Positions 1 to 64,000 of a DNA stretch of 64,000 nucleotides are shown piece after piece. The notes under the pieces are model-generated. The model was not told the DNA's origin. It saw nothing but the letters and a program-made list of their open reading frames with translations, and did no database searches. The stretch covers positions 1 to 64,000 of the IMG/VR virus record IMGVR_UViG_3300031977_001585. The stretch is one strand, 5' to 3'. The position numbers were made by a program, and so were the translations under genes. The stretch comes from a virus. Position 1 is the stretch's first letter, and every line of letters starts with the position of its first letter.

Positions 1-3000
1 CGTGTTGATGTGCGAGTGTACTCACCAGTAAAGTTACCAGCAAAGTCACCAGCAAAACCACGTGCATAGTTACCTACGAAGTCACCAGCAAAACCACGAG
101 AGTAGTTACCGATGAAGTTACCAGCAAAGTTAGTTACTCGATCTCTAGTGAAGTCACCAACGTAGTTGGTTACACGAGTACGAGCATATGCTGAACTACG
201 GCTTCTGGTTGAAGTACGTGTGCTGTTACGTGTGTATTCACCAATGAAGTTACCTGCGAAGTTTGTTACACGGTTACGTGTGAAGTCACCAACATAGTTA
301 GTGATACGAGTACGTGCATAAGCAGAGTAACGTACACGAGTTGAAGTACGGACACTGTTACGAGTGTAGTTGCCTACAAAGTTACCAGCAAAGTTTGTAA
401 CACGGTTACGAGTAAAGTCACCAACGTAGTTAGTGATGCGAGTACGTGCGTATGCTGAATAACGAGTACGGGTTGAAGTGCGAGTAGATGTACGTGCGTA
501 GTTTCCTACGTAATCACCTGTGTAGTAACCAGTACGTACGTAGTTTCCTACGAAGTCACCTGCATAGTAACCAGTACGTGTGTAGTAACCAGTGTTGGTT
601 GACGTACGGGTTGACGTACGAGCATAGTTGCCTTCATAAGAAGCACCACGAGTACGTGCATAGTTACCTTCATAAGAAGCACCACGAGTACGTGAGTAGT
701 CACCGACATATGATGCGGCACGAGTACGTGTGTATGCTACTGTACCTACGTAATCACCAGCAAAGTTACCAACGTAGTTTCCGGTGTAGGATGCACCACG
801 ACTACGAGTGTATGCTACGTTACGGGTATAGTTGGTTGCACGAGTACGTTGATAGTTTACGGTACCTACGTAATCACCAGCAAAGTTACCTACGTAATCA
901 CCAGTATAAGTTGCGGCACGGTTACGAGTATAGTTTTGTGACCACTCACCAATGAAGTCACCTGTGAAGTCACCTGCGTAGTTTGCAGTACCGACGAAGT
1001 TACCAGTATAACTTGAAGTTCCTGTCCATGATAGACCATATCTCCATTCCGCACCATATGATACACGGAATGTACCTCTTGAATACCATACACCGTTCTT
1101 CTGTACAGAAGTTGTACCTGAAGTACCAGAAGCAAATCCAACATATACTCCGTCAGCATAGAGCATGATACCTTGCATCTCGTAGTCATATACCCACTGG
1201 GTGACGTTTGCAACGTATACGTCAGTGTTGGTCTGAGTGCCAGTAGAGGTACGTGTTGACGTAACTGAACGAGAATAGTTGACAATTGAGTTACGAGTCG
1301 AGTTAGTAGCACCACCACGTGAGTAGTCACCTGTATAGGATGCCGCACGACTACGAGTGTAGTTAGTTGCACGAGTACGAGTAAAGTTGGTCTGACGTGT
1401 GTAATCACCTAAGAAGTTACCAGTGTATCCTACTGTACGAGAGTAGTTACCAGTATAGGTGGCTGCACGTGTACGAGTATAATCTGTTGCACGAGTACGA
1501 GTAAAGTTGGTCTGACGTGTGTAGTTACCGACATACGATGCCGCACGAGTACGTGCATAGTTACCGACATACGATGCCGCACGGTTACGTGCATAGTTAC
1601 CAACATACGATGCGGCACGAGTACGTGCATAGTTACCTACGAAGTCACCTGCGTAGTATAAAGTACGAGTATATGCTAGTACACGAGTCGATGTACGTGT
1701 TGACGTACGAGTGTAATCTAGTACACGAGTCGACGTACGTACAGAGGTACGTGCGTAGTTGCCTACAAAGTCACCTGCGTAGTTGCCAGCAAACCCACGT
1801 GCGTAGTTACCAACAAAATCTCCGGTAAACGTAGTAGCATAGTTGCCTACGAAATCACCAGCAAAGTTAGTTACACGATCACGGGTATAGTTACCAGTAA
1901 AGTCACCTGTATAGTTTCCTGTGAATCCACGTGCGTAGTTACCTACGAAGTCACCAGTAAAGGTTGTCGCATAGTTACCTACGAAGTCTCCCGCAAAGTT
2001 AGTGACACGATCACGAGCATAGTTACCAATGAAGTCACCAGCAAAGTTGCCAGCAAACGCACGTGCATAGTTACCAACAAAATCTCCAACGAAATCACGG
2101 GCATAGTTGCCAATGAAGTTGCCAGCATAGTTGGTTACACGATCACGAGTATATGCTGAGTAACGAGTACGTGTTGACGTACGAGCATAAGCACTGTAAC
2201 GAGTACGAGTAGATGTACGTGTTGATACACGAGCATAGTTACCGACATAGTTGCCAGCAAACCCACGTGAGTAGTTGCCTACAAAGTTACGTGCATAGTT
2301 ACCTTGGAAACTGCGTGAGTAGTTACCAACGAAGTTACCAGCAAAGTTTGTAACACGGTTACGAGTATATGATGATACACGAACACGTGAGTAGATGCCA
2401 GCAAAGTTAGTGACACGATCACGAGTGTAGTTAGTTACACGAGTGCGGACGTAGTTATCAGAATAAGCAGAAACACGAGTACGAGTGTAAGTGCCTGCGT
2501 ATGCTGAAACACGGTTACGTGAATAAGTACCTGCGTATGCAGAGACACGGTTACGTGAGTAAGTTCCTGCATAGGTACCAGTATAAGACGACACACGAGT
2601 ACGAGTGTAGTTAGCAGAGTATGCAGAACTACGTGTACGTGAGTATGTGCCTGAGTAAGATGATACACGACCACGAGTGTACGAAGATGCACGGCTGCGT
2701 GAGAATGTACCAGTAAAGTTTGTTACACGGTTACGAGTGTATGTTGATACACGTGCTCGTGTATAAGTTCCAGCAAAGTATCCAGTGAATGCTGTTAGAC
2801 GTGTACGTGAGTAAGTCGACGTACGAGTCCTTGAGTAAACACCTGAGTATGCAGAACCACGAGTACGAGAATAGTTACCCTCGAAACCACGTGTGTAGTT
2901 TCCTGTGAAGTCACGTGAGTATGTGCCCGTGTAATCACCTACGAAAGTACGTGAGAAAGTATTGACACTATTACGTGTATATGAGGAAACACGATTTCTT

Positions 3001-3845
3001 GAGTAAGCAGAAACACGAGTTGTTACATACGATGATGGGCGTGTGCGAGTATAACTCTGATCCACGATCGTACGACGTGTGTTTGTTGCTGAACCCTTTG
3101 CCATCCAAGTACCTGCAGATGTAGGTACACCTTGTGTATCAGAACGTAATTGATACGAACCGATAGCACCAGCAGTGGCACGTAGAGTTTTTGCACGTTG
3201 ACCAAGTGTGTACTTGATCTGTGCGTCTGTCATTTCTTTAAATCCGTCGACAGAAGAACCATCATAGACAGTTGCAACTGGACGAACAACATCATAAGTA
3301 GTTGCACTTAATGATGTCTTTTTCCAAATATGGTAGTTTACAGTAGTGCCGTCTCCATGAGTATCTGTAAATACATTCTCAATATGGATACTCCAATCTA
3401 AGCCTGGAGATGTTTGAGATAGACGGAAGGATCCTTGATATTCTAATCCCGCAACGTCTTTCATGACACGTTCTGTAAGTAGGTCTAAGTCCCCGTCGTT
3501 CATTTCATAGAAACCAGGGTTAGGCCCCACGTCATAGTATCCTACTGGACGGGCAAAATCTGCACCGGACTCATCTGCTGATCCACCCACTTGCTTAAGA
3601 GCAGTAGTTGTTGTGGTACCAGTGATCTGAGATGCAGGGTGTGTCCCTGCTGGTTCGTTGTAGTACGTATCTACGAAGGAACCAATATTCACACTTCCGG
3701 TTAAACTGATATTACCGATATCACTAGCAGTGGCCTCTGCTAATGCTTCTCCAACCTTAATGGCAAGATATGCTTCTTCTGCCGGTTGGAATTCCTGTAG
3801 GTCACCATCATTAATGATTTTTAGTGGTATACTAGATGCTGACAC
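1..3845 (-). CDS. Giant stalk-and-knob repeat protein (>1281 aa, 3' end beyond the window); probable virion fibre
   Basis: Not in the ORF track because it runs off the window. GTG at 3845 gives MSASSIPLKIINDGDLQEF..., and the same frame still reads ...FAGNFTGEYTRTST at position 3. Late promoter at 3896-3903. Globular N-terminus (~3845-3060), then [FY]xG[ND]/YxRx/SxRx/Rx[STA]x tetrapeptide repeats around a central non-repetitive domain (~1020-1235). Confidence 0.9.
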   Translation of the reverse strand, partial: MSASSIPLKIINDGDLQEFQPAEEAYLAIKVGEALAEATASDIGNISLTGSVNIGSFVDTYYNEPAGTHPASQITGTTTTTALKQVGGSADESGADFARPVGYYDVGPNPGFYEMNDGDLDLLTERVMKDVAGLEYQGSFRLSQTSPGLDWSIHIENVFTDTHGDGTTVNYHIWKKTSLSATTYDVVRPVATVYDGSSVDGFKEMTDAQIKYTLGQRAKTLRATAGAIGSYQLRSDTQGVPTSAGTWMAKGSATNTRRTIVDQSYTRTRPSSYVTTRVSAYSRNRVSSYTRNSVNTFSRTFVGDYTGTYSRDFTGNYTRGFEGNYSRTRGSAYSGVYSRTRTSTYSRTRLTAFTGYFAGTYTRARVSTYTRNRVTNFTGTFSRSRASSYTRGRVSSYSGTYSRTRSSAYSANYTRTRVSSYTGTYAGTYSRNRVSAYAGTYSRNRVSAYAGTYTRTRVSAYSDNYVRTRVTNYTRDRVTNFAGIYSRVRVSSYTRNRVTNFAGNFVGNYSRSFQGNYARNFVGNYSRGFAGNYVGNYARVSTRTSTRTRYSAYARTSTRTRYSAYTRDRVTNYAGNFIGNYARDFVGDFVGNYARAFAGNFAGDFIGNYARDRVTNFAGDFVGNYATTFTGDFVGNYARGFTGNYTGDFTGNYTRDRVTNFAGDFVGNYATTFTGDFVGNYARGFAGNYAGDFVGNYARTSVRTSTRVLDYTRTSTRTSTRVLAYTRTLYYAGDFVGNYARTRAASYVGNYARNRAASYVGNYARTRAASYVGNYTRQTNFTRTRATDYTRTRAATYTGNYSRTVGYTGNFLGDYTRQTNFTRTRATNYTRSRAASYTGDYSRGGATNSTRNSIVNYSRSVTSTRTSTGTQTNTDVYVANVTQWVYDYEMQGIMLYADGVYVGFASGTSGTTSVQKNGVWYSRGTFRVSYGAEWRYGLSWTGTSSYTGNFVGTANYAGDFTGDFIGEWSQNYTRNRAATYTGDYVGNFAGDYVGTVNYQRTRATNYTRNVAYTRSRGASYTGNYVGNFAGDYVGTVAYTRTRAASYVGDYSRTRGASYEGNYARTRGASYEGNYARTSTRTSTNTGYYTRTGYYAGDFVGNYVRTGYYTGDYVGNYARTSTRTSTRTRYSAYARTRITNYVGDFTRNRVTNFAGNFVGNYTRNSVRTSTRVRYSAYARTRITNYVGDFTRNRVTNFAGNFIGEYTRNSTRTSTRSRSSAYARTRVTNYVGDFTRDRVTNFAGNFIGNYSRGFAGDFVGNYARGFAGDFAGNFTGEYTRTST

Positions 3846-3895
3846 GATATCGTCTCTCTTTTAAAAGTTAAAGTTTAGTGGTTAATGACGTAGAT

Positions 3896-3903
3896 TATTT
3901 ATA
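3896..3903 (-). promoter_or_regulatory. T4-type late promoter
   Basis: TATAAATA on the minus strand ~50 nt upstream of the GTG at 3845. Confidence 0.85.
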
Positions 3904-3922
3904 CGAAATCAGATCGTCACTT

Positions 3923-4402
3923 TTAACTTTTTTGAGGCCAGACCACTTCCTGTACAGAAGTAACACCATCTAGGTGGTCGGTGATATCTCTTAACTGCTG
4001 CCGGTAGTTTCTCCATGACTGCAACTCTTGCTCAGATAGAGGAGCATCAAGTGCTTGAGTCCAGTCACAAGCAGTGAGTAATTGGTCTCGAATCATACGA
4101 ACATCTCTAACCAAATCTTCGTGGTTCCATGTCCAATCTAAAGACTCGAAGTTCCACGTTGCATGCTTGTTTGGTGGTAACCCTGTGAATTTAAAGGTTT
4201 TTGTTGATGCATCAAACCAGTGATAATCCATGAAGTAGGACAAGTCACTGCATCCTGCAGGAAGACTATCCTCATGAACATAGATAATACGTTGAGAACC
4301 ATCGGGAGTAAACCCCTCTGAATCAATCTTCACTTGCGGAAGAGAGATCCTTTCTAGTCTTCCTGTCTGCGTATTAGCATATACAACATAGCATAATTTC
4401 AT
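3923..4402 (-). CDS. Tail fibre assembly chaperone
   Basis: C-terminal RDQLLTACDWTQALDAPL...WRNYRQQLRDIT...VVWPQK motif typical of phage tail assembly chaperones; directly follows a fibre gene. Confidence 0.85.
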   Translation of the reverse strand: MKLCYVVYANTQTGRLERISLPQVKIDSEGFTPDGSQRIIYVHEDSLPAGCSDLSYFMDYHWFDASTKTFKFTGLPPNKHATWNFESLDWTWNHEDLVRDVRMIRDQLLTACDWTQALDAPLSEQELQSWRNYRQQLRDITDHLDGVTSVQEVVWPQKS

Positions 4403-4403
4403 T

Positions 4404-7400
4404 TTAACTTCTCGTTACTTGATAATAGGTCATAATAGGTCCACCAGAGTAGTCTGTCTCGATGTAATTTCCACGAGTATATGTGAATCCACCAGTTGTT
4501 ATTGTAGTATCATTTTCACTCTGACCTGATAGTGGTTCAGAAAAATACACTTCAGTCCCATTCCATCGAATCTGTATCGTCACAAGATCTTCACCTTCTG
4601 GACTAGGAACAAGTGATACTCTCCACCAAGTGCCAGAGTTAGACGTATCTGTCGTCTGAGGTGGTGGTTCTGAGTTGACATCTGACGAAGTAGGTGCTAC
4701 CGAAACCGGAGTAGTTACCAAATAACTACCTGCTGTGATCCATTGACTACCATTGAACACTTTTATATCATAGGTATATGATGTCCCATTAGGTGGGATC
4801 TCATTTACCGTGAAGTTATTTAGACCACTTGTTACTGTAACATCTGTTAAAATGAGAGCATTATCACGATAAACTCTCAACGACACAGGAGTAGACCCCT
4901 CTGTCAAATGTGTTACTGACAGTTGATGTGTTGTGTCATTTTCCGGATGCACTATTCGATTAGAGGTTGTGGCAAAAATACCCGAATCATTATCATATAA
5001 CGTGAACTCTTTCTCCGCAAGAACCTCAACGTTGCTACTACCCATTGGTTCGTTGATACTGGAAGTGTCATTCCCAGTACGTAACTGTGCCCTGAAGGTT
5101 TCTCCTTGCCATCCCATTTCTCCAACACCGGCTGATACTGTACTGGTTCGTGTATAGTTGCCTATGAACTCACCCGTATAATACGTCTTGGCACCATCGG
5201 AGTATGAAGAGGTTCTAGTTCTTATAAAGTCTCTAGTTGAGGTTCTAGTAGAATTCCTTGTCGATGGTACATAATTCGCATAGTTCCCCAAGTAACTTGG
5301 TGTCCTCACATAACTGCGTGAATCTGTAAAGTCACGTGTATAGTTACCTGTAAAGTTACCAGTGTACTCTCCAATAAAGGACAACACCCTACTGAAAGCA
5401 GTGACTCTTATATCGGTTCGAGAACTAACACGTGTGTAGTAAGAGATCGGATATCTACTATATGAGTCTACAATGTTGCGACTATAATTACCTTCGTAGT
5501 TACCTTCATACGATGGAGATCTGCTATACGTTCCTGTATAGTCACCTATGAAATCTCCAACAAATGATCTCTGATAGTTGCCCTCAAAATTACCACCGAA
5601 GTCTCGATTATAGTTTCCGGTGAATGTACCAGCATAGGAGAACACGGACTCTCGTACACGAGTTGACGTACGACTAGACGTTCGTTGATAGTTAACCGCA
5701 TGATTCTCTACACTACCTTCTATGATGACTTGTCGAGTAGACGCACCTACATAATCTCCCGTATAGATGCGAGTATAAATTCCAGTTCTCTCATAGTTAC
5801 CCGTATACTGACCAGCAAAGTTTCTGTTATAAGTTCCTGTGTATTCCGATACAAATCCTCTTTCATAATTGCCTAAGAAACCTGGTGTGTATGTGCTAAC
5901 TCGGTTTTTAAGATATGTGCTGTATCTGGTAACAACCCTTCCACTTGTCTTGGTTGATATTCGAGAGTTCTCTCCCACGAAATTACGTGTATAATATCCA
6001 AATATCTCGACCATACCACCCGCATCGGGATCGAATATAAATCGACTAGAAACTTTTGTGACGTTGCCGACAAAGGATCGAGTGTAATTTCCAAAATAAC
6101 TTCTACTATAGTCCCCATTATAAGCACGACCATAATTACCAATATAGGTAAGAGTACCTGTATATGAAGAGACTCTATTTCTAGTAGAACTACCTCCCAC
6201 CGATCTAATCCGTTGATAGTTACCTATAAAGTCTCGGGTATAATTGCCTACAAAGTTTTGACTAGCAGTTGGTGTGCTTGTACTGGTGTTTTCTGCTATT
6301 TTATAATCTTCAACAAATGTAGTGGCAGTTTGAAGTGTCCCTCTATGATAATATTTACCTCCTACAGGACCGACAATGGATGATACTCTTGCATCAGCCA
6401 TACTATCGTATGCACTACTGGTGTAAACGAGTGTTCCATTGTAGTATAATTGAATAAAGTATTCGTACGTAATATCTCCTCTACCGTCACCAAATCCACC
6501 TTCTACGAATCGAGCAAGTCTCCATACGTATTGAGGATTACCATTAGTGATAGAATATAAGAACGGATCAGACCCACTACCACTGACTCTGGTTCGTTCG
6601 TAGGTAGAGGTTCTAGTTCTCTCGTAGTTGCCTTCGTACGAAGCATTTCCCGTAAAATTACCCACAAACGTACGAGAGTAAGTTGAGGTTCTTGAGTAGT
6701 TCCCCTCAAAGTTGCGAGAGTAATTACCGACAAACGTACGAGAGTATCCCCCTTCATATGACTCGACACGTGTACGTGTATAGTCTACCAGATTTGCGTA
6801 CGAAGACGTTCTGGTTCGAGCAAACTCACCAGTATAAGTAATCGTTCTGGTGTAGTTACCTACGAAACCACGTTGATAGTTACCAACAAACGTTCGGGTG
6901 CTCTCTGTCCCACCCCTAGTTCGAGTGTATGCGGAGATTCGAGTTCGAGCATAAGTTCCGTCGTATGTGGACAGTCTTGCTCTCGTTGAGATTCTTTGAT
7001 ACGGCACTTGTCGGGTAGATGTTATCGAGTATCGATAACGGCCATAATTTACCTGTGGAACGTAATCCCCTATGAAGTTGCCCAGAAAATTTCCAGTGTA
7101 GGTTAGAGTTCGAGTAAAGTCGAATGGTCTTTGTCTTTGATAAGACGATACTCGTGTTCGACTTGATACTCGATTATACGCAGAAAGTCTCGTGCGTGTA
7201 GACGTACGAGTAAATGTCTTCGACGTTGACAACTCTGGTATTCGAGTTCTAGTGTAATTACCAGCGTAGTTAGACGGACGGTTTCGTTGATACGTCTCGG
7301 TATATGTACCTGGTCTATAGGTTATCTCAAGTCTACCTTCTGGGTCATTCGGTATAGGATTCCAGTTGTAGTAGATGGTGCCCGTATAAAATCTTGAGTA

Positions 7401-8807
7401 GTTACCCTCGAATGATAACCCGTCTGAGTAATTACGTTCGAATGTACTCGTACGTGTACTATTCCTTGTCGACAGTCGAGTGTATAGACCTTCATAGTCA
7501 ACTGTTCTTACATAGTCACCCGTGTACCCTATTGTCCTTGTGCTTGTTCTAGTATAAGTGCTAAGACGGGTATAGTCTCCGGTAAAGTCTCCGGTATAGT
7601 ACCCTATTGTATTACCAATAAAGTCACGGTTGAATCCTGTTGCAATATCAACGATTGACTGTCTGGTAAACGACCCTGTTCTTTCAATGGTTACATTATA
7701 TGATGTAGTGTCATTATAAGAGACAAACGTTGCTGTATGCGCAGACCCCGTAAATGTAGAAAAGTTTGCAGTAAAGTCTTTCTGTGCTACACCGTCTGAC
7801 CCTGAGAGTCTGAATAATTTAACGTGATAATTGTTAGGTTCGTTAGTCGTTGCTATTAGACTAATCGATTGTCCTTCAATTATATTATCGACACTAGAGA
7901 ATTGCAATGCTCCCTGTAGACTAGATTCCTCTTCGTTTTGTTGACTAGTTCCTGAAGAAGACCCTTCTAGTTTGGCCGCAAACAATGCGTTCAGGTTCCT
8001 GAAGTTTTGATATATTTCTTGTAGACCTGACTCATCATAGTTAATTAAGATAGAGTCGTAATACCGAACCTGTGTAGTGCTGAACCCCAGTCCGTACAGA
8101 TTAGTTGTAATTTGGTTGTCTTGAAAAGCACCACTAATAGCACCGGATAAAGACCATTCAATATTAATATAGCATCCAGCACTATGATTTAAAAACGGGT
8201 TGCCTAAGACGGTCCAGTTCTGACTTGGTGGTAGATAGGTTTCAATATTAAAAATATTATTGGTGATAAGTGCTCTGGAATCAAAAGCAATTCTACCCTG
8301 TGATGTCTTTATCTGTAGACCATATTCATCGTCGTTTAACGCAGATGAATTTTCTATAATCTCTGCTGTCTCACGGACAATAAAGTAGTCCATGTCCACA
8401 TCCCAATCAGCAGTCACATAGGTCTGGTTTAAATATCCACCATTGGTAAGTCCACGACCTTTGAATCTGTAGGTATTGCTTAGTGCATCACTTGCCGTTC
8501 GTGCTAGGAAAAACACTTCAGGGTTTGAGATAGTAACGTCTTGCGTAGTCCCATTAAAATTGGTAATTGCGTCGGGTACAACTATTGGACCAAATCCGGT
8601 TCCAGTTAAATCTGGATTGTATCCGGTTGCGGTTGGACGTTTTACAAAGACAAAGTCTTCTTTGGTGAGTTCGGAATCTAAGGTAAACGAATGCCCACGA
8701 CCTGCTGCTACAACTCTGTAGTTAAGAAGATCGAGAGTAGTATCGGCAATAATGAAATTGTTACCGTTGCCGTCATTGCCTTGTACCTTTAGACCGTAGG
8801 TCATCAT
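4404..8807 (-). CDS. 1467-aa fibre-like protein with a mirror-repeat stalk inserted in a Calx-beta-like domain
   Basis: N-terminal YGL[KQ].....G...FDS motifs; the same tetrapeptide repeats as the 1-3845 ORF; central and C-terminal copies of a ~70-aa aromatic domain; flanked by chaperone genes. Confidence 0.85.
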   Translation of the reverse strand: MMTYGLKVQGNDGNGNNFIIADTTLDLLNYRVVAAGRGHSFTLDSELTKEDFVFVKRPTATGYNPDLTGTGFGPIVVPDAITNFNGTTQDVTISNPEVFFLARTASDALSNTYRFKGRGLTNGGYLNQTYVTADWDVDMDYFIVRETAEIIENSSALNDDEYGLQIKTSQGRIAFDSRALITNNIFNIETYLPPSQNWTVLGNPFLNHSAGCYINIEWSLSGAISGAFQDNQITTNLYGLGFSTTQVRYYDSILINYDESGLQEIYQNFRNLNALFAAKLEGSSSGTSQQNEEESSLQGALQFSSVDNIIEGQSISLIATTNEPNNYHVKLFRLSGSDGVAQKDFTANFSTFTGSAHTATFVSYNDTTSYNVTIERTGSFTRQSIVDIATGFNRDFIGNTIGYYTGDFTGDYTRLSTYTRTSTRTIGYTGDYVRTVDYEGLYTRLSTRNSTRTSTFERNYSDGLSFEGNYSRFYTGTIYYNWNPIPNDPEGRLEITYRPGTYTETYQRNRPSNYAGNYTRTRIPELSTSKTFTRTSTRTRLSAYNRVSSRTRVSSYQRQRPFDFTRTLTYTGNFLGNFIGDYVPQVNYGRYRYSITSTRQVPYQRISTRARLSTYDGTYARTRISAYTRTRGGTESTRTFVGNYQRGFVGNYTRTITYTGEFARTRTSSYANLVDYTRTRVESYEGGYSRTFVGNYSRNFEGNYSRTSTYSRTFVGNFTGNASYEGNYERTRTSTYERTRVSGSGSDPFLYSITNGNPQYVWRLARFVEGGFGDGRGDITYEYFIQLYYNGTLVYTSSAYDSMADARVSSIVGPVGGKYYHRGTLQTATTFVEDYKIAENTSTSTPTASQNFVGNYTRDFIGNYQRIRSVGGSSTRNRVSSYTGTLTYIGNYGRAYNGDYSRSYFGNYTRSFVGNVTKVSSRFIFDPDAGGMVEIFGYYTRNFVGENSRISTKTSGRVVTRYSTYLKNRVSTYTPGFLGNYERGFVSEYTGTYNRNFAGQYTGNYERTGIYTRIYTGDYVGASTRQVIIEGSVENHAVNYQRTSSRTSTRVRESVFSYAGTFTGNYNRDFGGNFEGNYQRSFVGDFIGDYTGTYSRSPSYEGNYEGNYSRNIVDSYSRYPISYYTRVSSRTDIRVTAFSRVLSFIGEYTGNFTGNYTRDFTDSRSYVRTPSYLGNYANYVPSTRNSTRTSTRDFIRTRTSSYSDGAKTYYTGEFIGNYTRTSTVSAGVGEMGWQGETFRAQLRTGNDTSSINEPMGSSNVEVLAEKEFTLYDNDSGIFATTSNRIVHPENDTTHQLSVTHLTEGSTPVSLRVYRDNALILTDVTVTSGLNNFTVNEIPPNGTSYTYDIKVFNGSQWITAGSYLVTTPVSVAPTSSDVNSEPPPQTTDTSNSGTWWRVSLVPSPEGEDLVTIQIRWNGTEVYFSEPLSGQSENDTTITTGGFTYTRGNYIETDYSGGPIMTYYQVTRS

Positions 8808-9208
8808 CCAACCCTTATCGCAATAACGTCTATGGTTTTATATTCCCATAGTTCTTGTGGAAGGGGAGTGTGTAAATATCTAACATCTTGTAAAGACACC
8901 TGAATTCTATCATTAGTCCAACCACTAGAAATACCTGTAGGAGAATCTTTACTGATTCTGGTAATATAAATTCGTGTGTAGTAATTTAGATTGGCAGGTT
9001 TTCTCACAAGACTGACAATAATATTATTGGTGTCAGATGCGTCCGGACATTCAAGTAGGGTGGAGTCACTCGGCCAGGCAAGAGAAAATGTTTCTCTTAG
9101 TTGGATATTACTGGTTCTTATATTATCAGAGAATACGACTTCAGGTTGAACAAATGTACCATCCTCTTGCTCAATTTTAGGGCCGTATAGTTGGATACCA
9201 TAACTCAT
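8804..9208 (-). CDS. Small structural protein (MSYGIQLYG... type found after tail-tip fibres)
   Basis: 134 aa, translationally coupled to the next gene; N-terminus resembles that of 4404-8807. Confidence 0.6.
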   Translation of the reverse strand: MSYGIQLYGPKIEQEDGTFVQPEVVFSDNIRTSNIQLRETFSLAWPSDSTLLECPDASDTNNIIVSLVRKPANLNYYTRIYITRISKDSPTGISSGWTNDRIQVSLQDVRYLHTPLPQELWEYKTIDVIAIRVG

Positions 9209-9216
9209 GGTGCCCC

Positions 9217-9621
9217 CTATGGTTTAGGTGGCCAAACAACTGACTCCAAATCAGAATAGTCTTGTGTGATATCACGAAGTGTTTGTCTGTACACGCTCCA
9301 TTCTTCTCGTTGACCGTCACTCAGACCATTGTCATCTAACCTAGTCCAGTCACATTCCTGAAGTTTAGTATTACGTGCCTGACGCAATTCTTCTATTTCG
9401 ATCTGTGCGATAACATCATCTGGATAAGGTGCTACAATCTGTGCTACAATATCATCAGATTCAATGTATTTGTTCAGAACAATTGCTCGTGTAGCATCAT
9501 ACTCTTCTTGCCACGGAATAAAAAGTTTCCATGCTTCTGGTGATGGTACCACATTATTGGGAAAGGATTGAGGAGAACCCACTGGAATACCGTTATGTAC
9601 TTTTATAAACTGTATGCTCAT
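9217..9621 (-). CDS. Tail fibre assembly chaperone (paralogue of 3923-4402)
   Basis: RNTKLQECDWTRLDD...WSVYRQTLRDITQ...VVWPPKP. Confidence 0.85.
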   Translation of the reverse strand: MSIQFIKVHNGIPVGSPQSFPNNVVPSPEAWKLFIPWQEEYDATRAIVLNKYIESDDIVAQIVAPYPDDVIAQIEIEELRQARNTKLQECDWTRLDDNGLSDGQREEWSVYRQTLRDITQDYSDLESVVWPPKP

Positions 9622-9633
9622 TTTAATTTCCTA

Positions 9634-12615
9634 TTAGGGTTCTATGCCACTGCCATTAAGATTGATGTCAAAAGTAACTGCGTCCCCGTTGGCATCCTCA
9701 AATCGACCAGTGTCCGGATTCCAAGAGAAAACACTATCATACAAAGTAGCAGTAGTCTCACCAGCAACCGACGCAACAGTATTGACAAACTCATTATATA
9801 TAGCAGTTGCATCAAGAGCACTCGTTCCACCATCGTCAGAACCACTAACGACCTGATTCGCAGACGATGTTGGATCATAAGCAGCTGCCGTTGAATCTGT
9901 TGTGCTTGCTATTAGTCCCGATACAGTTCCTGACCAAGAGTTAACACCCGTTCTTGACTTGTCCGTATTATTCTGACCATTGTCACTCATCATCTTGATT
10001 TCAATTTTGAATCGACTGTCGTAAAGGGTACCTACTGCGAACGATCCGTTTACAGGAATAATCGTCCACGAGTTACCACCACCACCAGTTTTATGTCTTT
10101 GAGTCTGTATGGTTGTCCATGTTGATGGCCAACTATTAGTGTCCTGTGTATTCGCATCTTTTTGTTGGAATAATAGTTTTACGTATGCTGTATCTGTTGC
10201 AAATAGACCAGAAAATGCCATACTAATAGTCGGTATATGCCTGAATACATTTCTTTCTGTTGTTCCTTGAGCATCAATAACTCGGTCGACAACGTTTCTT
10301 GGTAGTTCAATAGTAGTCAATTCTTGATATCCCGCAGAAGATGGTCCCCAAGTTCTGGTACCACTTCCGGAGAATGCAGTAATTGTATTAATATTTCCTT
10401 CAAGACTACCGACCGTTAGTGATCCTGTTCTGATAGAATCAGAAAGAATAGTGCCGGTAGTGATTTTACCACCATCGATGCTGGTGATGTTGCCAATCTC
10501 ATCTGTGCCCAAGGCACCTTCAATGTTCTGGAAAGTGACAAGACCATTGAAGTTGTAATTCCTAAACGGAGCACCAATCTGTATATTTGAACCTGTTGCT
10601 TCATCACCATCGACGGCATCTGCTACGACACGATATCGGCATGCCCAAATGGATCCTGTTAAATTGGTATCTTCCGATGGTGATAGTGACCATCCGTTAG
10701 AGTTCGTTCCAGCAGCAGGATTTAGACCTTCGAAGTATCCCATGCCTACATTGGAGTTGTTTTCTGATAGTGATGTGAATACAAACTTCGTTGCTGTTGG
10801 TGCACCCGGATTAGCACTTGACTCACCGTGGTAGTATAGATATCCTGAATCGATCAGACCTAGACCAGTAATGTTGATATCGGATGGATCGACTACTCCT
10901 GGCGGACCTTGTTCACCAGGGACACTTGAAAGAATCGGTGCCGTAAACGTTAGACTGTTGTCGATACCATTTTGACCCCTCAGACTTGCTACGGTTGTAG
11001 TCTCCCACAGATCTTGTGGGTTGTTTGGATCTGGAGATGCGACAGGCACTTCATACCATGAACCACTAGTTCCAGCAACCAGATCGGTGTCGTCATTCTG
11101 ATTCGATTGTTTCACGAATCGGTTAGAGTCAAAATTATAGATCACACTGTTCGGTGTAGGGATAGCAGATGGTGGAATGATGTTACCATCAACATCAAGT
11201 TCACGTGCCTTACGTGTGTATAGAGAGGCACGGTATGTCGATATAGTCTCGACGATATATGGTACAGGATCACTCCAACCAGGAGGATCTACTGCAACGA
11301 CTGTACCTGTATCTCCTTCGACAACGAATGGATAGGTAGAAGACCATACGTCTTTACCCTCTTCAACAAGGCCGTTAGGAGATGCAGACCAACCAGTAGG
11401 AACATCGTCCATCTGGTTAGTTGTGAAATTGTATGAACCCCCAGTAGGTTTAGTTGGTGGTTCTATGTTACCGTTGGAATCATATGTACGAGTCTTGGCA
11501 AAGTAAACTGCTTTCTCTGCGGCAGACTTACCATTTAATCCAGTAGAGGCAATTACAGGAGCACTCCAGTTAATGGTGCTGTCTACTAAATCACCATCAC
11601 CGTTTGCAGATACACCTAGTGTTGAGGCAATACCTGTAGAAACGTATAGTTCACCTACACCCTCTTCTGGTCCGACGTTCCATCCAGTAGGAGCAGTGTA
11701 TTCTTTAGTGGTGAAGTTGAATGAACCACCCGATGGTGCAGTCGAAATAGAAGACTCTGATCTCTTGTATGCATACAGTTGAGCAATTGACTCTCCACTA
11801 TTAACGTCTACAGGTGGTCCACCAATTAGATAAGGAGTTGACCATTCACCACCACCAATAAGATTGGTCTCTGACTGTAGATCGATGAATCGATAGTTAC
11901 ATGCGTAGATGTCTTTGTCACCGTCTGGTGCTGGGATTTCATCGTACCAAGTTTCAGTAAGAGCACCACCAGACGAATCTGTTGTTGGTACCGTAAGCAC
12001 TCCACTGGTGAAGTCATACGAACCACCGAAAGGAGTTGTCGGAGAACTCGAAGCACGAGTATAGATTGTTGCAGTGAATGTTGAGGTTCCTGCAGGACCA
12101 CTACCATCACCACCACCCGTAGAATCTGCTAGGTTAGTCCACTTAACACCGTCCCACTTTAGAACCTGACCCGTAGAAACACTGTTGATTTCAACGTCAG
12201 TCAGATCATTAAGAGCACCTACTTCACCGTGCTTTGCAAGTTTTACCCACTGACTATCATGCGCATAATATGCGAACCCAGTAGAATGGACGTGTGCAAA
12301 CATACCGTGGTAAGTACCAGCATCAATAGCATTTAATTCATTTTCATCTTGAAAGTGGTTGCTGTATAGGATCTTGTTACTGCCAAGGTCAAGTGTGGTA
12401 GACGCAAGAAATGTACGAATTTCTTCTTGAGTGAATCCGGTATCATCATTTAGTTCGTTGATCTTTGCAAGAATAAGAGCATTCACTTCTTCTACAGAAA
12501 GACCACCCACTCCTTCTTCTAAGAGGTGAAAGTTCTCATTGATCTTATCGACAGCCTCATTGATCTTATCTGCTAAGTCAATGGTCTGGACTGTTGTAAT
12601 ATCATCGTGTGCCAT
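9634..12615 (-). CDS. Tail fibre-like protein, 993 aa
   Basis: N-terminal KINENF anchor, LNDLTDV...GQVLKWDG..W motif, about five ~110-aa Y.R....P..P.GGSY.F repeats, IDGGKITTGTI beta segment; followed by a chaperone. Confidence 0.8.
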   Translation of the reverse strand: MAHDDITTVQTIDLADKINEAVDKINENFHLLEEGVGGLSVEEVNALILAKINELNDDTGFTQEEIRTFLASTTLDLGSNKILYSNHFQDENELNAIDAGTYHGMFAHVHSTGFAYYAHDSQWVKLAKHGEVGALNDLTDVEINSVSTGQVLKWDGVKWTNLADSTGGGDGSGPAGTSTFTATIYTRASSSPTTPFGGSYDFTSGVLTVPTTDSSGGALTETWYDEIPAPDGDKDIYACNYRFIDLQSETNLIGGGEWSTPYLIGGPPVDVNSGESIAQLYAYKRSESSISTAPSGGSFNFTTKEYTAPTGWNVGPEEGVGELYVSTGIASTLGVSANGDGDLVDSTINWSAPVIASTGLNGKSAAEKAVYFAKTRTYDSNGNIEPPTKPTGGSYNFTTNQMDDVPTGWSASPNGLVEEGKDVWSSTYPFVVEGDTGTVVAVDPPGWSDPVPYIVETISTYRASLYTRKARELDVDGNIIPPSAIPTPNSVIYNFDSNRFVKQSNQNDDTDLVAGTSGSWYEVPVASPDPNNPQDLWETTTVASLRGQNGIDNSLTFTAPILSSVPGEQGPPGVVDPSDINITGLGLIDSGYLYYHGESSANPGAPTATKFVFTSLSENNSNVGMGYFEGLNPAAGTNSNGWSLSPSEDTNLTGSIWACRYRVVADAVDGDEATGSNIQIGAPFRNYNFNGLVTFQNIEGALGTDEIGNITSIDGGKITTGTILSDSIRTGSLTVGSLEGNINTITAFSGSGTRTWGPSSAGYQELTTIELPRNVVDRVIDAQGTTERNVFRHIPTISMAFSGLFATDTAYVKLLFQQKDANTQDTNSWPSTWTTIQTQRHKTGGGGNSWTIIPVNGSFAVGTLYDSRFKIEIKMMSDNGQNNTDKSRTGVNSWSGTVSGLIASTTDSTAAAYDPTSSANQVVSGSDDGGTSALDATAIYNEFVNTVASVAGETTATLYDSVFSWNPDTGRFEDANGDAVTFDINLNGSGIEP

Positions 12616-12841
12616 TATTATCCTCTACTAAACGAAAGAGCAAACTCTTTATCTCATCAATGTCTTGCTTCAGGTTACTCACCTCTTCAGTCAATGATTC
12701 AATCTTTTGTTTTTCTCTCTGTCTTGTCTCTTTTAGTTTCCTTGCCTGTACAATCTCGTTCTTGTTCGTGTTCAAGATTGTGCCTGTTTTCTTGTCTCTT
12801 ACTAGGTTATTATGTCCCTGTACCTTTTGGTATCGTTCCAT
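12602..12841 (-). CDS. Small coiled-coil protein typically following the VrlC-like gene in marine T4-like phages
   Basis: KVQGHNNLVRD..TG.ILNT motif plus heptad C-terminus. Confidence 0.7.
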   Translation of the reverse strand: MERYQKVQGHNNLVRDKKTGTILNTNKNEIVQARKLKETRQREKQKIESLTEEVSNLKQDIDEIKSLLFRLVEDNNGTR

Positions 12842-12844
12842 CTA

Positions 12845-15800
12845 TTACACCAAAGCAATTGCTCGTAGGTCTCGTATTGTAGGAGACTTCGAAGAGTTGC
12901 TTGAAGTCATAACAACCTTTACTTGGAATGCAGAGAAGGTTTCATCACCTGCATTCTCAATAACGTATTCGTAGTCACGATAAATTGATCGGTTACTATC
13001 CGATACCGGATATGCTTCACGATTCATTGCGACCCACTCTGCTGTATTTAGTCCTTCTTCAGTAAGGGATCTCTTGACATATACTTCGAACTCTGATTCG
13101 ATAGGACGGTTTGCCGCAAAGATAACCTTCAGACCATCCGATGCATTCTCAAGTACAACCGGAATGGTCACGTGCTGTGCCGCATCGACCTTATCGATGA
13201 CATTCTCAAGTGCAAGTACCGATGCTCTCTGCATATCGATGACTGGTGATACACTGTCGTCGTTGGTACTTAGTGAGATGTTCAGTGTCAGTGTGCGACT
13301 ACCCGCCTCGTTTTCATTGGATCGAACAATCATTGGTTGATCGTTTAGGTTAAGATTGTTTAGGTTAACTGTCGTCGTGACAACCGACGAAGACTGTCCG
13401 ATCGGGTTGCGACGGTTCTGTCCGTAGGACTGACCTGTCTGTGTCGAGATGGACGAACTGATAGACGTTGCTGTTGGTGCAAGGAACTGCACTAGTGGAG
13501 TGAACTCATCGTACATCACTTGCTGGGATGCCTTGATGTTACTGCCACCACCTGTACCTGTTGCCGTTGCTGATACAGTTGTATCAATGCTGTAACCTTG
13601 CCATGTTGGGCTCTTCACAACAAACGTACCGTTGATGTTTGCTGGCAGAATACCACTTAGACCATTAGTGACTCCACTGATTGTGACACTGTCACCCGCA
13701 GAGAATCCATGACCTTCGTGGTGGATCTTGATGTCAGATGAACCAACAGTAGTCTCGATAGGATTGTTTCCTAGAGTTACCTTCGGCAGTGATGTGTTAG
13801 TTAGGTTGACTGTCACACCGTTATCTGTTGGGAACTTGGCACGGTATAGATTAAACATTAGATCCTTAGTCTGATCTGGTGTCCATGTAGATCCGTTCTG
13901 TGATAGGAATAGAGATCCTAGAGTTGGTTGCTTGGCAACCTTAGCATCTGTCGAACCAAGGACGAACTCGTATGTCTCTGCGACGTATACATTGTAGTCT
14001 ATTGATTCGGCAAGCAGTACTATAGCATACTCTTCACCAGAAGTCAAGTAGACTGGTTCATCAAACTCGATTGATGTCGGTGCCTGAAGTACACTGCTCA
14101 TCTGCTCTGGATCAGCCGGTAGGTTGATGTCTGCTGGGTCAGTGAACTTCACAGAACCAGGTAGGATACGACCTGTTGGAACACCGTTCTCTACTGGACG
14201 GATTTGCACTTGCAATGGAATTGTGCTATCCTTAGTCTTCACGTACACATCAACCTTCGATAAGAACAGTCCATTCGGGTGCTCTACACGGTCAACACGG
14301 AATGTCTGTGCTAGTGGATCTCGATCTCGTGTTATAGTAGTGATGATTCGAGTCGAACGGATAGTGCGTTGAATCGTCTCGATTGTACCTACTGATGTAT
14401 ATACCGCACGACTGTTCGTGACGGAGTTTTCGTCATCATTCTTCGAGATGTCTAGTAGTTTGAATTCTTGTGTACCCGTACGGAACTGAATCGCAGACGT
14501 GTTAGGGATAAAGAAGTTACCCGTTAGTTCTCCCTTCGCATCGGTCACAAGATCACTTGATCCACGTGGGTGACTTGTTGCGTCAGAGAACTCACTGCCT
14601 ACCTCAGTTGGATTGTCAGAGAATTGAGTGAACGGTTCTTGACGCACCCACTCTGATACTGACTTGTTTCCAAAATAAGGGAACATACGAGTGTTTGGAC
14701 GCAGACCCTTGACAGAGAATGAGACCTCACGAGATCGCATGAATGGAATGATTTCGATGTCAACAACACGTTGTCCTACGAACTCTTGAATAGTACGAGT
14801 CGTCGTTGTTGTTACTGTACGTCCACGTCGACGTGCACGTTCAGACGATAGGTCGATAGATTGACGACGTACAGTTGTCTGTATGATGTCCGGTAGACTA
14901 CGAGTCTCAACCCACTCATCCGAAGCAGGTGATAGCACCATGTGCCCTGTCTGTGTGATCACGGCAAATGGGTTGACGTTCAGTGTCGACGTTGCCAATT
15001 TCTGTTCGATCAGTGCTTCGTGTGAGAATGGTAGAGTAACCAAATCACCCTTCTTGAGACTCGACTGAGTTGGGTCTAGTTGTAGTCGTACCGACTGTTC
15101 ACGGAATGATGGTTTTAGTTCACCCGCAAATGTTTCGATCGATGCACGGTAGTCATCTGCAAACACGTCAGAGAAACTGAATCCACTGAAGTTGTCCGCA
15201 ATAAATCCGGTCTTGGTTCTTGGTAGATTCGCATCGTCAAGTATTAGAATCGAGTTAGTGTCTTGCTCAAGTAAGCTGAGTGTAGTCAATTCGAACAGAG
15301 TATCGACACGTTCTTCGAGTGCCGCAATGTCTTTCATTGTGAATCGTTTGTTCGGGATGTAGTTGACTCGCACGTCGTCACGTGAGAAAGTATACGCACC
15401 AATCTCTACGTTATAGAGTGGTAGAGTACCTGCCGGAAGAATCGGTGCCTTTGGTGCCGGTGCTGGTTGACCTTGAATCAACTTGACCTCACCAATTCCG
15501 ATCGTGTTCTCATCTGTGACGATGTTTGCCACAAGGGTGTCGATTCTTGGACGGTGGTACTGTAGGTTCTCGATAGTGATCGCAGAATTGTTCTGAGGCA
15601 ATGCAAGTGTAGTGAATTCAGTAGCAGATGTCTTGGTTGGACGGAAGTCCAATACACTGCGTAGTTGTAATGTCTCACCTGATGCGGTCGTGTACGAAGG
15701 TACATCATCATATGCAACCAGAGTGTTGTCACTGTTCTTGTACGAACTTGCCGCAAAGAATACTCCATCCGTTGAGTGGACGTAGTGAGTGAACGTCACA

Positions 15801-17941
15801 GAGATGCTAGTTACATCACTTGGTAGACTTGATGTCGCAGTTCGTTGAATAGAAACGAAGTCATAGAAGTTGTCACGTTGGCCACCGTCCATGTTGTACA
15901 TGAAAGTAGCATCTTGAACCTCTTCGTCTGTCGTATAAGAGACAGACTTTAGTTCAACCCCATCGACCTGAGTTAGTTGATAGTACTTACCATCATCAAC
16001 GGTTACTTGCTTGACCGCATAGAATTCTCTATCGTTGTTTGGTTGAGAGTTTACAGAGTCATATGCACCTACGATATAGACCTCACCATTCCATTCGATA
16101 GATGATCCTTCAGACAGATTATACCAGTACTGATCATCCGGAGTTCTTTTCTGTAGAGTACCATCCAAGTAGAACAACCAACGATCACGATCTTCGTTAT
16201 AAAAGAAGTAGTTGTTGTTTGAACCGTTCGGTACATAAGCAGGAGATAGTGTAGTCTCCGTACGAGTGCCCACAGATAGATCAACTGTAGTTTCTGTCAG
16301 TACCTTTGTCTTGATACGTTGACCGTCGAGAGGTGCATATCGAACTAGAGTGTAAGAACCACTCAGTCCACTGTATGTACCATCTGAAGTGGTCACGTCT
16401 AAAATACCACTATCGTCTGATAGTATCCACTGACCAAACTCACTACCTGTTCGGTTGATCTGACCGTTAGTGTCTGCAGTGACGTTCTCGATAATACGAG
16501 CAGTGTAACTAACCTCTTGAATGCTATCCTGTACTGGAGTAGATTCTGCTAGAGGGAATAGTAGATTGCTGTTTGAAGTTTCTTGCAGTGCGGCCGTCTT
16601 GATGCTAAGATTGACAAGACTTCCGTCCACAGTATCTACTAGACTGGTTGCGGCACTGAATGCTTTATTAGGAAGCATCTGCACGTCAAACAGGTATGCA
16701 CGGAAACCTGAACCGTAACGGTCGACACCTCGTAGTACCGCAGTTCCTAAAATATCATCATTAGTATCTTGAATGTCAACTTCAATCGTTGAGGTTGCAC
16801 CACTAAAGGTAGATCCTGAATTGATCTCTACCCAACTGCCGACACCACCAATGATGGACTCAGTGTTTGCTTCTGCTGGATCTCGTGCCTTTACGATATC
16901 GACATTAGATCGACCGACCTCTAGTCGGTATCCGTCGACGTATGCGACACCTTCAGATACATCTAAACTTAGATCGTCACCGTCTTCTTCGACGACGACT
17001 TTGAATTCTTGTGCGACGTAATCACCCGACTCTTCTTTGGTACGTACCGCAAGTAGGTCGTTGATTACATTATATGCGTCCGTGGTCTTTACTTCACGAG
17101 TGATCTTGCCTTCAACAATACGGCAGACCCATACGAAGTTATCTGTAGATCCTTCCTCTGGACGAATGCTTGGAGTTAGTTTGATCTTGTATCGGTGTGC
17201 GCCTGGTGACGTGCGGTTAGGAACGTCCCCTTGGTTGTCATATAGATTTGGGTCTTCACCTTCTGTGACAATAGACTCTTCGATCAAGAAACCTAGATCA
17301 ACAGTAGGAGTAGAACTGTACTTGTCAAGGAATACCTGTGACTGCTCGACATAGACAAAGTGTCCCTGTACAAAGAACTCACCTTCTGCAAAGTAAGCAC
17401 GTGTACCACGACCCGAAGGTTCAATAGTGCGAACCGATCCATCGGGAAGATCGACATTCTTTGGTTGAGCAACAACCATGCCTGAGACACCACCGTTTAG
17501 ATAGGTGATGACATTGCCTTCCTTGACACGGGCAGGTTCTTCTGTGTTAGTAGATGCTAACGTATCAGTGTATCGAATGTATAGAGTTGTTGGATCACCG
17601 TTCTCTGCAGACACGACCTCAGTCACGACGAAGTTTAGTCCTTCTTCGTTCGTGAATGTGACCTCTGTAACATTGCTAGGGACGACACTTGAGTCAGACA
17701 GACGAATGTACTCTAACGAGTTGTCGATAGTCGAACCACCCGGTTTGACCAGAGCACCTTCACGGAAGATGTTACGACCGAAACGAGCAATCTCCTCTTG
17801 GATGATTGTCTGTGCTTCGTTTAGTTCTCTTGCCTGTAGTGCACGGCCTGAGTTGAACAAGACACGGTGGTAGTTATCACCGTCCTCATAAAAGTCACGG
17901 TACGTCTCTCTAAAGGTTTTACTTGTAAAATCTGACATCAC
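12845..17941 (-). CDS. VrlC/DUF4815-like large virion structural protein
   Basis: YRDFY....NYHRVLF.SGRALQARELNE.Q start, PGAHRYKI, RT.EESGDY, DPLAQTF, LFLSQNGSTWT, end PTIRDLRAIAL; downstream of gp8. Confidence 0.85.
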   Translation of the reverse strand: MMSDFTSKTFRETYRDFYEDGDNYHRVLFNSGRALQARELNEAQTIIQEEIARFGRNIFREGALVKPGGSTIDNSLEYIRLSDSSVVPSNVTEVTFTNEEGLNFVVTEVVSAENGDPTTLYIRYTDTLASTNTEEPARVKEGNVITYLNGGVSGMVVAQPKNVDLPDGSVRTIEPSGRGTRAYFAEGEFFVQGHFVYVEQSQVFLDKYSSTPTVDLGFLIEESIVTEGEDPNLYDNQGDVPNRTSPGAHRYKIKLTPSIRPEEGSTDNFVWVCRIVEGKITREVKTTDAYNVINDLLAVRTKEESGDYVAQEFKVVVEEDGDDLSLDVSEGVAYVDGYRLEVGRSNVDIVKARDPAEANTESIIGGVGSWVEINSGSTFSGATSTIEVDIQDTNDDILGTAVLRGVDRYGSGFRAYLFDVQMLPNKAFSAATSLVDTVDGSLVNLSIKTAALQETSNSNLLFPLAESTPVQDSIQEVSYTARIIENVTADTNGQINRTGSEFGQWILSDDSGILDVTTSDGTYSGLSGSYTLVRYAPLDGQRIKTKVLTETTVDLSVGTRTETTLSPAYVPNGSNNNYFFYNEDRDRWLFYLDGTLQKRTPDDQYWYNLSEGSSIEWNGEVYIVGAYDSVNSQPNNDREFYAVKQVTVDDGKYYQLTQVDGVELKSVSYTTDEEVQDATFMYNMDGGQRDNFYDFVSIQRTATSSLPSDVTSISVTFTHYVHSTDGVFFAASSYKNSDNTLVAYDDVPSYTTASGETLQLRSVLDFRPTKTSATEFTTLALPQNNSAITIENLQYHRPRIDTLVANIVTDENTIGIGEVKLIQGQPAPAPKAPILPAGTLPLYNVEIGAYTFSRDDVRVNYIPNKRFTMKDIAALEERVDTLFELTTLSLLEQDTNSILILDDANLPRTKTGFIADNFSGFSFSDVFADDYRASIETFAGELKPSFREQSVRLQLDPTQSSLKKGDLVTLPFSHEALIEQKLATSTLNVNPFAVITQTGHMVLSPASDEWVETRSLPDIIQTTVRRQSIDLSSERARRRGRTVTTTTTRTIQEFVGQRVVDIEIIPFMRSREVSFSVKGLRPNTRMFPYFGNKSVSEWVRQEPFTQFSDNPTEVGSEFSDATSHPRGSSDLVTDAKGELTGNFFIPNTSAIQFRTGTQEFKLLDISKNDDENSVTNSRAVYTSVGTIETIQRTIRSTRIITTITRDRDPLAQTFRVDRVEHPNGLFLSKVDVYVKTKDSTIPLQVQIRPVENGVPTGRILPGSVKFTDPADINLPADPEQMSSVLQAPTSIEFDEPVYLTSGEEYAIVLLAESIDYNVYVAETYEFVLGSTDAKVAKQPTLGSLFLSQNGSTWTPDQTKDLMFNLYRAKFPTDNGVTVNLTNTSLPKVTLGNNPIETTVGSSDIKIHHEGHGFSAGDSVTISGVTNGLSGILPANINGTFVVKSPTWQGYSIDTTVSATATGTGGGSNIKASQQVMYDEFTPLVQFLAPTATSISSSISTQTGQSYGQNRRNPIGQSSSVVTTTVNLNNLNLNDQPMIVRSNENEAGSRTLTLNISLSTNDDSVSPVIDMQRASVLALENVIDKVDAAQHVTIPVVLENASDGLKVIFAANRPIESEFEVYVKRSLTEEGLNTAEWVAMNREAYPVSDSNRSIYRDYEYVIENAGDETFSAFQVKVVMTSSNSSKSPTIRDLRAIALV

Positions 17942-17946
17942 CTATC

Positions 17947-19296
17947 CTATATTGTAATGACAACTTTAATGTCTTCCTGCTGCTCGGCATCCCTACGAAT
18001 GCGTGAACGGTTCTCGATGTAAAGAACATCACCACTATGTCTATCTATCTCGTACTTATCAGTCTTTAGTGTGATAGAGGATGGGGTAGTCCCATCGGTA
18101 ACACCTTCGTTTTCATCGAATGGAATAAATCCGGTCGACTCGTTTTGGTGATAGAACACGAACTCATCAACAGACTCGTTAACGTATGCACGTGCACCAC
18201 TGTTCTCTTGATAGATGACATCCCCAGACTTATATGGAGACGAACTAGTTAGAGTCAATGACGACATGACCTTACCGGACACATGAGTGTATGGTTGACC
18301 TTCTGGTGTCAGTGGGTTCTTGATGACACCGATCTGACGGAATGTGTTTTCGACGATGAAGGTGTTGCCTTCTTTACCGTCTGGTTTGATGTTCAGTAGC
18401 ACTGAACTTGTTTTTAAATCATCTACTGGATCAGCACCAAGACCTGACGGTGGAGTGATCACGGCACGGACAACACATGGTTCAGTGTTAGCACCTACAA
18501 TCTCTAGGGTTGCTTCTGTGTATCCTGCACCAAACTCAATCATGCGAACACCGACGACAGATCCGTTATATACGATTGCTTCTGCCGTAGCCTCGGTTGT
18601 GCCGTCACCGTGAACGGTTACCGTGGTGGATTCTTGAGTGTACCCAGCACCACCTGATATAACCTCACCACGAAGAATCTCACCACCGACTGCGGCATTC
18701 ATTACGTTCAATTGTAGATCTTCAATCCCGTCTGCGTTACACTTAGAGGTAGGTCCAGTTAGACCCACTGGGATGTGGTTGGTTGATAGGTACTGATAGA
18801 TGTTTTGTGGTGTCAGTGCAAACAGGAACTTCCAAACGTAGTTGTCTGCTGTCCTAAACGGTTTCTTGTAGTCGACGTTTAGTTCGCAGTAGTTTGGTTC
18901 GATAGTCGATGGGATTGTTTGACCATCGTATCGAGTCCCTTGCTCAAGGCATAGGTATACCTCTTTCGCACTGTTCATCACGAAAAAGTTTGTTGCTTCG
19001 TCTGCATTGACGTTATCTGACCATGCGTCGTAGATGTCGTTTGCATTCCAGTTAACACGTGTTGCGACGAAGATTGCACCTTCGACTTTCTTGATAGACT
19101 GAAGGTTGTGTCTGAATTCTCGTTCTTCTAAGGAACCATCAATAGGAGTATACGGATGATCTACGTCATCCCCCGATGTTGGGAATACATCCGACTTACC
19201 AATGCCGATGTAGTACTCATTGCTAGAGTTGATGACATCCTCAAGAAACTGTCGAGCCAGAGTTCGACTCAATGTTTGTCTGACAATTGCTGGCAT
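17947..19296 (-). CDS. gp8: Baseplate wedge subunit gp8
   Basis: YYIGIGK, VYLCL, DNYVWKFLF, FRQIGVIKNP, SGDVLYIENR...Q.EDIKVVI. Confidence 0.9.
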   Translation of the reverse strand: MPAIVRQTLSRTLARQFLEDVINSSNEYYIGIGKSDVFPTSGDDVDHPYTPIDGSLEEREFRHNLQSIKKVEGAIFVATRVNWNANDIYDAWSDNVNADEATNFFVMNSAKEVYLCLEQGTRYDGQTIPSTIEPNYCELNVDYKKPFRTADNYVWKFLFALTPQNIYQYLSTNHIPVGLTGPTSKCNADGIEDLQLNVMNAAVGGEILRGEVISGGAGYTQESTTVTVHGDGTTEATAEAIVYNGSVVGVRMIEFGAGYTEATLEIVGANTEPCVVRAVITPPSGLGADPVDDLKTSSVLLNIKPDGKEGNTFIVENTFRQIGVIKNPLTPEGQPYTHVSGKVMSSLTLTSSSPYKSGDVIYQENSGARAYVNESVDEFVFYHQNESTGFIPFDENEGVTDGTTPSSITLKTDKYEIDRHSGDVLYIENRSRIRRDAEQQEDIKVVITI

Positions 19297-19338
19297 TATA
19301 ATTTCCTATTAAAAAGTCCTAACTTATATATAGTGATT

Positions 19339-21252
19339 TTACGATAATTTGCCAAGAATTACTCTTGGATTTCCGTCCGAATCGTTAATTGTTATGGTAT
19401 CATTGTCTAATACCATAGATGATAGATCTCCAGAAGCCTGACTAGTACTGTTCTGTACCGCACCTAAACTTATTGAATTACTTTCGATACGACCCCCGTT
19501 AATCACAGTCGATCCATTAGCACCGACCGATGTCGGATCAAGAATTGGGATACCGTCTCCACCGTTAGTTAATTCTAAGCTTCCAGCAGTGCTATTCGTG
19601 AACGACACAACACCGTTGAAACTAATCAATGACTGTACAGCACTACCTGTGTCTGTAGAAGTTGCCGCAACACCAGTGGAATCAACGAAAACGAGATCTG
19701 ACCAATAGACGGTCGTGGACGGTGATACTGCAACTGTCGGGGCAGACAAAGACCAATTCGTAGTATCGTCTAAAACGACAACACCCGTTGCCCAAGTAAT
19801 GGTGCCACTTGGTGCAGTAGTGCTTGTTGTACTATATGCACGGAAGGTTGAGTATCGACCTGCTGGAGTACCGTTACTTCCAACGAATGGAACATAAGTA
19901 GCAGAAAGAAGGGTATTTGGAAGATCACTGTCCTGAGTCGGTTTAGGTGCTGTCCATTCATAGAATGTAACAAACTTCTTCGTATCTAGAGTCAATGAAA
20001 TCTGATTCATAGCACTTGGATTTTGCACCGAAGAATATACAGGCATCACACCTTGTGCTGGTGGTGCGTTCGGAGTCTCACCTACGAACTTGATCCATGT
20101 ACCACTGATATCATTGATTGTTGGTTTAGTATCAGTCCACTCATAATACAGTACATATTCTTGTCCGGCCTGTCGGTCAAAGTTTTTATTAGTACCACTC
20201 GCATCGTCTGCGTAAACTACCAAGACACCTTCAGAAGTACCATTGTCACCGTCGGTGATATCAAAAGAGGTATCTCCGATTGTAACTGTAGTTACTCCGG
20301 TAGAAGCATTATAAGAAGTCGATACACCAGGTGGTTGTGCATTTTCACCACCAACACCGACAATCTGTGCGTCACCAAATTCAGAGGCCGCAATGATGTC
20401 TGTAGTCCCACGTGCAACGACAGATCCCTGAATGATCCAAAGATACTCACCATTCGTGATAGAAGGAGCACTCTGAGTCCATCCGTTAAAATCAGCACCG
20501 GACTCTGCAGTCAACAAACCACTAGAAAAGGTATGCTTGAAATCTCCCGACGGATCTGTTGGAGCACTTGACGCATCACTGTTTTTGTTGTATAGTTGTA
20601 CAACTGCAGTATTGTATCCGTCCAGTCCCGTTCCTGACAGAACGGTTGCGGCACTAAACTCACCTGCTGGGATGATGTCTGTACTGCCCGTGTTCGATGC
20701 AGTTGCTTGCTTGACCCAAACATAGTTACCTGGTGCAACTGTAGGTAAATCTTGAGACCACCCATTTAGAGTTCCACCTGACAAAGCACCTGTTTCGTAA
20801 GTGTAGGTAAAGTCCCCCGATGGGTTTCCAGTCGGTGCCGTAGTATTGCTTGTGCCTGGCTTGAATATGAAGACCGTCGCAACACTAGTTGCTGGGTCTG
20901 GTTGTGTCGGTTGGAAACCAACACGTGAAAGAACAACAGGACCGTTCCAATCATCGTTATCAAACGTTGCGGTAGATCCTACTGGTCCTTCTAGTGTGAT
21001 CGACACCATCCACAGTGCTTCCGAAAAGGAAAGACTGTCGGGTACGGTCGACCAGTTAGCAAAAGCAGTGGAGACACTGGCAGTCAGTACTCCACTTAAA
21101 AAGTTGTATTCAAAGTTCCCCTGTGGTACAGTTGGTGCACTAGCATCTGCACTAGTCTTATAAAAGTACTGCAGTGTTACTCGTGACGTGCCGTCTTGTA
21201 GATCTACAAGAGAGACAGAATCAGAAGCATATCGTGTCCATAATACCGACAT
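19339..21252 (-). CDS. Fibre-like structural protein, 637 aa
   Basis: Same ~100-aa repeats as 9634-12615; C-terminus INGGRI...ITINDSDGNPRVILGKLS. Confidence 0.7.
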   Translation of the reverse strand: MSVLWTRYASDSVSLVDLQDGTSRVTLQYFYKTSADASAPTVPQGNFEYNFLSGVLTASVSTAFANWSTVPDSLSFSEALWMVSITLEGPVGSTATFDNDDWNGPVVLSRVGFQPTQPDPATSVATVFIFKPGTSNTTAPTGNPSGDFTYTYETGALSGGTLNGWSQDLPTVAPGNYVWVKQATASNTGSTDIIPAGEFSAATVLSGTGLDGYNTAVVQLYNKNSDASSAPTDPSGDFKHTFSSGLLTAESGADFNGWTQSAPSITNGEYLWIIQGSVVARGTTDIIAASEFGDAQIVGVGGENAQPPGVSTSYNASTGVTTVTIGDTSFDITDGDNGTSEGVLVVYADDASGTNKNFDRQAGQEYVLYYEWTDTKPTINDISGTWIKFVGETPNAPPAQGVMPVYSSVQNPSAMNQISLTLDTKKFVTFYEWTAPKPTQDSDLPNTLLSATYVPFVGSNGTPAGRYSTFRAYSTTSTTAPSGTITWATGVVVLDDTTNWSLSAPTVAVSPSTTVYWSDLVFVDSTGVAATSTDTGSAVQSLISFNGVVSFTNSTAGSLELTNGGDGIPILDPTSVGANGSTVINGGRIESNSISLGAVQNSTSQASGDLSSMVLDNDTITINDSDGNPRVILGKLS

Positions 21253-21268
21253 GGGGAACCCTTAATAA

Positions 21269-22441
21269 TTAAGATGTTGACTTAGTTACAGTGACATCAC
21301 AACGGATGCTGATTGGTGCAGATGTATCTGGCACAACGTCTGGACCTGCAGTAATCGCAGAGAAGTTGTTGTTGGTACCATCGGCAAAAACACCACCAGC
21401 TGTTACTACAGTAGAATCACTTGCTGAAGCGACTCGTACCGAAGATCCATCTCCGTATTCCCAACTGTACTTAATCTCGAAACCACCAACACCGTCAGTA
21501 ATCTCATTATCACCTTCACTCGTTGCATCTGTAACAACCGCAGTTAGTGTTACTGGAGTACCTGAGTTGTTACGGAATATGGTTGAACCACCAGAAGTTT
21601 CGATGTCTACCTTGATAGCACCACGACCAGCAAGCAGTTTAGCAACACTTACTACGTCTTGACCCTGATCACCAGAAACCTTCATAGTATATGAGAATGC
21701 AGAGTCACCTACGTTAGATGGAGCAATCTTGATCTGAGATCCTGTTGTCCAACCTTCGGTAGGAAGTGATCCGGTTGTTGTGAAACTATCTGATTGAGAT
21801 AGTCGATATCCAGCAATCTTTCCTGCTTCAGTACCTACAGTTGTGGCACTGAATGCTCCACCGTTTGTCTTAGTAGAGATTGCAACGTTAGTGGCAGTAC
21901 CAGTAACAACGAACTCGACGATTACATCGTTTTGATCAGATGCCAATACACCGTCTGCGTCTGCAAGGAATGTGTGGTCTGACTGGATAAGATTGATGAC
22001 CGTACTGTCCGCACCGTCACGTACAATAGTAACACTTAGTTCTAGGTCGATAGTGCCTGTGAACTTACCTGTGTTATATGCAACAGTAACGATTACTGTA
22101 CCACTACGCTTATACTCTGCGGCATCTGGTGCCACAATCGCATCACATGTGATAGTACCGTCTGCACCTTCTACGAAAGTGAACCCTGTTGCTTGTTGAA
22201 TATCATCAATAACAAACTCTCCATCACCCGCAGTTGCGTTTGATGAGTATGCTAATTCTGTTCCTCCAACATATGCTTGCACGTTAGTTTGAAAATCTGT
22301 ACGTGCAGCGTCTCCGACTTGACCTGTAGGACTACTGATAAAAGTATGGTTCGCATTGGTCAAGAAAGCAGATACCGCACTTTGACCGTCAATTACGTCG
22401 GTTAAGGTAACGGCCGCCGTGGCAGTTCTTACAATTGCCAT
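21269..22441 (-). CDS. Ig-like beta-rich structural protein
   Basis: 390 aa, Thr/Gly/Val-rich, G.TIFRN.SG...LTA motif shared with 22444-23220. Confidence 0.6.
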   Translation of the reverse strand: MAIVRTATAAVTLTDVIDGQSAVSAFLTNANHTFISSPTGQVGDAARTDFQTNVQAYVGGTELAYSSNATAGDGEFVIDDIQQATGFTFVEGADGTITCDAIVAPDAAEYKRSGTVIVTVAYNTGKFTGTIDLELSVTIVRDGADSTVINLIQSDHTFLADADGVLASDQNDVIVEFVVTGTATNVAISTKTNGGAFSATTVGTEAGKIAGYRLSQSDSFTTTGSLPTEGWTTGSQIKIAPSNVGDSAFSYTMKVSGDQGQDVVSVAKLLAGRGAIKVDIETSGGSTIFRNNSGTPVTLTAVVTDATSEGDNEITDGVGGFEIKYSWEYGDGSSVRVASASDSTVVTAGGVFADGTNNNFSAITAGPDVVPDTSAPISIRCDVTVTKSTS

Positions 22442-22443
22442 GA

Positions 22444-23220
22444 TTAACCCTCTTCTTTATCGTTAATAGTTAATTGAATTGGCAGTGTCCCAGAATTAGG
22501 AACTGCCTTTGCTTCGATGAAAATAGACTTCAGTTCACCATTACTAAACTCTTGCGCAGTTGATTCAGCCGGTATGCCAAAACCAATTGGACAAGTGCCG
22601 TCGTCTCCTACAGTAACAATAGTTCCGTCTATATGTGACACGTAACGTGTCGTCTTATTAATGCACACGGGTTTACCCCCCGATGTCCATTGATAATCAT
22701 AATCCCCGTATTGGTTTTCATCAATACCCAATCCGTTGATTGAAATTCGTGCTTGCAATTCGGTCTCACCCGAATCGTTTAAAAACACTGTTCCGTTCAC
22801 TGCCGTGATTGCGACGTTAAGATCCTCGTAACCACGATCGTAAATAAGTGCTGGAGCAGTCCACTCCCCCGGTAGAATAGTCTTCTGAGACACACCATCC
22901 ACGCGTGGTACAGATGTTTGAATAAGAAATACGTATCTTCCGTCTGTTGGAATGCTCAACTTCCATCCCTGTAGAGTTGGATCTTCTGGCATGGTAATGT
23001 CGTTGCCAGAGAAATCGTAAATCGTAGGTAGGGAAATATCTTCTGACTCGGGAAGAGTCGGTTCATTGAATGCTTTGTAGAGTTCTACTCGTAGACCACC
23101 ACTAGCAGAAAGACGGTACAGTTCTTCGAAGTTGTCGTTGACCTTTTCTGCGGTTGTGCGGAGTGTATCTCCGGTACCATCGTTACCTGCACCACCAGTG
23201 TTAATAATTTGTCTTGGCAT
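22444..23220 (-). CDS. Structural protein with gp9/gp10-type N-terminal anchor
   Basis: IINTG..GNDGTGDTLR...KVNDNFEELY matches the T4 gp9/gp10 N-terminal motif. Confidence 0.75.
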   Translation of the reverse strand: MPRQIINTGGAGNDGTGDTLRTTAEKVNDNFEELYRLSASGGLRVELYKAFNEPTLPESEDISLPTIYDFSGNDITMPEDPTLQGWKLSIPTDGRYVFLIQTSVPRVDGVSQKTILPGEWTAPALIYDRGYEDLNVAITAVNGTVFLNDSGETELQARISINGLGIDENQYGDYDYQWTSGGKPVCINKTTRYVSHIDGTIVTVGDDGTCPIGFGIPAESTAQEFSNGELKSIFIEAKAVPNSGTLPIQLTINDKEEG

Positions 23221-23247
23221 GAAAATTGTCTCTCAATTCAATGTCAG

Positions 23248-23255
23248 TATTTATA
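23248..23255 (-). promoter_or_regulatory. T4-type late promoter
   Basis: TATAAATA overlapping the stop of 23251-25437. Confidence 0.8.
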
Positions 23256-25437
23256 CCTGATCTACCTCTGGATTTTGACCAGGAGGAGTATCTGGTTCCG
23301 TCGGTTCTGTAGACCCATCATCTGGTTCCGTCGGTCCTGTAGACCCACCCGCAATCTTAATAGGAATGACTTTGCTGAATGTGACGTTCACATTGTCAAA
23401 CCAAGAAGATACCGTAACCGACAGATCCTCTCCTCCAGTGACGGTACCTATGTTGGCAACATAGACTAACTCCGGTATTGTATTTTGTGTCCCGTCTTCG
23501 CGAAGGTCAATATAAACCGTACCTAATGGATTTTCTTGCAAACTCTTATCTACCCATCCGTCACCAAACTCTAGCACCAACTGTTGCCCTGCAAGAGAAC
23601 TACCCATAATTAAAAACTCAACACTCTCTGTTGATGGATCGAGTACTAATTCTTCGTCAGTAAATCCTTGCTGATTACTAGGGTATGGTATATTAGGTTT
23701 CGCAATGTGAAGGGCAAAGTGAGTAAATGCATCATCCGGATACTCATTCGCTGCACCTGGTGACATGCTAATCACAACGTTTGGATCTGTAAGATCTGTG
23801 CTAGGGTTAGCAATTCCAGAAAGATTAACGTCGGCAGTAATTGTGTGCTCAGACGTTGATACCTTCGATAAACCCTTCACCCTAGATTTAAATACGACCG
23901 TGGTCTCTAATGGTATTGACGGATCTGAATCAAGGTTAGTTTCTTCGACCGTACACTTAAACGACACTACTCCACTGCTTGTAATTGTTTCTCGTGTGTC
24001 ATTCAGTAGAACCGAAACGTTAGGGTTACTCTCACTGCTGTTGGATTCTATATTAAAGAATATTTCATAACTTTCACCAGCACCGACGGAACCATCTAAC
24101 CATCTACCAGAGGATAATATTCCAATACCATCACTACCTGACGATTTGACTGCGTAGGTTCCGTTGGGTGAATACTCAACGGTAACACTGGTTCTTCGTA
24201 CCAACTGGGTCATCCACGAACCAAGATTACCTGTGCCAGCAGTGTTTACAATAAGTTTACGACGACCACTTTCAGTTACAACAGTTAACGGGTCCGGCCA
24301 GATACCTGTTGGATATTCGGTTGGTTCGGTCGATGTAAATGGTAGATACATCTTAGGTTGTCTATCTGGAGAAACAAAACTACTTGTGCTAGGATACTCT
24401 ATGAACGAGTCTGGAGAGTTGATGAAATCATAGTATAGATTACCATCTACAAAATATGATGATCCATTTAACTGTCCACCAGAAAACGATTTTGGTACTA
24501 TAACAGGTTCAGACCATGATCCTGCTACGTATTCATACACTTCAGTTTTATACCCATCCGAAACAATTAACTGATCGGTACTTGCAGTGATGACCGGAAA
24601 TGGTTTATACTCTACAACCGTTCCTGCTTCAGGACCAAGACCTTCCGGTACTGATATAGGATAATTGCCACCAAGCACCGCACTCCTTTCATGTATCAAT
24701 TCTTTCATGGTACCATCACCAACGAACACATCAAGGGTCTCTTCTGCTTCTACTACAACCCCTGTCCCTAGGTTAGTAAGACCAGCAGTGATCATGCTCT
24801 CTACGTCATGTACCCAAACAGTAGGAATCCACGGGTCAGTGCCAGCATGAAACTCTGGGGCACTACTCCACTGTGTGTTTATAATCTTCTGCTTACCACC
24901 TATCGTTACTACCTGAGCGTTTTCTACACTAAATTCATAACGATATATGTTCGTTGGAATAATGAATGATAGGTTTGTGTACTCATATGTGATACCATAT
25001 TCGTTGGTATGTTCATATTTAAGATTATCCAAATTGTCTAAATCTAAAAATCCGAACGACCGACCATAATGAATCCAATCAGATCCTGTCCATTTACGAG
25101 TATATCCCGCAGGGAATACTAGCCATCGATCATCGACAACAAAAACATCTGAAACTAGGTTAGTAGCAGACTCAGTAGTAGAACCCCCTGCCATAAATCT
25201 GTATGTTGCCCAGTTTTCAATGTTTGGTAGGTACTGTAGTTCTTCTACCAGATTCCAGTTGCTGTCATATAACGTTATTGCGGCACCATATGGCAATTCA
25301 TTTTCTATCTGTGCCTCTGCAACAAAGTGCCCTTTAAGAGAATTGAATACAATGTTTCGTGTAGGAGTTGATACTACTTGAGAACCAAATAAACTTTTAG
25401 CATACATTCCACTTACTGCGTATGTCCCATCTGCCAT
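23251..25437 (-). CDS. Hypothetical beta-rich structural protein, 728 aa
   Basis: Long acidic ORF inside the baseplate operon; Pro/Thr/Glu C-terminal tail. Confidence 0.6.
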   Translation of the reverse strand: MADGTYAVSGMYAKSLFGSQVVSTPTRNIVFNSLKGHFVAEAQIENELPYGAAITLYDSNWNLVEELQYLPNIENWATYRFMAGGSTTESATNLVSDVFVVDDRWLVFPAGYTRKWTGSDWIHYGRSFGFLDLDNLDNLKYEHTNEYGITYEYTNLSFIIPTNIYRYEFSVENAQVVTIGGKQKIINTQWSSAPEFHAGTDPWIPTVWVHDVESMITAGLTNLGTGVVVEAEETLDVFVGDGTMKELIHERSAVLGGNYPISVPEGLGPEAGTVVEYKPFPVITASTDQLIVSDGYKTEVYEYVAGSWSEPVIVPKSFSGGQLNGSSYFVDGNLYYDFINSPDSFIEYPSTSSFVSPDRQPKMYLPFTSTEPTEYPTGIWPDPLTVVTESGRRKLIVNTAGTGNLGSWMTQLVRRTSVTVEYSPNGTYAVKSSGSDGIGILSSGRWLDGSVGAGESYEIFFNIESNSSESNPNVSVLLNDTRETITSSGVVSFKCTVEETNLDSDPSIPLETTVVFKSRVKGLSKVSTSEHTITADVNLSGIANPSTDLTDPNVVISMSPGAANEYPDDAFTHFALHIAKPNIPYPSNQQGFTDEELVLDPSTESVEFLIMGSSLAGQQLVLEFGDGWVDKSLQENPLGTVYIDLREDGTQNTIPELVYVANIGTVTGGEDLSVTVSSWFDNVNVTFSKVIPIKIAGGSTGPTEPDDGSTEPTEPDTPPGQNPEVDQV

Positions 25438-25439
25438 GA

Positions 25440-26408
25440 TTATTCTCCTTGCCTTATAATGCTATAGTATTTTGATAGATCGTCAGTCCCGTAGACCCCA
25501 CGTTCTTCACCTCGTAGATAAACTCTTCCGTCCGTTCCAATAACTTGAGTCGGCACTTCTCCGGTAGAGATCTCTTCACTGTATACAATGGTATCGTTCC
25601 ATGTTAGTAGAAGAGATACAGGTGCATCAACATTTTCAATATACTCTGACCACTCGTATCTCGGACTCGACCCTGACCAATGTGGTTCGTTATCTGGAAG
25701 ATCCGGTACAGGTTCTCCGACATATGGTGCAAAATTATACCCACCGTTAACCAACTTGATCGGGTTAAGTAGGAAATACGTTAGTGCTTTTATCTTACCT
25801 TGACGACCCGAATAAGCATTCAGTGCATCGGCAAGATCATATTGTTGTGCGATATCATATAGTGCTGTCACCGACAACGTCTCGATTGCTAGATCTTTTA
25901 GCAGTTTAATATTCTCAAACGGATACGCATATAGGGCACCGTACGCAACAGTTCCGTCGGACATCGTAGTTTCTTCTTTAGTGTTGAAGACAACATGCGT
26001 ATCGGTTATCGATACCAATTTTTCTGGAGTGTCACCATTTGCGGATGTGTAGAATGTGAAACTAGGAGAGTGTTCTTGTGACCAGTCTTGATATAATACG
26101 TTATCCTCTAACGGTGAGTTTACGATAGACTCGAAATATAGATTATCACCAACGATGACATTCTCATCAATCGGATCTGTAGGTTCGAGAGGTTCTGGTT
26201 CTGCCTCTGGTTCCGGTTCTGGTTCTGGTTCCGGCTCTGGTTCAGGTTCTGGTTCAGGTTCCGGTTCTGGAGTTGGGGTTACACTACCAATTTCCTCACG
26301 GATGAAGTATAAGGTGTCCTCATTCTTTTCGGATAGGGCATCGTACTGCTCCTGTGTGCCGATCCAAACCTCGACTGCCTCACCTGTATTCTTGTCTATA
26401 ATACTCAT
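25440..26408 (-). CDS. Structural protein with (PE)n linker and C-terminal knob domain
   Basis: N-terminal WIGTQEQYDAL..K...TLYFI minor-tail motif, PE repeat, C-terminal W...WNDT.VY...G..Y.RG...Y.I domain. Confidence 0.7.
   Translation of the reverse strand: MSIIDKNTGEAVEVWIGTQEQYDALSEKNEDTLYFIREEIGSVTPTPEPEPEPEPEPEPEPEPEPEPEAEPEPLEPTDPIDENVIVGDNLYFESIVNSPLEDNVLYQDWSQEHSPSFTFYTSANGDTPEKLVSITDTHVVFNTKEETTMSDGTVAYGALYAYPFENIKLLKDLAIETLSVTALYDIAQQYDLADALNAYSGRQGKIKALTYFLLNPIKLVNGGYNFAPYVGEPVPDLPDNEPHWSGSSPRYEWSEYIENVDAPVSLLLTWNDTIVYSEEISTGEVPTQVIGTDGRVYLRGEERGVYGTDDLSKYYSIIRQGE
26190..26272 (-). repeat. (Pro-Glu)n hexanucleotide repeat
   Basis: About 13 ggttcN units on the plus strand encoding PEPEPE. 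Confidence 0.9.
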
Positions 26409-27505
26409 TGTTCATTTCCCACGATTACTTGATCGCCGACATATTCGATAGATGATATCTCAACACCACCTAGTTTGATTCCTTCGATTACCAGATCACC
26501 ATAGAATACGGTGTAGTCTGCTACACTGTACACTTCAGGGTTGCCTTCTGGCATCGGTTGCATTCTGCCTGGTGACGGTGGAACTAGAGAAACGTCAATC
26601 GTAACCTCTGTTTCCTGTGCATCCATGAATTCGATATCGTCACCCATATGTAGGTCTGTCGCATCCATGCGAGGTGCTGCAGGTGATGCCCAGTACGCAA
26701 GGGTGTCGTAGATATCTTCGATTCGTTGCAGTGACATGTTTTTATAACGACCCAGAGTCTCTTCGGAACTCAAGATGAATGTCTCATCGACCGGATCGGT
26801 TTCACGCATCGTCATCAATGCGTATAATGGTTTGACCTTGTTCTCTGCTTCACTCTCCAAGAACAGGTACGCAGTCTCTAGTGGATCTGTCTGCTTCCCT
26901 GATTCGGTCTCGATATCAGCAAGTCCCAGTGTAGATACTTCGGTAGCAAGATAGAATCCCGCAGGGTGGACAAACTTCTTGTAGAACTCTTTGAAGTCCG
27001 ATGTCGACATCCCCACCTTCAGTAGAACAGAGAAGACTTGGAATCGACGATCGTCTGTGATAAACTTGACAGACTCCGGTCCTATCTGTGAGTCGGCCTC
27101 ACCGATCTTGAATATGTACTGCTTCGGGTAGACGACCTCGACATCATGATGGAAGAATGCCTTGAAGAACTGCTCGACCGACATCTGTGTGCCCTTGGCA
27201 CGGTAGAAGTTGGCAAGCAGTTTGGTTGATAGACGTGCGGTTGCTTCGTCTGGGAATGCAGTGGTGTCGATACCGTTACCGATACCACGTAGTAATAGAT
27301 CGAGTGCGTCTAGTGTTGTTGTGCTAATGTCACGGATGCTAAAGAGTTCTTGGATCTTTGCCTCGAACGATCCCGACGGATCCTCTTTAGTGTACTCATA
27401 GTAGTTCTCCAAGAACTCGATAAGTCTTGGATAGTCGGACTGGTAGAACTCTGGTAGTACCCCAGAGATCTCACTACTATGGAATCGAACCTTAGCACGT
27501 GCCAT
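26405..27505 (-). CDS. gp7: Short baseplate wedge initiator (gp7-like)
   Basis: LPEF...YP.LIEFLENYYEY, FYRAKGT, YKKFVHPAGF; immediately downstream of gp6. Confidence 0.75.
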   Translation of the reverse strand: MARAKVRFHSSEISGVLPEFYQSDYPRLIEFLENYYEYTKEDPSGSFEAKIQELFSIRDISTTTLDALDLLLRGIGNGIDTTAFPDEATARLSTKLLANFYRAKGTQMSVEQFFKAFFHHDVEVVYPKQYIFKIGEADSQIGPESVKFITDDRRFQVFSVLLKVGMSTSDFKEFYKKFVHPAGFYLATEVSTLGLADIETESGKQTDPLETAYLFLESEAENKVKPLYALMTMRETDPVDETFILSSEETLGRYKNMSLQRIEDIYDTLAYWASPAAPRMDATDLHMGDDIEFMDAQETEVTIDVSLVPPSPGRMQPMPEGNPEVYSVADYTVFYGDLVIEGIKLGGVEISSIEYVGDQVIVGNEQ

Positions 27506-29328
27506 TATAATAGAACTCCGATGGTATCGGTCTCAACGTTAGCAGTTACGGATGATCCTATGGCATCTAATCGTAGGATATAGTTGCGCAGTGGTTTGAT
27601 CGTGCTTTGGTTAGCAGGTACTGCGTTTACTCTCAACGTATCCGATGTCCCTTCTTCGATGCGAAGACCTCGAAGATTGACCGCACCCTTCGCGGGGTCA
27701 TATGACCCCACGTTCGAAAGAATGACGTTCCCGTCGGTATCAAAAATCTGCAGACGATACGACCCCAGTTCATTCTTTACAACGGCGTTCTTTCCGTTGT
27801 ACCTGAAAGCAGACGTTGTGACAACATGTTCATCCTTGTCCGGTGCGGCAAGCAAGAACGGGAAGTTGACATCAAAGTCTCTTACGATAAAGTTCTCTGG
27901 CAGTAGACCGACAGTGATACCAGAGTTGTATGTGATAACCTCATCAAACAGAACTCGAATGTTGATACGAGACTGTGCGGAGACAGACATCTTAGAGTTT
28001 AGGATTGCCGGACTTAGATCGTCGACCTTCGACAATAGAGGAGAACGACGGAACGATGAATTGAACTTGTTCATCTCTTCGGCAAAGTGGTCGGTAATGA
28101 TCTCTTCGACTCGTGAACGATACGTCTCTTTCGTTTCGGTAGATATCGTCGGATCGATATTGAACATCGTCGTTGCGGTAATGTATACGACTTCCGGATC
28201 GGTGAACTCTGTGTCGATCGACATGATCGATAGGTTGCTTGTTAGTTCATCTTTGATACGGGTACGTAGATCGTCAACGTCGATTCCGAATCTCGGGTTC
28301 AGACTTACGAATACCTTTCCATACTCTGGTGGTACGTTGTCGTTACCACCCCATGCTACTACGTCATTAATGAACGGAGCATATTTGTTACTGATCATCG
28401 ACGTGTAGTCTTCGGCAGTGACTAGTCGACGTTGTGATGCGAATCCACGAGGTGCGTTTAGTTTGATCGACTCAAGTGACTCTTTTGCCGAACCACCGGC
28501 CGATCGAGTTGCACTTAGGATCTCTAAACCGTTACTGACTCCCTTCGTTGTAAACGTTGCGGCACCGTTACCTTCGGTTCCGGATGTCTTCAGATAGGTA
28601 ACGACAATCTTACTACCCACTTTCGGTTTTTGACCTAATACGTTACCGTCACTGAATAGGATTTCGTAGTGACCGTTCGACGTTTCCTTTATGAAGAAGA
28701 TACGAGAGTTGTCGGTGATGCCGGAGACAGAGTCGATGTTCAGATACGACGTTGAACTATCGGATGTATACGAGTCGAATACTTCGACCTTTAGTGTGGT
28801 TGCGTCTAGGTCTTCGTCTGGAATGACGTACTGCGAGTATTCGACATCTGCTTGGAATGTGCGTCGACGGAGACGACCTTCGGATACCTTAACAAGACCC
28901 ACTGCCAGACCGTCGTCGTTTACCTTGATAGTCGTTGGATCGGTTGTACGGAACGTGTATCCTACCTCATCGACCTGACCAATGAACTCATGACCTTCGG
29001 GAACCACGACTTCGACTTCACCTGCTGCCGGTGTAATGCTTACGGTTAGGAATGAAGATGCACCGACCTTCGACTTAGGAGTATACCCTAAAGTCTCTGC
29101 ATGTGCAAGTGCCGACGCACGAATCTGAGACGAACTAAGGAACGACTCATTGATTGCCATGTTTGCCGTTAGACCGTTCAGATGGGTGTTGTATGCCAGA
29201 ACATCTAAGATAGCAGCGAGACCACTTCCCTCGAAGTTGTAGTCTGAGAATGTGCCCGACTGTCTTAGGTGTGCCTTTAGACTCTTACGTAACTCAAGAA
29301 AGTCAAGATCAGAGGTTTTGATTGTCAT
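27505..29328 (-). CDS. gp6: Baseplate wedge subunit gp6
   Basis: DLDF..L..SLK, DYNFEGSGL..ILDVLAYNTH, Q.RLVTAEDY, WGG.DN.PPEYGKVF. Confidence 0.95.
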   Translation of the reverse strand: MTIKTSDLDFLELRKSLKAHLRQSGTFSDYNFEGSGLAAILDVLAYNTHLNGLTANMAINESFLSSSQIRASALAHAETLGYTPKSKVGASSFLTVSITPAAGEVEVVVPEGHEFIGQVDEVGYTFRTTDPTTIKVNDDGLAVGLVKVSEGRLRRRTFQADVEYSQYVIPDEDLDATTLKVEVFDSYTSDSSTSYLNIDSVSGITDNSRIFFIKETSNGHYEILFSDGNVLGQKPKVGSKIVVTYLKTSGTEGNGAATFTTKGVSNGLEILSATRSAGGSAKESLESIKLNAPRGFASQRRLVTAEDYTSMISNKYAPFINDVVAWGGNDNVPPEYGKVFVSLNPRFGIDVDDLRTRIKDELTSNLSIMSIDTEFTDPEVVYITATTMFNIDPTISTETKETYRSRVEEIITDHFAEEMNKFNSSFRRSPLLSKVDDLSPAILNSKMSVSAQSRINIRVLFDEVITYNSGITVGLLPENFIVRDFDVNFPFLLAAPDKDEHVVTTSAFRYNGKNAVVKNELGSYRLQIFDTDGNVILSNVGSYDPAKGAVNLRGLRIEEGTSDTLRVNAVPANQSTIKPLRNYILRLDAIGSSVTANVETDTIGVLL

Positions 29329-29769
29329 TTACCTTATCCTCGCAATATTCACGTTAACCGAAACCTCTTGCTCGAAGTCTACCACATTGAACTTCACAAG
29401 AACGTCAACCGAATTATAATCTGGTTTAATGTTAACTATGACCTGATTCACGATTGCTCTTGGTTCATAGTTAGATATAGTTGATTCAACGAGAGTCTTG
29501 ATGTCTCGTTTGTTTAAATCTGTATCGAGTTCAAACAGCAAACTGCCCAAGTCCGCACCCAACAAAGGACGGAATGGTCGAGACCCATGATTCGTCATCA
29601 ACAGATTCTTTACAGACTGTATGACTGCCTGTGCGTCTTTCTTCTGGTAGATGTCCCCCGATGGTTTCTTCATGAAGGTACAATCGATATCAGAATTAAC
29701 GACGGCTACCGATACAGTGATCGGTCGAGTTGACAAATTTAAGTCTTGTAAAGAACTAATCTTAGGCAT
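29329..29769 (-). CDS. gp25: Baseplate wedge subunit gp25
   Basis: AVIQSVKNLLMTNHGSRPF.P.LG..L..LLFE...I.NYEPR. Confidence 0.93.
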   Translation of the reverse strand: MPKISSLQDLNLSTRPITVSVAVVNSDIDCTFMKKPSGDIYQKKDAQAVIQSVKNLLMTNHGSRPFRPLLGADLGSLLFELDTDLNKRDIKTLVESTISNYEPRAIVNQVIVNIKPDYNSVDVLVKFNVVDFEQEVSVNVNIARIR

Positions 29770-29790
29770 TGCGTTAAACTCTTTTTTGTG

Positions 29791-29798
29791 TATTTATA
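29791..29798 (-). promoter_or_regulatory. T4-type late promoter
   Basis: TATAAATA upstream of gp25. Confidence 0.8.
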
Positions 29799-31203
29799 TG
29801 AGTCCACCGATGAATTCTTCAAATTCTTCGGGAGTCATATTTTCGGTGTCCGGTGCCTTGATATCATCAAGGTTCGGCAACTCTGGTGGTCCTTTGTGTT
29901 TCAGTTCATCGACCCCTTCCGGTATGTCGACAATGCCGTCTATTATATCCGGTAGAGCAACACTGAATGAGATCGGTAGTCCGATCAACATTAACACGTC
30001 GCACAGTGTTAGATCTAGGAACGACAGCAGTTTACCCAGACCGATTGCATCAAGGAACTTCTTGATCTTCCTGATCCAGATGTTCAGCAGTTCCTTCATG
30101 GAGATTGTCTTCCAGTCACGTGCGGCCGTTACGAGTTGGTGTACGTGCTCCTCGATAGACTCTACTGTCTTATCTATCTCTCCCCCCATGATGTCACTCA
30201 ATTTGATATTGAACGGTGCTGGTAGGGGAATGCCTAGATCCATGAGTTCATCGACAAACGCATTCTTGATCTTACCGATCTCCTTGTTGAGGTCAAAGTT
30301 CTCGAAGTCTTCCTTGAGTTGCTCTGCCTGTTGCTTGACCCTTTCGATCTCTCGATCCATCTTCTCCTTTGCCGCGTCGATCATAGAACGAATCCATTCA
30401 GCAACATCGAATGACAATGGGATAGGTAGATCGGGCAACCCTAATGCGTCCCAGATCACCTTGAACTTACCGATCAGTTTGTCGAACAGTTTGAACAAAG
30501 AGTTAGTGCAGTACTCCATGATCTCGTTTTTAATATAAGACCACGTAAGTTTTGCCTTGTACTCATCACACAGTTGTCCGAACTCTCCTTTATAGTACTG
30601 GTATTCGGCATCAACCATAGCATAGAACTTGTCGACACCTTCCTCGATCTGCTTCTTTAGTTCTTTCTGATAGTCCGGATTGGCAATCTGTAGCACATCA
30701 ATCTGTAGACCAAGTATCGATACCTCGAACTCAACAGGGATAATCTTAGAGATCATCTCCATCATCTTGACCGGAACAAAGATGTGGTATTCCTGAATCA
30801 GTTCAGTGAATGCGTCCTCTGCTTCCTTTTCCCAGTCACGTACATCTCCTTTTGACCACCACGGGGCAAACAAGTCGGAGACGGTTTCGATCGTTTTCTC
30901 GACATCCTCGACCGTACCCATGATCTCATCGTAGACTTCAGTGCCTAGGTCGAACGATTCGAGTGCTTGGATCTGTGACTGCAGTTCTGCCCTTGCATCC
31001 TCCGGAGCATTCTTAATCTGCTTCTCTAGGTCACGTATCTGTGTCTCGATTTCTTCACTCTTTCCTGAGAGGTCGAGTTTTGCAGCGTCCACGTACGACG
31101 TGATCTGAGGTGGTATGTCACTCAGTTTATTGAACAGGTTGACAATGTCTGCCTTCTTCGGTAGTCCACCACCTTCGCAAGACAGTTCAAGAGTTAAGTC
31201 CAC
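29794..31203 (-). CDS. Hypothetical alpha-helical protein downstream of gp5
   Basis: 469 aa, acidic and amphipathic, coupled to the gp5 stop. Confidence 0.7.
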   Translation of the reverse strand: MDLTLELSCEGGGLPKKADIVNLFNKLSDIPPQITSYVDAAKLDLSGKSEEIETQIRDLEKQIKNAPEDARAELQSQIQALESFDLGTEVYDEIMGTVEDVEKTIETVSDLFAPWWSKGDVRDWEKEAEDAFTELIQEYHIFVPVKMMEMISKIIPVEFEVSILGLQIDVLQIANPDYQKELKKQIEEGVDKFYAMVDAEYQYYKGEFGQLCDEYKAKLTWSYIKNEIMEYCTNSLFKLFDKLIGKFKVIWDALGLPDLPIPLSFDVAEWIRSMIDAAKEKMDREIERVKQQAEQLKEDFENFDLNKEIGKIKNAFVDELMDLGIPLPAPFNIKLSDIMGGEIDKTVESIEEHVHQLVTAARDWKTISMKELLNIWIRKIKKFLDAIGLGKLLSFLDLTLCDVLMLIGLPISFSVALPDIIDGIVDIPEGVDELKHKGPPELPNLDDIKAPDTENMTPEEFEEFIGGLI

Positions 31204-31808
31204 TAGAATGTCTTGCCATTGATACTGACACCAGCACCCGATATGAGGTTGATGCCCTTGGTTGAATCGATTGTTGTAACACCCTTGACAGTGATGTTGC
31301 AGTCATTGATCACCTCGATGATGCAGTCGTTCATCACTTTAATCTTAAGGGTACCGTCCTCTAGCATCTCGTAGTGCGTACCTGAACGATGTCTCTCTTT
31401 GATTCGTTCCTTCCCTTCGGTATCGTCATACTCTTTGTAGTGACCTCTCTCGGTCTCGTACACCTTGTTGTACGGATAGTTCTCTTCTGCCAGTGAATTG
31501 TCATCACCTTCCTTCGGCATTGCCCCGATGACCAACGGCAGCTGCGAGTTAGGTCCGTCAAGGAACATACCGAATACGTTAGTACCCACTAACAGACCAA
31601 CGTACTGTCCGGTACTCTTGTGTACCCCCTGTGTGACGGGAACAACGATCTGTGCCCACGGTAGATCTTCGGGTGCGATATCGTCATAGACACCGTACAC
31701 ACTGACCTTCACACGACCCAACTTCTTCGGATCTTTGTTGTCGACGACCTTACCGACGAACCATCGGGTCTGGTCTCCATAGTAATCAATAAAATGCTTC
31801 GGGATCAT
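31203..31808 (-). CDS. gp5: Baseplate hub/spike gp5 (OB-fold plus short beta-helix, no lysozyme domain)
   Basis: WFVGKVVD.KDP.KLGRVKV..YG, DLPWA, YPYNKVYET..GH..EYDDT.G.ERI. Confidence 0.9.
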   Translation of the reverse strand: MIPKHFIDYYGDQTRWFVGKVVDNKDPKKLGRVKVSVYGVYDDIAPEDLPWAQIVVPVTQGVHKSTGQYVGLLVGTNVFGMFLDGPNSQLPLVIGAMPKEGDDNSLAEENYPYNKVYETERGHYKEYDDTEGKERIKERHRSGTHYEMLEDGTLKIKVMNDCIIEVINDCNITVKGVTTIDSTKGINLISGAGVSINGKTF

Positions 31809-33121
31809 TCTTCGACACCACCATTAGATAATTTAACACAAGAAAGGGATACGTCATACCCCTCCGTTTTGAATGAATGTTTTGCCGCAAAGACCAAGTA
31901 GTCACCGGACTTATGCGGATCATACTTTGCTTTTTCGTCGACCATGTTCGCAGACTGGAATAGTATGCGTGTTGGGATACCAATCGTCAGATGCGACATG
32001 GTAAGATAGTCGAACCCGTCGACGGTTACGGTCATTGGATTGAATGTCATGAGGTTCTTGATCGTTCGACTGATTATATTCAATCGATATTCGGATGTCT
32101 CCTTGGATTGGTTGAACGAGTCCGTACCCTCGAACCCTTGGAACCCACCGATCTGGGTGATCACTCGACTGGTCATCTCGTTGAACGGTTCATCGTCAAC
32201 CTTAAAGTCATCGGTATAGAAACGTTTGCGGCCTAGCAATCCATCCTTGTCTAATGGTTCCATCACGTGCTTCACGATATCGAACCCTACTTCGGTTGAC
32301 TTATCTGCAAGTACATCGTAGTACTGATACTTGGAACCGATCAGTGCCTTGTCGATCATATCCAATAGGTTCGATGTCGATCGATGGTCGTGGTTCTTGA
32401 TGACACGTCGACGTTGAGTTGCTCCTGCATTGCTAGAGGCATTGTTTACGTAGGGCACACCATCCTTACCTCCGTTCCACGGTCCTAGTTGCATCATGGT
32501 CTTGATATCGAGTAGGTACAGTTTGTCGTCGTTCAGTCGAGAGTGTAGGTAGAACGGATACCCTTCGGTCGTCGTCATGCGGTTCTTCACCCAACATATT
32601 GCATCGATCGGAGTGAGATTCGGTATGATCATCTTCATGTCTTGGATGTCGTTAGCAGTGCCCTTGACATCCTTTCCAACGAACTCCTTAGCAATCTTTG
32701 CGACAATGGTCGACGGTGTACCGGAGTAACTCTTGTTGACATTCTTGAGGTTAGACTCATACCAGTGCGCCTCGATAAGGTGCACGATGAACACTTCGGT
32801 ATCTTCGTTCTGATCGGCACGTGAGGACATCAAGATCTTGTCAATGCGGAACGTCTTGTCAACGTAAGGCATCATGATCTTAGGATCGTCAGTAAAGTAG
32901 TCGATCTTTACCGTCACGACATCACTGCTACGAATATCGAAGTCAGTCATGATTGCACGAGTGTCTGTGAACATCATCGTCGCAGTGAGATACGGTTTGT
33001 CTAGGTGCTCGAAGATATCGATATCGGTCACTAAGTACTTGATATCAATAGTTGTATCGTACGAACTTGAATGTAAAACAACCGACTCAAGTTTGTACGG
33101 AGTGTTCTGCTCGACAGTCAT
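31805..33121 (-). CDS. Putative baseplate hub protein (gp27-like)
   Basis: Position between gp53 and gp5; IDIFE...PYLT start and SGDYLV...KH.F end typical of hub proteins. Confidence 0.6.
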   Translation of the reverse strand: MTVEQNTPYKLESVVLHSSSYDTTIDIKYLVTDIDIFEHLDKPYLTATMMFTDTRAIMTDFDIRSSDVVTVKIDYFTDDPKIMMPYVDKTFRIDKILMSSRADQNEDTEVFIVHLIEAHWYESNLKNVNKSYSGTPSTIVAKIAKEFVGKDVKGTANDIQDMKMIIPNLTPIDAICWVKNRMTTTEGYPFYLHSRLNDDKLYLLDIKTMMQLGPWNGGKDGVPYVNNASSNAGATQRRRVIKNHDHRSTSNLLDMIDKALIGSKYQYYDVLADKSTEVGFDIVKHVMEPLDKDGLLGRKRFYTDDFKVDDEPFNEMTSRVITQIGGFQGFEGTDSFNQSKETSEYRLNIISRTIKNLMTFNPMTVTVDGFDYLTMSHLTIGIPTRILFQSANMVDEKAKYDPHKSGDYLVFAAKHSFKTEGYDVSLSCVKLSNGGVEE

Positions 33122-33123
33122 AA

Positions 33124-33870
33124 TTAACCTATTGCGTCACGGAATGCCTTCACTACGTCACCGACGGCCGATTCCTTGAGTGCTCGAATTCTTCTTAGTT
33201 CGTTGTTGGTTGTTCTATAGTAGTCGTAGTGACTGACCTGTGCTGGTGTGACGACCTCATTATCAATCGTCGTGTGCTTCCCTGTGTAAGGATCGATGTC
33301 TACCTGTTCACCGTTGTACGTGTGATACTTAGTCGATAGATATTGAGGTTCGATCGAGTAGGCAGTCAGTGTCTGAATCTCTTCGGACTCACCAACCACC
33401 GATGTGAGGTCTTCACCGGACGATGCGAACGTGCCTTCGTATACCTCGATCACGAGTTGACCTAGGTTCACATCACGTGATAGGACTCTACCTGACGCAC
33501 CTGACGTTTGCCCTGTGACCAACTGACCGACGAACATCTTGTCTAGCATGTTTTGGTTAGTGTTTACTACGGTATGTGGTAGATCCTTCTTCACCTGATC
33601 GAGCACTTGAATGTCCGTGCGAGGCCATCCACACTCTCGTAGATCCGGATTCATGAGGTAGAACGTCCAGTGCAACTGTGGGTTATTGTACAGTTTGTAT
33701 GCGACGTGGTCTGCACGTTCACCGTGTTGGATGTAATAGTCGACATAGAAGGAGTCGTTCACTCGCAAGGTGTCTAGAACCTCTGCGTATACCGTTAGGT
33801 CTTCGGTAAAACTCAGTTCGTCGGCATCTCCGAATCGATATGACGTGTACGGAAACATTTTGAAAAACAT
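33124..33870 (-). CDS. gp53: Baseplate wedge gp53
   Basis: MFFK.FP..SY, Y.IQ.GERAD.VAYKLY....HW (LysM-like), NE.RRI. Confidence 0.88.
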   Translation of the reverse strand: MFFKMFPYTSYRFGDADELSFTEDLTVYAEVLDTLRVNDSFYVDYYIQHGERADHVAYKLYNNPQLHWTFYLMNPDLRECGWPRTDIQVLDQVKKDLPHTVVNTNQNMLDKMFVGQLVTGQTSGASGRVLSRDVNLGQLVIEVYEGTFASSGEDLTSVVGESEEIQTLTAYSIEPQYLSTKYHTYNGEQVDIDPYTGKHTTIDNEVVTPAQVSHYDYYRTTNNELRRIRALKESAVGDVVKAFRDAIG

Positions 33871-35201
33871 TAGTAACCCTCCTCAATGTCTGTTCTGTTG
33901 AGTGCGATATCTTCCTTAAAGGTAAGTGCTAGATCATACTCTACTGGACGACCGTCTTTATGGTATGCCATGCTGGACGGGTTATAGTTAGTTGCAATAC
34001 TCTCTAGGTAGCACTTCTTGATCTTGGTACCGATTTGTACTTCGTTACCCTCAGAGTCTGTCGACGTGAGTTCGATGTTGAACATCCACGGATATTTGTA
34101 ACCGACGATCGTACCACCTCGGGCATTGATCGGTTCTGGGAATGCATAGTGACGGAAACGATAGATGATTGCTTCGACCATCTCTGCTTCTGCCTCACTC
34201 ACGGGAATGAACTTGAACTGGAATTGGAACTGACGTAGGTTTACACCCTTGAACATTGCACGGGTGTTCGGGTTGATCGTTACCTGTGCGGCAAGGCTCA
34301 TTGCTCCACGTAGTTCATCCGGTATTGCTTTACCTACCAGACTCTGTGCTCCACGTAGTGCGGCAACCTTAGCAAGATCATTTCCGTCGGTAGTGCCAGA
34401 GAACAAATCACCGATTGACTTGAATCCATTAACCAATGCCTGACCTATAACACCCGTCATCGTGCTACCACTATTGAATGCATTCAATGCAGCCGCACCT
34501 GACATACCTAAGTCAACGTTAGTGTACTGCATAGCATCGTTTACTGCAAACCCGACAGGTAGGTAGAGAGCAATCTGTTCTGCTACTTGGGGTTGAGTTT
34601 CCGGTGCCATTTCCGGTGCGTTCTCATCACCTGCTTCTCCGGACTTAGGTTTGTCCCCTTCACTCATTTCCTTGAGAGTCTTGTCTGCAGCTGCCTTCTC
34701 TGCTTCACATGCATCTAGTTCGTTCTGTGTCTGTTTGATCTCAGTCTGACACTCATTATATTCTTTTTCTGCTTGAAGTGCCTTAGCATTATCCATCCTA
34801 CCTTGACCTTCAGATTTGACTTCATTGATTGTATCTTCTGCGTCTTGGGCACGTGCTTTAAGTTCTGTCAGTTTTGCCTGCAAGTTCTTCTTTCTCTCTT
34901 CGAACTCATCGGTAATCTTCTTTGACTTTTCATGTTTCTTTGCAATCCCATCAACGCTTTCTTTACCTGCCTCTACTGTCGATAGAGTCTTGACAGGTTC
35001 GAATAGAATTTTAGTAGGGCATCGTTTACCGGCAGTTGTGCCGTCGGCAGGATACTGCAGTTTACCAGACTTCTGCTTGTTCTTCTTCTTTGCCTTGGTT
35101 TCGGTAGGACCGTCTTCACTACCACCTGCTGCGCGTCGTAGTTGTTCGGGGGTTAGTTTGTCCCCAACCTCCACATCAAAGATGTCGTCGTTATCTGCCA
35201 T
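33870..35201 (-). CDS. gp48: Baseplate tail-tube cap gp48 with coiled-coil insertion
   Basis: IALYLP, INPN...FKGV.LRQFQF.FKF.P....EA, C.L.SI..NY.P, L.F.E. Confidence 0.85.
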   Translation of the reverse strand: MADNDDIFDVEVGDKLTPEQLRRAAGGSEDGPTETKAKKKNKQKSGKLQYPADGTTAGKRCPTKILFEPVKTLSTVEAGKESVDGIAKKHEKSKKITDEFEERKKNLQAKLTELKARAQDAEDTINEVKSEGQGRMDNAKALQAEKEYNECQTEIKQTQNELDACEAEKAAADKTLKEMSEGDKPKSGEAGDENAPEMAPETQPQVAEQIALYLPVGFAVNDAMQYTNVDLGMSGAAALNAFNSGSTMTGVIGQALVNGFKSIGDLFSGTTDGNDLAKVAALRGAQSLVGKAIPDELRGAMSLAAQVTINPNTRAMFKGVNLRQFQFQFKFIPVSEAEAEMVEAIIYRFRHYAFPEPINARGGTIVGYKYPWMFNIELTSTDSEGNEVQIGTKIKKCYLESIATNYNPSSMAYHKDGRPVEYDLALTFKEDIALNRTDIEEGY

Positions 35202-35217
35202 GAGAGAATCTCGTGTC

Positions 35218-35242
35218 TATAAATATGATTTAACTATTTATA
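35218..35242. promoter_or_regulatory. Overlapping divergent late promoters
   Basis: TATAAATA on plus at 35218-35225 (gp4) and on minus at 35235-35242 (gp48). Confidence 0.85.
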
Positions 35243-35254
35243 CACGAAATCCAA

Positions 35255-35767
35255 ATGAAGACTTACAAGGGACGATACAAACCAAGCAACCCGTCGAAGT
35301 ACGTAGGTGACATCGACAACGTGGTGTATCGTTCGGGGTGGGAACGTCACGTAATGAAGTGGTGTGACACCAACCCCGATGTCGAACAATGGATGTCCGA
35401 AGAACTAATTATACCATACATATGTGAGACTGACAAGAAACCTCACCGATACTTTATGGACTTTGTGATCAAGTATCGATCCGGTCGAGTGACACTGGTT
35501 GAAGTCAAACCAGAGAAAGAGACCAAACGTCCAGAGAGGACGCAAGGCAAGTCACGACAGAGACTGCTCAGTGAGGGTCTCACCTACGTTAAGAATCAGT
35601 CCAAGTGGAAGGCTGCATCCGAATACGCAAAGGATCGGGGATACCACTTCGAGATCTGGACAGAGAAAGAACTCACCGCAATGGGCATCATGCCCAAGTC
35701 GACGCAACGCATGCGTACTAAGAAACCCCTGAAAAAATTACCCCCGTTCAGAAAAAAGAAAAAATGA
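35255..35767 (+). CDS. gp4: Head completion nuclease gp4
   Basis: YKGRYKP.NP.KY.GD...VVYRS.WE, HRYF.DF, EVKP, KW.AA. Confidence 0.95.
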   Translation: MKTYKGRYKPSNPSKYVGDIDNVVYRSGWERHVMKWCDTNPDVEQWMSEELIIPYICETDKKPHRYFMDFVIKYRSGRVTLVEVKPEKETKRPERTQGKSRQRLLSEGLTYVKNQSKWKAASEYAKDRGYHFEIWTEKELTAMGIMPKSTQRMRTKKPLKKLPPFRKKKK

Positions 35768-35768
35768 G

Positions 35769-35776
35769 TATAAATA
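35769..35776 (+). promoter_or_regulatory. T4-type late promoter
   Basis: TATAAATA upstream of gp2. Confidence 0.85.
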
Positions 35777-35807
35777 GAACCATTAGGTCTTAACAGAACG
35801 GATACAC

Positions 35808-36407
35808 ATGTCTAACATCTTTCAACGACTAGAGTTACAGGCGTTCCGTGCTGGGGTCACTCCACGTACCAAGGAGTCCCGTGCATGGTTTCAAAAGAAA
35901 ATTAAGAACCTTCGTAGCATCAATCGTGAAGAACTAATGAAAGAAGATCCCCTGAAGCAGACTTCAGAGGAGATTGTGGGTAGTATGTACATGTTCTTCT
36001 ATGACCCAAAGTTCAAGAACGATCGAGTCAAACTACCGTACTTCGATTCGTTCCCTTTGGTTGTAGTTGTCGGTCCAGCAAAGGGTGGGTTCTTGGGGTT
36101 AAACCTCCACTATCTACCTCCAGTGCTACGAGCAAAGATGCTCGACGCATTGATGGATATCACCAACAACGAGAAGTTCGATAAAACGACTCGGTTCAAG
36201 ATGTCGTATGAGTTGCTGGTTAAGACAAGCAAATTAAAATACTTCAAGCCGTGCCTCAAGCACTACTTGAACGAACATGTCCAGAGTAGATTCGCAATGG
36301 TACCTCCACCAGAGTGGGAGATTGCTACGTTCTTGCCAACACAGCAGTTCCGTTATGCAAGCAATGCGAAGGTCTACTACGACTCGAAACAGATGATAGG
36401 TGACTAA
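35808..36407 (+). CDS. gp2: DNA end protector gp2
   Basis: G.MYMFFYDPK, LPYFD.FPL, GLNLHYLPP..R, PC.K.YL. Confidence 0.95.
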   Translation: MSNIFQRLELQAFRAGVTPRTKESRAWFQKKIKNLRSINREELMKEDPLKQTSEEIVGSMYMFFYDPKFKNDRVKLPYFDSFPLVVVVGPAKGGFLGLNLHYLPPVLRAKMLDALMDITNNEKFDKTTRFKMSYELLVKTSKLKYFKPCLKHYLNEHVQSRFAMVPPPEWEIATFLPTQQFRYASNAKVYYDSKQMIGD

Positions 36408-36409
36408 TC

Positions 36410-37039
36410 GTGGCAGGGATAGAAGAATTAAAGAGCAAGGTGATCTCGAAGAATGGTATGGCATTCTCGAACCAGTTCGGGATCGAGTTGCCTAGCATAG
36501 GTTCAGAAGACAAAGACACCCTGAACATCCTATGTAAGACTGCTGAACTTCCTGGTAAACAGATCACTACACTTGACCGTAATATAGGATTGCAGTTTGA
36601 AAAAGTAGTAAATGGATTTGCGGTTGCTGACGTTACGGTATCATTCATCATGCTGAATGACTACGGTGTCAAGAAATACTTTGACAAGTGGCAGAGTCTT
36701 ATGGTAGACGAAGAGGGTGGTCGTGTAGCATATAAGACAGACTACGCAAAGAAGATCACCATCCACCAGTTGTCAAAACCGCAAGTACGACTAGGATTCG
36801 ACCTAGGTCCACTTGATTTCAATTTCGATCTTTTCGGCAACTCTATATACAGTGTAGAGTTAGAGGACGCATTCCCGACATCGATCAATGCAATCTCTCT
36901 AGCAAACGACGCAGACCAGTTGGTTGAGTTCTCAGTGCAGTTCTCATTCACTCGATGGTCTGTCAAGCAAGACAAACGTGATAGTCTATCAGACATCATT
37001 GACGCTAAATTTAACGTGAACTTGGGCAAGTACATTTAA
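36410..37039 (+). CDS. Tail tube initiator (gp54/gp19-like)
   Basis: LC..AELPG, FDKWQ, Y..DY, L.DAFPTSI..ISL. Confidence 0.75.
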   Translation: MAGIEELKSKVISKNGMAFSNQFGIELPSIGSEDKDTLNILCKTAELPGKQITTLDRNIGLQFEKVVNGFAVADVTVSFIMLNDYGVKKYFDKWQSLMVDEEGGRVAYKTDYAKKITIHQLSKPQVRLGFDLGPLDFNFDLFGNSIYSVELEDAFPTSINAISLANDADQLVEFSVQFSFTRWSVKQDKRDSLSDIIDAKFNVNLGKYI

Positions 37040-37054
37040 ATTATAGGATAAATT

Positions 37055-37762
37055 ATGGCATTACCAAAACTAAACGATAATCCTAGTTATAGGGTTACGG
37101 TACCGTCGACGGGGCAAGAAACTTCGTTCCGTCCGTTCTTGGTCAAAGAGCAAAAGGCATTGTTGATTGCATATGAGACACAAGACAAGAAGGATATGAT
37201 TCGTGCTGTTTTAAGAACGATCGAAGCATGTGTTGAAGAACCGTTAAAGGGAAATCTTACTACATTCGATGTAGACTATCTGTTCACGAAGATCCGTGCT
37301 AAGTCTGTCGGTGAAACTGCGGACATTCAAGTAAAGTGTTCGAAGTGTGAAGCAGTAAATGAAGTATCGGTTGAATTGGACGAAGTTGTGATGTCCGGTG
37401 AGGTTTCCGAAAATGTTATCGCACTCAATGATGACGTATCTATTGAAATGAGATACCCGACCTACGAGCAATTTATGGACAGTCAAACCTTGCTCGAAGA
37501 CGGTTCTCCAACAGAGACCTTAATGGATCTTTTGGTGGTTTGCATGGATAGTGTGTTGACAGAAGAAGAACGTATCGATATGTCCGGAGAAACTCGGGAG
37601 TCGATCAATGAGTTCTTAGAGTCGATGACTGCAGATCAGTTCGAACGAGTCACGACATTCGTAAGTAATATGCCTACAGTTTCGCAGGACATAGTCTTCA
37701 AGTGTACCTCATGTAAGACTAAGAACACACGAACCCTCAAGGGGATGGATGATTTTTTTTAA
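37055..37762 (+). CDS. gp26: Baseplate hub assembly chaperone gp26
   Basis: MALPKL..P.Y...PSTG....RPFLVKE.K.LL, FDVDYLF..IRAKSVGE, two CxxC, ends G..DFF. Confidence 0.92.
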   Translation: MALPKLNDNPSYRVTVPSTGQETSFRPFLVKEQKALLIAYETQDKKDMIRAVLRTIEACVEEPLKGNLTTFDVDYLFTKIRAKSVGETADIQVKCSKCEAVNEVSVELDEVVMSGEVSENVIALNDDVSIEMRYPTYEQFMDSQTLLEDGSPTETLMDLLVVCMDSVLTEEERIDMSGETRESINEFLESMTADQFERVTTFVSNMPTVSQDIVFKCTSCKTKNTRTLKGMDDFF

Positions 37763-37944
37763 TAAACCTCTCTCACGATAACTTGATGAACTACTATCAA
37801 GTCAATTTCCAACTACTAACAAATTTCAGTTACTCGTTGGATGAAGTCGAAAGAATGATACCGTGGGAGAGAGAAATTTATTTGACGATGCTAATCGAAG
37901 ACATCAAAGAGAAGAACGAAAGAGCAAAGCAACAACAAGGATAA
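37759..37944 (+). CDS. gp51: Baseplate hub assembly catalyst gp51 (ATG at 37786, or reached by -1 frameshift)
   Basis: Missed by the ORF track; LSHDNLMNYYQVNFQLL..FSYSLDEVERMIPWEREIY..ML. Confidence 0.88.
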   Translation, partial: LINLSHDNLMNYYQVNFQLLTNFSYSLDEVERMIPWEREIYLTMLIEDIKEKNERAKQQQG

Positions 37945-37948
37945 AAAA

Positions 37949-39601
37949 ATGGCAGCCACTCTTGATTCTGTTGTACAAGAACTTCAAACGCAGAGAACCG
38001 AAAATAAGACCAATTCGGAATCTGTTACTGAAGTTATGGGAGACGTACGCAATCGTGTAGGGATGTCTAACAGCACTCTGCTTGACATGGTTGGTAATGT
38101 TCGTCGTCTCGATAGAAATATCATCGCAATAAAGAATGCTCCAAACGGAATGTCAGATGATTTAGTAAATGCTCTTGTCCCTTTGCGTATAGGTATCATG
38201 ACACTAGTTGCTGATACTAAAAGCATGTTAAGGGCAGTCACCTCTCCACCTCCAGTAAACCCAGACGATTTAGAAACAGCAAGAGACGACGCATCATATA
38301 AATCCAACGTGCTCAAGTTGTTGACTGAAATTCGTGACCGTAGTAGTAGTGGAAACTCCAACGACGACGACGACGAACCAAGTAATTCTCCTAGGAGATC
38401 TGGTGGTGCATTGGGTGTTCTTATTGGTCCTGCCGCAACACTTGCGGTTATATTAGGATCATTAGCAGGTGCAGCTGCTGGCATAACAAAACCTCTTCGA
38501 ATGATGGCGGGTGCAGTTGGTAGACTCTTAAAATCAATGAGTCCTCAATTCATTAAAGACTTTGCAAAACGAATAAAAACTTTTGCTGTCGATATGGGAA
38601 AGAGAGCAAGGGATGTCTTCGTTGCATTCGTTACCACTGTTAAATCTACTGCTAGTATGATAGGCAACACTATAAAAGCAGTGGTTGTAGAAAGTAAACT
38701 TGGGCAGACAGTAAGTCGTGTTAAGGATGGATTTAAATCACTTGCGGCACCATTCAAAACCCTAGGAGATACTTTGGGTAGAGGAAAGGGGATGCTAAGT
38801 GGTATCGTACAACCGTTTCAAAAATTTGGTGGGTTCTTCAAATCCTTTGTGGGTACAATCGGTGCGGTCTTTAAAATTGTAGGAAAATTATTTGCTCCAC
38901 TATCTGCTATCATCATCATAGGTAAAAATATTGTTAGTGATTTGATGAGTGGTGACTTTGGATTCGGTACCATAAAAAATATCATCGATGATCTCATAAA
39001 ATTCTTCGTCACCGATTTGCTTGATTTGATTAAAGGAGCATTTGCTTGGATCGCAGAAAAACTTGGGTTTGACGGCATAGCAGAATCTTTAAACTCTTTC
39101 AGTTTCTCGGGACTGTATCAAAAATTATCAGACACTATCTCAGACACCATCGGTGGTTTCTTTGATGCCTTTAAAGATGAAGGTGGGAAACTAAATTTTG
39201 GTAAGATGATAGGATTTGTTCTACAAAAATTTATCTCTGTAGCAACGTCTATTCCACGAGCAATATTGAGAGGACTTGCAACAGCCGCAGAAGAGTACCT
39301 CCCAGACTTTTTAAGTTCCAAAGTTGCGGATGGTCTAAGGGGAATGGAAGGTAAACTTGATAAAGCATTCGGTATCGATGCGGACGTAAGTGGAGCAATT
39401 GCCGCACGTAAGTCTGCTCGTGCGGCAGAACTGAATGAGGCAACTCAAGAGTCAGATGAGTTGAAAAGAACTGCTGGCAACGTCACCATCATGGACAACT
39501 CTCAGAAGAATACTGTCTCCGGTGGTGGGGGTGGTGGATCACCGTCACTGGGTACGTCGTCTGCAACAGACGCACACGATCCAGCAACAAGTCACATATA
39601 A
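37949..39601 (+). CDS. Tape-measure-like protein (gp29 position)
   Basis: 550 aa, helical with Gly/hydrophobic amphipathic repeats, follows gp26/gp51. Confidence 0.7.
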   Translation: MAATLDSVVQELQTQRTENKTNSESVTEVMGDVRNRVGMSNSTLLDMVGNVRRLDRNIIAIKNAPNGMSDDLVNALVPLRIGIMTLVADTKSMLRAVTSPPPVNPDDLETARDDASYKSNVLKLLTEIRDRSSSGNSNDDDDEPSNSPRRSGGALGVLIGPAATLAVILGSLAGAAAGITKPLRMMAGAVGRLLKSMSPQFIKDFAKRIKTFAVDMGKRARDVFVAFVTTVKSTASMIGNTIKAVVVESKLGQTVSRVKDGFKSLAAPFKTLGDTLGRGKGMLSGIVQPFQKFGGFFKSFVGTIGAVFKIVGKLFAPLSAIIIIGKNIVSDLMSGDFGFGTIKNIIDDLIKFFVTDLLDLIKGAFAWIAEKLGFDGIAESLNSFSFSGLYQKLSDTISDTIGGFFDAFKDEGGKLNFGKMIGFVLQKFISVATSIPRAILRGLATAAEEYLPDFLSSKVADGLRGMEGKLDKAFGIDADVSGAIAARKSARAAELNEATQESDELKRTAGNVTIMDNSQKNTVSGGGGGGSPSLGTSSATDAHDPATSHI

Positions 39602-39633
39602 GAAAAAGGGGACTCGATGTCCCCTTATTTTTT
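39601..39633. terminator. Bidirectional intrinsic terminator
   Basis: AAAAAGGGGAC-TCGAT-GTCCCCTTATTTTTT between convergent genes. Confidence 0.85.
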
Positions 39634-39878
39634 TACTTCAAGTGTGTTTCAATTTCACCTAAGATTCTTGACTTACTCCAAGACTTGCGGACAACAATGC
39701 CGTTAGTCTCAGCAGTCTCGATCAACTGTGCCTTAGACAAGTTGACCAAGTCTGGTTGACTTGGGGTGGTAGGTCGACCACCACCCGTAGTCTTTTCTGG
39801 TTTGCTTGATACCGATCGGTAGATCAGACCAAACGCAACCAGACCCGCAAGAATCAGAATAATCATATTAGTATCCAT
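39633..39878 (-). CDS. Small membrane-anchored protein with HeH/Rho-N-like C-terminus
   Basis: N-terminal hydrophobic helix; LSKAQLIE.A...GI......K..IL. Confidence 0.65.
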   Translation of the reverse strand: MDTNMIILILAGLVAFGLIYRSVSSKPEKTTGGGRPTTPSQPDLVNLSKAQLIETAETNGIVVRKSWSKSRILGEIETHLK

Positions 39879-39881
39879 TGA

Positions 39882-40832
39882 TTAGTCCTCCGCAGCCATC
39901 TGAGCAAAATAGGAAAGAGTGTCGTCTTCTTCTGCGGCAACCGCAGGAGTTGGTGCCGCAGCAGGTGCGGAAACGACAGTCGGTTCATCTGCAGTTGCGA
40001 AAGGTGCCGCCTCTGCAGTCTGAGCAAGTGCTTCGTTCTTCAACGTTGCACCAGCACCAGTAGCAAGACCCAGTACAGTCTCCAGTTTTGCCTTCAGATC
40101 ATCGTAAGACTTAAACCAGTTAGGATCGTGTGCATTCGGATAATTAGGTACCACAAACTCGTTCAGATCATATAGAGAGTTGTAGATTGCTTCAAGTTGT
40201 GTCTCATCGGCACCAGCAAGAGGAGCAGTTGTCTTGAAGTCAGACTTATCGTAGTTACGGTATCCAGCAACGTTGCGGATCTTCAACTCGAAGTCTGCTC
40301 CACCCCAAAAATCAAATGGGTTGACAGGTTCTTCTCCAGGGAATTCTGGTTGCATCTGATCCATGATCTTGTCGAAGATCTTCTTGCCGAACTCATAGAT
40401 GAATACCTTGCCGTTGTTGGCAGGGTTGGCAGGATCGTTGATGACTTGAATGTTAGTGACGTAGTGCAGACGACGCTTCTGTCGACGTGCAGTCTCTTTG
40501 TCCTCTTCAATGCCAGAGTTCCACAGACGTGAGTTTAACTCACCGACTGGGTCGTTCTGACCTAGAGTTGTAAGAGATCGTTCGATATACCACTGACCAG
40601 TTGGACCCTTGAATGCGTGGTCCCAGTAACGTACCCACGGAAGATCTTGACCTTCGGTCGCAGGTAGGAAACGAATGACTGCGTAACCGTTACCCTGTTC
40701 ATCAACAGTCGGTTTCCACTTTCGGTCGTCTTGGTATTTGTTGGTGTTTGAGACCTGACCAGATGCTTCAGTTGCCGCACTGACCAGTTTAGAGATGTCC
40801 ATAGATCTGGACTTGAGATTTGCAAAAGACAT
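39882..40832 (-). CDS. gp32: Single-stranded DNA-binding protein gp32
   Basis: DDR.WKP..D..GNGYAVIRFLP, HAFKGP.G.WYIE, GKKIFDKI, NYDKS.F, acidic tail DDTLSYF..MAAED. Confidence 0.97.
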   Translation of the reverse strand: MSFANLKSRSMDISKLVSAATEASGQVSNTNKYQDDRKWKPTVDEQGNGYAVIRFLPATEGQDLPWVRYWDHAFKGPTGQWYIERSLTTLGQNDPVGELNSRLWNSGIEEDKETARRQKRRLHYVTNIQVINDPANPANNGKVFIYEFGKKIFDKIMDQMQPEFPGEEPVNPFDFWGGADFELKIRNVAGYRNYDKSDFKTTAPLAGADETQLEAIYNSLYDLNEFVVPNYPNAHDPNWFKSYDDLKAKLETVLGLATGAGATLKNEALAQTAEAAPFATADEPTVVSAPAAAPTPAVAAEEDDTLSYFAQMAAED

Positions 40833-40893
40833 AATATGTTCCTTGTATAAACTAAAATATAAACTTAAGTATGAATTACCTCTAGGGCATATG

Positions 40894-40901
40894 TATTTAT
40901 A
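40894..40901 (-). promoter_or_regulatory. T4-type late promoter
   Basis: TATAAATA upstream of gp32. Confidence 0.8.
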
Positions 40902-41133
40902 CGTCCAGAGTGTTCTGCTTCGGCAAAAAGTTTAATTGCCGTGCCTCCGATTCGAGATGCTCAACGATAGTAGGTGTTAGATACTTTTTGATATCCTCCA
41001 ACTCCAATCCGTTCTTTTCGCATAGGTGCACAATGCTGTCCATGTAGGACATCTTGTTTTGGTACACGAAGGTTTCGATCATCTGAGAGAAAGACTTTTT
41101 CGTTAGAAATTTTTCTTCTGTGTTCTCATCCAT
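40897..41133 (-). CDS. gp33: Late transcription co-activator gp33
   Basis: FS..IE..V.....YMD.I...CE.N..E.E..K.L....E.EA..LNFL. Confidence 0.9.
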   Translation of the reverse strand: MDENTEEKFLTKKSFSQMIETFVYQNKMSYMDSIVHLCEKNGLELEDIKKYLTPTIVEHLESEARQLNFLPKQNTLDV

Positions 41134-41392
41134 TGATTACCTCAATGTTGGAGACGCTATCCACACGGAAAGACCTCCAATCTTGTGAGTCAATCGAATA
41201 TGCTCGAACGACAGATCGGTTAGCAGAGTTTGCTTCCACACGTGACACCTTATCTCCGGAGAGTTCAGGCATGTATTCAGTGAGCAGAGTGCATGCCATG
41301 ATGCGTTCCTCACCGTTTACCTTTGTGAAAGTAACTTCAAGAACATTCTTGCGTAGTTGGTCTACGATTTTTTCATAATCAAAAAATGTCAT
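41126..41392 (-). CDS. WYL_2/SH3-like beta-barrel protein
   Basis: VTFTKVNGEER.M.CTL ... WRSFRVD. Confidence 0.8.
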   Translation of the reverse strand: MTFFDYEKIVDQLRKNVLEVTFTKVNGEERIMACTLLTEYMPELSGDKVSRVEANSANRSVVRAYSIDSQDWRSFRVDSVSNIEVING

Positions 41393-41403
41393 GGTAGACC
41401 CCC

Positions 41404-41712
41404 TTAGAAACGTTCGAATTCTTCGTCCTCTTCTGCGGACTCTTCTGAGTCTGCTTCTTGATGGACAAATTCAAGGAACTCTTCACTCTGGTCCAAGACA
41501 GCAATTGTGTGCTCGAATGCTTCCAGAGTACGAATAACTGCTTGTCGAGTTTCGTCATCTTCGGGTTTTTCACCGTGCTCCTTGATAAACAAATCAAGTG
41601 TATCAAGGTAGGCACAACGCATGTACTCACGGGTAATGAGTTCCACGTCGTTACGTGGGTACTGACCTAGGTCGATCAGATTTTCAGGTTGTGGGATTGC
41701 CATTAATTCCAT
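41404..41712 (-). CDS. Hypothetical acidic protein
   Basis: 102-aa ORF in operon. Confidence 0.7.
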   Translation of the reverse strand: MELMAIPQPENLIDLGQYPRNDVELITREYMRCAYLDTLDLFIKEHGEKPEDDETRQAVIRTLEAFEHTIAVLDQSEEFLEFVHQEADSEESAEEDEEFERF

Positions 41713-41924
41713 TCCTCTGAGTTTGTAGTAACTAAGTCTGAAAATTGACCTTCAATAAAACGATCAGTATCAGACCAACTAATGTTGGACTTGTAATCTT
41801 GACGATCCAAGACCTCAACTTCTTTTGCCAGTGCTTCATTAGCACGTGCGATTTTGCCACGTTTCTGAATCTTAAGGGCAGCCTTACGAATCATTGCGTA
41901 ACGTTCCTCTTTCGAGATTGCCAT
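41703..41924 (-). CDS. Hypothetical protein
   Basis: 73 aa, GAGGT SD upstream. Confidence 0.7.
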   Translation of the reverse strand: MAISKEERYAMIRKAALKIQKRGKIARANEALAKEVEVLDRQDYKSNISWSDTDRFIEGQFSDLVTTNSEEWN

Positions 41925-41925
41925 A

Positions 41926-41955
41926 ATTATACCTCACTATGTATATGCCTGTCAA
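41926..41955 (-). promoter_or_regulatory. sigma70-like promoter
   Basis: TTGACA-18-TATAAT. Confidence 0.6.
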
Positions 41956-41959
41956 GCGG

Positions 41960-42106
41960 TTAAAACCCGTTGTTTGGATATAACTTATCCTCGGGGTAAC
42001 CACGTTTCTTTACTTCTTTCTTACGATCGATGTGGGTAGATGGCCGATTGAACTTCGGAGCATTCTTTGCTACCGGATTCGATCGTCTGGTAGACTTCTT
42101 CTTCAT
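41960..42106 (-). CDS. Small basic protein (NPVAK...FNRP..H.DRKK)
   Basis: Recognisable small-protein motif; start reassigned to MKKK at 42106; overlaps the upstream ORF end. Confidence 0.6.
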   Translation of the reverse strand: MKKKSTRRSNPVAKNAPKFNRPSTHIDRKKEVKKRGYPEDKLYPNNGF

Positions 42107-42506
42107 AACGATATGCTTCTTCTTCCCAAGGTTGATCAGCATACCCGACGTTAACGTACTCGACTCCGTCGAAGATATGCTTGTAAACAATACTGTGCCT
42201 CTGGTCACACCAAGTCAAACCGATGTGGAGCAGTCGACCCGTGAGGATCTGAACTGCGTGAATCAGTTCGTGTGCGATATGCACTTTCAATTGAGTATCG
42301 TCGACATCGTTGGTTCGCAATCGGACATCGACACGATCCTCTGTACCGTCTGCCTCACCCGAAAAGATTCCGATATCATCGGCAAAGGACACCTTGATGT
42401 ATCCTCCTAAACGACCAATCCCAAGTGACTCCGCACAACGAAACACGTAGTCAGAGATCTCGAAACTGGGAGAGTCCTCGACGATGACGTTCTCTGCAAT
42501 ATTCAC
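42021..42506 (-). CDS. HEXXH zinc metallopeptidase-like protein
   Basis: IAHELIHAVQ ... QPWEEEAY. Confidence 0.8.
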   Translation of the reverse strand: MNIAENVIVEDSPSFEISDYVFRCAESLGIGRLGGYIKVSFADDIGIFSGEADGTEDRVDVRLRTNDVDDTQLKVHIAHELIHAVQILTGRLLHIGLTWCDQRHSIVYKHIFDGVEYVNVGYADQPWEEEAYRYEEEVYQTIESGSKECSEVQSAIYPHRS

Positions 42507-42733
42507 TTCGGCATTACCATCTTGTTATCACGGAACTCAACACCCTCTGGTCCGGTCAACTTACCAAGCAACCACCAATCCTCTGCCTTCATAGCAGGAA
42601 CGAACTGGTCACGGTCATCCTTGAACTTCGGACCCATCTCGTTGTAGTTGTTAAGGTACTCAACTGCTTCCATAAAAGATTCGAACTCTTGGACACAAAG
42701 ACGATTATTCAATTTTGGTTTTGCTGTAAACAT
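42503..42733 (-). CDS. Hypothetical protein
   Basis: Start MFTAK at 42733 with AGGAG SD and TAATG coupling. Confidence 0.7.
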   Translation of the reverse strand: MFTAKPKLNNRLCVQEFESFMEAVEYLNNYNEMGPKFKDDRDQFVPAMKAEDWWLLGKLTGPEGVEFRDNKMVMPK

Positions 42734-42894
42734 TACTGATCTCCTTTCATTTCGTGACGGTACTCTCTCTTCAACCACCACTTGTACATTCTAAAATATT
42801 CTGCTGAATCGTAGAGGGGACTGCGACCCGTGAACTGTGTCACTTCGTCGCAGTGCTCGTACCACTTCTGACTACACCAATGACGGAAACTCAT
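42733..42894 (-). CDS. Small aromatic-rich protein, 53 aa
   Basis: Manual translation MSFRHWCSQKWYEHCDE...YKWWLKREYRHEMKGDQ; TAATG overlaps at both ends. Confidence 0.75.
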   Translation of the reverse strand: MSFRHWCSQKWYEHCDEVTQFTGRSPLYDSAEYFRMYKWWLKREYRHEMKGDQ

Positions 42895-43442
42895 TATGCG
42901 TACCAACTACGGTAGAAGTCTTTGCCTTCTTCGGCAGGACTAGCATATCGAACGTCGTCGATGTTGATGCCACGACCAGTGATTCGTTTCTTGAACTCAG
43001 CACCGATGAACTCATCCTTGACAGGAACGACACGGTCACTCATGAAACCTTCACTACCCTCAACAGAGGCAACCGCAATCTCACGCAGAGTAACAGTCGC
43101 ACCCTTCTTGGCAACAACCTGGTAAGCATCAATGTTAGTCTGCTCCCAACCCCAAGACGCAACGTAGAGATCACCTTCCTTGACACTCTCAAGGGCAGCT
43201 GCCTTAGCAACAGCACGGGCAATCTTACGATCTTGCTTCTGAACTTCAGCACGATCAAGATCAACAAGGAACTGCTCAACGTGCTCGATCATGCGAGCAA
43301 CACTACCGTAACGGTAAGCAAACTCAGTCTTGTAACCCAGACGGGCACGTTTGCTAGGACGTTGACAAACCGCAGTGATCTTATCTTCGTCGATGTTCAA
43401 CTCAAGACCACGTGCTTCGTACTTCTCAATCAATGTTTTCAT
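42894..43442 (-). CDS. Hypothetical early protein (SWGWEQTN.D.YQV family)
   Basis: Strong SD, promoter directly upstream, highly biased codon usage. Confidence 0.8.
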   Translation of the reverse strand: MKTLIEKYEARGLELNIDEDKITAVCQRPSKRARLGYKTEFAYRYGSVARMIEHVEQFLVDLDRAEVQKQDRKIARAVAKAAALESVKEGDLYVASWGWEQTNIDAYQVVAKKGATVTLREIAVASVEGSEGFMSDRVVPVKDEFIGAEFKKRITGRGINIDDVRYASPAEEGKDFYRSWYA

Positions 43443-43471
43443 AATCAATCCTCAACTCAATTTACACAGTA

Positions 43472-43520
43472 ATTATAGCAAATCTGGAACAAATGTCAAC
43501 ACTTTTTTAAAACTTTTTTA
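43472..43520 (-). promoter_or_regulatory. sigma70-like early promoter with A-tract UP element
   Basis: TTGACA-16-TATAAT preceded by AAAAAAGTTTTAAAAAAGTG. Confidence 0.8.
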
Positions 43521-43754
43521 TGGTAATTTCTCACAATAGATCGGATCTATTTTTCGTTCAACAATCTCCATCGCACATGGGTCACTGGCAAAAACCTTCC
43601 AAGTCCCATCGTACTGACTTGCAATCGTGATCTCGAACTCCTCTCCGTAAACGTCATACGCCTCAAACTTGAACTCGTAGAAGATGTTAGGTTCTCCTAA
43701 TCGTTCTACTAACCGTTCATAAGACGCATCAATATATCCCTGTAAACAACTCAT
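43518..43754 (-). CDS. Hypothetical protein
   Basis: 78 aa, LQGYI.ASY..LV..LGEP, GAGG SD. Confidence 0.7.
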   Translation of the reverse strand: MSCLQGYIDASYERLVERLGEPNIFYEFKFEAYDVYGEEFEITIASQYDGTWKVFASDPCAMEIVERKIDPIYCEKLP

Positions 43755-43761
43755 GACAACC

Positions 43762-43935
43762 TCACTGGGGAAAGGAGAAACAGTGAACCCCGAAGGTTCC
43801 TAGTCGAGAGACTCCTGATCTCCTCAAAACTGAGGGGAGAAACAGTGAACCGTAGTTCCTATTCCGACTCCAGATGTCCCTGGGGGACAAGCAGTGGACC
43901 GAAGTCCCTAGTCGTGAGTCCAGATCTCCCCAACT
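43762..43935 (-). ncRNA. Putative structured RNA with three tandem ~50-nt units
   Basis: Three copies of AUCWGGA...UAGGRAC-UNCG-GUYCACUGYUU with covarying stems, directly downstream of an early promoter. Confidence 0.65.
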
Positions 43936-43945
43936 CACAATACAC

Positions 43946-43973
43946 ATTGTACCTGTTTTGGAAACAAAGTCAA
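43946..43973 (-). promoter_or_regulatory. sigma70-like early promoter
   Basis: TTGACT-16-TACAAT with upstream A-tracts. Confidence 0.75.
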
Positions 43974-43996
43974 CACTTTTTTGACTATTTCTTAGA

Positions 43997-44614
43997 CTAT
44001 TTTGTTATATCAAAATTACTTTTTATAGGAGCACGTTCGACTGCCTTCAACCATGCCACGGGTTCTTTGATCACTGGTCGAGTGTACTTCAGTTTATGCT
44101 TTCGGAACGATTCCTTTAGACCCTTTGCTTCCGCCTGACCTAGGAACCGTGACACCAGTTTGAGCAGTGCCCAACGGAACCGATAGTCGTGACGATTGAA
44201 TCCTGCAGCATGTGCCAGTTCATGTAGGATCACGTACTTGTTGGTTCCCGACTGACTGTCGAGTTTGATCATATTACCATAGCAGAGACCTGCCCATGAC
44301 CTCGACTTGAATTCATAGAGATTGACTTTCTTGTATGCCTTGCGAACACGTCGCATGTCCATATCGTCGTTAGCAAACTGCTCCCACAGTTTAGACTTGA
44401 GCACTCGTTTCACAAACTTCTCGCAGTCTTTGAACTCCATCCTCTCTCGCACGTGGGGAAAGTTCTGCTCGAAGTCCCACTCTGCATTGTAGGTCTTTTG
44501 ACGTTGAGAGTCACGGGTTGGTAGTCGAGACTTGCGGCGGACATAGTCGTCGTAGTCCCATGCTTGGGTCTTGGTCAGACCCGCAGAAATTGCTTTGCGA
44601 TATGCTACTGTCAT
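43997..44614 (-). CDS. HEXXH (SprT-like) metallopeptidase domain protein
   Basis: VILHELAHA...H...F. Confidence 0.75.
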   Translation of the reverse strand: MTVAYRKAISAGLTKTQAWDYDDYVRRKSRLPTRDSQRQKTYNAEWDFEQNFPHVRERMEFKDCEKFVKRVLKSKLWEQFANDDMDMRRVRKAYKKVNLYEFKSRSWAGLCYGNMIKLDSQSGTNKYVILHELAHAAGFNRHDYRFRWALLKLVSRFLGQAEAKGLKESFRKHKLKYTRPVIKEPVAWLKAVERAPIKSNFDITK

Positions 44615-44946
44615 GCCTTCTTCTTTCTCACCGTCTTCTTAACCGGAGTCTTCTTGACAACTGCCTTCTTCTTGGCAACTGCTTTCTTCTTGGTAGGTGC
44701 CTTTCTTTTGGTGGGTGCCTTCTTCTTGGGGGGTTCCCAAGTCTTTGCGAGGAACTCCTCAACGGACAACCCACACTCACGAAGTGCTTTGTGAAATCTC
44801 TTTACGTCCGACATCTCCCATGAGTTGTTAATGAACGATCCAAAGTGGTCTGCTACTTTATCACCCAACTGAATGTTTTCTTCAGTCTCTTTATCGAAGA
44901 TGTAGCGCACCTTCTTGGTGAAGTTTAACTTGACGATTTTAGACAT
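44611..44946 (-). CDS. Hypothetical protein with Lys/Ala/Pro-rich histone-H1-like tail
   Basis: PPKKKAPTKRKAPTKKKAVAKKKAVVKKTPVKKTVRKKKA; AGGAG SD. Confidence 0.75.
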   Translation of the reverse strand: MSKIVKLNFTKKVRYIFDKETEENIQLGDKVADHFGSFINNSWEMSDVKRFHKALRECGLSVEEFLAKTWEPPKKKAPTKRKAPTKKKAVAKKKAVVKKTPVKKTVRKKKA

Positions 44947-44954
44947 AGGACTCC

Positions 44955-45158
44955 TTACGCAATACCGTGAATGATACCGATTCGTTTCTGTTTATTGACG
45001 ACAACCGTCACAGTCGAACCGACAGGACGTTCGGGTTCACCTTCGTAATCAAGGTAGGTGAGTTCCTCGAACACTCGTTTACCGTACTTAGTGAACTCGA
45101 CCAAGTAGGTACGCCAGACATGTCGACGCAAGTACTTTTCAAAGTCTTTCAGGGGCAT
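44955..45158 (-). CDS. Hypothetical protein
   Basis: GAGGAG SD, TAATG coupling. Confidence 0.65.
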   Translation of the reverse strand: MPLKDFEKYLRRHVWRTYLVEFTKYGKRVFEELTYLDYEGEPERPVGSTVTVVVNKQKRIGIIHGIA

Positions 45159-45409
45159 TATGCACACTCCTCTATAATTGGTTTGGCAATCAAGTAAACA
45201 CCGACTGCACTAGGGACATCACCGAAGTAGTACTCACTGGTGAGCAGTCTCCACTTGGCAAGGTACTTGACCTCAGAATCATCTGCACTGTCGATTGGTG
45301 GGAACCAAACTGCAACCTGTTCACCACGGTCACCAATGACCTCACCAAGACGTGTTGGATGCATCGCACCCGAATTGATCTGAACTACACGACCTTTCAA
45401 ATTCTCCAT
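45158..45409 (-). CDS. Hypothetical protein
   Basis: Start MENLK after GAGGAG; promoter upstream. Confidence 0.7.
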   Translation of the reverse strand: MENLKGRVVQINSGAMHPTRLGEVIGDRGEQVAVWFPPIDSADDSEVKYLAKWRLLTSEYYFGDVPSAVGVYLIAKPIIEECA

Positions 45410-45437
45410 AACAACTCTCCTCTCATTCAATACAAAC

Positions 45438-45466
45438 ATTATCGCACATGTTTCAAAAAAAGGCAA
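45438..45466 (-). promoter_or_regulatory. sigma70-like early promoter
   Basis: TTGCCT-17-GATAAT with upstream A-tract. Confidence 0.6.
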
Positions 45467-45486
45467 GAACTATTTTTGTTAATTTG

Positions 45487-46596
45487 TCACAATCCGACAT
45501 ATTCGTGCGAGAAGCAATCCCTAGCTGCGTGTCTCAGCATGAGATCCTCACTGAATCCTCCGAACCCGATCCCCTGCTCGATTCTCTTAATGTAGTCATT
45601 GCGACCACCGATCTTGTTCTTTGATGTTGCTCTCCACTTAGGGGATGCCTCTCGATACGCACCTAACTTAGGATGGGCAACCTTACTGAAGTATCTCTTG
45701 CCCTGAGACAGAAGGATCTCACCAATCGACTCTGACAGTCTCACTCCAACACCCAAACCTTGGAAGTCTGGAAGAACCACTGTCCGGTGCTCTCTCCAAG
45801 CACGTTTGAGTGACCCACTGGGCATCGAGATTACACTAGAAAATCCGATAGGTCTGCCGTTCCAGATTGCGATCCAGCAGTGTGCACCTGAATTAATGTC
45901 TCCCGTGAGATAGTGATGTTCACGGAACATTGACCACGCCTCGACCCCGCAAGGTAAGACTTCCACCTCGATGTCAGGTCGCCGAAGTAACCTCCGATCT
46001 TCACAGGTCTTCGTATCAGTGTCGAAGATCCAATCGGGTTCCAACCATTCGATGATGTCATAGTGACACGATGCGAATACAAGGTTCTTAAGTCCTTTCC
46101 GTTTTACGTATTTGTTGATCGCAACCGAACAGGATCGAGCAACGTTACGATCGACCACTGAGGTGTACTCATCGATCACTGCACCATCACCCAACTGACG
46201 TGCGAGGTCTGCTCGAAACTTCTCACCATTGGATAGCACGTGATAGGGTTTCAACCAAGACGGAATCGAGTTGAACCCAACTGCAGAGAGACGGTCTTCT
46301 GCATCTTCTGCATCCTCGAAGTGAGAGCAGACTGCCTTGTCCGGATTCCATTCCCCTGGGGACTCAGTTCCGAACTCACTCAACAGGATAGACTTACCCG
46401 TACCCGACGGTCCTACAATAAGACCAATGCCCCACTCATCTCCGATCGTTGATACACGATCTATGGTGGGGATCTCGATGGGTTCGAAGGTAGACACCCC
46501 CGTGAACTCGTAATCGAATGCTCGACTGATTTCGTCGGTGATGCTGTCTGTCTGTACTTGAGATGTTTTCATAATAAAAATAGGGGAGCAGTCCAC
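45487..46596 (-). CDS. ABC-type ATPase fused to GNAT (Mom-like) acetyltransferase
   Basis: Walker A GPSGTGKS, signature LSNGE, Walker B VIDEY, H-loop SCH; then F..HHYL and R.VVLPDFQGLGVG acetyl-CoA motif. Confidence 0.88.
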   Translation of the reverse strand: MDCSPIFIMKTSQVQTDSITDEISRAFDYEFTGVSTFEPIEIPTIDRVSTIGDEWGIGLIVGPSGTGKSILLSEFGTESPGEWNPDKAVCSHFEDAEDAEDRLSAVGFNSIPSWLKPYHVLSNGEKFRADLARQLGDGAVIDEYTSVVDRNVARSCSVAINKYVKRKGLKNLVFASCHYDIIEWLEPDWIFDTDTKTCEDRRLLRRPDIEVEVLPCGVEAWSMFREHHYLTGDINSGAHCWIAIWNGRPIGFSSVISMPSGSLKRAWREHRTVVLPDFQGLGVGVRLSESIGEILLSQGKRYFSKVAHPKLGAYREASPKWRATSKNKIGGRNDYIKRIEQGIGFGGFSEDLMLRHAARDCFSHEYVGL

Positions 46597-46641
46597 ATAC
46601 CTGTCAGTCGGAATCTTCGCAAGACCGACTCCCCTCTTAAC

Positions 46642-47103
46642 CTATCGTTGCTCTACAAGACCAATGCCGTCACAAAAGTAACAGTCTTCTTCATCGACAT
46701 AACCGTAACCTGAACACTCTGGGCACGTCTCATCGAGATCCTCATCTGAGTAGTCGAGCATGTCTTCGGTGTTCTCCATCGTCATCAACTGGGGATTGAA
46801 GGTGACCATCTTGGTGGTCATCTCGACGATGCGATCGATCGAGTAGTGAAACAGATCGTTCTCGTACTTACCCTGATAAAGTCGACCAGTAGTGAAGGGT
46901 AGGACGTACTCGAACAGCTGTGCGTCGATGGCACCTTTGTCACGTAGGAACTTCAGGGCACCGGATGTGTTGTTGCCCATCCCGTTATTGTAGAAGTCAT
47001 ACCGCAGTCGACCTGCAGCACGGATCATTTCACCTGCAACTGTATCGCACTTACCTTCTCTAGGAACTAACTCTTCCCAGATTCTTTCAAACGTAGCACT
47101 CAT
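46642..47103 (-). CDS. Hypothetical protein with C-terminal zinc finger
   Basis: LVP..G...TV.GE..RA..RL.YDFYNNG; CPECSG.G...C.FCDG.G. Confidence 0.75.
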   Translation of the reverse strand: MSATFERIWEELVPREGKCDTVAGEMIRAAGRLRYDFYNNGMGNNTSGALKFLRDKGAIDAQLFEYVLPFTTGRLYQGKYENDLFHYSIDRIVEMTTKMVTFNPQLMTMENTEDMLDYSDEDLDETCPECSGYGYVDEEDCYFCDGIGLVEQR

Positions 47104-47207
47104 CGGGTTCTCCCTTTCAGTAGAGCATGAATTGCTTTTGCTTCCTTGCCTTTGATCCGACGATCCTTGTCGATCTGTTTCTGAACTGCTTGCTTGTTAT
47201 ACTTCAT
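47100..47207 (-). CDS. Small basic protein, 35 aa
   Basis: MKYNKQAVQKQIDKDRRIKGKEAKAIHALLKGRTR; ATGA overlaps at both ends. Confidence 0.65.
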   Translation of the reverse strand: MKYNKQAVQKQIDKDRRIKGKEAKAIHALLKGRTR

Positions 47208-47512
47208 TCTACCACAACCTCCACACGGTTGTCAAATTCACCAGCACCAGCAACCTCGAAGGGGACGTACATGATTCGACCCACACGTTGGATGTCGTGA
47301 TCGATAGAACCAGTCACAGAGTCCTTGACGAAGACGGTGTACCCGTTACACATGTAGACCTTGCGAGGGGCAGTGTAGTGGGGTTTTGCGTAGATCTCAC
47401 CCTTCTCAAGAACCTCACCAACCAAGTAAGAATCGGGACGATCGGGCATCGGTTCGAAGTCGTATGCACGGATGATGTCTCCGACGTTAGCAGTGTTTTC
47501 AAATTTCAACAT
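47204..47512 (-). CDS. Hypothetical protein
   Basis: 102 aa, VGD.IRAYDF.PM. Confidence 0.75.
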   Translation of the reverse strand: MLKFENTANVGDIIRAYDFEPMPDRPDSYLVGEVLEKGEIYAKPHYTAPRKVYMCNGYTVFVKDSVTGSIDHDIQRVGRIMYVPFEVAGAGEFDNRVEVVVE

Positions 47513-47521
47513 AATAAATCC

Positions 47522-47653
47522 TTAGTAGACGTAGGGTTCGACGGGGTGACCAGCTGCAAGATTCATTGCGGCATAGACAAACATCCAGAGAATTGCTTGA
47601 CCGAAGATCACTTCGGCAATTCGTTGGGGGGTTGCGGGTTTCAGTTTAATCAT
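47522..47653 (-). CDS. Small membrane protein, 43 aa
   Basis: Manual translation MIKLKPATPQRIAEVIFGQAILWMFVYAAMNLAAG... Confidence 0.55.
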   Translation of the reverse strand: MIKLKPATPQRIAEVIFGQAILWMFVYAAMNLAAGHPVEPYVY

Positions 47654-47816
47654 TGAGAGCAATCTCCATCCTGGGACCAACAAACTCGTTCAGTCGACGT
47701 TCAACCTCTTGAAACATCAAAGTGTACTTGCGTCCTTCAAGTTGACGGATGCGCATCGGGCACACTTCGTACTTGAGTTTCTCATCGTACATCGCAATCT
47801 TTTCTTCGTAAGTCAT
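47646..47816 (-). CDS. Small hypothetical protein, 56 aa
   Basis: MTYEEKIAMYDEKL...; GAGGAG SD, promoter upstream. Confidence 0.65.
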   Translation of the reverse strand: MTYEEKIAMYDEKLKYEVCPMRIRQLEGRKYTLMFQEVERRLNEFVGPRMEIALND

Positions 47817-47841
47817 AATCATCTCCTCATCAACAGTACCT

Positions 47842-47897
47842 ATTATACTGATTTTGAGAACAGAGTCAACCCTTTTTGAAAACTTTTTTATGGTAAT
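47842..47897 (-). promoter_or_regulatory. sigma70-like early promoter with UP element
   Basis: TTGACT-16-TATAAT; upstream ATTACCATAAAAAAGTTTT identical to that at ~43509-43527. Confidence 0.8.
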
Positions 47898-47898
47898 A

Positions 47899-48300
47899 TT
47901 ACCAAAACATCTCGGTCAACCAGCCTTCGGTGGCGTATGCCTCGATCTCCCAAGGTTGACTACGGTAAGGGATCATCACGTCTTCAGGGATGTGATTCTT
48001 CTTCCATCGAGTCATGTCACCGTTCAACTCTTTGCGAATGAACTGCTTTGCATGAACCAACTCATGGGCAAGGGTCTGTGCGATCTCACCTGCACTCTGG
48101 TTGGTGTTGATCTGGATACCGATCAAGTCGGTGTCCTCAAGGTGACACAATCCCATCTCTTCGATGGTCTTAGTGAAATGAACCACAACGTCGATCTCTC
48201 GTTTGAACGGACGGGGCAATAACTCATTCACCACATTACAGGCAAACTCTTCGTACCGTTTGCGGTTCTTGACTCGACCTTGGAAGTAGATATTGATCAC
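47899..48300 (-). CDS. HEXXH metallopeptidase-like protein (paralogue of 42021-42506)
   Basis: TLAHELVHAKQ ... QPWEIEAY. Confidence 0.8.
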   Translation of the reverse strand: MINIYFQGRVKNRKRYEEFACNVVNELLPRPFKREIDVVVHFTKTIEEMGLCHLEDTDLIGIQINTNQSAGEIAQTLAHELVHAKQFIRKELNGDMTRWKKNHIPEDVMIPYRSQPWEIEAYATEGWLTEMFW

Positions 48301-48326
48301 GGGTCACCTCTCTCAAATACAGTAGT

Positions 48327-48355
48327 ATTGTCTCACAGACAGGGGGTGGGGTCAA
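48327..48355 (-). promoter_or_regulatory. sigma70-like promoter
   Basis: TTGACC-17-GACAAT. Confidence 0.5.
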
Positions 48356-48381
48356 ATGAAATTTTGGAATACAATATATTC

Positions 48382-48573
48382 CTATTTTTCATCCTTTAGG
48401 TTCTGAGGGTACGAGTTCTGAGGTTTGTACAACTCGTAGAGTCGTGCGTACATGTCCCGATCAATGGTCATATTGCGCAACTCATACTTCAGGTTATCGA
48501 CGTATAACCAGAGGGACATGCCTCCAAGTCCAAGTAAGATCAACCCATAAAATAGTAGTGTTTGATTTTCCAT
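48382..48573 (-). CDS. Small membrane protein
   Basis: N-terminal hydrophobic helix. Confidence 0.65.
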   Translation of the reverse strand: MENQTLLFYGLILLGLGGMSLWLYVDNLKYELRNMTIDRDMYARLYELYKPQNSYPQNLKDEK

Positions 48574-48574
48574 C

Positions 48575-48913
48575 TCATCTCCTCATAGACGCAAGGTCTT
48601 TCATCTGTTGTTCGTCGATCACCGGAATGGCATTCGACTTGTGCATTGTACCGATACCCTTGACTAGGGTACCAGTGTATCTCTTTGGTTCGACTTTGGT
48701 GCCGACACCATTGCCAACGGAGAAGTCGTCTCTACTTGGGTACTGTGCGAGTTCCTGTCGTCTCTGCTCTGCATAAGAAAGGATGCGCGACGGTTTCGTT
48801 GACTCGATTGGACGGAACGGTGGCGGTTGGTACTTCTCATAAACTTCTCCTTTGGGTTTCACTTTCTTAATCTTACGACCACTCGGGGTATGTCTCATTG
48901 AACCGTGGATCAT
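48575..48913 (-). CDS. Conserved hypothetical phage protein
   Basis: YTGT.VKGI.TMHKSNAIPV.....KD.A.MRR. Confidence 0.8.
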   Translation of the reverse strand: MIHGSMRHTPSGRKIKKVKPKGEVYEKYQPPPFRPIESTKPSRILSYAEQRRQELAQYPSRDDFSVGNGVGTKVEPKRYTGTLVKGIGTMHKSNAIPVIDEQQMKDLASMRR

Positions 48914-49077
48914 AACTCTTTCTCCATTCGACGCAATATCTGTTGCATTGCACCCAACTCTGCTGTAAGGAAGTGCAATTTGGTGTTGGGTGTCATGTTA
49001 TCAACAGGCAGATTCCGGATCTGATCCATCTTCTCGTTGATCTCTTCCTTAACGATCTTAAGCACTTGCTCTTTCAC
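48910..49077 (-). CDS. Small hypothetical protein, 55 aa
   Basis: GTG start with GAGGT SD; fills the gap with ATGA coupling. Confidence 0.55.
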   Translation of the reverse strand: MKEQVLKIVKEEINEKMDQIRNLPVDNMTPNTKLHFLTAELGAMQQILRRMEKEL

Positions 49078-49624
49078 TCTTTACCTCAAACCACTCTGGC
49101 ACTGGACGGTTAGTCCAAAGCATAGTAAACCGATCTTGCTTGGTCTGGTAGAATGCACGGTATGACTTGACAGGGTCAGACATTATGCACTCAGGGTTAG
49201 AACCCATTGCAAGTTTGAACGGGGTGCGTTCTACCTGGGGGATTGCCGCAGGTGGAGTTTGTAATATATCACGCAGTAGAGTGTCTGTCAAGTGCTTCTT
49301 ACCATATCGATAAGTATACTCATCACAGAGAGCAACAAAGTGCCGGTAGTGCCAGATGTAATTGCAGACGGATTCCATTGTCCAGACGGTACACGGGTGG
49401 CCGTGGTGGACTGCTTTGTAGAGTTTGTCCTCTAGGGTGGGATGATCATAATATTTGATCATGGTCTTGCCAGACTTGGATGGTTTGCGGTATACTTGAC
49501 CGTCTAGCATTCGATGTGCCGTAGACAGCATTTGTGCCGACTCGACCACCATCTTTGGTATGTGTTTATCGCATTGCTCTTGCGCAGCTATGACAGGATC
49601 TTCGTTCAGTATAAAAATATTCAT
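49058..49624 (-). CDS. Pyrimidine-dimer DNA glycosylase (DenV-like) family protein
   Basis: MNIF.L..DP..AA...CDKH..KM..ESAQMLSTAH, H..HPC..W, EY..RYGK.H. Confidence 0.8.
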   Translation of the reverse strand: MNIFILNEDPVIAAQEQCDKHIPKMVVESAQMLSTAHRMLDGQVYRKPSKSGKTMIKYYDHPTLEDKLYKAVHHGHPCTVWTMESVCNYIWHYRHFVALCDEYTYRYGKKHLTDTLLRDILQTPPAAIPQVERTPFKLAMGSNPECIMSDPVKSYRAFYQTKQDRFTMLWTNRPVPEWFEVKSERASA

Positions 49625-49651
49625 ATAGTATATCCCCCATTAGGTTAGAAT

Positions 49652-49700
49652 ATTGTAACAGAAGATTTTTAGTCTGTCAAGCCCCCAACTTGTATAAATA
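49652..49700. promoter_or_regulatory. Back-to-back early (minus) and late (plus) promoters
   Basis: TTGACA-17-TACAAT on minus 49652-49680; TATAAATA on plus 49693-49700. Confidence 0.8.
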
Positions 49701-49705
49701 ACCGT

Positions 49706-49960
49706 ATGACTACAGATTTATTTGATTTTGGTTTCACTGCCGTTGACGAATCGGAACTAGAGGCTGCACAGCAACTGGAGACGGTTACGTCGACTGTGGA
49801 CGAAACTCAAGATCGACTCGATCGACTGTTCAATGCGATTCAACCACTGTTGACCAATCTCAAGTTAAACCCTGAGAAAGAGTACATCCTGTGGCCGAAT
49901 CGATTGGAGAAGATTGAGGAGTTTGAAGCATATATTCAAAACATCTATAAGGGATCCTAA
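49706..49960 (+). CDS. Conserved hypothetical late protein
   Basis: FDFGFTAVDE.EL ... PLL.NL..NPEKEYI.WPNR. Confidence 0.8.
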   Translation: MTTDLFDFGFTAVDESELEAAQQLETVTSTVDETQDRLDRLFNAIQPLLTNLKLNPEKEYILWPNRLEKIEEFEAYIQNIYKGS

Positions 49961-49963
49961 CCA

Positions 49964-50809
49964 ATGTTTTACAATCCAAAACTAGAATCTATTCAGTCGA
50001 ATAGTTCCACGCAAAAGTACGTATCCGAAATGAGCAAGGAAATGCTTGCTGGCAGACTTGAGGGATGCGTCAAGAATGTAACTACCAATCAAGGCAAGTA
50101 CCTACGCACATGGAACGGTGAAGTTGATGTCGTCGAAGAGGCAATATCACGTGCACCAATGTTCGCAAACGTATTAAAGTCTCGTGGATACAAGAACATC
50201 CTTTTTGTCGGTCACTTTAATGACCACCAGACATCGTGGATTCTGGACAAGTTTGCTGGTCGTATGATCGATCTTGTACCAGAAGAACGTGGAGATGCTC
50301 AGACATATCCAGATCTAAACGTAGTTGTACAATTCATTCCAGTAATAATGAAAGAATTCGGATACGAAGATTCGTTTACTGTAGCACGTCCGTCAGAGAG
50401 CAAGCACCAAGGTGTTATGCACGAAGTATACTCTGAATGCGGAGTTCCTGTATCTCCTTGTGGTCCTCAGTACAAGCATGGACATCAATCTTTCGGTATG
50501 GAGCACTCCGGTGAACCATTCGATGCGGTTGTCTTCCTAGGAGTTCCAATGAGTACTCCGGATGTCGGTTTCGAAGAAGATCTAGTACGCAGTGTGTTCG
50601 CACCAATGTGTACAGAAGACTTTGAGATGGTTGACCTATACTATGGTGCACCATCTTCAGTTAAGTGGCAGAACGGTGAAGAGAAATCTTCCCTACCAGA
50701 AGTACAGTCTGCCTTTACTACTCGTGTTTCATGGGATCATGGATTTGCCCGTCAAGGCGGTTCCCCAGAAGAGTTTGACATTATGGCACGTATGTTTACC
50801 GTTTACTAA
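49964..50809 (+). CDS. Hypothetical protein, possible Rossmann-like fold
   Basis: 281 aa; YKNILFVG and FDAVVFLG strands. Confidence 0.65.
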   Translation: MFYNPKLESIQSNSSTQKYVSEMSKEMLAGRLEGCVKNVTTNQGKYLRTWNGEVDVVEEAISRAPMFANVLKSRGYKNILFVGHFNDHQTSWILDKFAGRMIDLVPEERGDAQTYPDLNVVVQFIPVIMKEFGYEDSFTVARPSESKHQGVMHEVYSECGVPVSPCGPQYKHGHQSFGMEHSGEPFDAVVFLGVPMSTPDVGFEEDLVRSVFAPMCTEDFEMVDLYYGAPSSVKWQNGEEKSSLPEVQSAFTTRVSWDHGFARQGGSPEEFDIMARMFTVY

Positions 50810-50831
50810 CGGTAGGAACTTACCCGACAGT

Positions 50832-50866
50832 GAAAAAAAGAGGGGGACGCAAGTCCCCTTTCTTTT
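50832..50866. terminator. Bidirectional terminator
   Basis: AAAAAAAGAGGGGGAC-GCAA-GTCCCCTTTCTTTT between convergent genes. Confidence 0.85.
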
Positions 50867-51008
50867 ATATGCAATATAAGATACCACCTAGAACACCACA
50901 CCATATCAAGACATTTGGATAGTCTATCCAGCAGTCCTTAAAATCAACGGCAGTGTACCGGATGAAATCTACAGTGTATCTAAGATACTTCGTCACCTTC
51001 TGGTTCAT
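50865..51008 (-). CDS. Small membrane protein, 47 aa
   Basis: MNQKVTKYLRY...YPNVLIWCGVLGGILYCI. Confidence 0.55.
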   Translation of the reverse strand: MNQKVTKYLRYTVDFIRYTAVDFKDCWIDYPNVLIWCGVLGGILYCI

Positions 51009-51645
51009 TGATTGTCCCCACTTCTATCTTTACATTCTTAGGTAAGATTAGTTTTATATCTGAGTGAACGTGATGTATCACGAACTGCGTGTTACTGAAC
51101 TCTTGAAAAAACTTAGACCAGATCGGTCTCCAGTTAGATGCCATGCGGTGCACGTTCAAGGCACTGCGATCTGCCTGTAAAAAGTTGTCAGTATAACTGG
51201 CAAGGTTCATATCGAACATAGCATCGAATCCGTATATGTGAACTTCGGTTGCTCTCATGATACGACAAGCATAGTCAACTGCCATGTGACCGCATGAGTA
51301 GTTCGATGCGGCATCTGCCAACTTTTGCCCTGGTAGTCTTGCGTATGGTGGTACGTGGGTATGAAACCCTTTGATGTTTTGAGAATATTTTAGGTAGAAC
51401 GTCGGGTTCTTTTCCATCCATCGACGTGGACGTGTGCCTAGAATCCAATCATAGTGATCTAGTTGAATCTCACCTCGTTCAAGTGCACCCATGATCTTGA
51501 AGTCTACCATACAAGACGCAAAGACCTCGTAAGGTGTCAGAGGGAGAGGGGGCATGTTGCAAACAAGGAGTTCTCCCTTCACACCACGTTCGAAGAGAGG
51601 CCAACTGTCACCGTTGCCCAGTATGTGAACTGTTCTCTGTTTCAT
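50980..51645 (-). CDS. GT29/MptE-like Rossmann-fold protein (putative glycosyltransferase)
   Basis: ILGNG.S, CN, S.GH.A...A, EVHIYGFD. Confidence 0.6.
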   Translation of the reverse strand: MKQRTVHILGNGDSWPLFERGVKGELLVCNMPPLPLTPYEVFASCMVDFKIMGALERGEIQLDHYDWILGTRPRRWMEKNPTFYLKYSQNIKGFHTHVPPYARLPGQKLADAASNYSCGHMAVDYACRIMRATEVHIYGFDAMFDMNLASYTDNFLQADRSALNVHRMASNWRPIWSKFFQEFSNTQFVIHHVHSDIKLILPKNVKIEVGTINEPEGDEVS

Positions 51646-52016
51646 CGTTCACCCTCTTTATGAAACGATCCGTAGATGCAGTGTGCTAGTTCATGTCCCC
51701 AAGTAGACATTCGATTGGTGTCTCGAACACTCCTTGGTTCCACTACGTATATATCGCAACGTTTTACCTTAGTCAGATCTCCCTTTGGATGTACCCATCG
51801 AGCAAGACCATCGACCTCTTGCTTGCTAAAGTCTGCGTCCTCCAAATACTTGTTTAGAGCACGTTCTGTTGGAAACGTCTGAATTCGAATATCGATGTAC
51901 TCTCCGGTAACATCGTGCGTCTTGGTGATGCTCTTCTCTGTGGTGTCGCAACTGGATAGTACCAGCAGCAGGACAACTAGAGATCCTAGTGCTTTAATAT
52001 TCATACCTGACAGCAT
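51642..52016 (-). CDS. Lipoprotein with HEXXH motif
   Basis: Lipobox LSSC; GHELAHC. Confidence 0.7.
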   Translation of the reverse strand: MLSGMNIKALGSLVVLLLVLSSCDTTEKSITKTHDVTGEYIDIRIQTFPTERALNKYLEDADFSKQEVDGLARWVHPKGDLTKVKRCDIYVVEPRSVRDTNRMSTWGHELAHCIYGSFHKEGER

Positions 52017-52329
52017 GTCCTTTCTCTGTTAGTAGGGTGTTGATCATGGTCTCTCCTAGATATATCTCACCTAGGATGCGACCATACTTGCCTTCCTTGA
52101 ATGTTTTTAGTTTTATTTTGGTACCAACAGGTGCGACCTGATTCACGAACTCCTTTGCGGCAAGTCCTTTCTTTTTTTCCTCAAGGTCTCTCGTGCGAGA
52201 TTCCCAAGCATCAATACCGAAAAGACGAATGCGCTGGTTGTGGTAAATAAGACCAAACCCAAGATCAATATCAACGTCGACGGTATCACCATCAACCCAT
52301 CTACGAACTGTCGCATTGTATTCGTACAT
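51994..52329 (-). CDS. Thermonuclease (SNase-like)
   Basis: VDGDTVD..IDLGF, RIRLFGID..E.RT, GKYGRILG. Confidence 0.9.
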   Translation of the reverse strand: MYEYNATVRRWVDGDTVDVDIDLGFGLIYHNQRIRLFGIDAWESRTRDLEEKKKGLAAKEFVNQVAPVGTKIKLKTFKEGKYGRILGEIYLGETMINTLLTEKGHAVRYEY

Positions 52330-52548
52330 TTACTCCACATCTGGAACGATCGAGTAGGCAACCTCCAAGATATCTTGGTATTCAGCAACCTGTTTTAACT
52401 CGTGTTCCAGAGCCTCCATTACGTCTGAGTGTTCACCGATACCAGCAGGATTTTGTAAGTATACCTCTACGTTTGCTTTATGCATAGAGATCTTACCTTT
52501 CATATGTGCGATAGTCGCATCAATCATTCTATTTCTCAAAGTTTTCAT
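52330..52548 (-). CDS. Conserved small phage protein
   Basis: H..G.I..HKANVEVYL.NP.GIGEHSD. Confidence 0.8.
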   Translation of the reverse strand: MKTLRNRMIDATIAHMKGKISMHKANVEVYLQNPAGIGEHSDVMEALEHELKQVAEYQDILEVAYSIVPDVE

Positions 52549-53009
52549 TACCCTTCCCTTGCTTTCTCTATTGCACGAGAACCGAACCAGAACGATATGA
52601 TTGCCGCAAAGATTGCTTTGGTGTCATCATCCCATAGGATGTTTAATGCTTGCGTCAGTGACATACCGTCGTTGACTGCTTCTCGTAATAATGTAATTTC
52701 TATTGTGGTGAACAGTATGAAAAAGGCATACGTGATCACCGGCCTTACCGACTTCTGCAATCCGGACATAAATCCTGTGCCCTGAGAAATTGCAGTGTCG
52801 TGTGCCAAGAGTGCCTTCTGCTCTTCGTGCAGACCCATCTCTTGAAACCTTTTTATCTCATGGTCGTACCCTTTCATCTGGAGTTCTGCCATCTTCTCCA
52901 TCTTCTTGAGTTCGAACTCCATCGTTCTTTTGGACTTGTAGTGTTCTGTGATGGCTGGTACTACCGAACTACCGAATCCAAGGATCGACCCTATTAAACC
53001 ACTTAACAT
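52548..53009 (-). CDS. Membrane protein, 3TM-holin-like
   Basis: SVRPVITY ... IISFWFGSR. Confidence 0.65.
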   Translation of the reverse strand: MLSGLIGSILGFGSSVVPAITEHYKSKRTMEFELKKMEKMAELQMKGYDHEIKRFQEMGLHEEQKALLAHDTAISQGTGFMSGLQKSVRPVITYAFFILFTTIEITLLREAVNDGMSLTQALNILWDDDTKAIFAAIISFWFGSRAIEKAREG

Positions 53010-53010
53010 A

Positions 53011-53691
53011 TCACTTCCTCCAATATTGACCTACCCACTCTTGTGGTTCGTAGGTCTTTCTAGGGGTTACGACTGTTTCCGTCATAGACTGTTTAATGCT
53101 TGGTCGTCCGTGGAAACAGACAATAGATGCACTCCCAATGTTACTTGGGTACACTTCATACTTATATGATTTTATCTGTTGCGGAAATGCTCTCTGCAAT
53201 AAAACTCTCTGTATGGTGGGTATTGTGCTCTCCAGATATTCACCGTCTCCTCGATAGGTTTTCATTGCTTGCTCTTTACCGATCTGCCACTCGTGCCACA
53301 CCCAGACCATTGTCGAAGATTCCCAAGACATGATAGGAGACTGCAGTTTACCCTTGAGGTATTGTTGATGATCATTGGTTGCACCCAGATCTTCCACACC
53401 CGCAAACTTACCGTCATATGACAGCAACCAATCGATGTTGCCTGTGATCACAGTGTCCAAGTCAAAGTAGACAACCCGTCCATCCATTCGACCATCGAAC
53501 AGTTGGAGTTTATTCCACCATCCTTCGAGACCACCTCGAAGTGGGACAGTAGATACTCCCGGAATGATTCGGTCGCTATAGCATACGAACTTGTGAGGCA
53601 CCGTAGTGTTGCGTTCTACAGATGCTTTCAAAACATGTACGTACTCTTTGGAGAATTTGTCTCCCCATAGCACACAACAAACTGTGATCAT
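53011..53691 (-). CDS. GT-A glycosyltransferase (GT8-like)
   Basis: WG.KF, GWWNKLQLF, YFDLD, GD..Y, FHGRP. Confidence 0.8.
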   Translation of the reverse strand: MITVCCVLWGDKFSKEYVHVLKASVERNTTVPHKFVCYSDRIIPGVSTVPLRGGLEGWWNKLQLFDGRMDGRVVYFDLDTVITGNIDWLLSYDGKFAGVEDLGATNDHQQYLKGKLQSPIMSWESSTMVWVWHEWQIGKEQAMKTYRGDGEYLESTIPTIQRVLLQRAFPQQIKSYKYEVYPSNIGSASIVCFHGRPSIKQSMTETVVTPRKTYEPQEWVGQYWRK

Positions 53692-54347
53692 ATTATCTCG
53701 TAATTGCTGTCAAAACCGTGTTTTGCCAGACACCCTCTCTCGTTTTGGACTGTGGTGAAGTCGTCCTGTGCGTATGCACAGTACGGGTAGTGTTCTTGTA
53801 ACCAACCGAATCGACTTAGATGTAGATAGACATCCGGTGTGTTTGCCTCTTTCCTCGCACGTTTTGTGAGGATCTTGGCACCCATTGGTGTAACTATATA
53901 TGCGTGAGTCCCGGGAAAGTATGGTTTAGATACGAGTCCACCCCACCCAATCGTTGCTGGAGTATTGAACTTTCCGTAGGATGGTGCTCCTATGTTGCCA
54001 CAGAAGTTAGGAAGCACGGTTGGTAGAGGCGCAGTGATCACTGCGTCGTGCTCGAACACTGCAATAGGTTCGTTTAGATGCATGCATGTATTCCACAAAC
54101 TGTAGTGGGATAGGAAGCATGCGATTTGATTCTCTAGTCGTGAGTAGGTGTCATTGAAGTGCTCTGTGCTGATACCTGATCTCTCACATATTTTGAAAAC
54201 GTCATTCTTAGGTGTGATTGCCGCAAACTTTTCGACAGATACTCCATGAAGTTTCCCTGACTTGATACATCGATCGGCTGCCTGTTGTGACTTTGCATGC
54301 CCACCGATAGCAATTACAACTGCTCTCATATAGTTTCCTTCAGACAA
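53688..54347 (-). CDS. GT25 family glycosyltransferase
   Basis: ACFLSHY.LW..C, VFEHDA, GTHAYIV.P..A. Confidence 0.85.
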   Translation of the reverse strand: MSEGNYMRAVVIAIGGHAKSQQAADRCIKSGKLHGVSVEKFAAITPKNDVFKICERSGISTEHFNDTYSRLENQIACFLSHYSLWNTCMHLNEPIAVFEHDAVITAPLPTVLPNFCGNIGAPSYGKFNTPATIGWGGLVSKPYFPGTHAYIVTPMGAKILTKRARKEANTPDVYLHLSRFGWLQEHYPYCAYAQDDFTTVQNERGCLAKHGFDSNYEII

Positions 54348-54374
54348 AAAAAAGACGGGACATGCCCGTCTTTC
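54345..54374 (-). terminator. Intrinsic terminator
   Basis: AAAGACGGG-CATGT-CCCGTCTTTTTTTT on minus. Confidence 0.8.
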
Positions 54375-54391
54375 TATTTAGAGTATGCGCA

Positions 54392-55087
54392 TTATAGTGA
54401 TGTTACGAATTCGTCAATCTCTTCTGCTTGTGCTGGAGATAGGAACTCTTTCCAGATTCCTACTTTTTCGACAAGACCTGAATCAGACCATTCACGTAGT
54501 GAACGGACTTCTGACTTCTCTACAGCAACGTCGATACAACCTAGATCAATGCTCTCTTTTTTCTGACCAAAACTTTCCAACTCCGGATTGTCTTGTTGAG
54601 GTAGTACACTGAATACGAAATCCATTAGTACACGTTGAGGTTCAGCAACCAACTCTTCGTATGATATCTCTTTCTCGAATACGACATCTGAGACTGCCGA
54701 TTCGAATTCTGCTACCATACTTAAACCTAGACTTGAATCACGGAAACCTTCCCATGACATTTCTGGTTCGAATGTTTGCCATACCTGAACTAGGGCATCT
54801 TTCCAATCACGACGGATTAGATAACGACGGTCAGTTGTGCACTGTAGAAGTGCCTCTTTGCTGATACCGTCTCTTGCTGGAGTATAATCTAATGAAGTAG
54901 TCACTACAGGTTTTAGGTTAACGTGATGTGCTTCTACAGCAACTTCCAAATTTGTACTACCTGGAGGAACTGCTTTTTCAGCACGAACCCACATGCCGTA
55001 CATGTTCTGTAGAAAGTCTGCACCACAACCTGCACCACCTACTAGTACTTGATCCGACAGATCACGCATAGATATTGCTTCAGACAT
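54392..55087 (-). CDS. Sulfotransferase-like protein with atypical P-loop
   Basis: RDWKDALV, ISYEELV..P, G.WKEFLS; N-terminal loop GGAGCGA replaces P[RK]SGT. Confidence 0.6.
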   Translation of the reverse strand: MSEAISMRDLSDQVLVGGAGCGADFLQNMYGMWVRAEKAVPPGSTNLEVAVEAHHVNLKPVVTTSLDYTPARDGISKEALLQCTTDRRYLIRRDWKDALVQVWQTFEPEMSWEGFRDSSLGLSMVAEFESAVSDVVFEKEISYEELVAEPQRVLMDFVFSVLPQQDNPELESFGQKKESIDLGCIDVAVEKSEVRSLREWSDSGLVEKVGIWKEFLSPAQAEEIDEFVTSL

Positions 55088-55166
55088 ATTTCTTTCCTTG
55101 TTTGAACGTTCTAAGAATACTGTGATGTGTCCATACTCTGGCCAGTGGTCACCATCACAGTTTAAT

Positions 55167-55200
55167 TATTTATAAAAAAACCGGACCCGAAGTCCGGTTC
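55167..55200 (-). terminator. UUCG terminator abutting a late promoter
   Basis: AACCGGAC-TTCG-GGTCCGGTTTTTTT followed by TATAAATA (55167-55174). Confidence 0.85.
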
Positions 55201-55207
55201 TTGTGGA

Positions 55208-55414
55208 TTATTTTTGCTCTTCTTTCCAAATAGTCCATAATCCGTATAGAACACCAGCATATGCTACCAGTGAGATCAAGGATTCAAAGAGAATGTAACT
55301 ACCACAGACTGCGACGATTACTGTCCCGTCCCACGTGGTTCGTTCACCGATTCGTTCGTTGACCCATTCCTTTGCTTTTGCTACCCATACAGCTGCTTGT
55401 GTAAATCCCCACAT
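55208..55414 (-). CDS. Small membrane protein
   Basis: R..ERT.WDG motif with two hydrophobic segments. Confidence 0.7.
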   Translation of the reverse strand: MWGFTQAAVWVAKAKEWVNERIGERTTWDGTVIVAVCGSYILFESLISLVAYAGVLYGLWTIWKEEQK

Positions 55415-56406
55415 TATTTGTTATCCCTATAGTCGTTGAGTGTGAAGTTTGTGCCGTGCATCTTCATAAGATCACGTTCGTGGTTGGTGTAGACTAAGAC
55501 TTCCGGATCATCAACTAGGAAGTCACATTCTTTGCAGAAACCAGGATAGTCTCCTGTCTTGTGCTGTTGCCTCAGTTTTTCATATTCTTCACCGAAGAAA
55601 ATATCTTCGATAGTATCGTCTTGACAGTGCCCCAGAACGGCCTCTTCGTCCCGTCCCAGTACCTGACAACATGGATGTACAGCCCCATGTTTACCGTCAA
55701 GACCGCCAGCACGTATAACCACATCGGGACTAAATGGTCTACCACAACTTTTTACCTTTCCTGTTCTTGCATTATCACCAATTTCGTATGCTCCTGACCA
55801 GTTGTGCATCTTCCAGATCTCTGTCTTGACACCCAACTCTTCGACCAGTGCTTTGTATTTGGTTAGTTCTTCATCAATCTTATCGTTGTCTGTGATAAGG
55901 TGATAGGTTGACACTACGCAATCTGCGCCTGTTTCGTTTACATAGGAAACCATTTCCTGAATGTTGCGTTTGATTTGTGCGTAGTGCCCACCTACAGCGT
56001 TGTACATCCATTTGGTGTAGTCTTGTTCGTCTGACCCAATGAATGAAAACCGATAGAAGTCCAGACCTGCGTCGACACAGTCTCGCATGTACTGACCTTC
56101 CATTTTAAATCCGTTCGAGAAGATGAAGCACTTTGCCCCATACTTCTTCACTACCTTTATATATTCAGGTAGGTTCTTTGCCATTGTTGCCTCACCAGAA
56201 CCATCAAGGTTCACGACACGGAGTCCATGCTTCGCACAGTCTGCAACGTATCCCTCGAACTCATCGAGTTTCATGATGCGACGGAACCCTTTGTGACGAC
56301 CACCTTCACGCAGATCTTGTGGGCACATGCTGCAGGAATAGTTACACCCTCCAGCAACCTCGATAACCGCACGATCGATCGTGAATGTTTCTCTAGTCAT
56401 TTCCAT
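55414..56406 (-). CDS. Radical SAM protein with SPASM/twitch domain
   Basis: CNYSCSMCP (CxxxCxxC); C.RPF...PCC...C..CD. Confidence 0.9.
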   Translation of the reverse strand: MEMTRETFTIDRAVIEVAGGCNYSCSMCPQDLREGGRHKGFRRIMKLDEFEGYVADCAKHGLRVVNLDGSGEATMAKNLPEYIKVVKKYGAKCFIFSNGFKMEGQYMRDCVDAGLDFYRFSFIGSDEQDYTKWMYNAVGGHYAQIKRNIQEMVSYVNETGADCVVSTYHLITDNDKIDEELTKYKALVEELGVKTEIWKMHNWSGAYEIGDNARTGKVKSCGRPFSPDVVIRAGGLDGKHGAVHPCCQVLGRDEEAVLGHCQDDTIEDIFFGEEYEKLRQQHKTGDYPGFCKECDFLVDDPEVLVYTNHERDLMKMHGTNFTLNDYRDNK

Positions 56407-57274
56407 AGTATTTACTCAATCTTGTTTCGTAATCAACTGCTCTTTTTTTAGTTTCACCTAAGAGAGTTCCCATGTTATTTATCCACCACCAAGGACTGTG
56501 CATCTCATGAGGTTCTAACTGCGGATGCATTCTAAGTGCATTTGGTGTGTGATATTTAGTGACACCTTCACCTGACGTTACTGCCAAAGGTCTAGCAAAG
56601 TTCTTTGCGACGTAGTGCCAGATGCCATCATAGCACAGTACCAGTCTCGATGTAGAGATCAGATACATTGCCTCGGATGCTGGTGTACGATATGATACTT
56701 CATATACCTCAAACCCCAGTCCTTTCAGATGGGCAATTGCTCGTTCCCAGTCATCGTTTGTGAATAAACGTTTCCACGTCCTTGGAGTCTCTGCGTTCCA
56801 TGTAGGTCTCCAAATGGTGATCCGATTATCCACGTAATCTCGAAATGCATCTTTTCGAAAGATCCAATCGTTGTCTGGGGCACGGCCACCTTGTTCATCG
56901 GTATACACACCAGACTCGAAGTAGAATCGTGCTTTTGCTCTATGAATAGATGCAATCCTACTCGTACCATTCTTCTCCTTAACCACATCATCAAAAAACT
57001 TCCAGTCTCGATATCTGCCTTGCGCATTATAGATGTGGTGGACTTCTACACGATCCTTGTCGTGGTAAAAGTTATGGATGTAGTCACACCTCTCGATGAT
57101 TGTCTCGGGATCTTCAAAGTGGTGTAAATATTCAGGACCATGCTCCCAATGGAACTCTAGGTTGATTTTCCTGACATTATAGTCTGCGGCATATTTGTGG
57201 CACGAGTTAAGTGCCCACATAAAATCACCTACACCCGGTGTACCTCTCCAGGTTACGAGTTCCGACGGTTTCAT
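56393..57274 (-). CDS. Putative GT-B-like glycosyltransferase
   Basis: PGVGD start; WKR....W; YDG.WHYVA. Confidence 0.5.
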   Translation of the reverse strand: MKPSELVTWRGTPGVGDFMWALNSCHKYAADYNVRKINLEFHWEHGPEYLHHFEDPETIIERCDYIHNFYHDKDRVEVHHIYNAQGRYRDWKFFDDVVKEKNGTSRIASIHRAKARFYFESGVYTDEQGGRAPDNDWIFRKDAFRDYVDNRITIWRPTWNAETPRTWKRLFTNDDWERAIAHLKGLGFEVYEVSYRTPASEAMYLISTSRLVLCYDGIWHYVAKNFARPLAVTSGEGVTKYHTPNALRMHPQLEPHEMHSPWWWINNMGTLLGETKKRAVDYETRLSKYYGND

Positions 57275-57618
57275 TAGTTAGTCTTAATACTCTTTACTTT
57301 ACGTGCTGATCCAGTAGAAGTATATAGACCAAACCATGCGGCACCTGCACCGACCACGACAGAGATAAGACCTGCCTGTGATGGGTTCGGTTCCGGTATA
57401 GTCATGAACCACTTAGTGGTCTCAATTAGTAGATACAGATATGTACCGATGAATGCACGAGGGAAGATGCGGTAGGCATCGATCACATCTGCGAATTGCA
57501 TTAGGGTTTCGAACTTATTAGCAACGGCAGTCTTCTGAGTTGTATCTAACTCAATCTCAACTTGTAGTTTCTTCTTCTCTATTGTTGGTACTGCTGTCTC
57601 TGTTGTTTCTTCAGACAT
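57274..57618 (-). CDS. Two-TM membrane protein
   Basis: RIFPR...WFM.IP.P...QAGL.SVVVGAGAAWFGLY. Confidence 0.75.
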   Translation of the reverse strand: MSEETTETAVPTIEKKKLQVEIELDTTQKTAVANKFETLMQFADVIDAYRIFPRAFIGTYLYLLIETTKWFMTIPEPNPSQAGLISVVVGAGAAWFGLYTSTGSARKVKSIKTN

Positions 57619-57891
57619 TTAACTAAACCTCTTTTGTATCCATTTGAATATGGCATATATGGACAGTCCGTAGAATGCGAGCACGCTCATCGGTAAACCA
57701 ATGTAAATCAACTCCCATGGGTGAAGGAATAACAATTCCCACGAAAGATCTACGATTGCCTGTACATCACTTGTCCTAGAAACATCTGAAGTCATGTCCA
57801 TGGCAAGATCGTATTCTTCTACAATCCCATTCCATGTGTCGATGTCTAGACAGACCTGATCGTCTGGGCAGATAAAGCCCTCTTCCATCAC
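57619..57891 (-). CDS. Small membrane protein
   Basis: Acidic N-terminus, C-terminal TM helix. Confidence 0.65.
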   Translation of the reverse strand: MMEEGFICPDDQVCLDIDTWNGIVEEYDLAMDMTSDVSRTSDVQAIVDLSWELLFLHPWELIYIGLPMSVLAFYGLSIYAIFKWIQKRFS

Positions 57892-58049
57892 TTCACCTTA
57901 AAATCTTGAGGGTCACCGTTGACTAGTTCTTTTGCTTTGTCTTCCCAGATGAATGGGAATAGTCCGTGCACGAATGAGACGAATGCAATCGTCCATGCTC
58001 TGTATAGGTGCTCGAAATAGTTGAGACCCACGTCCTTTAGATGACTCAT
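57888..58049 (-). CDS. Small protein, DUF6356-like, 53 aa
   Basis: HL..VG..YFEH...A......VHG.FPF. Confidence 0.65.
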   Translation of the reverse strand: MSHLKDVGLNYFEHLYRAWTIAFVSFVHGLFPFIWEDKAKELVNGDPQDFKVK

Positions 58050-58068
58050 ATATTGCCTTATTATTATT

Positions 58069-58095
58069 TTAAAAATGGGGGTCCGAAGACCCCCG
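58069..58095 (-). terminator. UUCG terminator
   Basis: GGGGGTC-TTCG-GACCCCC-ATTTTT on minus. Confidence 0.8.
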
Positions 58096-58116
58096 ATCGA
58101 AGTTGCGTTAGGGTTC

Positions 58117-59637
58117 CTAGAAAACCTTCACATCATACTTCTGTTCCCACATCTCGGCGTCCAGTTCGTCATTAACCATAGGACGACCGCGAATGTTGAG
58201 ACTTGTGTTAAGTAACATAGGCACTCCGGTTCGATCGAAATACTCCTCGATCACTTTTCGGAATACCGATTGACAATCCTTCCTTACAATCTGAACACGA
58301 GCAGATCCATCAACGTGTGTTACTGGTGCATAATCATGCTTTGCCCAAGACGTGAACTGCATGTACTCGTTCATTGGACCATCAAAATATTTGTGCGCAA
58401 ACTCCTCTAGGATAGCAGGAGCAAACGGACGATACTTCTGTCGTCTCTTAATTGTGTTGACCGTATCCTGTACGTCGTATCTCACATCGGCAATAAGAGA
58501 CCGATTGCCAAGTGCTCTAGGACCGAACTCAGCCCTTCCATTAGCAATACCACAATAACGATATTCGAGCAGATGATCAACGACAGCACTGGGATCAATA
58601 GGATTGGTAATATCATATCCCGCATATGGACTCCAAATAAGTTTATCCTTACCTGTTGCTTTTGCCCATGAACGTGCGGCAGTACCTAGACCTGAACCAG
58701 CATCCGTCGGTGATACTGCAATGTGCACTTCGTCGAACAACTCAAACAGACGTGAGTTGATTACGACGTTCTGTGCGCACCCCCCAGAGTAACACAACTT
58801 GCTACCATATTTAGCAGCTTCACGCATTATACCCATGATTGCATAGTCTGCGAAGTCTTGGACGGCACGTGCCGCAACCTTGTCTTCTACTGAGAGGATC
58901 TTTTCTTTGAATGATGATCTCCACTTCTGACGTGCTTTCTCTCGTGGAGATGTTTCGAAATCACCTACTGCGATACCTTTCTCGATTTCTGGTGCAATGT
59001 CTTCAAGGTTATCGTACCAGTTGATCAACCATTGAGTGATGCCCCAAGATTCTTCGTCGGTCTCGTGGTATGCAGATAGACCCATGACCACGTACTCATC
59101 CTCAAGTGGACGCAGTCCCATAATCTTAGTTGCGGTTGTATAGACTAGACCGACAGACTTCGGGTAGTGCCACTCTTTGATCAAATTGAAATTGTGATCC
59201 ATGATGGTCGCAGTCTGCAACTCACCGACACCGTCAATCGATACTAGGACAGTATCCTCAGATGAGTCCCAAGGACGGGTGTAGAATGCGGAAGCACAGT
59301 GCGACTCGTGGTGTAAGTGATTGACATCAAAGTGTTGTGCGTTAGGAATGATGAGACGGTTGAAGGTCTCTTCTGCGGTGTCCGGACGATCCTTTAAATG
59401 ATCTGTAGATCCCGTGACACCGATGCCTCCACGCATATCAAACTTGAGGGTTTGGTCTTCGTAGAAAGAAACATGGTCGTCTTCATCAACCATGTCCCAG
59501 AGAACTTCCGGAAGGTGAGGATCGTTTTTCTTTTTGGAGTAACGTTCCCCGTGGGTTGCGAACTCGACTACACCATCTTCGTTGATGATTGCGAATCCTG
59601 CGTCATGATAATATTCACTGTATCCTACGTATTTCAT
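58117..59637 (-). CDS. Carbamoyltransferase (NodU/CmcH family)
   Basis: HDA, ERYS..K.D, HH.SH.ASAF, DG.GE, MGLSAY, SGG.A.N, EFGPRALGNRS, RPFAP, HVDGSAR.Q, LNTS.N..G.P. Confidence 0.93.
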   Translation of the reverse strand: MKYVGYSEYYHDAGFAIINEDGVVEFATHGERYSKKKNDPHLPEVLWDMVDEDDHVSFYEDQTLKFDMRGGIGVTGSTDHLKDRPDTAEETFNRLIIPNAQHFDVNHLHHESHCASAFYTRPWDSSEDTVLVSIDGVGELQTATIMDHNFNLIKEWHYPKSVGLVYTTATKIMGLRPLEDEYVVMGLSAYHETDEESWGITQWLINWYDNLEDIAPEIEKGIAVGDFETSPREKARQKWRSSFKEKILSVEDKVAARAVQDFADYAIMGIMREAAKYGSKLCYSGGCAQNVVINSRLFELFDEVHIAVSPTDAGSGLGTAARSWAKATGKDKLIWSPYAGYDITNPIDPSAVVDHLLEYRYCGIANGRAEFGPRALGNRSLIADVRYDVQDTVNTIKRRQKYRPFAPAILEEFAHKYFDGPMNEYMQFTSWAKHDYAPVTHVDGSARVQIVRKDCQSVFRKVIEEYFDRTGVPMLLNTSLNIRGRPMVNDELDAEMWEQKYDVKVF

Positions 59638-59664
59638 GCTTCATCCATACTGAGGTTAAACTTG

Positions 59665-59702
59665 TATTTATATAAAAAAAAGGGGGGTCACGAAGACCCC
59701 CC
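59665..59702 (-). terminator. UUCG terminator abutting a late promoter
   Basis: GGGGGGTC-TTCG-TGACCCCCC-TTTTTTT then TATAAATA (59665-59672). Confidence 0.85.
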
Positions 59703-59725
59703 GACATGCTACCTTGAGCGGGAAC

Positions 59726-60298
59726 TTACTGTCCTAAGACGTAGTCGTATATATCTTTCCAGTTACGCATCAACGGGAACTCACTGTTCTGATTGTAACC
59801 GTGTGACATTACTACAGACTCAAGACCTACCTTCGCACCTGCGACGGCATTCTCTACCTTGTCTTCTACCCACAGACACCCTGTGTCTCGATAGAACTCC
59901 AACTCTTCGTCCTTGTCCGCACCTGTGTCGAGATACACATACTTCTCGAAGACGGTAGGACCGAACAACTCTTGGAGATTCTTGGTACGCAGATGTTGCG
60001 CATATTCGTCGTTACTCAAAGAGGTGATTGCGTGAAACACGTAACCGTGTTCTTCGTGCAACTTTCGAACGTACTTGATTGCGTCACGGAGTGGTGGGAT
60101 CTTTCGAACCGTCGCACTCTCGTTGAACATACGACAGAGTCGTCGTTTCTCGTTGCGTTCCAAACCGTACATGACACCTACGTCGTATACGTCTGGGTTC
60201 TTAATCGTATAGTTGTGGCGTTTCATCCACTGTTGAAATGCGTACATCCAGTCTAACAAGACACCATCACAATCAACGAGTATTACTTTATCCCTCAC
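59726..60298 (-). CDS. HAD-family phosphatase (T4 gp30.2-like)
   Basis: ILVDCDGVLLDW, WVEDK..NA..G. Confidence 0.85.
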   Translation of the reverse strand: MRDKVILVDCDGVLLDWMYAFQQWMKRHNYTIKNPDVYDVGVMYGLERNEKRRLCRMFNESATVRKIPPLRDAIKYVRKLHEEHGYVFHAITSLSNDEYAQHLRTKNLQELFGPTVFEKYVYLDTGADKDEELEFYRDTGCLWVEDKVENAVAGAKVGLESVVMSHGYNQNSEFPLMRNWKDIYDYVLGQ

Positions 60299-60468
60299 GG
60301 GGCAACTCCCTCCTCTCGAACGTTTTGCATAACAACATAGACCTCACTGGATGTCAAGCCCTCATCGTACAGGGCAACTTGCATGTTTGCCCAGTCCGGT
60401 GCATAATCGCACTGGTAGATATAGTGAGTTACGATGTCGTCGATTTTGATTTTCATTTCTTTAGTCAT
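60295..60468 (-). CDS. Small hypothetical protein
   Basis: Start MTKEM coupled to the upstream stop. Confidence 0.55.
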   Translation of the reverse strand: MTKEMKIKIDDIVTHYIYQCDYAPDWANMQVALYDEGLTSSEVYVVMQNVREEGVAP

Positions 60469-60650
60469 ACCACCTTGCCCTCTCGTATAAATTTGTCGGC
60501 GTACCACTCCAAATCGTGTTTGTTATTGCCGAACTTTACTCCAATGGATAGATCGTCCTGGTACATCACTAGACGGTATTTAAATCGATCGGTTGGTGAT
60601 TCATCGACCACCGCACGACGATTGTATTTGTAGTTTACTGCTTCGTACAT
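60465..60650 (-). CDS. Small hypothetical protein
   Basis: 61 aa, ATG ~8 nt from the -10 box. Confidence 0.6.
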   Translation of the reverse strand: MYEAVNYKYNRRAVVDESPTDRFKYRLVMYQDDLSIGVKFGNNKHDLEWYADKFIREGKVV

Positions 60651-60658
60651 ATGCGTAT

Positions 60659-60687
60659 ACTATACCCCACTAAGTGCCATATGTCAA
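60659..60687 (-). promoter_or_regulatory. sigma70-like early promoter
   Basis: TTGACA-17-TATAGT with A-tract upstream. Confidence 0.7.
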
Positions 60688-60712
60688 CACTTATTTTTAA
60701 AAAATGTAATTA

Positions 60713-61537
60713 TTACTGCGTTTTATATCTTCGGTCTTTCCAATGACGGAGCATGTCGACTTTCCACTCACCCCCAGTGTAGTGGCAGAATTTTGCCTTC
60801 TCGAAGAATTCTTCTTCGGATGCGTAGTGTGGAGAGTCGTTCCATGTCTGATTAATAGTCTCGACATCGAAGTCGTGCTTCATCAATTGAGAAGAGATGT
60901 AGGGTTGGTCGTTCATGATGGACATATGGAAGTTCCCAGTGTAGCACCAGTCTTCCCACGGCATGAACAATTCACGTGCACGTAGGCGTGCTTCTTTTGT
61001 CCACAGAACGACACCCGTGTTCATTATCATTATCTTGGATGGTCTATTGGGGGGCATGACAGGGACGATCGGGCAGTCATGCATAGAGAACTTACGACAG
61101 AAATCTCTGTACGTATCGTCTTTGTAATCCCAAGAATTGTAACCACCACCATTGGCAGTGACAAAGTCTGACTCAAGGACACCGTAGACATCGGCACCAG
61201 ACTCCATCACATCGAATATATTTTCTTCTGTATTGACGACGATGTCAGTGTCTGCGAACAACACATTGTCGTAGTCATCGAAGATTGGGTCTAACCAGAC
61301 ACGAGCACACTCGTGTAGTAGGGAAGTAGAACAACCGTGTCCTTTAGTTGCGACACGTTCGTCTGAATAGAAATGCTTGGCACCTATCTTTTCCGCATAG
61401 TCCTCGAAAGACGTTTTGGAAATGTCTGCTACCTCTTGGTATAGTTGGGATCGGGTGCCGTCGTATCCTTTAATGTTGCCTCGTTTGTCAACCTCATTGG
61501 TGACAATCATATACTGGAATATTGCGTTCTGGGACAT
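60713..61537 (-). CDS. GT-A glycosyltransferase (GT8/GT34-like)
   Basis: YD.VLFADTDIV, NTGVVLW, DQ.YI, WN, F.HY. Confidence 0.82.
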   Translation of the reverse strand: MSQNAIFQYMIVTNEVDKRGNIKGYDGTRSQLYQEVADISKTSFEDYAEKIGAKHFYSDERVATKGHGCSTSLLHECARVWLDPIFDDYDNVLFADTDIVVNTEENIFDVMESGADVYGVLESDFVTANGGGYNSWDYKDDTYRDFCRKFSMHDCPIVPVMPPNRPSKIMIMNTGVVLWTKEARLRARELFMPWEDWCYTGNFHMSIMNDQPYISSQLMKHDFDVETINQTWNDSPHYASEEEFFEKAKFCHYTGGEWKVDMLRHWKDRRYKTQ

Positions 61538-61982
61538 TCTCTAACCTTGTCATAAGTCGTTCGGCACGATTGCCTACTTGACGATACCATCTCGAATCAC
61601 GACCTTCAATTGCCGCATTCTTCCAATCACCCATTTCTAGGTGACCATACATTTTCTTAAACTTACTTAGTCTTGGTCTACCAAGGTTAAACATCATGTT
61701 GACCAAGATCTCTTTGACCTCATCTGGAAAATTAGACCAGCTGTGTCCGTATAGCACACCACACTCTCTGAGGGACACGTCGAGATCTGCTTCGAATGCC
61801 TGTGCAACTCTTTCTTCGGATATCGACGTTCCCACTGGGAACCCGTACTCGGGGTCACTCTTTGTGATGAGATGTCCAACACCGAACGTGGGATAGCCGA
61901 GATGGTCTCTGTAAATCTCATACACTACTCCTTCGTCAATCTTTAACTGTTCGTAAACAGACTCTTTGCTAAAACTTTTCAT
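61494..61982 (-). CDS. GH24 T4-type lysozyme
   Basis: DEG....Y.DHLGYPT.GVGHL, NM.FNLG..RL.KF..M, SRWY.QV..RA. Confidence 0.92.
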   Translation of the reverse strand: MKSFSKESVYEQLKIDEGVVYEIYRDHLGYPTFGVGHLITKSDPEYGFPVGTSISEERVAQAFEADLDVSLRECGVLYGHSWSNFPDEVKEILVNMMFNLGRPRLSKFKKMYGHLEMGDWKNAAIEGRDSRWYRQVGNRAERLMTRLENVPERNIPVYDCHQ

Positions 61983-61983
61983 A

Positions 61984-62664
61984 TCATTTCGGTGCGAATA
62001 TGTAGTCGTTCCTCACGAAGTCTACCAGTTCATATTCAATCTCTTTGAAGAACTGTAGTAGATCTTGTCGTGCATTGAAGTTGGGTAGACTGTCTCGTTG
62101 AGAGTGAAACTCTAGCATGATTAGAGGTCTATGCTTTTGTATCAACTCGATGCCACCATGCAGTGCCTTCAGTTCAGCACCTTCAATGTCTAACTTTATG
62201 AATCGCACGTCTCCTTCAATTGGATAACTATCTAACTTTACTGACTCAACCTTTATTCTACCACTATCGTCCGGCAGCAGGTAACAGTGTCCCGATGGGT
62301 TACGGGGCATATAGGACAATACCTCATCTTTGTCACTGACTGCCTTGTGTACCAATGTTACGTTCGAGATGTCGAGTGCTGATATGTTGGCATAAAGACA
62401 GGTCAGCACATCCAACTGCATATCAAACGCATACACTTTATCGAAGTGAGAGGCAAACGGAATCGTGAAGAATCCATAGTTAGACCCAAGGTCTAATGCT
62501 ACACCACCTCTCCCTGCGAGAAAGTTGTCTCTGAGCATCGGCCACAGATTACCGTGCCATTGCTCGAAATCTTTACTTAATGGATAGTTCTTAAAATTCT
62601 CTATTGCAAAGTGATCGTTTTCTTGTACTGTGCAATGCCACCCATTAATGTATTTTGCTTCCAT
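61984..62664 (-). CDS. FkbM-family methyltransferase
   Basis: LDLGSNYG, FIKLDIEGAE...L.G. Confidence 0.88.
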   Translation of the reverse strand: MEAKYINGWHCTVQENDHFAIENFKNYPLSKDFEQWHGNLWPMLRDNFLAGRGGVALDLGSNYGFFTIPFASHFDKVYAFDMQLDVLTCLYANISALDISNVTLVHKAVSDKDEVLSYMPRNPSGHCYLLPDDSGRIKVESVKLDSYPIEGDVRFIKLDIEGAELKALHGGIELIQKHRPLIMLEFHSQRDSLPNFNARQDLLQFFKEIEYELVDFVRNDYIFAPK

Positions 62665-62856
62665 CTACAACTTGACGACCAGTGCAGTCAAGATCCCTGC
62701 TAGAAGAACGTTGGTCATCAACAGTTCTAGTGCTAGGATTGTGTGGTACCAGATCCAACGAGTCTTGTATGCATTGTCCACAGAGATGTCCTGTGGGTCT
62801 GGATCGTTATCTACTTTATTCACCTTCGCATGCTGAAACAACTTTGAAAAAATCAT
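62665..62856 (-). CDS. Small membrane protein
   Basis: AYKTRWIWYHTIL plus TM helix. Confidence 0.65.
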   Translation of the reverse strand: MIFSKLFQHAKVNKVDNDPDPQDISVDNAYKTRWIWYHTILALELLMTNVLLAGILTALVVKL

Positions 62857-62864
62857 GCTCTTGC

Positions 62865-63107
62865 CTACACGTTAATTGTATTGTCTTTGCCCGAACCCTT
62901 CTTGATTGCGGACAGTTTATCTTCCCATTCCTTACCAGCAATAGACAAAGTAGATCTCACTCCGGTAACCATTTTAGGTGCGGATGTGGGACTGTGGTAT
63001 CGTTCCCATTGTGGGTTGTCCGATTTCCACTGATCGTATTCGGATAACCGGAGAGACACTTCTGTGACCTCTCCGGTTTCCTTATTTTTAAACTCATACT
63101 GTGGCAT
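62865..63107 (-). CDS. FmdB-like ribbon protein (Cys-less)
   Basis: MP.YEFKNK.TGE ... W...L..IKK. Confidence 0.75.
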   Translation of the reverse strand: MPQYEFKNKETGEVTEVSLRLSEYDQWKSDNPQWERYHSPTSAPKMVTGVRSTLSIAGKEWEDKLSAIKKGSGKDNTINV

Positions 63108-63185
63108 TATCTAACCATCCAAAACGTTGATCATTCACTACGACAAAGAACTCAATATATGTCTCTGAAGAGATACGTCACCCCC

Positions 63186-63344
63186 TTATGCAGAAAGTTG
63201 TTGAATAGAAACTAGCAAATTTCGATAATTCGTCAGAGTCGTCGTTCGATTACTCTGCGAATAAAGTGCTTGCTTTCTCGTATCGTGTACGAACTTCTGT
63301 AGTTCGTTAATATCTTGGTTCAACTTTTTTTCTGATATCGACAT
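63186..63344 (-). CDS. Small hypothetical protein, 52 aa
   Basis: AGGAG SD; MSISEKKLNQDINELQKF... Confidence 0.55.
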   Translation of the reverse strand: MSISEKKLNQDINELQKFVHDTRKQALYSQSNRTTTLTNYRNLLVSIQQLSA

Positions 63345-63387
63345 AAGGTACTCCTTGTTATAGTTTTGTTTGTCGAATTATGAGATT

Positions 63388-63822
63388 TTACTCACGGATC
63401 AAGTTTGGATATGCCTCCTGTACAAGTTTTTTGGTTATGTAACGACACGGTGGTTTCTTTGCCACCATCTTTATCACGTACTCTGCATCCTCCGGATGAA
63501 CGGATTCCAGTAACTGGATGAACTTATTCTCTCGTTGGAACGCAGGTAACGTCTCTCCCCGACCACCCTTAACAAACAAAGCAAAGTCTTTGTGTTTTCT
63601 GAGTAGACTACTAGGGACAGATTCTGGTTTATTGGGGGTGAAAGGTGGGCGTCCTTCGGGGAGTAGGAACTCCAAAGATTCGTCGAACGACCCACGGATG
63701 ATATCTAGGAATGCCCAGTTATCGGAGTATTTTTTTAAAACATCTAGTCGATCTTCTCGACCATCTGCCTTCTTGAATTCTTCGAAAATTTCGAAAACTT
63801 CTCTACGATAGTTCGTAATCAT
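63388..63822 (-). CDS. Conserved T4-like phage protein (DUF6433-like)
   Basis: F.LPEG.PP, RE..FIQLLE..HP.DA, IT..LV.EA.P.L. Confidence 0.8.
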   Translation of the reverse strand: MITNYRREVFEIFEEFKKADGREDRLDVLKKYSDNWAFLDIIRGSFDESLEFLLPEGRPPFTPNKPESVPSSLLRKHKDFALFVKGGRGETLPAFQRENKFIQLLESVHPEDAEYVIKMVAKKPPCRYITKKLVQEAYPNLIRE

Positions 63823-64000
63823 ACTATGCCTTCTCAATTTGATAGCAGACGTATCGTTTCCTCTCTATGAGTATGTCCTGTTTCGTTTGACAAGCAAACA
63901 GGAACTGACGTAGTCCGATATCATACCTAATGATTGTATTGCGATCTTGTCCAGTCTTTCTCTCTAGTTGAGCAATCCGACTGTCTTTTTGATCGATCAC

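Follow-up and report, generated by a model that had tools for sequence, protein, structure and literature searches.

Analysis was carried out on a 64,000-nt window of viral DNA (IMG/VR record IMGVR_UViG_3300031977_001585, positions 1 to 64,000), assigned to an uncultured T4-like phage. At its left end lies a minus-strand ORF with a GTG start and 1281 codons, cut by the contig end, which encodes a predicted fibre protein consisting of an N-terminal domain, an up-arm, a ~80-aa knob and a down-arm (Table 1). The contig starts at window base 1 and does not wrap round, and its other end does not continue the ORF. The ORF lies in the tail module, after a gene for a tail fibre assembly chaperone and downstream of baseplate wedge genes. 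The chaperone (159 aa) matched Pfam PF16778 above its gathering score (58.6 bits against a cut-off of 26.6; E 5.7e-16) and PHROG 4912, tail fibre assembly (E 2e-16). In contrast, the fibre protein itself matched no Pfam family at E<=0.1, no PHROG, and no PDB chain at E<=1 by phmmer.

Table 1. Features at the left end of the window
Coordinates	Strand	Residues	Feature	Description
3..3845	-	1-1281	Predicted fibre ORF	Cut by the contig end
3066..3845	-	1-260	N-terminal domain	Conserved anchoring domain of the family
1248..3065	-	261-866	Up-arm	4-residue units of R-type (YxRx, RxSx) and G-type ([FY]xG[ND]); the outer 270 residues have no partner inside the window
1011..1247	-	~866/867-945	Knob	Non-repeat, hypervariable tip domain at the turn of the hairpin
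3..1010	-	946-1281	Down-arm	Pairs with up-arm residues 532-865
96-526 against 1744-2140			Direct super-repeats	3x132 nt, at mirror positions
681-920 against 1317-1529			Direct super-repeats	2x120 nt, at mirror positions
582-766 against 1479-1663			Direct super-repeats	3x36 nt, at mirror positions
3923..4402	-		Upstream gene	Tail fibre assembly chaperone
4404..8807	-		Second repeat protein	1467 aa; same repeat vocabulary and central knob (~residues 755-840) on a different N- and C-terminal scaffold

Mirror register of the two arms

A preliminary description of this locus, made from the sequence alone, had claimed that the two arms are complementary along one constant antiparallel register running from the knob to the window edge, and this observation is confirmed. 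All ten residue pairs that it gave as examples are correct, with codon-left coordinates summing to 2253 being equivalent to residues i+j=1811 (0-based). To determine whether this register is unique, we scanned 583 mirror registers for mutual information, using a reduced alphabet and 300 pairs each, and found one peak, at 1811 (0.935 bit against 0.26 +/- 0.14), with shoulders at 1810-1813. Further, a pair matrix learned only from 36 other family members scored register 1811 at 294, while the next register scored 131 and the mean was 16 +/- 18. The scoring segment, residues 531-864, runs gap-free for 334 pairs up to the window edge, and the centre of the register falls in the knob. A motif-density mask, intended to measure arm lengths without a matrix, was too crude and was dropped.

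To exclude the possibility that the mirror order merely reflects the DNA, we looked for inverted repeats and found none of 30 nt or more in 1-3845, in agreement with the preliminary description, whereas direct super-repeats of the same period and copy number occupy mirror positions on the two arms (Table 1). The claim that even the two-residue interruptions match requires a nuance, since they fall in the same 14-residue Tyr-to-Tyr intervals on both arms but not exactly opposite each other. Similarly, while the block-level mirror is certain, the residue-level register could be c or c+2, because a strong shoulder occurs at +2, so that direct cross-strand pairing at exactly c is not proven. The arms are complementary rather than identical, with R facing G, F, S or Y, Y facing Y, and N/D facing T, V or A. 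Over 3492 pairs, R-R occurred 3 times against 61 expected, N-N 0 times against 24.5, and Y-Y 305 times against 56. The second repeat protein, encoded upstream, had its best register centre, 810, in its knob, but the score was modest as its arms carry bulges.

Complete relatives and predicted models

Since the window copy is truncated, the outer stalk was inferred from a complete orthologue found in IMG/VR (L003, 1595 aa, 84% identical). The preliminary description had predicted that the missing end would complement the outer up-arm, and L003 indeed has 290 more residues, about 265 of repeats plus a 25-residue conserved tail, which pair gap-free with it. In this protein one gap-free register covers 600 pairs, from the N-domain to the knob (score 567, next 212). 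Nine further complete relatives of 850-2101 aa each showed a single register, with c-L = 240-245. Moreover, in 28 of 104 complete family members of 420-1300 aa the best register sat at exactly the same offset from two conserved anchors (aN+aC-7), although the scoring matrix was learned from the inner stalk of the window protein only. Matrix-free, APC-corrected mutual information among 67 non-redundant homologues peaked on the same antidiagonal, at 0.061 against a shuffled maximum of 0.023. The three arm indels between the window protein and L003 (16, 12 and 10 aa) each have a same-size partner at the mirror position, and identity between the two proteins falls symmetrically from 95% at the base (the N-domain) through 92 and 83% to 28% at the knob, then returns to 83% on the way back. 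L003 ends in ...TDTYTLYVRVA, to be compared with the conserved family motif ETYTLYVRxA, while the window copy is cut before its end. The N-domain of the window protein matched 348 representative clusters at E<=1e-3, 139 of them at E<=1e-30.

An uncharacterised 3347-aa protein of Phage C48C1 (WJE88074; OQ984149, Kyanoviridae), annotated only as a hypothetical protein, is a true homologue, with 53% identity over residues 251-1281, the same synteny after a tail assembly chaperone, the same N-domain, a homologous knob (the knob of the window protein is 48% identical to its first knob) and the same C-terminal motif. It contains a 406-pair gap-free mirror block, but is twice as long, and its down-arm is interrupted by five or six globular insertions that have no counterpart in the up-arm. 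In contrast, weak tblastn hits to the 'structural protein' of Synechococcus phage S-RIM2 represent a different VTGN repeat without a mirror, and 'tentaclins' (PMC10743442) are unrelated C-lectin/Ig proteins. The ESM Atlas returned only hypothetical viral clusters, with a poor model of its own.

To examine the predicted structure, window residues 701-1112 were modelled with AF2 without an alignment, giving an unusable model (pLDDT 29). AF2 was then applied, with 74 sequences, to an 818-aa homologue (P0011), and was confident only for the N-domain (pLDDT >90), the stalk base and the C-end, with the arms at pLDDT about 30. In this model long strands at 265-299 and 780-816 were predicted at high confidence, and the N-domain and C-terminal strand form one unit. 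A Foldseek search of the PDB with the whole P0011 model gave nothing meaningful, and VIA-align gave only weak MABP / MACPF-P2-like matches for the N-domain (Z 5.6-6.9), too weak to name a fold.

Interpretation as a probable fold-back fibre

Cumulatively, our findings suggest, with a probability of about 85%, that the ORF encodes the first 1281 residues of a roughly 1600-residue fibre protein of a T4-like myovirus. In this view, the chain leaves the conserved anchoring domain, runs outward for about 600 residues as an extended strand of 4-residue units, forms the variable knob, returns antiparallel beside itself in one gap-free register, and ends in a conserved C-terminal strand (...ETYTLYVRxA) that docks back onto the N-domain. 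The heterotypic pairing rule, under which Arg almost never faces Arg, would set the register, so that the order of R-type and G-type blocks acts as a bar code allowing only one alignment of two highly repetitive arms. The knob would be the distal, host-specific tip, and stalk length would change by matched insertions on both arms. The analysis itself demonstrates the mirror complementarity, the equal arms, the compensating indels, the covariation and, in a model, the closure of the N- and C-ends, whereas the beta conformation, a length of about 200 nm and receptor binding are inferences, as is the presence of the protein in virions, for which we have no evidence. No experimental or confident predicted structure of the arms exists, and the fold-back topology is inferred from sequence, not from a structure. 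The arms carry about 14% Arg against 4.4% Asp+Glu with a pairing that does not neutralise the Arg, which is unusual for a stable isolated ribbon.

The interpretation offered by the preliminary description is therefore only partly supported. Antiparallel fold-back around a central knob in one constant register, complementary arms, the predicted continuation and the knob as the variable tip all hold, but that the stalk is a single two-stranded ribbon is not shown, since our data do not tell it from a bundle of hairpins. The claim that no described phage fibre is built this way was overstated, because the needle domain of the T4 long tail fibre tip (gp37 residues ~811-1026) is a six-stranded antiparallel fold-back structure with the receptor-binding head at the turn (PMC9659904, citing Bartual et al. 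2010). Its structure is PDB 2XGF. As inferred here for the window protein, both ends of the gp37 chain lie at the proximal side, and gp37 likewise belongs to a T4-like phage fibre and depends on a chaperone. The two nevertheless differ in that there is no sequence match, that HxH iron sites are absent here (0 His among the 942 arm residues), that the arms are about 600 residues instead of about 70, the gp37 structure being about ten times shorter, and that a heterotypic R/G/Y pairing rule operates with compensating indels. The design is known only in miniature, from the tip of the T4 tail fibre, and literature searches, which cannot prove that none exists, found no description of this family or of this design.

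We lean towards a trimer of hairpins, a giant version of the six-stranded gp37 needle, which we consider about as likely as not. In such a bundle the small polar or aliphatic face (T, V, A, N, D) would point inward and the Tyr/Arg face outward. Tail fibres are as a rule trimers (PMC12143355), a fibre assembly chaperone gene lies directly upstream, and AF2 as a monomer cannot model the arms although the pairing signal is strong, as is common for obligate oligomeric fibres. The second coupling, at register +2, could represent the neighbour in trans, but a diagonal contact in a twisted two-stranded ribbon also explains it, and conditional mutual information could not separate the two. The preference for a trimer rests on no measurement of oligomeric state, and the gp37 hallmarks (His residues in the arms, sequence similarity) are absent.

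A lone two-stranded beta ribbon, in which one chain alone forms a hairpin of roughly 200 nm with Tyr-Tyr pairs, and Arg lying over Gly, stabilising one face, remains possible but less likely. Two strands fully account for the pairing rule, short family members have only a tight turn and no knob (P0166, 436 aa), and the C-terminal strand docks on the N-domain of the same chain in the AF2 model. However, a two-stranded ribbon of hundreds of residues without a core has no precedent known to us, both faces would be exposed although one is lined with Tyr/Phe, and AF2, which usually draws long monomeric hairpins readily, did not do so here. If such a stalk does exist, which we regard as tentative, it would be a new class of protein architecture, an autonomous strand-against-strand 'stem' hundreds of residues long whose register is fixed by a readable heterotypic residue code (R:G/F/S, Y:Y, N/D:T/V/A), which evolves by compensating changes and paired insertions much as an RNA helix does, and whose Tyr/Arg-lined, strongly cationic surface may itself bind anionic cell-surface polymers along its whole length.

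Pairing in trans, with the up-arm of one chain against the down-arm of another in a swapped dimer or head-to-tail polymer, is improbable. Although sequence complementarity alone cannot tell cis from trans, equal arm lengths anchored at both ends and the closure of the N- and C-ends in one model chain fit cis pairing or a closed symmetric bundle, and an open polymer would not need the arms of one chain to be equal. That the mirror order is a structurally meaningless by-product of repeat duplication or chance in a solenoid or disordered low-complexity region is contradicted by the evidence, since, although one small vocabulary of 4-residue units with many direct repeats raises background similarity in many registers, duplication gives direct and not mirror order, there is no inverted DNA repeat, and the sharp register, the recurring anchor offset in 28 proteins of different length, the compensating indels and the covariation exceeding all shuffles all speak against it.

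Related designs and significance

Two further systems share elements of this design. In the streptococcal antigen I/II adhesins (SpaP, SspB; reportedly described by Larson et al. 2010), one chain folds back and two different but complementary repeat arms zip into a long stalk with both ends together at the base and a binding domain, the V domain, at the apex. That stalk, however, pairs an A-region alpha-helix with a P-region polyproline (PPII) helix, is about 50 nm long, and belongs to a bacterial surface protein with unrelated repeats. In antiparallel coiled-coil hairpins such as the SMC/Rad50 arms, the two arms of one chain pair over hundreds of residues with interruptions matched at mirror positions, but these are helical heptad repeats, not 4-residue strand units, with an unrelated function.

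If our reading holds, this family of hundreds of marine phage proteins shows that a very long, thin fibre can be built from a single fold-back chain, that a simple pairing rule sets its register, and that its length is tuned by matched insertions on both arms, which would be a beta-strand counterpart of antiparallel coiled-coil arms. The rule is explicit enough to be tested, and perhaps used to design rigid protein rods of chosen length. Our reading would also put the host-recognition domain in the middle of the gene rather than at its end, which changes how receptor-binding domains should be looked for in T4-like marine phages.

Mirror register of the two arms

The window begins at base 1 of a 78.5-kb contig, and the minus-strand ORF that carries the repeats starts at a GTG and runs off the contig after 1281 codons, with no continuation at the other contig end. 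The encoded protein consists of a non-repeat N-domain, an up-arm, a non-repeat knob and a down-arm, the arms being built from 4-residue units of two kinds, an R-type (YxRx or RxSx) and a G-type ([FY]xG[ND]). Ten amino acids make up 97% of the 942 arm residues, and His, Cys, Lys and Met are absent from them. Several ORFs of 60-170 codons overlap the repeat gene in other frames, but these are most likely shadows of its periodic codon pattern rather than genes.

Coordinates of the repeat gene, its parts and repeats, and of the other loci considered
Feature	Record	Position (strand)	Residues
Repeat ORF, cut by the contig end	window	3..3845 (-)	1281 codons
N-domain	window		1-260
Up-arm	window		261-866
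Knob	window		~867-945
Down-arm	window		946-1281
Arms	window	3-3065 (-)	
Direct super-repeat, 3x132 nt	window	96-526 against 1744-2140	
Direct super-repeat, 2x120 nt	window	681-920 against 1317-1529	
Direct super-repeat, 3x36 nt	window	582-766 against 1479-1663	
Overlapping ORF	window	488-955 (+)	
Overlapping ORF	window	983-1168 (+)	
Overlapping ORF	window	1517-1828 (+)	
Overlapping ORF	window	890-1408 (-)	
Second repeat protein	window	4404-8807 (-)	1467 aa; knob ~755-840
C48C1 homologue	Phage C48C1, OQ984149	7273-17316	3347 aa
Annotated structural protein	Synechococcus phage S-RIM2, HQ317290	89992-95730	1912 aa

The preliminary description had claimed that the two arms pair residue by residue in one constant register, with codon coordinates summing to 2253, and gave ten pairs as examples. 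All ten pairs are right, and the sum of 2253 equals residues i+j=1811. To examine how unusual this register is, we scanned 583 mirror registers by mutual information and found a single peak at 1811 (0.935 bit against 0.26 +/- 0.14), with shoulders at 1810-1813. To avoid circularity, a pair matrix was learned from 36 other family members, and it puts 1811 at 294, the next register at 131 and the mean at 16 +/- 18, the scoring segment running from residue 531 to 864, which is up to the window edge. The exact residue register nevertheless has a strong shoulder at +2: a second coupling at this offset is clearly stronger than that at -2, both in the window protein (registers 1811 and 1813) and in the family covariation (antidiagonals -7 and -5), and could be a diagonal contact of a twisted ribbon or a neighbouring strand of another chain. 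At the DNA level there is no inverted repeat of 30 nt or more, whereas the direct super-repeats lie at mirror positions with equal period and copy number. The observation thus holds and lies far beyond chance.

Complete relatives and evolutionary signals

To recover the missing end, IMG/VR was scanned with the N-domain, which found 26 loci, one of which (L003) encodes a complete 1595-aa protein that is 84% identical to the window protein. It has 290 residues beyond the point where the window copy stops, mostly G-type units, followed by the conserved tail ...TDTYTLYVRVA. In L003 one gap-free register (i+j=1835) covers 600 pairs, from residue 260 just after the N-domain to residue 859 at the knob, and scores 567 against 212 for the next register. 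A failure of the sequence beyond the contig end to continue the mirror had been set beforehand as a condition that would refute the description, and the finding passes this test in the orthologue. Further, nine other complete relatives of 850 to 2101 residues each show one register, with c-L (register sum minus protein length) between 240 and 245, and the two arms are therefore equal whatever the total length.

In the wider family the N-domain matches 348 representative clusters at 50% identity, whose proteins are about 340 to 2500 residues long and nearly all end in ETYTLYVRxA. We defined two anchors, aN as the end of the motif W..G[TS]A[TS][ND]T and aC as the start of Y[TS]L[YW]V[RK]. Although each protein has more than a thousand possible registers, and although the scoring matrix came only from the inner stalk of the window protein, the best mirror register is exactly aN+aC-7 in 28 of 104 complete proteins of 420-1300 residues. 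A matrix-free test gives the same answer: APC-corrected mutual information between the first 70 up-arm columns and the last 70 down-arm columns of 67 non-redundant homologues peaks on that same antidiagonal, with a value of 0.061 against a maximum of 0.023 over 20 shuffles that re-pair the arms between proteins. Some complete family members, such as P0166 (436 aa), P0155 (404 aa) and P0192 (420 aa), have only 70-80 pairs and no knob at all, just a tight turn.

Between the window protein and L003 there are three indels in the arms, of 16, 12 and 10 residues, and each has a partner of the same size at the mirror position on the other arm. Net arm-length changes are equal or within one residue in seven of ten orthologue pairs, while in the others the alignment of repeats splits the gaps differently. 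Identity to L003 is 95% in the N-domain, 92% in the outer up-arm, 83% in the inner up-arm, 28% in the knob and 83% in the down-arm, which is the usual base-to-tip gradient of a phage fibre, but folded around the middle of the gene.

Pairing rule, structure prediction and genomic context

To derive the pairing rule, we tabulated 3492 pairs from eight proteins. Residues alternate between two faces, one carrying Tyr/Phe, Arg, Gly and Ser and the other Thr, Val, Ala, Asn and Asp. R-type blocks cannot face R-type blocks, and the order of blocks therefore works as a bar code that permits one register only; the next-best registers are offset by one 44-residue super-repeat and score about a third.

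Residues faced across the mirror register, 3492 pairs from eight proteins
Residue	Faces
Arg	Gly 46%, Phe 25%, Ser 15%, Tyr 10%
Tyr	Tyr 69%
Asn/Asp	Thr, Val, Ala or Ser

Observed and expected numbers of selected pairs in the same eight proteins
Pair	Observed	Expected
R-R	3	61
N-N	0	24.5
Y-Y	305	56

Structure prediction with AF2 without an alignment failed on the knob plus arms. With a 74-sequence alignment, the 818-aa homologue P0011 gave a confident N-domain and a confident C-terminal end, with two long strands, 265-299 and 780-816, at the stalk base, and the structural aligner treats residues 44..818 as one domain once the low-confidence arms are trimmed. The model thus brings the two chain ends together, as the fold-back reading requires, although the arms themselves stay at pLDDT about 30 and the register is not confirmed by the model.

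The window encodes T4-type baseplate proteins, and its nearest record is Phage C48C1 of the Kyanoviridae, with 47% identity in the gp6-like wedge protein. A tail fibre assembly chaperone gene lies directly upstream of the repeat gene, and C48C1 has the same arrangement, followed by a homologue that contains a 406-pair gap-free mirror block and a base block. All of the five or six extra globular domains of this homologue are inserted in the down-arm only and are skipped by the mirror alignment, yet the repeat residues of the down-arm (about 1090) still equal those of the up-arm (about 1040), which suggests a stalk decorated with side domains. The second repeat protein of the window carries the same R-type and G-type units around a central knob, but has a different N-terminus (MTYGLKV...) and a long non-repeat C-terminal part; its best mirror register centres on the knob, although the arms have several bulges. 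Homologues of this second class (MSYGL... start) also appeared in the search with the first protein. In contrast, the annotated structural protein of Synechococcus phage S-RIM2, which gave weak tblastn hits through a run of VTGN/LTGN tetrapeptides, shows no mirror order and is unrelated.

The fold-back fibre reading

Cumulatively, the best reading of these data is a fold-back fibre, in which the N-domain and the C-terminal strand form the proximal anchor, the paired arms form the stalk, and the knob is the distal, host-specific tip. The mirror register, the equal arms, the matched indels and the covariation are established from sequence, and the meeting of the chain ends is seen in a predicted model, whereas the strand conformation of the arms and the role of the knob in host recognition are inferred, as is the length of the stalk, which at 0.33 nm per residue would be about 200 nm if the strands are straight. 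The preliminary interpretation, a single two-stranded antiparallel ribbon, is supported in part, namely in its fold-back topology, the complementarity of its arms and the variable knob at the tip. With regard to the number of chains in the stalk, we consider a bundle of three hairpins about as likely as not, since it would match the only known precedent, the six-stranded needle of the T4 tail fibre protein gp37 (PMC9659904), and would also fit the general rule that fibres are trimers (PMC12143355) and the failure of monomer modelling. A lone two-stranded ribbon explains the code and also fits the short members that have only a tight turn, but we regard it as the less likely, if still possible, arrangement.

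The family has no Pfam, PHROG or PDB relative, no source gives it a name, and literature searches found no description of it. It shares its topology with the gp37 needle, but neither sequence similarity to the needle nor its HxH motifs were found. In principle it resembles the complementary-arm stalks of streptococcal antigen I/II and the antiparallel coiled-coil arms of SMC proteins, and what is new are the code, the scale and the compensating indels.

The arms are strongly cationic, with 14% Arg against 4.4% Asp+Glu, Arg is never paired with an acidic residue, and one face is lined with Tyr/Phe and Arg, a make-up typical of carbohydrate-binding surfaces. The stalk itself might stick to anionic surface polymers.

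Follow-up and report, generated by a model that had tools for sequence, protein, structure and literature searches.

Mirrored length changes in the two arms of a putative fold-back fibre protein of a marine T4-like myovirus

Introduction

How could the two arms of a protein stalk come to change length in matched steps? The question is raised by one end of a 64,000-nt stretch of viral DNA (positions 1 to 64,000 of the IMG/VR record IMGVR_UViG_3300031977_001585; the whole stretch is called the window below), where tandem repeats in the sequence for one arm of a predicted stalk sit opposite different repeats of the same unit size in the sequence for the other. The initial annotation of this DNA, made from the letters alone, reasoned that each expansion would need two independent duplications of equal size, and offered either strong selection for register or an unknown mechanism of coupled expansion as the explanation. 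Here we describe the gene concerned and the protein family to which it belongs, ask whether relatives also differ by equal amounts at mirrored positions, and weigh the ways in which such paired changes could originate.

Materials and Methods

Repeats were detected with Tandem Repeats Finder (TRF) and a repeat finder, and family members were collected by a search with the N-terminal domain at E<=1e-3. For the count of matched indels we considered outgoing-arm indels of 8 aa or more, with the arms aligned independently of each other; the control consisted of swapping the returning-arm indel sets between unrelated comparisons. Pairing between the arms was measured by fold-back alignment, in which the outgoing arm is aligned to the reversed returning arm, protein by protein. 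This procedure replaced segmentation by a periodicity mask, which was noisy, STR-rich stretches breaking the mask; a sliding-window search for the register proved too degenerate in the basal half. The pairing score was devised after the pattern of G:R pairs had been seen, and its controls (parallel pairing and tetrad shuffling) take care of periodicity, though not of every possible bias.

Results

The region with the facing repeats (nt 100-2130) lies wholly within one open reading frame on the minus strand (Table 1). Window position 1 coincides with one end of a viral contig of 78.5 kb in IMG/VR, and the 3' end of the gene is missing because the contig stops there. Judged by L008, a complete IMG/VR orthologue of 1595 aa whose N-terminal domain is 95% identical to that of the window protein, about 290 residues of the returning arm and the C-terminal motif are absent; the length of L008 matches the prediction from the window's mirror centre. 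The part that is present consists of a conserved N-terminal domain, probably the attachment end, followed by an outgoing arm of tetrapeptide repeats, a knob at the turn and the truncated returning arm. T, R, Y, G, A, S, N, V and F together account for 93% of the arm residues, and no His, Cys, Lys or Met occurs among the 946 arm residues of the window protein; His is equally absent from the arms of L008. The period of the arms is strictly four: in 57% of cases an aromatic residue has a second one at +4, compared with 0-7% for every other offset up to +7 (1% at +7, the heptad offset).

Table 1. Coordinates of the fibre gene and of its repeat arrays in the window.
Feature	Position (nt)	Strand	Remarks
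Fibre gene, open reading frame	3845..3	minus	1281 codons present, 3' end missing
N-terminal domain, residues 1-262	3060..3845	minus	conserved, family signature; non-repeat
Outgoing arm, residues 263-872	1230..3059	minus	tetrapeptide repeats, [G/R]-x-[Y/F]-x periodicity
Knob at turn, residues 873-945 (73 aa)	1011..1229	minus	non-repeat; orthologues differ strongly
Returning arm, residues 946-1281	3..1010	minus	truncated
Outgoing 44-aa unit x3 (132 nt x3.0)	1756..2153	minus	G-rich: RDRVTNFAGDFVGNYATTFTGDFVGNYARGF...
Returning 44-aa unit x2.9 (132 nt)	96..479	minus	R-rich: RTSTRTRYSAYARTRITNYVGDFTRNRVTNFAGNF...; opposite outgoing array 1756..2153
Outgoing three 14-aa units	1626..1751	minus	two RTSxRTSTRVLxYT and one RTLYYAGDFVGNYA
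Returning three 14-aa units	486..611	minus	one STR type, two YYAGDF type; complementary to facing units
Outgoing 12-aa unit x3.4 (36 nt)	1515..1637	minus	RTRAASYVGNYA
Returning 12-aa unit x3.2 (36 nt)	616..730	minus	RTRGASYEGNYA; repeat family D5
Outgoing 40-aa unit x2 (120 nt)	1317..1529	minus	85%, repeat family D14
Returning 40-aa unit x2 (120 nt)	681..920	minus	71%, repeat family D18
48-nt module, residues 607-622	1980..2027	minus	absent in L008; bounded by 11-nt direct repeat GGTAACTATGC
48-nt module, residues 1189-1204	234..281	minus	absent in L008; bounded by 9-nt direct repeat ACACGTAAC

Directly upstream of the fibre gene, on the same strand, lies a gene for a tail-fibre assembly chaperone (nt 3923-4402), and further genes on this strand code for a number of very large structural proteins and for a gp8-like baseplate wedge protein. 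Among annotated sequences the region has a single relative, phage C48C1 (Kyanoviridae), in which the gene order is the same. In our reading the gene product is a fibre in the virion of a marine T4-like (Kyanoviridae-like) myovirus, its role as a tail fibre being inferred from the gene neighbourhood only.

The search with the N-terminal domain yielded 342 cluster representatives, and the retrieved proteins include 99 complete members of 397-3347 aa. The same plan of N-terminal domain, arm, variable middle and arm is seen in all 99, and every one of them, L008 included, ends in the motif ETYTLYVR[VI]A (ETYTLYVRVA). The nearest annotated relative is CDS0201 of C48C1 (WJE88074.1), which carries the annotation 'hypothetical protein'. 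It is a true homologue, with 66% identity in the N-terminal domain, and shares the arms, a homologous knob, the C-terminal motif and the gene neighbourhood, but differs from the window protein in its length of 3347 aa, in its 1023 paired positions and in five lateral globular insertions of ~100-315 aa, which occur in the returning arm only. Searches of Pfam and PHROGs with the fibre protein gave no match, as did Pfam searches with the knob and with the lateral domains of C48C1; a PDB sequence search found no relative of the fibre protein, the ESM Atlas returned unnamed viral clusters only (scores of 0.85 or less), and in a literature search the fibre family and the C48C1 gene proved undescribed. 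The family is large and without a Pfam or PHROG name, and neither function nor structure has been described for its C48C1 member.

All repeats in the window protein are in frame and arranged as mirror images, and the borders of facing arrays add up to 2210-2253 nt, which places the mirror centre near nt 1127, within the knob. The outermost arrays, initially read as facing 120-nt repeats, are real and mirrored, but TRF assigns them a period of 132 nt (44 aa). The 36-nt arrays and the inner 120-nt pairs do face each other as had been described, and a facing 42-nt pair can be added, with 2.3 copies at nt 490-586 opposite 2.1 copies at nt 1663-1751 (TRF). Internal divergence is mirrored as well: copy-to-copy identities are 80/79/72% in the outgoing and 80/75/71% in the returning array of 44-aa units, while the copies of the 14-aa units are 81% identical in one arm and 81% in the other. 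That the arms lack complementarity at the DNA level was confirmed, nt 1-4000 containing two weak inverted repeats only (25 nt at 76%; 16 nt at 81%), and a DNA hairpin or inverted repeat was rejected on this ground. The arms are nevertheless not unrelated, since the 36-nt arrays of both arms are directly related (80% over 113 nt, family D5) and RxRVTNF modules are present in both.

Equal indels at mirrored positions, which were to be expected in homologues if the arms change in step, are indeed found. The window protein and L008 differ by exactly three pairs of arm indels, namely 16 aa at residues 607 and 1189, 12 aa at 808 and 1010, and 10 aa at 845 and 969, with position sums of 1812-1818. 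The closest comparisons among the 12 complete close homologues show paired changes only, such as 28 aa in each arm between L012 and L025 (depths 547 and 548) and 40 aa in each arm between L024 and L016 (depths 327 and 332). Further equal pairs of 124, 60 and 72 aa occur among the close homologues, and between L026 and L016 a series of 12, 16, 30 and 28 is mirrored by 12, 16, 30 and 28. One clade alone shows ten or more separate paired indels, ranging from 6 to 124 residues. Across 36 comparisons, an exactly equal partner of the same sign was found at mirrored depth for 50 of 144 outgoing-arm indels, whereas the swap control gave 3.7 on average and never more than 10; given this difference and the independent alignment of the arms, an artefact of the aligner was rejected. 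The remaining 94 indels have no exact partner, many of them in more divergent comparisons, where repeat alignments are ambiguous and a real imbalance could be hidden. A beta-helix with fixed coil length was also considered and rejected, as most indel sizes are divisible by 4 but not by 12 or 16.

The two arms match in their residues as well as in their lengths. When residue i is set against residue 1813-i over residues 565-860, 42 G:R and 31 aromatic:aromatic pairs are obtained with 0 G:G and 0 R:R, whereas any other register gives at most 26 G:R pairs; a constant pairing sum of this kind is the pattern that an antiparallel ladder produces. The arms in the window keep this one register over ~300 positions, until the gene is cut off. 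Fold-back alignment of 11 complete close homologues pairs 238-670 positions, with 24-89 G:R pairs versus 2-7 G:G plus R:R, and the nine larger of these proteins have one conserved 8-aa bulge in common. For L008, in which 621 positions are paired, the fold-back score is 285 as against 138 for parallel pairing and a mean of 148 (maximum 163) when the returning arm is tetrad-shuffled. By a cruder version of the score, 82 of 84 diverse complete members lay above their tetrad-shuffled controls, and by the periodicity mask the arm lengths of the 99 members correlate (r 0.64-0.68), with the largest gap being central in 35% versus 14% by chance. The elements that interrupt the arms are more variable: a 1624-aa metagenome homologue has 665 rungs without any knob, several others carry one lateral domain of ~230 aa, and lateral domains are tolerated mostly in the returning arm.

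The DNA around the paired changes bears on how they arose. The 16-aa pair between the window and L008 corresponds to two 48-nt modules (Table 1), which are mirrored partners yet only 69% identical to each other; as the repeats at their junctions also differ, they are read as two ordinary repeat-mediated events and not as copies of one donor. For the 40-aa pair (L024/L016) the repeat alignment at the DNA junctions is ambiguous. Two candidate one-arm events were also found. The DNA of L033 differs from that of L026 by 0-7 mismatches and by an in-frame deletion of 258 nt (86 aa) in the outgoing arm only, the junction of this deletion being a 10-nt imperfect repeat and not a typical collapse site, and the C48C1 gene contains an exact tandem duplication of 225 nt in the returning arm only. 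Either could be an assembly error.

Structure prediction was informative for a short relative only. An AlphaFold model of the window stalk (residues 565-1250, 11-row alignment) reached a pLDDT of 28 and was unusable. For P0059, a complete homologue of 436 aa (76-row alignment), the N-terminal domain was modelled with pLDDT >90, and two long strands were predicted at residues 260-294 and 398-434 (sum ~693), confident at the ends nearest the N-terminal domain, while the middle of the protein stayed below pLDDT 50. The conserved C-terminal strand is placed with high confidence together with the N-terminal domain of its own chain, and the model shows only strands at the base, no helix being predicted. 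These predictions support closure of the hairpin at its base in a short homologue and nothing more, and it is from the lengths of the two base strands, not from coordinates, that their mutual pairing is inferred. Foldseek comparison of the homologue model with the PDB and BFVD returned nothing at E<=0.001. VIA-align set the N-terminal domain against the MABP / MACPF C-terminal beta-prism-like fold at Z 5.2-6.9 (rmsd 3.3-4.9 A over 113-125 aligned residues), which is lower than the best-chance level (usually Z 7-8), and the best value of the wide search, 6.9, likewise falls among chance values; neither program identified a convincing known relative of this fold. The proposal of a stalk made of an outgoing and a returning arm finds support in the sequence complementarity and balance of the arms and in the base strands of the short homologue's AlphaFold model.

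Discussion

We suggest, with a probability of about 0.8, that the gene encodes one very long fold-back fibre whose two arms undergo slippage independently of each other, with selection for register acting as the filter. From the N-terminal domain, the first tetrapeptide-repeat arm would run out to the variable knob, and a second arm of equal length would return antiparallel to it, so that the chain would terminate with the conserved strand ETYTLYVRVA beside the N-terminal domain. With ~0.33 nm per rung, the stalk of the orthologue L008 would reach roughly 200 nm. Residues i and M-i would be opposed along the stalk, aromatic to aromatic and Gly to Arg, an arrangement that fits a two-stranded beta-ladder by inference; the oligomeric state is not established, and pairing within and between chains cannot be distinguished. 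The tandem-repeat arms may gain and lose blocks independently, presumably through slippage or unequal recombination between short direct repeats, and one-arm changes would be eliminated or soon compensated: only equal changes at the same depth on both arms would persist, because every rung needs a partner. Inter-phage recombination may in addition move the knob and the inner arms as a balanced cassette, the paired indels staying together. Strong selection for register, the first of the two explanations initially offered, fits the data, with the action of selection as a filter being inferred from the pattern. Whether these proteins represent a new fibrous fold, that is, a two-stranded antiparallel ribbon per chain that extends over hundreds of residues, with a tetrapeptide code, quantised paired lengthening and knobs at the turn or to the side, we hold to be an evenly balanced question.

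The paired differences could have reached present-day genes without any arm having altered its length alone, if all of them were by-products of cassette exchange in which a balanced inner hairpin is replaced. Such exchange does appear to take place: the knob and inner arms are 17-50% identical in backgrounds of 90-100% identity, the divergent block being roughly symmetric about the turn, and on sequence grounds the knob clearly seems to be exchanged together with its inner arms as a block. The 28-aa pair (L012/L025) and the 12-aa and 10-aa pairs (window/L008) sit at or inside exchanged blocks. The 16-aa (window/L008) and 40-aa (L024/L016) pairs, on the other hand, are flanked both inside and outside by arms of 90-100% identity, and one cassette swap therefore does not explain them; moreover, exchange shuffles only variants that are already balanced, which leaves their first origin unexplained, and the tandem copies within each arm attest to local duplication. 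As a complete account, cassette exchange seems unlikely to us. Another possibility, that one coupled mutational event makes both partners through a template switch or through inter-arm gene conversion copying a length change, draws on the similar internal divergence of the paired arrays and on the cross-arm family of RxRVTNFAG and 12-aa units (80%), between which ectopic pairing is conceivable. Mirrored copy identities and equal ages are just as much to be expected if an imbalance is compensated soon after it arises, and the low identity of the two 48-nt modules, with different microhomologies at their junctions, speaks against a copied change. Because flanking modules stand in opposite order on the two arms, conversion tracts would be without collinear flanks, and a conversion patch displaced in this way would lengthen one arm while shortening the other; the one-arm events in L033 and C48C1 likewise count against coupling. 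We consider a single coupled event highly improbable. The separate junctions, the divergence of the modules and the one-arm variants make it unnecessary to invoke an unknown mechanism of coupled expansion, and a dedicated mechanism remains unsupported, albeit not excluded.

A further alternative concerns the partner of each arm and leaves the evolutionary constraint unchanged, namely that the outgoing arm of one subunit pairs with the returning arm of the next, giving a swapped dimer or trimer. An interwoven trimer is the usual form of a phage fibre, and in the T4 gp37 needle D10 is formed by residues 811-881 and 1010-1026 of the trimer chains (PMC6957217); the failure of AlphaFold on the stalk as a monomer also points in this direction. 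The confident modelling of the C-terminal strand with the N-terminal domain of its own chain does not, although it fails to distinguish the two arrangements for the stalk proper. Pairing between subunits appears rather doubtful to us, and we continue with the single-chain fold-back fibre under selection for register as the preferred reading.

The closest parallel in phages is the gp37 needle, in which a tip domain lies between the two stretches that form D10 (PMC6957217). As is proposed for the protein studied here, the chain at the end of a tail fibre runs out to a distal tip and back, and the features of such an out-and-back chain are met here by the fold-back complementarity, the balanced arms and the base strands of the homologue model. 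Similarly, gp37 needs a dedicated chaperone, and a chaperone gene adjoins the fibre gene here. In contrast, no sequence relation is detectable in Pfam, PHROGs or the PDB, and the gp37 needle comprises ~200 residues with His-x-His iron sites, whereas the arms here have 240-1030 residues each, 0 His and a tetrapeptide pattern of Gly, Arg and aromatic residues. The antiparallel coiled-coil arms of SMC/Rad50 proteins, whose length is tuned and which must keep register (PMC5344682), are the best-known case of stalk halves that are obliged to co-vary, and there too one chain folds back so that N- and C-terminal stretches pair along much of their length. The SMC/Rad50 arms consist of alpha-helices with a heptad repeat, their length being conserved in SMC proteins, while the arms here have period 4, are Gly-rich with no helix predicted, and vary more than four-fold in length within one clade. 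In its logic the fibre resembles both the gp37 needle and the SMC arms, but in sequence, periodicity and metal sites it has nothing in common with either.

A resemblance in shape is offered by the ultralong CDR H3 of bovine antibodies, in which a two-stranded beta-ribbon stalk of variable length presents a small knob. The fibre has in common with it the variable stalk length and, by inference, the beta-ribbon stalk with a knob; the antibody stalk has ~10-20 residues per strand, is somatically generated and lacks a repeat code.

The family provides an unusually clean natural case of compensatory length evolution, in which the rules by which the halves of a protein co-vary are directly measurable, and in which two candidate unbalanced variants have been caught in metagenomes. 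Its significance for evolution, phage biology and protein design hinges on a structure, none of which exists yet. If the proposed pairing is true, the four-residue code, which would hold hundreds of rungs in register, could guide in a simple way the design of rigid beta-ribbon spacers made to a desired length. For the phages themselves, the family, with its place among baseplate and tail-fibre genes, its swapped knobs and its extra stalk domains, is a likely determinant of host recognition and reach, and the fibre would, if the reading holds, represent a natural, modular and length-adjustable display stalk of abundant ocean phages.

Candidate unbalanced changes and additional modules in the fibre family

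The fibre gene of phage C48C1 carries a perfect tandem duplication placed where a lateral domain meets the returning arm, and this 225-nt duplication is without a partner in the outgoing arm of the gene. The homologous genes L033 (3909.., Ga0181390_1000358) and L026 (10001..) are near-identical in DNA, their sole difference of note being an in-frame deletion of 258 nt (86 aa) in the outgoing arm only. L033 is therefore a candidate for a natural unbalanced variant, unless the deletion reflects an assembly error.

Coordinates of repeat and arm features in C48C1 and in the window
Feature	Location	Strand	Description
Tandem duplication	L005 (phage C48C1, OQ984149.1) 6021-6470		225 nt x2.0, 100% identity
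C48C1 CDS0201	L005 1-10044		Carries lateral globular insertions
Further large tetrapeptide-arm protein	window 4404-8807	(-)	1467 aa

Lateral globular insertions of ~100-315 aa are found in CDS0201 and in three further homologues (L031, L066, L069), every time in the returning arm, and the repeat rungs remain balanced despite these domains. In the homologue L045, a non-repeat insertion of ~75 aa seems to lie in the outgoing arm rather than the returning arm. The outgoing arm of L006-L026, L050-L059 and C48C1 also has a single 8-residue bulge (around residues 378-492 in these members), conserved across the clade and lying at a similar depth along the arm, which may represent a kink or hinge.

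In the 1624-aa family member L065 (10001.., Ga0209092_10000012), 665 positions pair and the arms are joined merely by a tight turn at residues 926/940, so that a knob is not obligatory in the family. The second tetrapeptide-arm protein in the window has a central non-repeat knob flanked by the same type of arms as in the fibre gene. Its N- and C-terminal architecture, within which these arms are set, differs from that of the fibre protein, and the ETYTLYVR end is absent.

In the truncated homologue P0004 (1798 aa), FG-GAP-like and laminin-G-like repeats (PF14312, PF13385) sit as an insertion within the N-terminal domain. This domain is probably the attachment end, which can therefore bear extra modules as well.

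Follow-up and report, generated by a model that had tools for sequence, protein, structure and literature searches.

In the window, a 64,000 nt stretch of viral DNA (positions 1 to 64,000 of the IMG/VR record IMGVR_UViG_3300031977_001585), one gene encodes a 1467 aa tail-fibre protein of a marine T4-like phage (P0001), of which residues 379-1227 probably form a fold-back stalk with a knob, clamped by a single Ig-like sandwich. Within the limits of sequence comparison, the evidence for this arrangement is decisive and comprises mirrored indels, two arms that co-vary in length, and homologues in which the two flanks of the insert are contiguous. The pairing of the arms is itself inferred from evolution; the arms were predicted with low confidence in the AlphaFold2 monomer (pLDDT 25-38), which leaves the pairing without a structural model.

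P0001 could not be assigned to any Pfam or PHROG family, and about 35 near-full-length homologues of it were found in metagenomes. Its gene lies in a T4-like tail-fibre block with baseplate wedge and fibre genes as neighbours and baseplate wedge PHROGs close by, and the order of a fibre gene followed by a PF16778 chaperone gene within a tail/baseplate block also occurs in L032, where the syntenic homologue of the window's Tfa chaperone has 159 aa. The host scaffold consists of an N-terminal domain, the sandwich, and then one or two Ig-like domains (Table 1). The N-terminal domain, for which no Pfam or PHROG name was obtained, is presumed to be the attachment end, and the second Ig-like domain gave a weak TcfC E-set match below the cut-off. 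The initial annotation of the sequence had placed an insert of ~860 aa in this protein; a large insert is indeed present, and its measured length is 849 aa.

Table 1. Positions in the window of the P0001 gene, its domains and the adjoining genes.
Feature	Coordinates	Strand	Evidence and remarks
Whole gene, P0001, tail-fibre-module protein	4404..8807	-	1467 aa; ORF, translation
N-terminal domain, aa 1-290	7938..8807	-	Conserved in the family by phmmer across homologues, also in insert-less forms (HMMER, 1.84 billion representatives)
N-flank, aa 296-378, strands one to five of the split beta-sandwich	7674..7922	-	pLDDT 52-88 per 10-residue block, mostly 76-88; contacts with C-flank; joined directly to C-flank in five homologues including P0124
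Arm 1 (outgoing), aa 379-746, octapeptide repeats	6570..7673	-	HMM track, position table; enriched in type B units (R at position g); paired indels at aa 533, 707
Central knob, aa 747-842, compact domain, putative turn of the hairpin	6282..6569	-	pLDDT 91-96 over most, 60 in a single loop block
Arm 2 (returning), aa 843-1227, octapeptide repeats	5127..6281	-	HMM track, position table; enriched in type A units (G at a, F at g); paired indels at aa 909, 1090
C-flank, aa 1228-1276, final two strands of the split sandwich (EMGWQGETFRAQL ... EFTLYDND)	4980..5126	-	pLDDT 82-85; strand 1238-1245 pairs with 326-332 (two-chain prediction); has invariant residues
Second Ig-like (E-set-like) domain, aa 1277-1366	4710..4979	-	Conserved in homologues; duplicated in insert-less forms
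C-terminal knob, aa 1385-1467, central-knob homologue	4407..4655	-	hhalign probability 90.5%, E 1.3e-6; knob HMM E 5.4e-6; BLASTP E 0.002
Tail-fibre assembly chaperone gene, Tfa type	3923..4402	-	PF16778 E 5.7e-16; phrog_4912; directly downstream of P0001
Paralogous 'first stalk' protein, P0122	3..3845	-	Truncated by contig end; same repeats; single constant mirror register

The repeat regions of P0001 and P0003 differed by only two indels, +16 aa at residue 707 and +16 aa at residue 909, and those of P0001 and P0004 by +36 at 533 and +36 at 1090. As the position sums of the two pairs were near-constant (1616 and 1623) despite their differing separations (202 and 557), an antiparallel and not a parallel relation of the arms is indicated. 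Matched mirrored indels were also found in other clades (38/38, 52/52, 22/22, and 18/18), so that equal-length pairs occurred in at least six separate comparisons; their lengths were all even, and the two inserted sequences of a pair were dissimilar. By themselves, mirrored indels cannot separate intra-chain from inter-chain antiparallel pairing. The lengths of the two arms over 29 homologues were correlated with r=0.90 (251-453 versus 303-479), and the changes in arm length over 14 independent pairs, in which each protein was used once, gave r=0.88 with the same sign in 13 of the 14. The hairpin that had been proposed at the outset thus gained support from the matched mirrored indels.

An unsupervised 3-state HMM resolved the arms into two repeat types and one non-repeat state, with type A being G/N/Y/F-rich (FxGNYxR) and type B T/S/R/Y-rich (RxRxSxY). 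Conserved residues of the arms occurred at alternate positions and so make up a single conserved face, and no inverted repeat between the arms was found at the DNA level. The initial annotation had read a G-R/F-S/Y-Y pairing code across the arms. All of its 12 coordinate pairs map to the residues it named (for example F852-R740, G854-R738, and Y856-Y736 with an aa sum of 1592, and Y1156-Y442 and G1154-R444 with a sum of 1598), and the central knob that it placed at ~6285-6570 corresponds to aa 747-842, the sole central part that AlphaFold2 modelled confidently. When P0001 was aligned to its own mirror image by tyrosines only, the best sums (1591-1598) coincided with these registers (z=4.8 against 24-aa block shuffles), but a control with the second half reversed scored equally, so antiparallel and parallel relations were not separated in this test. 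Block-level complementarity of A opposite B in P0001 alone did not exceed run-shuffled controls (z about 0.2-1.5), and in the Tyr-only register g-g pairs of P0001 showed no F-R excess (10 observed versus 10.2 expected). Family-wide, g-g pairs in the Tyr-only register included 162 F-R against 132.6 expected and 17 R-R against 26.1 expected. The code holds as a tendency and not as a rule; given the mixed single-sequence tests, in P0001 alone it is not significant and not clearly above the level of periodic repeats. In the paralogue P0122, mutual information reached its maximum at an aa sum of 1813-1815 (z about 5), and the L032 homologue of this paralogue, of 1691 aa, has arms of 664 and 681 aa flanking an 88-aa knob and terminates after arm 2.

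The block complementarity within the shuffle range, the parallel Tyr control equal to the mirror score, and the alignment of repeat proteins with each other by BLAST in many registers would all suit a linear shaft, in which the repeat regions are successive segments of a straight fibre with a nodule and both the mirror pattern and the likeness of the flanks arise from periodic low-complexity repeats. Such a shaft gives no account of the equal, even-length mirrored indels, of the correlated arm-length changes, or of the homologues with adjacent flanks; it is strongly disfavoured, and we find it hardly credible.

The AlphaFold2 model of aa 296-1290 had both flanks at high confidence. Ig-like sandwiches of the PDB aligned to it over 85-100 residues (Z 7-8.1, rmsd 2.5-3.4), and because these alignments span model positions 1 to ~980, both flanks belong to one domain. 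When the flanks were predicted as two separate chains, an ipSAE of 0.62 was obtained, compared with 0.01 for the best control; 58 of 80 solved complexes attained that mark, as did 2 of 110 mismatched pairs. The runs of this prediction agreed in at least 50% of contacts, with partner pLDDT of at least 53. Five predicted strands in the N-flank and two in the C-flank make up the joined domain, which satisfies the criterion of a seven-strand Ig-like beta sandwich, and its best structural matches were complement/alpha2-macroglobulin MG domains and HAP2 domain 3. A HMMER search of 1.84 billion representatives found five natural homologues of 519-648 aa in which the N-flank is followed directly by the C-flank (P0124, P0126, P0127, P0128, and P0130), one of them in syntenic position with identical gene order in a related phage. 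The earlier proposal of a single domain split by the insert was thereby borne out by the model, the two-chain prediction and the homologues with contiguous flanks.

The mirrored indels, the equal arms and the complementation of the flanks would fit equally well if the pairing were between chains, with extended chains lying arm 1 antiparallel to another chain's arm 2 in a domain-swapped head-to-tail assembly, the N-flank completed by the partner's C-flank, the knobs at mid-rod and the length doubled. Nevertheless, the insert-less homologues build the same sandwich from one continuous chain, and the AlphaFold2 monomer closes the sandwich domain within one chain. Phage fibres, moreover, are polar and attached at one end, with gp37 D10/D11 folding back per chain (PMC6957217), and many relatives end exactly past arm 2, which would follow from a C-terminus brought back to the base. 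Pairing between chains is thus improbable in our judgement.

The split domain had been likened to Calx-beta, an identity that was not established. The Pfam profile PF03160 (gathering score 27 bits, not reached) matched neither the whole protein nor the N-flank or C-flank alone at E <= 10, gave nothing at E <= 1 in a six-frame search of the record, and at E <= 10 also failed to match the five insert-less homologues, whose domain is intact. An alignment of intact domains and joined flanks, compared by hhalign with 23 Verrucomicrobiota Calx-beta domains, reached a probability of 33% (P 4.4e-4, 76 co-linear columns; range of probabilities 15-33%) and a global score of 21.6 versus 2.5 +/- 1.9 for column shuffles (maximum 8.7); joined flanks only gave P 0.012, and their swapped-order control 0.022. 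Both domains have about 110 residues in a seven-strand beta sandwich and share the co-linear motifs V-x-R-x-x-G-x-x-G, D-[FY], N-D ... E-x-G-W-Q-G-E-x-F-x-x-x-L and a terminal L-Y-D-[ND]-D, with the insertion in the acidic loop between 'xND' and 'ExxExF', whereas the window domain is without the 'Y-x-T-x-dGTA-x-AG' segment. Since the Ig-like sandwich fold is common to many families, it does not discriminate Calx-beta, and the likeness is at most a distant, strand-deleted one.

In the fold-back model that we prefer, the chain would leave the small Ig-like sandwich via one loop, extend outward over about 365 residues in octapeptide beta repeats, form the 96-residue knob, come back over about 385 residues along arm 1, antiparallel to it and touching it, and re-enter the sandwich that it left, to which it would contribute the last two strands, so that the sandwich would clamp the two stalk ends together. 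Because the stalk ends would be adjacent in such a hairpin, the stalk-knob unit could be spliced into a loop, and the stalk could lengthen or shorten only by an equal change in both arms. P0001 is envisaged as a homotrimer with the stalk as a rod of six chain segments; strands lying across its axis and strands following it would give different lengths, within a rough range of 40-110 nm. The trimer is inferred and not shown, by analogy with all characterised phage fibres and from the adjacent Tfa chaperone gene. The distal knob, together with its homologous C-terminal copy, would be the receptor-binding part, an inference made without binding data.

The closest known design is T4 gp37, with stem and tip inserted in the collar domain: collar D10 is split (residues 811-881 and 1010-1026), and the inserted D11 has arms 882-931 and 960-1009 with a tip subdomain between them that bears the receptor sites (PDB 2XGF; PMC6957217). 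The topology is the same, a base domain split by an elongated two-arm insertion with a tip, and a chaperone gene accompanies the fibre gene in both. P0001 has the split base domain on the grounds of the predictions and the contiguous-flank homologues, and the paired arms with a tip domain on those of the mirrored indels, co-varying arms and confident knob. It differs from gp37 in having arms of about 365-385 instead of about 50 residues, about seven times longer, which are built of two types of octapeptide repeats and lack the HxH iron-binding motif (one His in total, no Cys), in having an Ig-like sandwich and not a gp12-type collar as base, and in that its chain goes on beyond the base to another Ig-like domain and a second knob. 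No hit was obtained for P0001 against all PDB chain sequences (phmmer, E <= 1), and sequence homology to gp37 or the gp12 collar is thus not seen at this threshold.

In T4 gp5C, an intertwined triple beta-helix, the octapeptide rule is a = Gly, b = Asn/Asp and a hydrophobic g (PMC3004832). This rule is matched by the eight-residue period and by the type A units, G(a) N/D(b) Y x R x F/V(g) x, and is satisfied at the Y.R-anchored units of arm 2 (a = G in 16/20, b = N in 12/20, and g = F/Y in 11/20). In contrast to gp5C, a single-pass parallel helix with no return arm, P0001 has arms of matched length and a second, type B unit, in which S replaces a and R replaces g, alternating with type A.

Bovine antibodies with an ultralong CDR-H3 have a stalk of about 12-20 residues per strand and a disulfide-bonded knob. 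Here too a beta-ribbon stalk with a tip knob, the variable and, by inference, binding part, is carried in a loop of an Ig-type domain, whereas the phage stalk has about 370 residues per arm and no cysteines, is unrelated in sequence and origin, and belongs to a probably trimeric fibre. A fold-back protein that is monomeric would be a much larger counterpart of this stalk, a two-stranded beta ribbon projecting from a bead-like Ig string, and a host scaffold in the form of a domain string, as often seen in monomeric decoration proteins, and the knob's confident prediction as a single chain are in keeping with it. We consider it unlikely, as a two-stranded ribbon of >300 residue pairs is without precedent and would have little buried core, the conserved face on alternate positions would need a partner, the adjacent Tfa-type chaperone is typical of trimeric fibres, and the type A octapeptide matches the trimeric gp5C beta-helix pattern (PMC3004832).

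The initial annotation had also suggested that the insert is portable, and this is supported: the host gene occurs without it, and the same arm-knob-arm module terminates other proteins that lack this sandwich domain. Because related phages have the same gene, in syntenic position, with and without the 849-residue cassette, stalk and knob are graftable into the loop of a folded domain as a natural, length-adjustable fibre module. We keep open, without quite leaning towards it, the broader possibility of a new fibrous assembly, a self-complementary out-and-back rod whose length is set by matched repeat pairs encoded far apart in the gene and whose knob has a fold unseen in solved structures; phages would shift it as a cassette from the C-terminus to loops within unrelated domains and back, giving their fibres new targets or greater length. 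In the preferred fold-back model, a phage fibre can be built from a very long fold-back rod and not from a single-pass shaft, and its length evolves through even-length indels that come in pairs, one in each of two widely separated parts of the gene, a compensatory change at the protein level that can be read from sequence. As the inferred receptor-binding knob is encoded mid-gene, the tip would not be the C-terminus, which changes both annotation and engineering. To our knowledge, the receptors of marine T4-like phages are mostly unknown, and the cassette is a candidate for host-range swapping in these phages, as well as a possible scaffold on which binding domains could be held out at whatever distance is wanted.

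The central knob was predicted as a single chain with pLDDT above 90 over most of the domain, and no match was found among PDB folds (best VIA Z 3.7; Foldseek E >= 0.35). Being confident yet without a solved structural relative, it is a worthwhile target for structure determination. It is also the most divergent part of the sequence between clades (phmmer), and its C-terminal homologue is confined to the P0001-P0004 clade.

The P0001 gene (4404-8807, minus strand) encodes a 1467-aa tail-fibre protein of a marine T4-like phage and is set in a T4-like tail and baseplate block, within a window that is the first 64 kb of the 78.5-kb IMG/VR virus record. The full architecture of P0001 is common to ~35 metagenomic proteins, and its sole match among deposited phages was one 3347-aa hypothetical protein, from C48C1, a Kyanoviridae phage. 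This protein (OQ984149.1, L001:10903-20946) carries >1000 residues of P0001-type repeats in several blocks, with globular segments between them. Searches of Pfam and PHROGs with the whole of P0001 and with pieces of it assigned no family, apart from a sub-threshold TcfC E-set match at the Ig-like domain (aa 1277-1366), and a PDB sequence search returned no match for the whole protein and nothing above chance level for the N-flank.

Features of P0001 and its neighbourhood, and paired indels in the arms of close homologues
Feature	Location	Counterpart or remark
Baseplate wedge PHROGs 438 and 219, tube-cap protein, tape-measure protein		P0001 neighbourhood
DUF4815 giant protein		P0001 neighbourhood
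993-aa fibre protein		P0001 neighbourhood
Two Tfa-type fibre chaperones (PF16778)	one at window 3923-4402	P0001 neighbourhood; this one directly downstream of P0001
N-terminal domain	aa 1-290	
N-flank	aa 296-378	
Arm 1	aa 379-746	
Knob	aa 747-842	
Arm 2	aa 843-1227	
C-flank	aa 1228-1276	
Ig-like domain	aa 1277-1366	
C-terminal knob	aa 1385-1467	window 4407-4655
Non-repeat stretches in the arms	aa 456-507, 912-937, 1026-1041	window 7287-7442, 5997-6074, 5685-5732
Indels, P0001 vs P0003 (76% identical)	arm 1, +16 at 707	arm 2, +16 at 909
Indels, P0001 vs P0004 (60%)	arm 1, +36 at 533	arm 2, +36 at 1090
Indels, P0032 vs P0033	arm 1, 38 at 555	arm 2, 38 at 929
Indels, P0014 vs P0018	arm 1, 52 at 419	arm 2, 52 at 984
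Indels, P0015 vs P0029	arm 1, 22 at 396	arm 2, 22 at 1238
Indels, P0009 vs P0011	arm 1, 18 at 689	arm 2, 18 at 822

The initial annotation had inferred that the arm-knob-arm insert splits a single domain and had proposed a search for homologues lacking or shortening it. A word-based search for shorter homologues retrieved a fragment only, and an exhaustive HMMER search with aa 1-378 of P0001 was required to reveal the insert-less forms, of which five were found, P0124 (637 aa), P0126 (630 aa), P0127 (519 aa), P0128 (638 aa), and P0130 (648 aa). In all five, the N-flank is followed by the C-flank within 2-3 residues (...TFTAKND-GVA-ETGWQGENFTVEL...), and two Ig-like domains come after the joined flanks. 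These natural forms address the question posed by the proposed in silico deletion. A copy of P0124, 90% identical, lies in L032, an IMG/VR contig of a related phage, where the gene order is as in the window: the DUF4815 giant, a ~1000-aa fibre, a small ORF, the P0001/P0124-type gene, a 159-aa chaperone, and a large stalk protein. Comparative and predictive evidence shows that the host gene exists without the insert.

The predicted structure of the flanks agrees with this comparison. In an AlphaFold2 monomer model of aa 296-1290, computed with 26 aligned sequences, pLDDT was 25-38 in the arms, 52-88 per 10-residue block in the N-flank (mostly 76-88), 82-85 in the C-flank, and 73-87 over most of the knob. 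A Foldseek-independent fold search indicated that single Ig-like sandwiches align over 85-100 residues across a model range of 1 to ~980, which places the N-flank and the C-flank within one domain; the matches included HAP2 domain 3 (Z 8.1), invasin, and the MG domains of complement C3/C4/C5 and alpha2-macroglobulin (Z 7.0-7.4). Supportively, when the N-flank (296-395) and the C-flank (1200-1290) were predicted as two chains, they reached an ipSAE of 0.62 vs 0.01 for the best control, a level attained by 58 of 80 solved complexes and by 2 of 110 mismatched pairs. The runs agreed in at least 50% of contacts with a partner pLDDT of at least 53, and strand 326-332 was placed against 1238-1245 and residues 300-301 against 1264; this score is the model's own confidence and not a measurement. 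The monomer model, the fold search, the two-chain prediction, the insert-less homologues, and their synteny are independent lines that agree on one split domain, interrupted in the proposed loop, between '...xND' and 'E-x-G-W-Q-G-E-x-F'. The proposal would have failed had each flank been a complete domain by itself, and neither is. That both insert ends meet in one sandwich domain is demonstrated on comparative and predictive grounds. Two further comparisons were set aside owing to the low confidence of the arms, namely arm matches to outer-membrane beta barrels (VIA Z ~7, rmsd 7-8) and a Foldseek run of the 995-residue model against viral models, the output of which was meaningless.

The name given to this domain, Calx-beta-like, could be retained only in part. 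Pfam matched neither the P0001 flanks nor the intact domain of the insert-less homologues. Using a profile of 23 natural Calx-beta domains from Verrucomicrobiota genomes, hhalign aligned the intact and joined-flank sequences over 76 co-linear columns with a probability of 33% (P 4.4e-4), and the global score was 21.6 vs 2.5 +/- 1.9 for column shuffles. The domain shares with Calx-beta the V-x-R-x-x-G-x-x-G and D-[FY] motifs, an acidic loop with E-x-x-E-x-F-x-x-x-L, and a terminal D-x-D, but lacks the 'Y-x-T-x-dGTA' segment. 'Calx-beta-like Ig sandwich' is a fair description; membership of the Calx-beta family has not been shown.

The hairpin arrangement, in which the two arms run antiparallel, was supported by indels and arm lengths of homologues, a comparison that was decisive for antiparallel coupling. 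Pairwise alignments of close homologues contain paired indels of the same length, one in each arm, and no other arm indels of at least 5 residues were present between P0001 and either P0003 or P0004. The two events in P0001 coordinates have position sums of 1616 and 1623 and differences of 202 and 557, and near-equal sums with unequal differences indicate a mirrored relation, not a parallel one. Every paired length is even, so that residues of a beta strand keep facing in and out by turns. The inserted sequences of a pair are dissimilar, one being Gly-rich and the other Ser/Thr/Arg-rich in several events; as judged from sequence comparison alone, the paired insertions are separate events held together by selection, not mutual copies. 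Across 29 homologues, the knob always lies mid-insert and the arm lengths correlate (r=0.90), and in 14 pairs using each protein once, the arm-length changes correlate as well (r=0.88; same sign in 13 of 14). Among more distant repeat proteins r was only 0.40, the boundaries from HMM segmentation being too fuzzy. Along the stalk, the block-boundary register is ~1592 at the knob, ~1613-1623 mid-stalk, where the shift comes after a non-repeat bulge in arm 2, and ~1598-1606 near the base. These values agree with the two coordinate sums of the initial annotation, which convert to i+j=1592 (near the knob) and i+j=1598 (outer stem) in protein numbering, and the registers also fit the indel positions. 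Comparative together with predictive evidence shows a constraint on the arms to match in length, in mirrored register. The non-repeat stretches in the arms shift the mirror register by ~16-36 residues and may be bulges or side loops; that of arm 1 (NWNPIPNDPEG...) recurs at an equivalent relative place in several homologues.

The residue pairing across the arms was less strict than had been proposed. An unsupervised three-state HMM, trained on the 29 homologues without mirror information, yielded a globular state and two repeat states, A (FxGNYxR), rich in G/N/Y/F, and B (RxRxSxY), rich in T/S/R/Y. When anchored on Y.R, A and B are versions of one octapeptide, G(a) N(b) Y(c) x R(e) x F(g) x for type A and S(a) x Y(c) x R(e) x R(g) x for type B, with B enriched in arm 1 and A in arm 2. 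The antiparallel register that sets Tyr opposite Tyr brings R at e opposite G or S at a, and F opposite R at g-g, so that the pairs formed are exactly those originally listed, and all 12 coordinate pairs mapped onto the residues named. A Tyr-only mirror alignment of P0001 gave 23 Y-Y pairs with sums of 1591-1598 (z=4.8 vs 24-residue block shuffles); a control with the second half reversed scored equally, because a one-letter periodic array is identical in both directions. No significant A-opposite-B block complementarity emerged in P0001 alone, whether the alignment was gapped, ungapped, or banded. For the A/B block track, mirror alignments with linear or affine gaps gave z values of 0.6, 0.2, and -0.4 vs run-shuffled tracks and scored below the parallel-identity alignment, and among 300 shuffles, 90 equalled the top ungapped anti-diagonal (aa sum 1597). 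In the banded test, z was 1.5 for P0001 and ranged from -0.9 to 2.4 over 12 representatives, in all 12 of which the mirror score exceeded the second-half-reversed control. Computed globally for each anti-diagonal, mutual information lost its sharpness through register shifts. With the register set by Tyr only, P0001 had no F-R excess at g-g; over the 12 family representatives, F-R pairs at g-g numbered 162 vs 132.6 expected and R-R pairs 17 vs 26.1, with F-F neutral. We interpret the code as disfavouring Arg opposite Arg, not as strict complementarity; consistently, some matched insertions place A opposite A. The G-R/F-S/Y-Y code amounts to a tendency: its strictness was not upheld, and the tests on P0001 alone were mixed and did not establish significance. 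No DNA-level inverted repeat was found between the arms.

In a prediction of aa 720-872, which adds short arm stubs to the knob, most of the knob had a pLDDT of 91-96 and one loop block scored 60. No solved structural relative was found: the best VIA Z was 3.7 among 48,161 chains, none having Z >= 5, the best Foldseek E was 0.35, and an ESM Atlas search gave no usable match. Such weak matches to a predicted model do not prove a new fold, and an intertwined trimeric knob viewed as a monomer could look unfamiliar. A further knob domain, homologous to the central one (hhalign probability 90.5%, E 1.3e-6; knob HMM E 5.4e-6), makes up the C-terminal 83 residues of P0001; it follows a Pro/Thr/Ser-rich linker and is restricted to the P0001-P0004 clade. 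Other family members end shortly past the Ig-like domain, and in the insert-less forms the place of this further knob is taken by a second Ig-like domain. Between clades, sequence conservation is lowest in the knob, as expected of a receptor-binding tip.

The split sandwich was found in the P0001 family only, whereas the arm-knob-arm unit is far wider; 35 of 36 more distant two-arm repeat proteins end no more than ~30 residues after arm 2, mostly exactly there. This distribution indicates that one unit acts as a C-terminal module or, in P0001, as an internal cassette. The paralogous 'first stalk' protein of the neighbouring gene (window 3-3845, minus strand, truncated by the contig end) has octapeptides as in P0001 and a single mirror register that stays constant at aa sum 1813-1815 (z ~5 by mutual information), and its full-length homologue (L032:10543-15618, 1691 aa) has arms of 664 and 681 residues and a knob of 88 and ends after arm 2. 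The view of the stalk as a portable insert is thus borne out by the insert-less host gene and by the C-terminal position of the unit in other proteins. A test for copying of the insert from the neighbouring stalk gene named no donor, as BLAST aligned the pair in many registers with similar scores. Collectively, the observation was confirmed and its interpretation supported, except that neither the Calx-beta name nor a strict pairing code was upheld.

By inference, the arms would be in physical antiparallel contact inside each chain, and P0001 would be a trimer, after known fibres with Tfa chaperones, forming a rod of six chain segments. The face conserved at every second residue (Tyr, Arg, Phe/Arg, Gly/Ser) would form the core, the rod would measure ~110 nm with lengthwise strands like those of the gp37 stem or ~40 nm with a gp5C-like prism winding, and the knobs would bind the host. 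In type A octapeptides, Gly occupies a, Asn/Asp b, and a hydrophobic residue g, as the gp5C rule prescribes (PMC3004832). The nearest solved precedent, with the same logic, is T4 gp37, in which D11 (882-1009), comprising stem and tip, interrupts the collar domain D10 (811-881 and 1010-1026), the tip in turn being inserted in the stem (PMC6957217). P0001 differs from gp37 in having no detectable sequence similarity to it, ~7 times longer arms, no His/iron motifs, a different base domain, and a second knob on a short tether; it is a variant of the gp37-type fold-back fibre. Literature searches for fold-back or repeat fibres in cyanophages and marine myoviruses yielded no description of proteins of this kind, and a wider search on fold-back fibres found only a CASP13 note on mis-predicted models. 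New in P0001 are the internal insertion in a domain loop, the natural with/without pair in synteny, and the duplicated knob.

The genes and domains around the insert gave further observations. A small ORF (window 8804-9208, minus strand, 134 aa) overlaps the P0001 start by 4 nt and is syntenic, its counterpart in L032 (7699-8001, 100 aa) being 32% identical; it matched no Pfam or PHROG family. The N-terminal domain of P0001 is homologous to ~30 clusters of stand-alone 210-280-aa proteins (P0132-P0161; E 1e-4 to 1e-17), for which no PHROG name was found, and together they may represent a shared attachment or adaptor domain. In a pattern scan, the sole cellular-genome relative of the downstream Tfa chaperone was a segment, 57% identical, of a Verrucomicrobiota MAG (L006, JBAXNG010000016.1, 59134-61261), which may be a prophage remnant or a hint of the host.

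Follow-up and report, generated by a model that had tools for sequence, protein, structure and literature searches.

The promoter-proximal locus

The window, i.e. the whole 64,000-nt stretch analysed, is part of a 78.5-kb IMG/VR virus record with a completeness estimate of 46%. The GenBank record closest to it is that of Phage C48C1 (Kyanoviridae, 156 kb), whose gp32 is 85% identical. The region of interest is a typical T4-type early cluster, with at least seven strong, nearly identical host-type promoters, each before small ORFs without assigned function; by analogy with T4 biology these promoters are presumably early ones. Behind one of them lies an RNA element made of repeated units, with a gp32-type SSB encoded 3 kb downstream on the same strand. 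The features, with units delimited by alignment of shared blocks, are:

43946-43973, minus strand: sigma70-type promoter of near-consensus sequence, TTGACT (43973-43968), 16 nt, TACAAT (43951-43946)
43932-43945, minus strand: short 14-nt 5' leader (..GUGAGUU) between promoter and unit A
43883-43932, minus strand: unit A
43832-43882, minus strand: unit B
43770-43826, minus strand: unit C
43752-43769, minus strand: pyrimidine-rich spacer, SD GAGG (43760-43763) and AUG (43752-43754) of a 78-aa ORF (43518-43754)

Judging by its sequence, the promoter at 43946-43973 would drive transcription of the element. An earlier note on this DNA had proposed a promoter-proximal, non-coding structured RNA of repeated modules on the minus strand, and both the sequence and covariation in relatives confirm it. 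The alignment bears out the shared blocks AUCWGGA, UAGG and CACUGYUU in A, B and C, and the capped hairpins (UUCG, UACG and UUCGG) are there with the described alternation of GGAC/GUCC and GAAC/GUUC. The ten GGA motifs are real as well, 10 in 179 nt against 2.4 expected. The pattern TAGGRAC-N3-9-GTYCACTG occurs three times in the window and in none of 100 shuffles.

The surroundings hold several further items. On the minus strand, strong and near-identical sigma70-type promoters preceded by A-rich tracts recur at 43472-43499, 47842-47869, 41926-41955, 49652-49680, 49263-49291 and 47206-47235, and another is at 66890-66935 of G000; with the short leader (..GUUGAUGAGGAGAUGAUUAUG) and small ORF that come after each of them, they resemble modular early cassettes of the PeSL type in T4-type phages. 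A 369-aa protein (45487-46596, minus) joins an N-terminal P-loop ATPase part to a C-terminal GNAT acetyltransferase part (phrog_11143), a domain pairing reminiscent of RNA cytidine acetyltransferases such as TmcA. A 111-aa early protein (44611-44946, minus) has a Lys/Ala/Pro-rich, histone-H1-like C-terminal tail, and may be nucleic-acid binding; together with a 205-aa HExxH protein (WLM/SprT-like, weak Pfam hit) it is a usual neighbour just upstream of the motif. Directly behind the gp32 gene, a bidirectional intrinsic terminator (39606-39626) lies at the boundary between the minus-strand early/replication cluster and a plus-strand gene.

Distribution among relatives

Relatives were found by pattern scans and by a covariance model, R1, built from single units. 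The element is present in about 57 IMG/VR contigs, in further metagenome contigs and in one phage-like contig of a Porticoccaceae MAG. In every homologue the promoter is of the same type and the motif starts 13-14 nt downstream of its -10 box. No record has more than one locus, a 160-kb genome with a completeness estimate of 93% included. The distribution is sporadic among related phages. Its position is always within the early cluster, 2.7-5 kb upstream of gp32 and in the same orientation as that gene. The contig of the MAG (JAYQEC010000010.1, 35.8 kb) is phage-like, with a double motif, early genes and the promoter as elsewhere; it is either a host clue pointing to Porticoccaceae or a binning artefact.

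Beyond these contigs, searches returned no copies. A blastn search of 50,697 GenBank phage records did not find the element. The element is dispensable; the closest complete genome, C48C1, has no copy, and the two flanking genes are 77 nt apart there. Among the other contigs of 185,579 species-representative genomes, a strict pattern found no real copy, 20 of its 21 matches being due to chance; the covariance model found none in 151 Porticoccaceae genomes, where two weak hits in coding sequence are chance matches. A broad pattern over viral contigs gave mostly chance matches, from among which the covariance model added none.

The earlier note recognised no known family, and Rfam 15 agrees: the whole window gave no match at the gathering threshold, and the 401 nt around the motif, searched at E<=10, yielded just two hits, both no better than chance (a snoRNA on the opposite strand, and RgsA across the promoter). 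Two contigs examined likewise, L312 and L316, have no Rfam match. The element is a new RNA family, absent from Rfam, of the general kind 'conserved structured 5'-leader motif'. The main text of a survey of 10,006 candidate viral RNAs does not describe the motif, which may be among the unnamed candidates there (PMC10690425).

Fold of the single unit

The homologues with covariation that the earlier note had called for exist, as 14 distinct single-unit and 19 distinct double-unit variants. A single unit of about 55 nt is a three-way junction: P1, P1b, P2, the junction letters UAG, P3, and one A leading back to P1b. P1 has 7 bp (GGGGAGA/UCUCCCC) and is separated by a small internal loop from P1b, whose pairs are C-G, U.U, G-C and then G.A. 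P2 is in single units a short hairpin of 11 to 16 nt, variable in sequence and loop, and P3 has 4-5 bp with a stable UUCG-type cap.

Over the 14 single-unit variants, the 19 pairs of this model are 92.5% paired and seven of them change on both sides, a result that 0 of 500 shuffles reach. The test used a MAFFT alignment not fitted to the structure, and a smaller, 8-sequence version was also run. Examples of covariation are GGUGAGA/UCUCGCC, GAGAGG/CCUCUC and GGGGAGU/ACUCCCC in P1 (singles and doubles), GUC/GAC versus GCGA/UCGC in P2, and GAACC/GGUUC versus GGACU/AGUCC in P3. The hairpin loop occurs as UUCG, UACG, CUCGG and UCAG. G-U pairs are found in the transcribed sense only. Against this freedom of helices and caps, CUGG, UA, the closing G-C of P3 and ACUG are invariant across the variants, which suggests that the junction is what is recognised; the U.U of P1b is replaced once, by A-U in unit C of the window. 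The 196-nt leader folded as a single sequence is unexceptional (MFE z = -0.49), so that single-sequence MFE is uninformative and the support for the fold comes from relatives. The RNA element is real, conserved and precisely folded.

The GGA triplets, placed on this fold, give no support to the suggestion that the RNA is a CsrA sponge: they lie in P1, in the shared helix Px described below, in P3 or at junction borders and not in hairpin loops, and not all are conserved, one group of relatives (L015) having UAAGAAC in place of UAGGAAC.

A shared helix and a permuted inner unit

Most of the phages carrying the element have two units. A 37-pair model of the double unit is 90.1% paired over the 19 variants, with 13 pairs changing on both sides (0 of 500 shuffles). 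Its parts in the window, in transcript order, are:

43925-43931, minus strand: outer P1, 5' strand GGGGAGA, pairing with 43834-43840; covariation in singles and doubles
43920-43923, minus strand: CUGG of unit A, predicted to form outer P1b with ACUG at 43843-43846 (C-G, U.U, G-C, G.A); invariant in 19 of 19 doubles
43910-43917, minus strand: Px, unit A strand UCACGACU, pairing with 43863-43869 as the shared P2 helix; 19 variants
43896-43907, minus strand: P3 hairpin of unit A, GGAC UUCG GUCC; 100% paired, two covarying pairs
43870-43895, minus strand: capped P1 of the inner permuted unit, composed of ACUG, CUU, GUCCC-CCA-GGGAC, AU and CUGG; four to five pairs change on both sides
43863-43869, minus strand: Px, unit B strand AGUCGGA; covariation
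43859-43862, minus strand: junction letters AUAG before P3 of unit B
43847-43858, minus strand: P3 hairpin of unit B, GAAC UACG GUUC; 97% paired, two covarying pairs
43834-43846, minus strand: ACUG, UU and outer P1 3' strand UCUCCCC

The swapping of closing arms between A and B that the earlier note had seen is upheld: the 5' GGGGAGA of A complements the 3' UCUCCCC of B, and the 3' UGUCCC of A complements the 5' GGGACA of B, with five covarying pairs. The inner capped P1 occurs for instance as GUCUC/GAGAC, GCCC/GGGC and CGAUCC/GGAUCG.

The link between the two halves is Px, an 8-bp helix that joins a stretch of unit A resembling a weak P2 hairpin to a purine-rich stretch of unit B. Over the 19 variants it is 93.8% paired, with four pairs changed on both sides (UCUCAACU/AGUUGAGA, UCCUGAUU/AAUCAGGA and UCCCAACU/AGUUGGGA are examples). 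A local P2 hairpin in unit A (GUC-UCYC-GAC) was considered and is superseded by the long-range Px, which covaries. With Px, all pairing in the double unit is nested, and Px serves as P2 of either core: outer P1/P1b, Px and P3 of B make up the outer core, and Px, P3 of A and the loop-closed P1/P1b the inner one. The inner unit is thus a circular permutation of the single unit, inserted in P2 of the outer unit. Monomer plus P2-fused permuted dimer is an uncommon natural architecture.

All A units have 9 nt between CUGG and UAG, and all B units 8-9 nt. Because the length of Px is fixed while its sequence covaries, and P2 of single units varies, the two cores also keep a conserved position relative to each other. 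If two non-canonical pairs at one end are included in the count, about one helical turn would separate the cores; the model predicts two identical junction cores at the ends of a constant-length helix, related by a pseudo-two-fold axis. RNAalifold on the doubles favours local CUGGU/ACUAG and UAG/CUG pairings, all of which involve invariant letters and so lie outside the reach of covariation; the P1b register of CUGG/ACUG is likewise beyond proof by covariation and is a predicted pairing.

The leader GUGAGU of the window is complementary to ACUCAC in unit A (43919-43914; MFE fold), and L084 has GAGAGU/ACUCUC, a compensatory change (two variants). If formed, this hairpin would enclose the 5' strand of P1 and compete with Px, perhaps as an intermediate of folding, perhaps as a switch.

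In a catalytic reading the units are candidates for a new class of small self-cleaving ribozyme, present in one to three leader copies; a three-way junction of about 55 nt, with some 15 invariant junction nucleotides and capped helices that vary freely, would suit such a class, as would the sporadic distribution among related phages. The natural circular permutation of the inner unit and the tandem copies fit too, both being common among small ribozymes. For permutations of small ribozymes, compare PMC10085705. Neither hammerhead, twister, twister-sister, pistol, hatchet nor HDV models match, however, and up to three cuts inside a 5' UTR would have no obvious use, so that we regard catalysis, on these sequence features, as quite unlikely.

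The third unit

Three tandem units had been described, and three are present in the window, but they are peculiar to its phage; relatives have one or two. An outer GGGGA/UCCCC helix around all three is possible by sequence, but what relatives conserve is the pairing of GGGGAGA with the 3' end of B. Unit C is a recent insertion and a free-standing single unit, comprising P1 (GA)GGAGA/UCUCC(UU), P1b CAG/CUG, P2 GUC-UCUC-GAC, UAG, and P3 GAACC-UUCGG-GGUUC. The single-unit model fits it, and it is the best match in the genome to R1 (73 bits).

In relatives about 95% identical (contigs, three RNA libraries), 43765-43832, i.e. unit C, is replaced by 9 nt. In the RNA-library relatives and in the metagenome contig L312, the end of B is followed by a 9-12-nt U-rich spacer and then by the same SD and 78-aa gene. 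The RNA-library contigs (X15-X18) bear on the absence of unit C, and not on transcription, starts, ends or cuts. A contig break at 43945/43946 was considered as an RNA end and set aside as an assembly effect, since it coincides with the repeated promoter sequence. The MFE fold of the window (43760-43832, minus) allows a pairing that encloses unit C, between the SD UGAGG and the CCUCA directly behind unit B, so that the insertion of unit C may have altered SD access in the strain of the window.

The start of unit C is a second copy of the SD letters GAGG. Ordinary early leaders of the same phage have an SD, GAGGAGAU, at the exact position of the 5' strand of the motif's P1, GGGGAGAU. It looks as if the module was inserted at, and moved between, promoter/SD cassettes.

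Selection on the fold

Traces of this kind would be expected of a selfish or neutral insertion, a functionless structured cassette spread by recombination between repeated promoter/SD sequences: GGGGAGAU occupies the exact place of GAGGAGAU, unit C was inserted at a duplicated GAGG, and neighbours are shuffled as around PeSL cassettes (PMC2839356, PMC4122927). The PeSLs of T4-type phages are terminator stem-loops that directly precede a conserved early promoter (PMC2839356, PMC4122927). The present locus shares with PeSL regions the repeated conserved early promoters, the hyperplastic setting and the shuffled small ORFs (PMC2839356, PMC4122927), and cassette shuffling of this kind is probably why the neighbours of the motif differ. 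The element itself is different: it is a junction RNA of complex fold, lies downstream of its promoter and occurs once per genome. That single occurrence per genome, together with strong purifying selection and compensatory changes across at least 33 distinct variants, makes a functionless cassette highly improbable.

Between the window and relatives, A+B are 84-88% identical, third codon positions of the adjacent ORF 54-57% and the promoter region 73-74%. Purifying selection acts on the fold. The earlier note had named, as the case that would speak against an RNA, conservation of a 61-aa ORF (43762-43947), whose frame is open in the window. This ORF is not conserved. Its ATG is in the -10 box, upstream of any transcript that would start from the promoter at 43946-43973; motif lengths differ by non-multiples of three, relatives carry stops in the frame, and substitutions are compensatory at the RNA level. 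We give almost no credence to the ORF as the functional product.

Downstream context

The first downstream ORF belongs to at least eight different families, all without assigned function, most often to a 78-101-aa family and otherwise to a 184-aa, a 176-aa, a 143-161-aa HExxH family or others. Since the first downstream gene varies, the element goes with the promoter and not with a gene. Neighbour proteins searched with PHROG, Pfam and PADLOC include nothing that suggests a partner: no RNA-binding signal and no toxin-like gene. The spacer between motif and SD is C/U-rich, 8-19 nt long in homologues, with a U-run before the SD. P1 followed by this U-run was considered as an intrinsic terminator and rejected, as the U-run starts 0-1 nt after P1 in a few phages and 3-6 nt after it in most. 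On the motif strand there is no intrinsic terminator between the motif and the terminator behind gp32.

Three loci have a second conserved structured module between motif and SD (L316:1-140, minus; L281 about 4180-4370, minus; L041 about 4016-4110, plus), closed by a GGGG...CCCC helix with a U6-7 run behind it, and without an Rfam match. Those of L316 and L281 have a common core, UUUCGAARAUUCCGACUGAYAGGUA, with covarying flanks.

The lack of intrinsic terminators bears on the comparison with HK022 put, an RNA of lambdoid phages that comprises two stem-loops and a triplex and whose function depends on downstream terminators (PMC9378689). By that model the nascent RNA would bind the elongating host RNA polymerase and suppress pausing or termination through a 3-5 kb early operon ending at gene 32. 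Like putL, the element is promoter-proximal, a folded early-transcript phage RNA directly behind a host-type promoter and tied to the promoter and not to a gene (PMC9378689); it is moreover always co-oriented with gp32, 2.7-5 kb upstream. It has no sequence similarity to put, a two-stem V-shaped RNA with no junction, and no intrinsic terminators lie on its strand before the one behind gp32. Further promoters lie between motif and gp32, C48C1 has the same operon without the motif, and variable unit number is left unexplained. From the sequence comparison, polymerase binding of this type appears very unlikely.

In a riboswitch reading, each junction would be a candidate aptamer for a small molecule or ion, the ligand stabilising P1 and so freeing the SD from the 3' strand of P1, UCUCC, or from the pyrimidine tail. 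The motif is placed accordingly, in the 5' UTR 8-19 nt before the SD, and has the invariant junction and covarying helices of a conserved candidate aptamer. Both the 3' strand of P1 and the tail complement the SD, which is often predicted to be paired with its pyrimidine-rich neighbours, and the 5' hairpin that competes with P1/Px shows compensatory change in the window and L084, one lineage. Single and tandem forms are known among riboswitches as well: the glycine riboswitch occurs as single and tandem aptamers, and the ydaO (c-di-AMP) riboswitch has two similar junctions in one chain, with a pseudo-two-fold axis. The phage element resembles these two in its three-way-junction units with conserved cores, its 5' UTR location and its one- and two-unit forms. 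It differs in having no sequence or covariance-model similarity to them, no consistent gene association and no clear expression platform, and in its shared P2 helix and permuted inner unit in place of the linker-joined units of tandem riboswitches.

Several features argue against a classical riboswitch: (i) the capped P1 of the inner unit cannot switch; as it is closed by a loop, P1 need not be the switching helix. (ii) P1 is stable (7 bp, G+C-rich) and predicted to form without ligand in most leaders. (iii) Downstream genes are unrelated, with no consistent pathway association. (iv) There is no terminator, the spacer varies in length and content, and L041, L281 and L316 have the extra module before the SD. 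(v) No Rfam riboswitch model matches. We therefore consider a riboswitch doubtful, if conceivable.

The fold could instead serve passively, a stable structure at the 5' end shielding the early message from 5'-end-dependent RNases, or marking a processing site in the U-rich spacer, with no specific ligand. It begins a few nt from the presumed 5' end, is G+C-rich with UNCG caps, and is followed by a U-rich single-stranded tract; in L021, L067 and L004, P1 is lengthened where GUGAG of the leader pairs with CUCAC. Shielding or processing leaves unexplained the invariant junction letters, the conserved U.U and the constant-length shared helix, as well as the restriction to one of at least seven similar promoters, and on this account it seems unlikely.

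A putative binding platform

We favour a different explanation, in which the element forms the 5' end of one early transcript in uncultured marine T4-like phages, a clade related to Kyanoviridae, and is a putative platform to which a factor binds, probably a dimeric protein; we put the probability of this full explanation, binding role included, at roughly 0.35. The conserved junction core would be a specific binding site. The fixed two-fold geometry, together with unit numbers of one, two or three, would allow the factor, most simply a protein, to bind as a dimer or with avidity, and binding would either control the early message (its stability or translation) or titrate the factor. A binding platform fits the conserved two-core geometry, unit numbers that change from one close strain to another, the presence of just one copy, placed after a strong promoter, and the dispensability of the element. 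The element may also be only the untranslated front of a message, there being no terminator between the fold and the next ORF. A small-molecule ligand or catalysis explains the invariant junction equally well.

Of the earlier note's proposals on function, that of a multivalent binding RNA survives as the most economical reading of the architecture, but its specific candidates (CsrA, antitoxin, L11) have no support. For the L10/L11-site mimic, the only features in common are three-way-junction topology and the closing CAGG/CACUG letters; the GTPase-associated centre of 23S rRNA (L11 site) is a three-way junction with short joining strands, and the closing C-G, A-U, G-C, G.A of unit C is alike. 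No Rfam rRNA or L10/L11-leader model matches at E<=10, however. The hairpin loops that form the rRNA site are absent, the element having no counterparts to the two large loops that build the tertiary fold of the rRNA, and P2 of the element is dispensable or variable.

Titration would be the role of a decoy. The RNA would in that case be a separate product of the first minutes of infection, a putative decoy for a dimeric host regulator, a defence protein or a signalling nucleotide, its valency tuned in an arms race. Phage RNA decoys that copy a host repeat include pseudo-ToxI, a type III antitoxin mimic, and RNA anti-CRISPRs, which are solitary repeat units. The present element resembles them as an accessory set of promoter-driven phage RNA units whose copy number changes between close strains. 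It differs from pseudo-ToxI in that its units are 50-55-nt junctions, with A and B non-identical and nested, and in that no host counterpart was found. A type III antitoxin would be a series of near-identical tandem repeats of about 34-45 nt with a terminator and the gene of an endoRNase toxin behind them, or a copy of such a host locus; here we find no plain direct repeats, no terminator or toxin-like gene next to them, and no host copy in the species-representative genomes or the 151 Porticoccaceae genomes, which speaks against the proposed antitoxin mimic. Around the motif, no CRISPR-DR or ToxI model matches at E<=10. Nine letters, GUUCACUGC, are common to the element and the type I-F CRISPR repeat; the hairpin after GUUCACUGC is different, and in the element it covaries freely in sequence and loop. 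Such a decoy, as read from sequence, strikes us as improbable.

Significance

Structured phage RNAs are poorly charted, and few have known jobs. The element described here is 55-160 nt long, well defined by covariation and abundant in estuarine and marine viromes; being short, well defined and fixed at the 5' end of an early transcript, it lends itself to an easy bench test. Its junction is found both as a free unit and as a helix-sharing permuted pair, which argues that the junction core, and not the helix ends, carries the function. A ligand sensor or ribozyme would constitute a new class. If the decoy reading is true, the P2-fused permuted dimer would exemplify, in nature, an RNA 'homodimer in one chain'. 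If the partner is a host protein or signalling molecule, the element would add an RNA to the tools of early phage take-over and counter-defence.
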